A stretch of DNA of 64,000 nucleotides, taken from positions 17,608,001 through 17,672,000 of the forward strand of contig OZ004609.1 in the NCBI GenBank assembly GCA_963924565.1, read 5' to 3'. The DNA comes from Ascidiella aspersa. Lineage: Eukaryota. This document shows, piece by piece, positions 1 through 64,000 of this stretch. How positions within the stretch are numbered: the first letter of the stretch is position 1; the number at the start of each line of letters is the position of its first letter. Made by a program: the position numbers and the translations under genes. The notes below the pieces were generated by a model, which saw nothing but the letters and a program-made list of their open reading frames with translations, made no database searches and was not told the origin of the DNA.

Positions 1-686
1 AAAACCTTAAATTGGTGCTACAGAGGTAGTATGACGAATAAACAGGATCGTAATTTGGCCTGGCGCATGAGCGTGATGACACTGCTTCGAAGCGCTATCA
101 ATCAACCCTAATTTCACAACGAGAACCACGACCAACATTACATTCAAGCAGACCTTACACGCAAGACATCTTTCTACAAGAACAATAATCAACCTGTTGC
201 CATTCACGTTTGTGACGTGATATTCATTGGTCGGGGCGGCTGAGATAGAACTCGAAAGTGACCTTTTGACGTAGAAGCGCTTCGCCTTGAGCGAATTGTA
301 AGCGGCGATGTCGGTTTCTAACTCTTCCCTTGGGTAAAGCAAGATAATTTCGTAGAATGACACTACCCTCAGGGCAAATAGTATACGACTCCAGGCGTTA
401 TTATGTAGGTTTGATGAAGTTCAGCAGAAATGACAATTTTCAAACAAACCACCGTCGTTTGCAGTTATTTGGAGAAGAGCCGTCACCAGCATAGACAGTG
501 ATAAATTACTCTCATGTTATTTGATAAACGTCACGTCTTGTAAATTTATAGTGGTCTAACGTTGCTGTTCACAATATACTTTTTATATCTTAAAGATATG
601 TAAATCGAGACAACCTAGTTCCAAAATAGGTTTAGTTTAATACTCTATTCAAATCGCATTGATGTTGAAAATTCAGTTTTACGCAC

Positions 687-45591
<44,905 letters not shown>

Positions 45592-47069
45592 TTTGAAGAT
45601 TTAATGCAAACAAATGCAGTATTTTTTCAAATGTAATAAACTTACACGACATTAAGTGCATGCACCCATACTAAAAATTAATACTGAAATAAAAACAATG
45701 TTTTTTTTAAAAAGTTAGGATCTGCATTATAACAAACATCCTTATATATATCATAATTGGCCAAAAAATCTGACTACTGTGCAAGGAAAAACTTCTACAA
45801 AGAAATATAAAAACTCTGCGCTGGTCTACAATCGTACCACATTCTCGCCCGGGTGTTTATATTGCTAACATTATTTGGGTTAGGTTGCTAGTTAGCATTA
45901 ATTAGAGTTTGGATGGGTCAAGTATTTATTATTAATATTAGGAACAAGTTATTAGACAGAATCGCCACGCAATTATTTATTTGATTTGAATTAGTTTTAA
46001 TTTTCCATATTTGCATTATTTTAAAAGATTTATTTCATAAATCTATGTAAATAGCATCAGGATACACATAGGTTATTTGGTGAGATCTATATTTACTCTC
46101 CCTTTTTTATTTCTTCCTTACAATTTTAATTTGCACAACTCGTTTCTTTACTGTAAAAAAAACAAAATGGTAGAATTCTAGACCAGTTTTAAAAATCAGG
46201 CAGTATAATGTTAAATGTGTCTAGAAACAATCTGAATTACAAAGCTTAAACACAAAATCAAACTCCTAATCCTAAATCCTTCGCTGTGATGTTGGAAAAT
46301 AAATGTATTATATGGCTCATAGAAATTCGAAACAAATAGGCTTGGTGTCGCCCTTGACCTCAGTCAACTTTGGAATAATTCATATATTATCAGTTTTTAA
46401 TGAAAGCAAAATTAATTCAGAACTAAAACATATTTTACATTTAACTTTATCGCATAATAAAAGCATATTTTTGATTCTTACAGACCACATTGATGACACC
46501 TTTTCAAGATATAGCAAAAACTGAGTAACAGTTCTTTCCTTTCAATAAATATGAATTTAACTTAGATATAAATTAATTGTATTTAAACCCATATAAAATG
46601 GCAAATATTCAAAGTTCAAACAATAAAATATTTTTGTACGTTTTCTGGTATTCCCGCTTTCAAACGATATCTTTGTCACGTGAGAGCATCCAATTGTGAC
46701 AATTAATCAGGTTGAAAGAAAAATCTCGAAACGAGGTTAGAAGTTAGAACTAATAAATGTCTACTAAGCTTCGGTGTTGGATTTCTTCCAGGGGCCAAAC
46801 GCGAAATTAAATATGCAATTTGTCGCGCCAAGCAGCACGGGGCAAAGTATGGAATTTTAAAATACATTGCTTGTTTCGAAAGAGACCATTAACCCGACTA
46901 AAATAGTTTAGGAAGTGGCTATTTACCAAAACTTAAATTCGAAGTACGGTACGGTAAACGATCCATTTTACATTTATGGAAGAATGAGCCGGTCTCCGAA
47001 GTACAAAATTCAAAGTTTGATAAATGACTGTAGAATTAGTTTGCAACTAAAACCAAGACGCCGGTTTAG

Positions 47070-47348
47070 AATTCGGCGCTCTTTCACTATTGTACGTAAA
47101 AATTAATAAAAAAAAAATTTTCTTCAAATGCCGTTTACCACAACACATATTGTTTGGGTTAGGGTGCGGGTTAGCGTTTGGGTGAGGGTGGGTCAAGTAA
47201 TATTATGTTTATTATTAATAATAACTTGACCCATCCTCACCCAAACGCTAACCCTAACCCAAACAATATGCGTTGTGGTATGCGATATTATTATTATTTT
47301 TTTCTGCATAACTTTTCACGTACAATAGTGAAAGAGCACCTAGAATTC
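47070..47348. repeat. Foldback (long inverted repeat) with TTAGGG-like motifs in the scrib-srsf7 spacer
   Basis: gctctttcactattgtacgt pairs with acgtacaatagtgaaagagc; inner arms taccacaac...gggtcaagt pair with acttgaccc...gttgtggta; related fragments at 45818-45940 and 47350-47612. Confidence 0.88.
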
Positions 47349-47772
47349 CACCACAATGTTGAAACAATTATTAAATTAACGCACAATATTTGGGTTGAGG
47401 TGTCGACTGTCGGTTAGTGTTTTAAGTATTATTATCTTTATTATTTCATAGTGCTGCTTTACCTACCCAAACACTAACCCAAATTATCTTCCCTGTGGTA
47501 GGATTTTAGACCAGTGCTTAATATTTATTTAACAATATTGTTTAACCTAACTAAACGCCAACCCACATCCTAACCCAAATAATGTTTATTGTGTTAAGAT
47601 ATTAGACCAGCGCCAAAGTTTTTCTACCCTTTTATGACGTTTAAAATTTGCACTAATGTTACCCGGCAAATAGCCTCTTCCAATAGGTTAAATTAATTTA
47701 CAGCATAGAATTTGCCTAGGGTGACACTTGAAGTGAGCGTGCAAAGCATATCAGCATAGTGAAACTATAGAC

Positions 47773-48305
47773 CAGGGGTCGGCAACCTTTTTGTAGTCGC
47801 GGGCCGCGAAAAAAAATGCGTTTGTTTGATTTAAAATCCGACTCCACACATCGTCATCCATACTACTAATGAAAAGTGTAATAAAACTACTTTGAGGAAA
47901 CGCAATAACATTAGTTAATCTAGTTGAGTGTTTGTCAACCTTTTAATTCCTGGGCACACATGGCGAGCGCGATTTTATTTTGGTATAACGCCATTTCTTG
48001 CAAGTTTTCATTAGCCTACATTGCTGACAGTAAAAAATAAAAAAATGCTAAAAAATATATGTCCAATATTTGTGAATACGTTTTCCGTTTGTCCGTAACG
48101 CACTTTGCAGCCTTTCACGGCACAACGGTAAAGAAGTGCTGATCTATATTTCAAAAGAAAGCGTCAAAACATAAACAAATCGAATGGAAAAGGATCATTC
48201 AAAAAATTTTTTGCACTTAAGTTGTTAAAATAGTTAAAAAGTATTTAAAATGGAATCATGCCTAGTTTGTCAAAGAGGCGGCGGGCCATAGGTTGCCAAC
48301 CCCTG
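47773..48305. mobile_element. hAT (Buster/Charlie-type) MITE, 533 bp
   Basis: TIR CAGGGGTCGGCAACC / GGTTGCCAACCCCTG; perfect 8-bp TSD CTATAGAC. Confidence 0.93.
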
Positions 48306-49010
48306 CTATAGACTAAATAAAGATAAAATGGTCACATAACTACAGTGGAACTTGATCCATAGTTACAACTTTAAAATTAGGTATGTTTGATGTGTTTGCT
48401 TCGCACTCTGCAGTACCAATTTTTTCGGAATTTTAAAAACACAGATGCAACACGAAGACATGGCTCATATTAGTATTTGTGTCACTTTGAAAAAACACTG
48501 CTCTAAATTACAAATTTGCCAAATTTTCGCAGATTTTTTGTGTGTTTGGTGAGTGTCATGTCTGGTTTTGTAACCAAAATAGGGTGGACATACAGCAATC
48601 CACTGATGGGAGGACAATTTTCCACTCTCTGCTATTCAACCTGTACGATTTTAGTGTGCTGCACTGTTGGTTTTAAACTTCTTGCTGTATGGTACAAGCA
48701 AGCAAATGCCAAATAGTCCAGAGCCTTTAACCGCTAAATTTTATTCATCAGATGCAAACTATATATGCAATATCCCTCTCCCGAGTCCGCAGCCCTGGTC
48801 TACAAACAATACGCAAAAAATATTGTGGCCCACCATTCTGTCAACCTTGGACCAACCTGGGCTATAACATAAAACTTCATGCGTTTGGTGTATTATAACA
48901 CATATATATTAAAAAACTGACCTGAATTCATCTTCCTCTTAAAGTCTTCCGGTAATTATTGTTTGGCAGATTCCTGTGATTTCTTGCAATTAAAAACAGG
49001 GTAAATCAAT

Positions 49011-49204
49011 ATGTCCCATCGTGATACAAAGGTGTACGTCGGCAATCTTTCTTCCAGCACAACCAGAGGAGATCTGGAGTATGAGTTTGAATATTATGGG
49101 CGACTAGCAAATGTCTGGGTAGCCAAAAGCCCACCTGGCTTTGCTTATGTAGAATTTGATGATTATCGCGATGCAGAAGATGCGATAAAGGGTTTGGATG
49201 GGAG
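49011..49204 (+). CDS. srsf7: SRSF7-like exon 1 (RRM)
   Basis: [13 protein letters not shown]...GLDG-R, donor gtatgt. Confidence 0.95.
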
Positions 49205-52200
49205 GTATGTTTCATTGTATTCAAATTAAAAAACACTTAATTTAAGTTATTTGATGCAATGCCTAAAGTCCAAGTCAAGTCATTTGTCTAAATGACTCAA
49301 GTCATTTTCTAGCTCATAGAAATAAAAATACTCCAGTTAAGTTATTGTTTATGTGGCAAATATTAAAACTTACGACCTTGGCCACACTGCTCAATGCTCA
49401 TGCATGGGGGATATAGACCTCGCGTTTTAAACTTTTTAGAATTTAATGCCCCAAAGTTATGCCTGTGAATATTTAACATAATCCTTGTGCTTGCTTCATA
49501 TATCCAGCGCACACTAGTAAAAATATTAATACCTATATACTTGAATATTTATATTCAGTCATAGTTACCTCTAAAAGTCGACCTAACAGGTTCACATTTA
49601 ACCGATTTAACCTATTGAGGACAATTCAAAAAATCTTGCACTCTGTTCAAAAGAGTCATCATTCAAGTTTGATTTCAATTCGGAATTGGTGCTTCATTTA
49701 CAAATTCATAACTGCCCAAGTTGAAAAAAAATACCTTTTTTGCATATAAAGTGCATAAAGACCAATTTTATTATGGACATTAGATTTTCACACAACCTTG
49801 TGTTAATCAACACTTACCTTAATAAAACAATATGAAGTACATTACATATTTTCTTAGTGATATTTTACACAAAATAATAAAGATTCAGCTGACAAGAATT
49901 GAATGATCACACAAATGTTTTTTTTAAATGAGTAATGCCATGATAACACTGGAGCCTTAAAAATAAGACTACTTTATATATGTAAGCTAAATTGTGCATT
50001 CCAAACTTGGGAAATAGCAATATATATATATATAAACTTAAACAATGGTTTACGTGCGACCATACCAGGGTTGTTCCTAAGAAAAAAATTACACTCGCCA
50101 GCGTGGCGAGCGGCTATCAATCAGCACTCGCCCAGATGAAATAACACTCGCCAAATTTGTTGGCACGCTGTCTACAAATAACTGCCCTATCGCGGTCATT
50201 TCTTGGGTTGTCGTTAACCTGTCTTATGGTTTCTATATGTAAACATTAGTTTTTATAAAATTCTGATCGTTTATTTCCCTACATGGATAAACAAATTAAT
50301 GACCCATAAGCAGTTTACTCTTAAAACAATGTTTTTAGCCGAGATATTTTGTACAGTCTTTAATGAAAAAAAGAACACTAACAATTTAGTAGCCACTGCC
50401 TGCCTGTTTTCCCTTGTTTTTAAATGCTTGCGCTCTTTTTTTCGTATTCAGGTTTTTCTGTGCTTAAAGGACGTTTCACCGCAGGTTGCTTTGCTTCACA
50501 AACAAAACGCCACATTTTGCCTAACACTATATAGTTACTGGTTGAACAGCAAGTAATCACAAAATAATTATAAATTTACAACTAAACCATTCTTTCGCAC
50601 AGTTAACAACCATATACCAAAGGTTCTGTGCTGTGCGACGTGGGTTGTTTCAATTTTCCAAGGGCGGCCGCAATGGTTTCGATTTGTATCTAAACATAAT
50701 CGCGATATAAAATATTTACAGACAAGTATTTTTTAATCTTTGGCTTGGTTGTCCGTTATGAACTTAAGAGATCGCAACAATATACTTACAGAGACTTATT
50801 GCTGATTCTCAGCTGTAGTTACGATATTTTAAAATACCGTAGTGCTCAGTAGGCCATTCCGGTCCCTCAAAACATCTTAAAAATCACTGCTTACAAACAA
50901 TATTATACATTTGCATTCAAACTTATTGTTACCAAGAACTGCAGCAATTGCTTATTGTTTTCTTAACAAACAATTCAGAAAAGTAAACTTTTTATCGCTG
51001 GGTACATCGCAGGTAAAGTAAACTTTTCCAAAGGCGTCAACGACTGGCTTAAACATTTAAAAATTAACAACGTTCAAGTTAAACAATAAACTTTATAACT
51101 ATTTACCACTGCAGCAATAACGTCTTTGATTGTTTACTGGTAAACGATTTTTTAAACGAGACAATGAGTCTTTATTATGATCATACAACGGGACAAAGAA
51201 TCTTTATTAAGAGCTTCAAAGGTGACTCCGATTAACCTTATTATGTGTGCAGTGTTGAATGTATTTGCTCCTTAGTGGTTAACAAAATAACCCGCGCTAA
51301 GTAATATTTCGGTAAGAAGTGGTGCAAAATTTCTCGCCAGTCGTGCGTGTGGGTGTCAATCAGCACTCGTCCGGAGTGACTTGCACTCGCATTGGCGAGT
51401 GGGCGAGTGCTTAAGCCCAACCCTGCATACACAGACGTAAACAATGGTTTACGTGCAACCATACACCTGTTGGCTAAATGGCATACGAATTGTTTACCAT
51501 ATTAATATTAAGAAATTTCTACTCTATATAAATAGTTGAGCAATTTAAGAATCCTTGTGAAAAAAATTGCATGTATAGGTTTGACCGAAAACAGCAATAT
51601 TACTTATTCTATTGCCTCATGTTAAGGCATAAATTTGTTTTGCATTTTTTTATGTATTTTTGAATTTTCTATTTGTGTGGTATACAAAGTTATTAGTAAG
51701 TTGGTAAATGCATTATATCCATAGCACTTTTTTATTAAGAGACTAACATGGAGCCACAACATAATAGGATAGCACCAAAAAAGTTATTTAAATACCTTAC
51801 CTCGGGCTTGTGGCAAGTAGCATTTTAACACATGTCGGATATTCCCTGCTTTACAAGATACACCTTTATACAAAATTCTGAAGATACTTTGTTAGATAAA
51901 TATGCTGCTACTAGGCATAGTATACTTAAAAGAAGCTCTTCTGGTGCAAAGTTGGAGAAAATAAATAAGTACCCAAAGAGCTTATTTTATTGTATATCGC
52001 ATTAAAGCTTTTTTTGTCTACTTTAGAATTTATATATTGTATATGTATTCCTTTTTAGAGAGTTGCATGGTCGACGCATCCGTGTTGAATGGTCCCATGG
52101 TGGCCCAAGAGGAGGACGGGAATTTGGTGAACGAGGCAGGGAGCGTGATAGGGGTTCCAGGAGATCCTTTCATCCTAATGACCGCTGCTATAACTGTGGA

Positions 52201-53501
52201 GAAACTGGCCACTATGCATATGACTGTGACCTTTATCATAGGAGGAATTCACGAGGAGGGTATGATAGTTTTATGACATATAAATGTAAATGTTCTTTGC
52301 TAAACGGTATTTCGAATAATAATTATACCAGTAATTGTTAAAAAAGTTATAAACATTTTTTTGCAAACTTTCTATCCTTTAATAGTAGAAAGTAGACCAT
52401 TTTGCTCAACATGTAAAATTAAAATAGGTGCATCTAAAATTAAATGTGGTTCTTGCTGCTTAATAACTGTTGAAAATATATTTAGAAAGTTGCATCGTGT
52501 ATAGTATGATTTTAAGAAAAATACTGTAGGTAATAATTTTGCAAAAATTTGACTTTGCCTTTGACATTAACAAAAGAAACAAAACACTGACAGGCTTGCC
52601 CTAATGTCATTCAGGGTATAGAATTTGAGATCTGCGATATTGAGATTGGAGACTCTTTTGGAGAACTAGAGATTCTCTCCGATGATTGAGAAACTTGAGA
52701 CTGCTGACTGGCTTACTCCTGAATAGAAATAGATATATTCATTAAGTTGAACAACATACTTTTTGTAATTTAAAATATTTATTTCCTATATCATTACTTT
52801 GCTCCCAAGGCAATTAAGCACTTATGCAATGAGAAATGCAAAACTTTAAATAAGAATTTTTCACCTAAAGTGGTTTTATCCAATGCAACAGTTTTAATAA
52901 TTTCGTATTAAGTAAACAACTAACAAGTATTTCATGGTCACAATGTCTGACATTGATGAATATTTTCAGAAGTGATAGACGTAGAAGTCGGCGATCGAAC
53001 TCTCGTTCTCGATCAAGATCACGCTCACACAAAAGAAGAAGATCCAGAAGTTATTCGCGTTCCAAGAGTCGATCTCCGAGACGCAGAAGTGCATCAAGAA
53101 GCCGCTCTCGGTACGTGTGCGCTTATAATAATTCAATTAAAAAACTATAGTGACTATGTTTATGCCTCCTGCTATTAAAATTACGAAATCTTGCAAAATA
53201 AGGCTTTAATATTTCAAAGATTGTTGCGAAACTGTCATAGCATACCATTACGATAAACATTTTTATTTATGATAGTATACCTTAAATGAAACTTCACCCA
53301 TTAGTTCTTATGTTTGGAAATTTAATTTAATTATATTTTTCAAGGAGTGTGAAATCGCGGTCCCGTTCCAAATCTCGAGACAGGCGTTCACGTTCGGATT
53401 CGCGGGGTCGCAAATCGGGAAGCGAGAAGCGTTCTGCAGTAAACGGTGATAGTGTCAACAAACGAAGTGTTTCAAAGTCCCGTTCCAGATCCAGGTCTTA
53501 A
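49011..53501 (+). CDS. srsf7: SR splicing factor, SRSF7/9G8 type (RRM + CCHC zinc knuckle + RS domain); exons 49011-49204, 52059-52259, 52970-53110, 53345-53501
   Basis: RRM with KVYVGNL and PPGFAYVEF; knuckle [16 protein letters not shown]; RS repeats; all junctions GT-AG, phase 2; TAA at 53499-53501. Confidence 0.95.
50066..51425. mobile_element. Non-autonomous DNA transposon in SRSF7-like intron 1, 1360 bp
   Basis: TIR CAGGGTTG..TAAG / TTAAGCCCAACCCTG; subterminal CACTCGCC/GGCGAG repeats at both ends; 5-bp flank match CATAC. Confidence 0.85.
52059..52259 (+). CDS. srsf7: SRSF7-like exon 2 (RRM end and zinc knuckle)
   Basis: [14 protein letters not shown]...[14 protein letters not shown]. 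Confidence 0.95.
52615..52911 (+). other. Candidate poison exon or alternative 3' splice site in the intron after the zinc-knuckle exon
   Basis: Branch-like cctaat plus tcattcag acceptor; in-frame TAG two codons in; GAGA-rich body; 3' end uncertain. Confidence 0.5.
52970..53110 (+). CDS. srsf7: SRSF7-like exon 3 (RS domain)
   Basis: RS dipeptide repeats, ttcag acceptor, gtacgt donor. Confidence 0.93.
53345..53501 (+). CDS. srsf7: SRSF7-like exon 4 (RS domain to stop)
   Basis: [17 protein letters not shown]...SRSRSRS*. Confidence 0.9.
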
Positions 53502-53699
53502 AGATTCACATTTAAATATGATAACGTCGCTCTATGGCTTTGTCAGGACTCTATTTGTCAATAGCGCTGTGGTTGTTTTTATCCACTGTTCAATTGTTTT
53601 CAATAGAGAGTCGTTTGTCAATCTTGCACAATGTTTGCGACAAATGGTTAGGTCTGTATGTTTTTAAAATCGTTGTAATGTAAAAAGGCAATATCTGTA

Positions 53700-53705
53700 A
53701 ATAAA
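53700..53705 (+). terminator. Probable polyadenylation signal of the SRSF7-like gene
   Basis: AATAAA about 200 nt after the stop, followed by GT-rich gtggtgtttgtgtgg. Confidence 0.6.
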
Positions 53706-54164
53706 CTTTCTGATTTGTAAAGTGGTGTTTGTGTGGAGCAAGTTTTATGTCATCAAAAATGCCATAACAAGGTAATCATAAAAATTGGTTTTAAAGTTAA
53801 ACCGGGGAAATTTTCAGAGACGACGTCTCAAAATTAAGTCGTAAAACAAGTAACTTAACAAATCTGCTGCTCCCGAACATGTGCGCAAAAACTTAACAAA
53901 CAAAATTGTTGTCATGCTAAGATTTCGCACTTGCCCGCTCCCTAATGCAAATGTGGTCATGTTTTCCACGAAAACAGAAACATAGGAGAAAATGAATAAA
54001 AACTTTTGATCAGTAAACAAGTTTTTTAATACGTACAAGGTGCACTTTTTATTTACATTGATTATAATAATGTTTGTTTTAGAGTTTTTGTTGTATACGT
54101 CCACTTGTTAGGGATGTTCAAAGTAGAATATCGGATCATTAGATTCGAATCCAATTTTTGTTTT

Positions 54165-54390
54165 TGTGGGTTAGGGTTGAAATTATTAGGTAAGTTAGTG
54201 ATATACTCAGGGTTGTGGTTTGGTTAGGTGAAAGTATTGATTAGGCCTGATTCTGGTCATTTAGGTCTTATTCCGACGGGTTTAGGACTCATTCCGATTT
54301 ATACAATACTACGACTTTAGGTATTAGTCCGATTTTGGTCATATTCTGGCAGTTGATGTTGTTCTTATCTCGGTTTTATGGGTGGATTCC
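54165..54390. mobile_element. Partial copy of the 36592-37241 MULE-type family (right arm)
   Basis: Collinear similarity to 36995-37241 (ggtcttattccgacg...tcggttttatgggtggattcc). Confidence 0.7.
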
Positions 54391-54703
54391 TATTGGGCTA
54401 GTCAATCAACTGTTATTGGACGAGCGACCGACGTGCAATGCCAGGTGCAGAGATTTCGCAATTTCCTTCAAATGCGTAAAGTTGCAAAAGAAACATTCCA
54501 TTGTAAAACGTGCTGGACAAAATGGGCTACAGGCTTTTTCCAAGGTCAACCCCGAACTCAAAGCGAGGAATATATGCACGAATGGAAATATTTGTCGAAC
54601 TTACGAACAACGTAATTGTTAGGTATTATGGTAGCGCATTATTGACAGTAACTCGGTATTCTTATAAATAATTTGACCGGCTTATTAACGAATCCATTTA
54701 GAG

Positions 54704-55370
54704 CAGTGTTTTTAACCTGGGTTTGATCTAACCCCTGGGGTCGAACTGTTTCAGGGGTTTAACGGGAACGTCCTCTGAAACATTATTACACAGCTTACTT
54801 AAACCTATATCACAATTTGTTTTTGAAATCTGCCATGGTCATGCCAAAACTATGTTTTTGCCAACCTATGTATAAATATAATTTTTTCACTCTGTGCGAA
54901 CTTTCGATCTTTTTTTCATGTTTTTGCCTATTTTAAGGGAATTTATTCAGTCCCTTAGAGCTTATATATTATGCAACTCATAAAACTGACGATGCAAATT
55001 GTGTTAAGTTATACTATGAATGCCATTATTTCAAATTAAATTTTAACCTTGTTATAATTATCCGTTGAACTAAATGTTTTGTCAATTTAACCCAAATAAA
55101 CGCAAAATTATTATTATGCCAAGTTTCAGCTGCATTTTTACGTATGGGTTCGCTAGAGAACAATAGGTATTTTCCAGATTAATTGTTGTATGGCAGCACA
55201 TCTGACATACCTTTATCCTTAAAAACCTTCAACTTTCCCCAAAACAAAATCCTGGATCTTCTCCGTTTTGGAAAGAAAGAAAATGGATACTGAGCAAAAG
55301 TTTGGGGTTCTGTGAAAGCTGGCAGAATAACATAGGGGCTCGACTGGGTAGCATAGGTAAACAACCACTG
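54704..55370. mobile_element. hAT MITE, 667 bp
   Basis: TIR CAGTGTTTTTAACC / GGTAAACAACCACTG; TSD atttagag/gtttagag. Confidence 0.8.
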
Positions 55371-57653
55371 GTTTAGAGTAAAGTAAAACTAAAACGCAAC
55401 AGTATAGGCTGCCTTGAAAAGAACTCAATTTGTGAAGAGTTCGTTGTGTTCTTACTATATGGGCAAAAGTTAAGTTGGGGCAGAAACCTGCTTTTTATAT
55501 CATGTTTAAGTGTTGTTTTGTGTAGTTGTGCACGAAAAGTTAACGAACTGCTTTACATGGTGTTTGTTCATAATTCACTGGGGAACACAATTTTTGTTGA
55601 CTTCGATTTAACAATTGTTAACTAACTTTTGGGCGCTGAATCTAATAATGACATCAAATTTTCTCTATCAGGTCAAATTTGTGAGCTAGGCACCAATAGG
55701 GGGGGGGGGTGAAGTGCCCTTTTCATGAAAAATTATATATTGTTTTCACAACGTTAAATATTATGCGACGGAAATCATAAAAAAATGACATGGTTGACAT
55801 TTGTTAAAACATTTTTGGTACCATTTTAAGCCAATCTAGAGAGCGTGGCCGCAAGAAATTTTCCGCGGGAGTGCCCCCGGAGTCCCCCCAATAATTCGGA
55901 TCGCTACGCTCGCCTGCGGTCTATGTTGCCCTTAACCAAAAAAGTCGCCCCCTTGCCCTGAAATCGATCCGGCGTCCCTGGTCCGAGCTTTATGTACATC
56001 TATGTCAACAAGTGGCTCATGTAGAACAATGGGATGACCAGGTTTAAGGTCAGATCTGTGAGGCCAGTTCTTCTCCACACAGTGCTGATCTCGTGATCTG
56101 CTCTCGCACATACACAAATAGCAGGGGAACTTTGTGTGTCCATGTTGCGCATTTAACGAGCTTTTTAAACGTGTATCGACCTAAATAAATTCCTGTGCCT
56201 TTTTTCCTTAATAATTTGGCCCTTCTTGTATATGACTTACTATATGATTAGCTTGTGCATTCCTATTACGTATCCAAAAGCAATACGGCTAAATTCGTAA
56301 AAACTAGCTTATTTTGGATATATGCTGTAGAGCAAAAACTTGACGTGGTAGAGGAAAACTGGCGGTGTTTTTGAAATCAGCCTAAATCAAGTGCAAAATC
56401 AAAGTCAACAATTTTTTTTGCAAAATTGTTCCCCAGTGAATGGAGTGATTGACTATTTAATTTTTCGATTACTACCTGGGCGCCGAGTATCAGGAGACAT
56501 CGCAGAACGTCTCAATATAGTTTATTACAAATGGCACATCTGTATAGGCTACTATAGAGCAGGCCAGGTGAGTTTTTGTTGACGTAGGCTACTACTCAAT
56601 AATTGGTAAAAAAAAATTAGTAAAAATTACAACCAATTTTAACGGACCATTTCTGAGGTTTTCAGCCAATCTGTGTTAACTACAAAACAAAAAACTAACA
56701 AAAATGCAGTATGCAAGTTTTAAAAACAGCGTGCCAATATTTTTATTCAGCGCTCAATAACTTATTACTTGTGCCTGGTTTTATTCTTGCGATGCACAAG
56801 TACCACAAAATTCCCAAAATAATAAACTGTGTTATTTCTTTAATTTAATTGTTGTGTTATGCAGTATTTGTAAAATATTTAACTGAAATTTCTGAAAAGT
56901 TGTCTAAATTCGGTAGTTTCCTAAAGATTTTGTTACGTCACAAGCGACTTGAAACAATGGCTTTTGCCAGGGCAAGTTTTTTTTACATTTTCTTACATAT
57001 TCGTTCAGTGTCTTTTGTCGGGAACGACAGAAATTTATGGCAGATGCGAAAGCTATGTTTTTTATTCGAATCCACTCGAAACTGTTTGCGCCCTTCAATG
57101 GGTTGTTCGGCAATACGTTCGAACCAAAGCAGCCTGCGAATGATTTCCAGGTTCTGCAGAAATGTTTCTATTCAATGGTCCCGGACTCATCGGAAAAACT
57201 GTAGACCAACCTAGCTTTTAACATCGTTATGTTGTTGGTCAGTGTTGTAGTGTTCATTGCACTCTTTGAGGGTGGATGTGGATGTGTTCTCGTACAAAGG
57301 TAAATATATTTCAACTTAACGCAAACGTTATATATATTTGCATGTTTTTGTTGCGATAGCCATGTAATTTCACATAATCTACACTTAAGTTTGATCAGCG
57401 ATATTTTAGTTACAATTCGTTGTTTAGGTTTGTATCCTTTCTACGAAGAATTGTGCCTCTCGGAAACGGTTCACTTAAAAAAGACTTAAAGGTAGAGCAT
57501 AAGTTACACCAGTGTTTCAGATGTTTGATCGAATTAGCTGCTTTACCTTAAAGTTTCTTTAAAAAAGAGTATGATTGTAGGATGCGGCTAAACTTTTGAA
57601 TGAGATGTTTGCTAGCTATAGCCTTCTGAAAATAAACGTTATCTACTATAGGA

Positions 57654-58175
57654 CAGTGGTCGGCAAAATGTGGGCCGCAGAGTAAAGATGTCGATCGCGC
57701 AGCGTATGCGGCCGCTTGCGCGGTTTGGTCAAATTACCGCACAGCGCCGCGTAATAATTAAGTCTAAGCATTTTGCCGCGACAATTAAGTAAAAACACAA
57801 CTTTGTCGTGCCTCATACCGCGAATGTTGTTGTTTTAGTTAATTGAAGTGAAATAGGAAGCAGTTTACACATGGATGTTTCATCAATAAAAAGTAAGCTT
57901 TTGTCCGTACCTTTATGTTTGAACTATCTTTTTAGGTGTTTGTAATGGTGTAGGAATATATTGCTTATAGTGTTCAAATTTTGCAGTTCAGCGCTGCTTA
58001 AGATTTCGAAAATAATTTGCGGTGCAGCGCAGCTTGCGAACAACTTATTAAATTGCGGGACGGGCAGCGAACACAAATTTTAGATTTTCACCATCTATAC
58101 CGCAGAGTTTTTTAAGTGGGCCGCGGGCTGTTTTTTAATTTTTTGTTTCATCATGTAGTTGTGGGCCGCGTGAAT
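57654..58175. mobile_element. hAT-type MITE left portion (right TIR not found)
   Basis: CAGTGGTCGGCAAA terminus after ctatagga; repeated GTGGGCCGC subterminal motifs. Confidence 0.6.
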
Positions 58176-58514
58176 GCTGTGCATATATTGTATTGTTATT
58201 GGCCAAAGAGATTATTATAATCTCTTTGATTTGGCTGAGTGTTGCTAACAATTTGTCTCACCGTGGTTCAGACCCGCGTGGTAAACTTTGAGGGCCTGTC
58301 AACTATATTTTTCAACTTTAATTATATGTAAACGCAATTTTTTTCGCGAATCGTGCGTATATTATCGTTTTGTAGTATGTTTTACATTATTGCGTGCAGT
58401 GTTTTCGGCATCAAGGCGCCATGTCAAATTTCACCCTTTCTCGGTGTCAACAGCCTGTGTGGACTTAGACTCCCTTCAAAATACAATTTTTACCTTCAAC
58501 ATTTACCATAGTTT

Positions 58515-58599
58515 ACGGTGGTCCAAACCTAGGCCCGCGGGCTACATGTGGTGCAAGAAATATTGTGGCCCTCAATGCTGTCAACCTTGGATCACCCTG
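58515..58599. mobile_element. Short hAT-type MITE remnant; same family end at about 48815-48858
   Basis: aaatattgtggccc...ctgtcaaccttgga...cctg shared between the two sites. Confidence 0.6.
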
Positions 58600-58796
58600 A
58601 CCTACTTAATGTATTCTTTTTATTCAAATTTGTAATATTGCTATTGTATCGTAAGTAGCACTTATCCAAATTTTACTACAAGATTAACATAATGTAGCCT
58701 ATTGCTTATTTGTTTCGTTCGAACTTTTTGCGTGATTGCGGCTGCCGCCATTCAGCTGTGGAGATGATATAGTGTTAATCTTTTATGCGCCTAAGG

Positions 58797-60466
58797 CAGT
58801 GTTTCCCAACCTTTTTTATACTAGTGCCCCCTTGGGCTTCATATTATTTCATATCGCCCCCCCCCCCCCTAAATTATTGACGTATAGGTAGATAACTTAA
58901 AAAATTAAGGCATATAATTTACATACAACAATAATTGCGTTAAGGTATACACTGGTGCAGTCTGCGCTACCGCAATTAAAATGGCTGACGATTCAATATA
59001 ATTTTGTTTCATGCATATACTAAAACATAACACAACACTGCGGATAATTTAACTTGATAATGCAATCTAGTTTTATCGTTAGCTCAACATAAAAGATTGC
59101 TTGCGCTGGTCTAGAATATTACTACGCAATCTTTTTTCACTTGCGGCACACCAACAGAGAGAAAACAATAAAGCGAATGATGATTGAGCGCGCCGGAGGC
59201 TCCGAAAATTTAATCTATTTAATCTATTTGTTTTCTGATATCGCGGATTTGAAGACCCTCTAAAATTTCTTAAGCCGGCCAAAGTTCTACAAAACTGTAG
59301 CCTACCCCCTTGTAATAGCTGATTATTAGGGCAAATATTTTTTGACTTGTCAAAAGAAGTCAAAATCTACACGTTAGGTCAAAATTTGTCAAATTTTTTT
59401 TATCAAAAGTCGTTTAAAAAAAAAATAGTTTTGATTTATATTCAAAGTCTTTTCAACCGTATTAATCTTCATTAGACCAATATACGTTATAAAAAACGTG
59501 TGAATAACGACGCCTAAGTTATTTAAATCAATTTATTTCTAACAGATAAACATTTTGTCAAAACAAATTATTTTTAGGTCAAAATTTGACAATTTTTTTA
59601 TTTTTCAGGTCAAAATTTCTTAATTTTTAGGTCAAAAAATATTCGCCCAACTGATTATATAACAGAAGGCTTTTAATAGCATTCGAAAAATGAAACCTGG
59701 CCCTGGTGTTTTTTTATTTTTTGGCATAATTTATTATTCGAAACAGCTGCCAAGGCTAGTTGCACAATAATGCCAATAGTATATTTACGACTGTTGTATT
59801 TTATGGGTTTTGAGCGTATGGTTAATCTTGACATTGGTGTAAAATTTCGAATATTTGTTGTCAATGAAAAAAATATTTTGATATTTGATTTCCGGTGATA
59901 GAAGATAACAGGTTTCAAAAAGTTTTAAATATTATGGAAAGTTCAGAAAATTACACCTGGGGATTATCGCATAATATTAAAACGGCCTTGATATGCTATA
60001 CCTACGTTAATTCAATTGATTATTAAACAGTACCCTTACAAATAACAAGTAACACAACCTCCGGGAACGTCGCGGCATATCTGACATGGTTACGCGGCAC
60101 ATCTGTTGCGGAGCACTGGAAATTTCTGCACCAAGACTTTAAATAAAGAAAACAATTTTGCGGCGTATAAAATGGTGAAACGCAACAACAACCAACAACC
60201 TTACAAGAAAGCCAATTATTACGTCAGAAGTTAACAATGGTTGGAAAACTTCTTCAAGTTCGCAGTACGAAAGTTGCCATTTAAGCCTAAATGTTACATA
60301 GGGTATTACAGTGCTGTTTGTTACGATTTATTTAAACTGTTTATAAAATGTTACGTAACGCCCCTTTATGTGCGTTCAGCGCCCCCCAAATAAGACAAAA
60401 ACTTAAAACGCCCCCTTGTAACTTGCCAAAGCCCACGGGCGGTACCGCCCACGTTGGGAACCTCTG
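58797..60466. mobile_element. hAT (Buster/Charlie-type) non-autonomous element, 1670 bp, containing nested insertions
   Basis: TIR CAGTGTTTCCCAAC / GTTGGGAACCTCTG; TSD gcctaagg/gtctaagg; GCCCCC subterminal motifs. Confidence 0.82.
59327..59650. mobile_element. Nested hAT (Ac-type) MITE, 324 bp
   Basis: 20-bp TIR TAGGGCAAATATTTTTTGAC / GTCAAAAAATATTCGCCCAA; perfect 8-bp TSD CTGATTAT; internal GTCAAAA repeats. Confidence 0.9.
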
Positions 60467-61526
60467 GTCTAAGGTAAACGTTTCGCCATCTGGATTTTAG
60501 CTTCATGCTTGCGCACGAGTTCGTTTAATACAAAAGGTAGAAAAAAAAAGTTTCATGACGTACCTTTATGACGTCATTCTAATGCCTCCGACTCAAAACA
60601 AATATCTTGGATCCGCCCTGTTTTGTAGTTGTTTTACGTAGTGGGCCTTCAGTGGCTTCAAAATGAGTATTTTGGGCAGCGACAAACCAACTGTAGGCCT
60701 GCTAGGATATACGAAACTAAACGCAAAATCATAATGTCGACTTGTAAAAAGTGATAGAAAAAAATGTAATGTCGTGCTTCTGTCTTGAATACCTATTCAT
60801 ATTTTAAAAGTCTTGTTTTAATGACAAAATTTACTGCGATTTAATATGTTGTTTTGGAAATTGCGATATTTATATACGAGGCAAACATTCATTTTAATTT
60901 TAAAGAACTATAACCCTTGATAACATTAGAATAATAAAGCATTTCAATACAGCACTGATCAGAAGTATCGTTTTAAGCCTTAAGGTTAATGTTTGAAGTT
61001 CGAACTAAAGTATAATATTACTTTAAATTCTTAGAAATTATGAAAAAATTGACTTGGAATCTAACAAAAAATGGATGTTTTAGTTTATTGTTTCCAACCG
61101 TGAGTTTAGAACCTAACAGTTAGCGTGGCACATGTATAGATGGTTTACCATTTTTTCCCCTACGTTTCTGCGTAAGCATTTGCTATGACTAGACTTTCAA
61201 TGTAGGAATACCATTTTTTGGTTTAATTTAATTGGTCTAATTAAGTTTGTTGATTTGTACCTACCATATTTTTCCACAAAGATTTCAAGCAACCCAAACA
61301 ACGATAGGATATTGACAATTTGCATTCCGGCAAGAAAGAAATTCGAATATATAGGATTGCGAGGTAATTGCGTGGGGATTTTATTTTAATTTTTGCATAA
61401 GTCATAGGTGTAAACCTTAAATAAATATATCTGTGTGTATTTACAGGTATATCAAATGTCACCGTGAAGTCCATTGACAAACCTGCTCTGAAGTTACCAT
61501 TCGAACCGTTCCTGTTACCTGCTGCC

Positions 61527-63956
61527 ATGGTTGTGTTTCTTCAAACAGGAATCCCGACCAAAGGACCACGCGTGCGTTTGATCATCGCCCCCGACATGTT
61601 TGAAATATTCCTTGCTCACTTTGAAAGGAACGTCTCGACCAAGGCTAATGCTCTTCTAACTAAACTGAGGCAGCGTAGGGCACAGGATATCTTAATCCCA
61701 TCACCGGATAGCAGCCAAAATATCCAGGCCGTATCTAAAACACCGCAGCAGGTCTTCATTCACTGCACGATTCAACCTTACAAATCGTCCATGAAACGTC
61801 CAATTACCCAAACCTGCTCAACCCAGACGGTCAACGCGATAAGGACACACGTCTCTATTCAGACTAAATCGTTGAAATCCCTATCCGTCGCCAGTCAAAC
61901 CTTGCAGTTTGTTGCAACGCCAATTCCAACGCAGACCATCAGAAAATGTTTTATTCCCACCCGCATCCAAACCGTAAATCCGATTCTCAAGTAAATTCAA
62001 ACCCAAACTTCCCAATCCGTTGTTAAACCCGCATCCACACAGACTTCTACTTCGAAAACCGCCCCTACTTCCACCCAAACTGGTGGACAGGTTTCGAAAA
62101 GTTTAAAGTCACTTGTTGTGTCCACTTCAACTCAGACCTTCCAACATCAAATGATCTCAGCGTCAATGTCTACACAGACTTCCAAAAGTGCTGCTATGAC
62201 TCTTTACACCCAGACTGTAGAACTTGACAGCTCGCCTGTAAGCACACAAACAACAACTCAAACTCAGCCGAGTGATCAACCTACATCGGACACTGGAACC
62301 CTAAAAAAACGACAAAGCGCAACCACATTCACTCAAACCATTTTTGGAACTGTTCGAATGTTGCCGGCGCGAAAACCCAGGTCGAGTTTTAACAAAGGAA
62401 CACAAACTGCTACTCTTCCAGCAAGGGCTGGTCAAAGAAGTTCGAAAAAAGCAAATAAAACTGATAACTTTTTCCGTAGTAGCAAAACGACTGCGCCCAG
62501 TACTTCGTAAGTCCCATATTGTCGTCACGAATATTGGCTTCAGGAATGGTCCAAAAGGAAGCACCATTTTGTAAAAATTCCAAAATTCAGCAATGACGAT
62601 ATTATTAAAGCAATTACCAAATTGCCGATTGAGGAAAGTGTTAAAACAACTCCCACCGAAGAAGATTGGGAGCGCTACTACCAAGAGGAGTTGGCGAAAC
62701 AGGCGAAAGAGGACGCACAACGACTGGCAAAGAGGGCAGATTGCAAAAGACAGGACATAAATTTATTTCGTTCAAATCCCGGAGACACAACGAGCAAAGA
62801 TATACTGCTTGTGGTTGATGACATTATGAAAGCTATTAATCAACTACCAAAGGAGAAAAGCGTTCGCCAGTCTCCCACTGAAGAAGACTGGGAGCGGTAC
62901 TACCAAGAGGAGTTGGTGGAACAGGCGAAAGAGGATGCACAGCGGCTGGCGAAGAAGGCAAGATCTAAAAAATCCACAGAAGATAGATCTATTGTTTCGT
63001 CAAATCTTGCGGAGACAGCCAAGACAAAAAAACTTGCTGCTGCTGGATCTCACTCCAAACTGTGGACACCAAACACAATTAAGAGAGTGATAAAAGTGAG
63101 TCTCAGTTGTCAGCTGCCAGCTCTCACAAAGCACCCAGTGGTTCTACTTCTAAACTTTGTCCACCAACTTGCACCACACAAAGTTGATTCTTCCTCGAAA
63201 CCTGGTGCGCCAATCAATCACAAGGCTCAAATTGTGGTAAAGAACCAGTCAAAACTGCGACAGCCAAGCAAGTTAGAATGATCGGTGTCCAAGCGTTGTG
63301 GACCCAATCATCAGATTACACCGAAAGACTTGTGTGCTGCGCTTAAAATGGTGCCCAAAATTACGCCGACTCCAATTTCTGAGTCTCCAACTTTCCATGA
63401 TATACCAAAACTGGATAAGAAAAAAGTGGAAGATTGGATGGCAAACATGCAAAGAGCCTTGACAAGGGAGAAGTTGTTCAAGATCCAGGATGACCCTGAG
63501 CATCGCTGCACCTCATCCTCGGTCGTCGGCAAGATGAGGAAGCCGACAAGGATGCGGAAGAGAATCTTGAAAGAGGTTGATTTCCTGGATAAAATAAAGG
63601 AACTGGCGAAACCTTTTAACCTTGTCCCGTGCGTTTTCGGTGGTGCACGGCGATTAGGGAAAATAAAGGTAAAACATTCACTCATTAGTGCTAATTCAAT
63701 ATTGTATGGCATTAAACTCTTCTTTGATTTTCAGTCAGACGATGTCAGCTTTTTCAATCTGGTGCCACAACTGCTGGATTTTGTTGACGAGTTTACAGAC
63801 GACCTGCCACTGATTACAAACGAAGATATCCGTCAGTTGTGCGGTCGAACCCCGCACCTATACAGGTTGACTGACCAAGAGGAACAGAAGGTGGAAGCTT
63901 GGCTGCACACTTGCAACATCCCCAACCAGTTGCAAGTCAATCCACTCTTGTTTTGA
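61527..63956 (+). pseudogene. Single ~810-codon frame of unknown family with TQT-motif array and internal duplication, interrupted by three in-frame stops
   Basis: ORFs 61464, 62118, 62622 and 63285 share one frame and the gaps between them translate without further stops; GCCATGG start context at 61527; stops at 61992, 62508 and 63279. Confidence 0.7.
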
Positions 63957-64000
63957 GTGATCTTGAGATATTTCTCTAAAGACAATTTGATCACACGGAT

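Follow-up and report, generated by a model that had tools for sequence, protein, structure and literature searches.

An ascidian multicopy gene family with a periodic array of predicted LC8-binding motifs and a putative membrane anchor

Introduction

LC8 binds ligands through a motif of 8–10 residues in which a Gln anchor is flanked by Thr, as outlined in excerpts of PMC12057147 and PMC6607443. Several proteins carry such motifs in series. According to excerpts of PMC12803091, linker L2 of KANK1 contains 15 or more weak sites for LC8, separated by linkers of 3–4 residues, binds cooperatively and forms a rod bridging a gap beside the membrane; its single sites score low in LC8Pred, and isolated peptides do not bind, while the array binds at under 1 micromolar. 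In yeast Nup159, tandem QT sites with linkers of 4–5 residues take up five LC8 dimers as a visible linear array (parts of PMC5963919 and PMC12803091). ASCIZ/ATMIN has many TQT motifs in a disordered region, 11 in human and 7 in Drosophila (PMC5963919, in part); it also has a zinc-finger domain, and its linkers are uneven, its complexes of low occupancy and not stiffened into a rod (parts of PMC5963919 and PMC12803091). In African swine fever virus (ASFV), the transmembrane protein p54 has one 13-residue LC8-binding domain (PMC9950752, in part).

Here we describe an array of TQT-type motifs in a 64,000-nucleotide stretch of Ascidiella aspersa contig OZ004609.1 (the window). In site count, spacing and weak contexts, the array resembles KANK1 as depicted in the source cited. 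KANK1 sites are mostly non-canonical, whereas those of the ascidian array are canonical xQT with a strict period. No sequence similarity was found between KANK1 and the ascidian gene, which, unlike KANK1, is multicopy and has a predicted membrane segment of its own. Nup159, a nucleoporin, is described in these sources with five strong sites, compared with the approximately 14 mostly weak sites predicted in the ascidian array, and here too no similarity was found. Relative to ASCIZ, the ascidian gene lacks a zinc finger and has uniform linkers. The likeness to ASFV p54, as far as the excerpted source goes, lies in a membrane segment and LC8 binding, both of which are predictions for the ascidian gene. 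Proteins of Sireviruses, which are retrotransposons, reportedly bind LC8; neither they nor ASFV p54 showed homology to the ascidian gene, whose introns appear to be spliceosomal. Judged from sequence, the gene would have a geometry like that of KANK1 and Nup159 while being homologous to neither, nor to ASCIZ or ASFV p54. Multivalent LC8 clients are already known; what is new is an orphan family in many copies, in which the canonical array keeps a strict period and a membrane anchor is predicted as well.

A periodic array of xQT motifs

The original prediction had counted 13 TQT motifs plus IQT and SQT variants in about 210 residues, and this count was exact; the variants number 3 and 1, respectively. 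We read the array in the + frame 61425–63956, through its stops; 14 of the 17 anchors do not overlap one another. When the 210-residue stretch was shuffled by residue 100,000 times, the number of TQT averaged 1.13 (sd 1.02) with a maximum of 8, compared with the 13 observed. The six-frame TQT total of the window was 33, of which 13 lay inside the array. Ser, Thr and Gln together made up 101 of the 210 residues. Thr followed 17 of the 25 Gln residues in the array, and the residue at −1 of these was T, I or S. Ser or Thr preceded 16 of the 25, and 14 of those 16 (S/T)Q pairs were then followed by T.

The claim that the array is not a simple tandem repeat was correct, and Tandem Repeats Finder reported no array here. 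What the earlier account did not contain is a hidden 36-nt period under the array, with nucleotide autocorrelation peaks at 72 and 36. Eight anchors, two of them IQT, fell in an exact 12-residue register (Q codons 61824–62076), and three further anchors followed at 12-residue steps (62175–62247). An 8-residue site plus a 4-residue linker would give this period. Eight of the 16 gaps between anchors equaled 12, a number reached by none of 200,000 random placements (maximum 7).

Protein-level selection, which had been suggested, was also supported for the anchors in the 8 in-register units. Bases 1 and 2 of the Q and +1 T codons were invariant, while their third bases were at background, matching at 0.32–0.43 against an average of 0.32 for non-anchor codons; because the units were chosen by their QT, the anchor invariance is partly by construction, which does not apply to the fixed spacing or to the saturation at third positions. 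An old tandem expansion that has retained the anchor alone would look like this array. One contig set had a net insertion of 36 nt at 61854, exactly one period, and family copies seem to differ by whole array units.

Gene structure and predicted protein

We infer that the array sits in the last visible exon of a four-exon gene of 972 codons (57037–63956), which may continue past the end of the window (Table 1). All three modelled introns are GT-AG and one frame is kept throughout, with four stops within the 972 codons. For exon 1, RNA depth was 62 at 57202 and 0 at 57412; it was also 0 at 56961, and the upstream ATG at 56957 was set aside as a start on this ground. Exon 2 is the weakest part of the gene model, and would account for a sense RNA depth of 7.2 in its bin (implied exon depth 41). 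RNA depth was 0 at 57911, then 53 at 61307 and 46 at 61348 within exon 3, with values of 4 (61192) and 5 (61385) on either side, and 48 at 61449. Over exon 4, sense depth was 33–72 versus 0.3–5.4 for antisense. The exon depths implied by the model were similar, at 55, 41 and 57. Among the 15 joints listed, of 511, there were no RNA splice joints; the exon joins are those that the model predicts, and so is the connection of the hydrophobic exon with the array. An alternative donor at 57238, with exon 2 skipped, would keep the frame and shorten the hydrophobic segment, and the RNA bin depths fit it less well than the main model.

Table 1. Coordinates of features in the window
Feature	Position	Strand	Remarks
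Scribble-like gene (name presumed)	29187–44788	−	five LRR exons 40695–44788, PDZ exon near 29187
SRSF7-like gene	49011–53501	+	RRM, zinc knuckle, RS tail; expressed; upstream of array gene
Chapaev3-like non-autonomous element	55576–56438		TIRs starting CACTGGGGAACA
Repeated unit carrying gene	56850–64000	+	from DNA depth; right edge outside window
Predicted exon 1	57037–57299	+	from first in-frame ATG; GT donor at 57300
Predicted exon 2	57428–57491	+	64 nt, basic residues; AG/GT signals, frame kept
Nested MITE insertion, intron 2	58797–60467		flanked by near-identical 8-bp duplication
Predicted exon 3	61282–61363	+	AG/GT signals, in frame
Exon 4	61447–63956	+	one frame; stops 61992, 62508, 63279
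xQT array, predicted LC8 sites	61806–62408	+	17 anchors (13 TQT, 3 IQT, 1 SQT)
Helical repeat copy 1	62595–62738	+	48 codons; model residues 520–567
Helical repeat copy 2	62817–62960	+	222 nt downstream of copy 1; model residues 594–641
C-terminal segment, unknown fold	63282–63956	+	no family or homologue found

The modelled protein begins with a segment of 58 residues, followed by a strongly hydrophobic stretch encoded in exon 1 (model residues 59–77, Kyte-Doolittle mean 2.9). The charges that flank this stretch, 5 basic and 2 acidic in the next 30 residues and 2 of each in the preceding 20, favor a cytosolic C-terminal part, and we read it as a probable membrane anchor with the array in the cytosol. 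If translation started at the ATG at 57229, the stretch would resemble a signal peptide, which would put the array on the extracellular side. About 180 residues of unknown fold lie between the hydrophobic stretch and the array in the model, and the in-register and later anchors occupy model residues ~263–456.

Two helical repeats follow the array. Their copies differed by a single base in 19 codons, with 12 silent and 7 replacement differences, a silent share well above the neutral share of 0.27 (p about 0.001); by this comparison of sequences, the repeats are under purifying selection. A single-sequence structure model rendered them as long helices without packing (mean pLDDT 75, pTM 0.26). 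The model of the C-terminal segment was unusable (pLDDT 41.5).

Decay of the window copy

The stop at 61992, through which the original prediction had read, is real, and the same frame is stopped at two more positions in exon 4 (Table 1). Over its 843 codons, the + frame 61425–63956 had 3 stops versus approximately 45 expected from base composition, and the other five frames over the same stretch had 28–51. A fourth in-frame stop of the gene model lies at 57202 in exon 1. The copy in the window is a pseudogene that carries nested MITEs besides its four in-frame stops. Among reads from the family, a sense codon was present at 61992 in 90 of 100 (DNA) and 61 of 83 (RNA), and at 57202 in 134 of 134 (DNA) and 60 of 62 (RNA); this check covers those two stops of the four, and is based on 40 listed differences of 1,937.

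Four stops correspond to ~94 neutral substitutions, or 3.2% of sites. This decay of about 3% is close to the divergence of 3.4% implied by a word share of 0.34 with the best-matching sequence set. Among the indels listed for the long exon, those at 62249 and 63170 were of three bases. A variable stretch between copies was marked by an indel of one base at 62468 together with an insertion at 62528, and depth was low, with indels between copies, over 62440–62530. Nine of the 21 exonic differences listed were silent (p 0.03–0.09, for rows selected by the tool), a result that counts against our preferred reading.

Copy number and transcription

Four sets of reads or contigs were compared over 52900–64000, with the SRSF7-like gene as single-copy and strand control and an RNA run chosen by species label. 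The left edge of the repeated unit lies at about 56840–56870, as estimated from bin depth rather than mapped. Raw DNA read depth was 83–107 over 61433–64000, versus 2.75–4.7 for two bins in SRSF7 and 6 for a single unique position. The ratio of gene to single-copy depth, on a baseline of those two bins and one position, was ~16–35 in raw DNA reads and 25–32 in contigs, where summed depth is not equal to a copy number. The excess in read depth indicates ~16–35 related copies, which are ~87% identical. The seven longest contigs listed across the gene were 86–89% identical to the window copy, the family also occurs under a second organism label, and no second copy lies elsewhere within the 64-kb window.

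The RNA was stranded, with the gene and SRSF7 read in the same direction (mean depth 47 for sense versus 2.3 for antisense, 20:1). Summed over the family, RNA depth resembled that of SRSF7; the signal stems from the family as a whole and is not assignable to the window copy.

A joint of 58788–60467, seen in 19 DNA reads and 3 contigs, is the empty site of the intron 2 MITE in other copies. DNA read joints also skip 57676–58139 and 60918–61161 in the same intron. These skipping joints show insertions private to the window copy or its lineage, and through them the upstream exons are connected with the long exon in other copies.

Searches for relatives

The family had been proposed to be lineage-specific and of unknown affiliation, which was borne out in that no homologue emerged from protein, family, structure or viral searches. 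A word-indexed search with the read-through frame yielded 0 of 7,998 candidates at E ≤ 0.001, a full HMMER search of 1.84 billion cluster representatives yielded none, and a search of longer proteins with the latter half of the array gave 0 of 1,517 at E ≤ 10. With the C-terminal piece as query, a protein atlas returned no usable match. Among solved structures (PDB sequences), the best two matches had E values of 0.49 and 1.9, and Pfam and PHROG gave only weak matches or matches below cut-off, on helical stretches. Viral contigs, queried with three of the four stop-free pieces of exon 4, gave no relative among 4, 7 and 27 candidate stretches, respectively. The large homologue searches covered exon 4, and exon 1 was scanned against Pfam. 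The protein collections searched include Ciona and Clavelina proteins, in which the family was unmatched. A metagenome match (1 of 361 stretches; 39-bit, 28%, seeded by one 8-residue word) was rejected as a chance hit on a bacterial protein, with the TQT array absent and no other part matching; that protein is presumably a hybrid histidine kinase, matched in its receiver region.

Pfam found no C2H2 fingers in any piece, in agreement with the original reading. The view that the gene is not ASCIZ stands as well: zinc-finger families were absent from the exon pieces upstream of the array, and there was no ASCIZ match. KANK proteins carry ankyrin repeats, and neither such repeats nor homology to KANK was found in the visible part by Pfam or HMMER. 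Across the visible part, the ORFs scanned between 56850 and 63953 contained no gag or pol Pfam families. With regard to a Polinton or endogenous DNA virus, viral contigs gave no relative for the three exon 4 pieces queried, and no PHROG family was convincing. We found no prior description of such an ascidian LC8/TQT gene in a literature search that was thin in subscription journals. As a separate observation, LC8 genes of eukaryotic type were present in five prokaryote genome records, with three of the genes on a single contig, a sign that these assemblies are contaminated with eukaryotic DNA.

Genomic neighborhood

The array gene lies downstream of the SRSF7-like gene in a MITE-rich stretch. 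The RRM exon of that neighbor was 89% identical in Ciona savignyi, 80% in Clavelina and 60–70% in other matches. Further upstream, the minus strand carries a gene with LRR and PDZ exons that we take to be Scribble-like; a 24-bp tandem repeat at 30760–33983 (134 copies, 92% match), open in several frames, lies between its PDZ and LRR exons. Longer orphan-looking ORFs occur on the minus strand at 4679–5428, 6666–7127 and 9404–10291, with no Pfam match. Several inverted repeats with TTAGGG-like arms at 45867–47586 are probably nested MITEs. On the minus strand, 55932–56180 is presumably a transposase-like remnant, for which Pfam gave no match. The TIRs of the element at 55576–56438 resemble the Chapaev3 ends listed in PMC3014272.

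Discussion

We graded the context of each site in the array, from position −5 to +2, by the position rules given in the text of PMC6607443, of which we used excerpts. Five of the 17 sites were free of penalty, and 12 had at least one unfavorable feature: Pro at −4 in five, Pro at −3 in one, an aromatic residue at −2 in two and a hydrophobic residue at +2 in seven. No site had the favored Asp at −4 or Pro, Asp or Glu at +2. These contexts are those of a decayed copy, and intact copies may differ. The penalties count against strong single sites, yet they match the KANK1 pattern.

We estimate at about 60% the probability that the family is a lineage-restricted multivalent LC8 client, probably membrane-anchored, which would form a rod through many weak sites. 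LC8 binding and rod formation are both predicted here from the motifs and their arrangement. The KANK1- and Nup159-like geometry, together with the match in weak sites, favors a membrane-tethered rod zipped by LC8. It seems about equally probable that such a rod would set the helical and C-terminal parts off the membrane. In this reading, the protein of intact copies is likely anchored in a membrane and has ~14 predicted LC8 sites in a row on its cytosolic side, and stacked LC8 dimers would zip two chains together. Sites that are individually weak would bind cooperatively and the presumably disordered stretch would stiffen to a rod, as in KANK1 and Nup159. The adjoining long helices may extend or pair the chains, and the C-terminal segment would thereby be held at a set distance from the membrane.

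The array could instead be an SQ/TQ cluster for phosphorylation by ATM/ATR, or a Ser/Thr-rich extracellular stalk, and not a row of LC8 sites. The S or T before 16 of the 25 Q, and for the stalk the possible signal-peptide reading from 57229, would suit this alternative. Several sites also have a hydrophobic residue three places after Thr, which is a feature of FHA-binding sites. An SQ/TQ cluster domain consists of clustered (S/T)Q with no fixed +1 residue, and kinase sites and mucin stalks need neither an invariant +1 Thr nor a fixed 12-residue period. Here the +1 residue is mostly T, only 2 of 16 (S/T)Q lack a following T, and IQT, which cannot be phosphorylated at −1 and fits an LC8 anchor, stands at 2 of 8 register positions. 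The invariant +1 Thr and the 12-residue period are left unaccounted for by either version, and we consider this alternative unlikely. That the motifs arose by chance in noncoding, low-complexity DNA is scarcely credible: a frame interrupted by stops and the lack of homologues in our searches would be expected in that case, while the shuffle tests, the deficit of stops (p about 1e-16), the bias to silent sites, the stranded RNA and the sense codons in other copies all speak for a coding sequence. The multivalent LC8 client remains our preferred reading.

As for the origin of the family, for which the original prediction had offered derivation from a virus or transposon as one option, we lean slightly toward a mobile element over a host multigene family. 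In the former case, to which we give roughly even odds, the repeated unit would be a DNA transposon of large size or else an endogenous virus, the gene would be an accessory one and the replication or transposase genes would lie past 64000. Depth rises from near single-copy to more than 130 within ~150–200 bp upstream of the transcript, and is greater in the 5′ part (134–173) than in the body (83–107), as if there were extra terminal fragments. The copy is also isolated among MITEs and the Chapaev3-like element, and it is unmatched in protein collections, an absence that repeat-masking before annotation would also yield. Use of LC8 has precedents in ASFV p54 (PMC9950752, in part) and, going by the title of Havecker 2005, in Sireviruses. 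Against a mobile origin, the 7 kb of the unit that lie inside the window showed no domain of a transposase, reverse transcriptase, integrase or capsid and no target duplication, viral contigs gave no relative for the pieces queried and the left edge lacks a recognized terminal repeat; host genes, moreover, more typically have three spliceosomal introns together with a membrane segment. The same ordinary exon-intron structure suits a fast-evolving host family whose members are born and die, as might happen in gametes or ciliated cells, with the window copy as a dead one. This reading, which we rate at slightly less than even, also agrees with copies 86–89% identical to the window copy, with a summed RNA depth like that of SRSF7 and with the presence of the family under a second organism label. 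It is less easily squared with the lack of a second copy elsewhere in the window, with a left edge that is sharp and near the transcript start, and with the absence of any trace among other ascidians' proteins.

It is possible, although we regard it as doubtful, that unrecognized ascidian mobile elements, active or recently so, encode a membrane-anchored protein that recruits at least a dozen host LC8 dimers. In Drosophila, LC8 reportedly dimerizes the piRNA silencing complex (PMC7861614, PMC7919418). The LC8 ladder of a mobile element might serve as a rigid spacer for transport or assembly of the element, or might soak up LC8 like a sponge and so deplete a hub that transposon silencing needs. 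We know of no ascidian equivalent of the LC8-dimerized piRNA complex.

The LC8 clients of highest occupancy described in the sources used here are ASCIZ, with 11 sites, and KANK1, with at least 15 (parts of PMC5963919 and PMC12803091). A family with ~14 predicted sites at a 12-residue period would offer a natural series relating LC8 site number and linker length to rod length and cooperativity. If the family is mobile, it would be a case in which a selfish element evolves a trap of high valency for a hub protein of its host. Should it instead belong to the host, then a large expressed family of ascidian genes would be missing from current protein collections.
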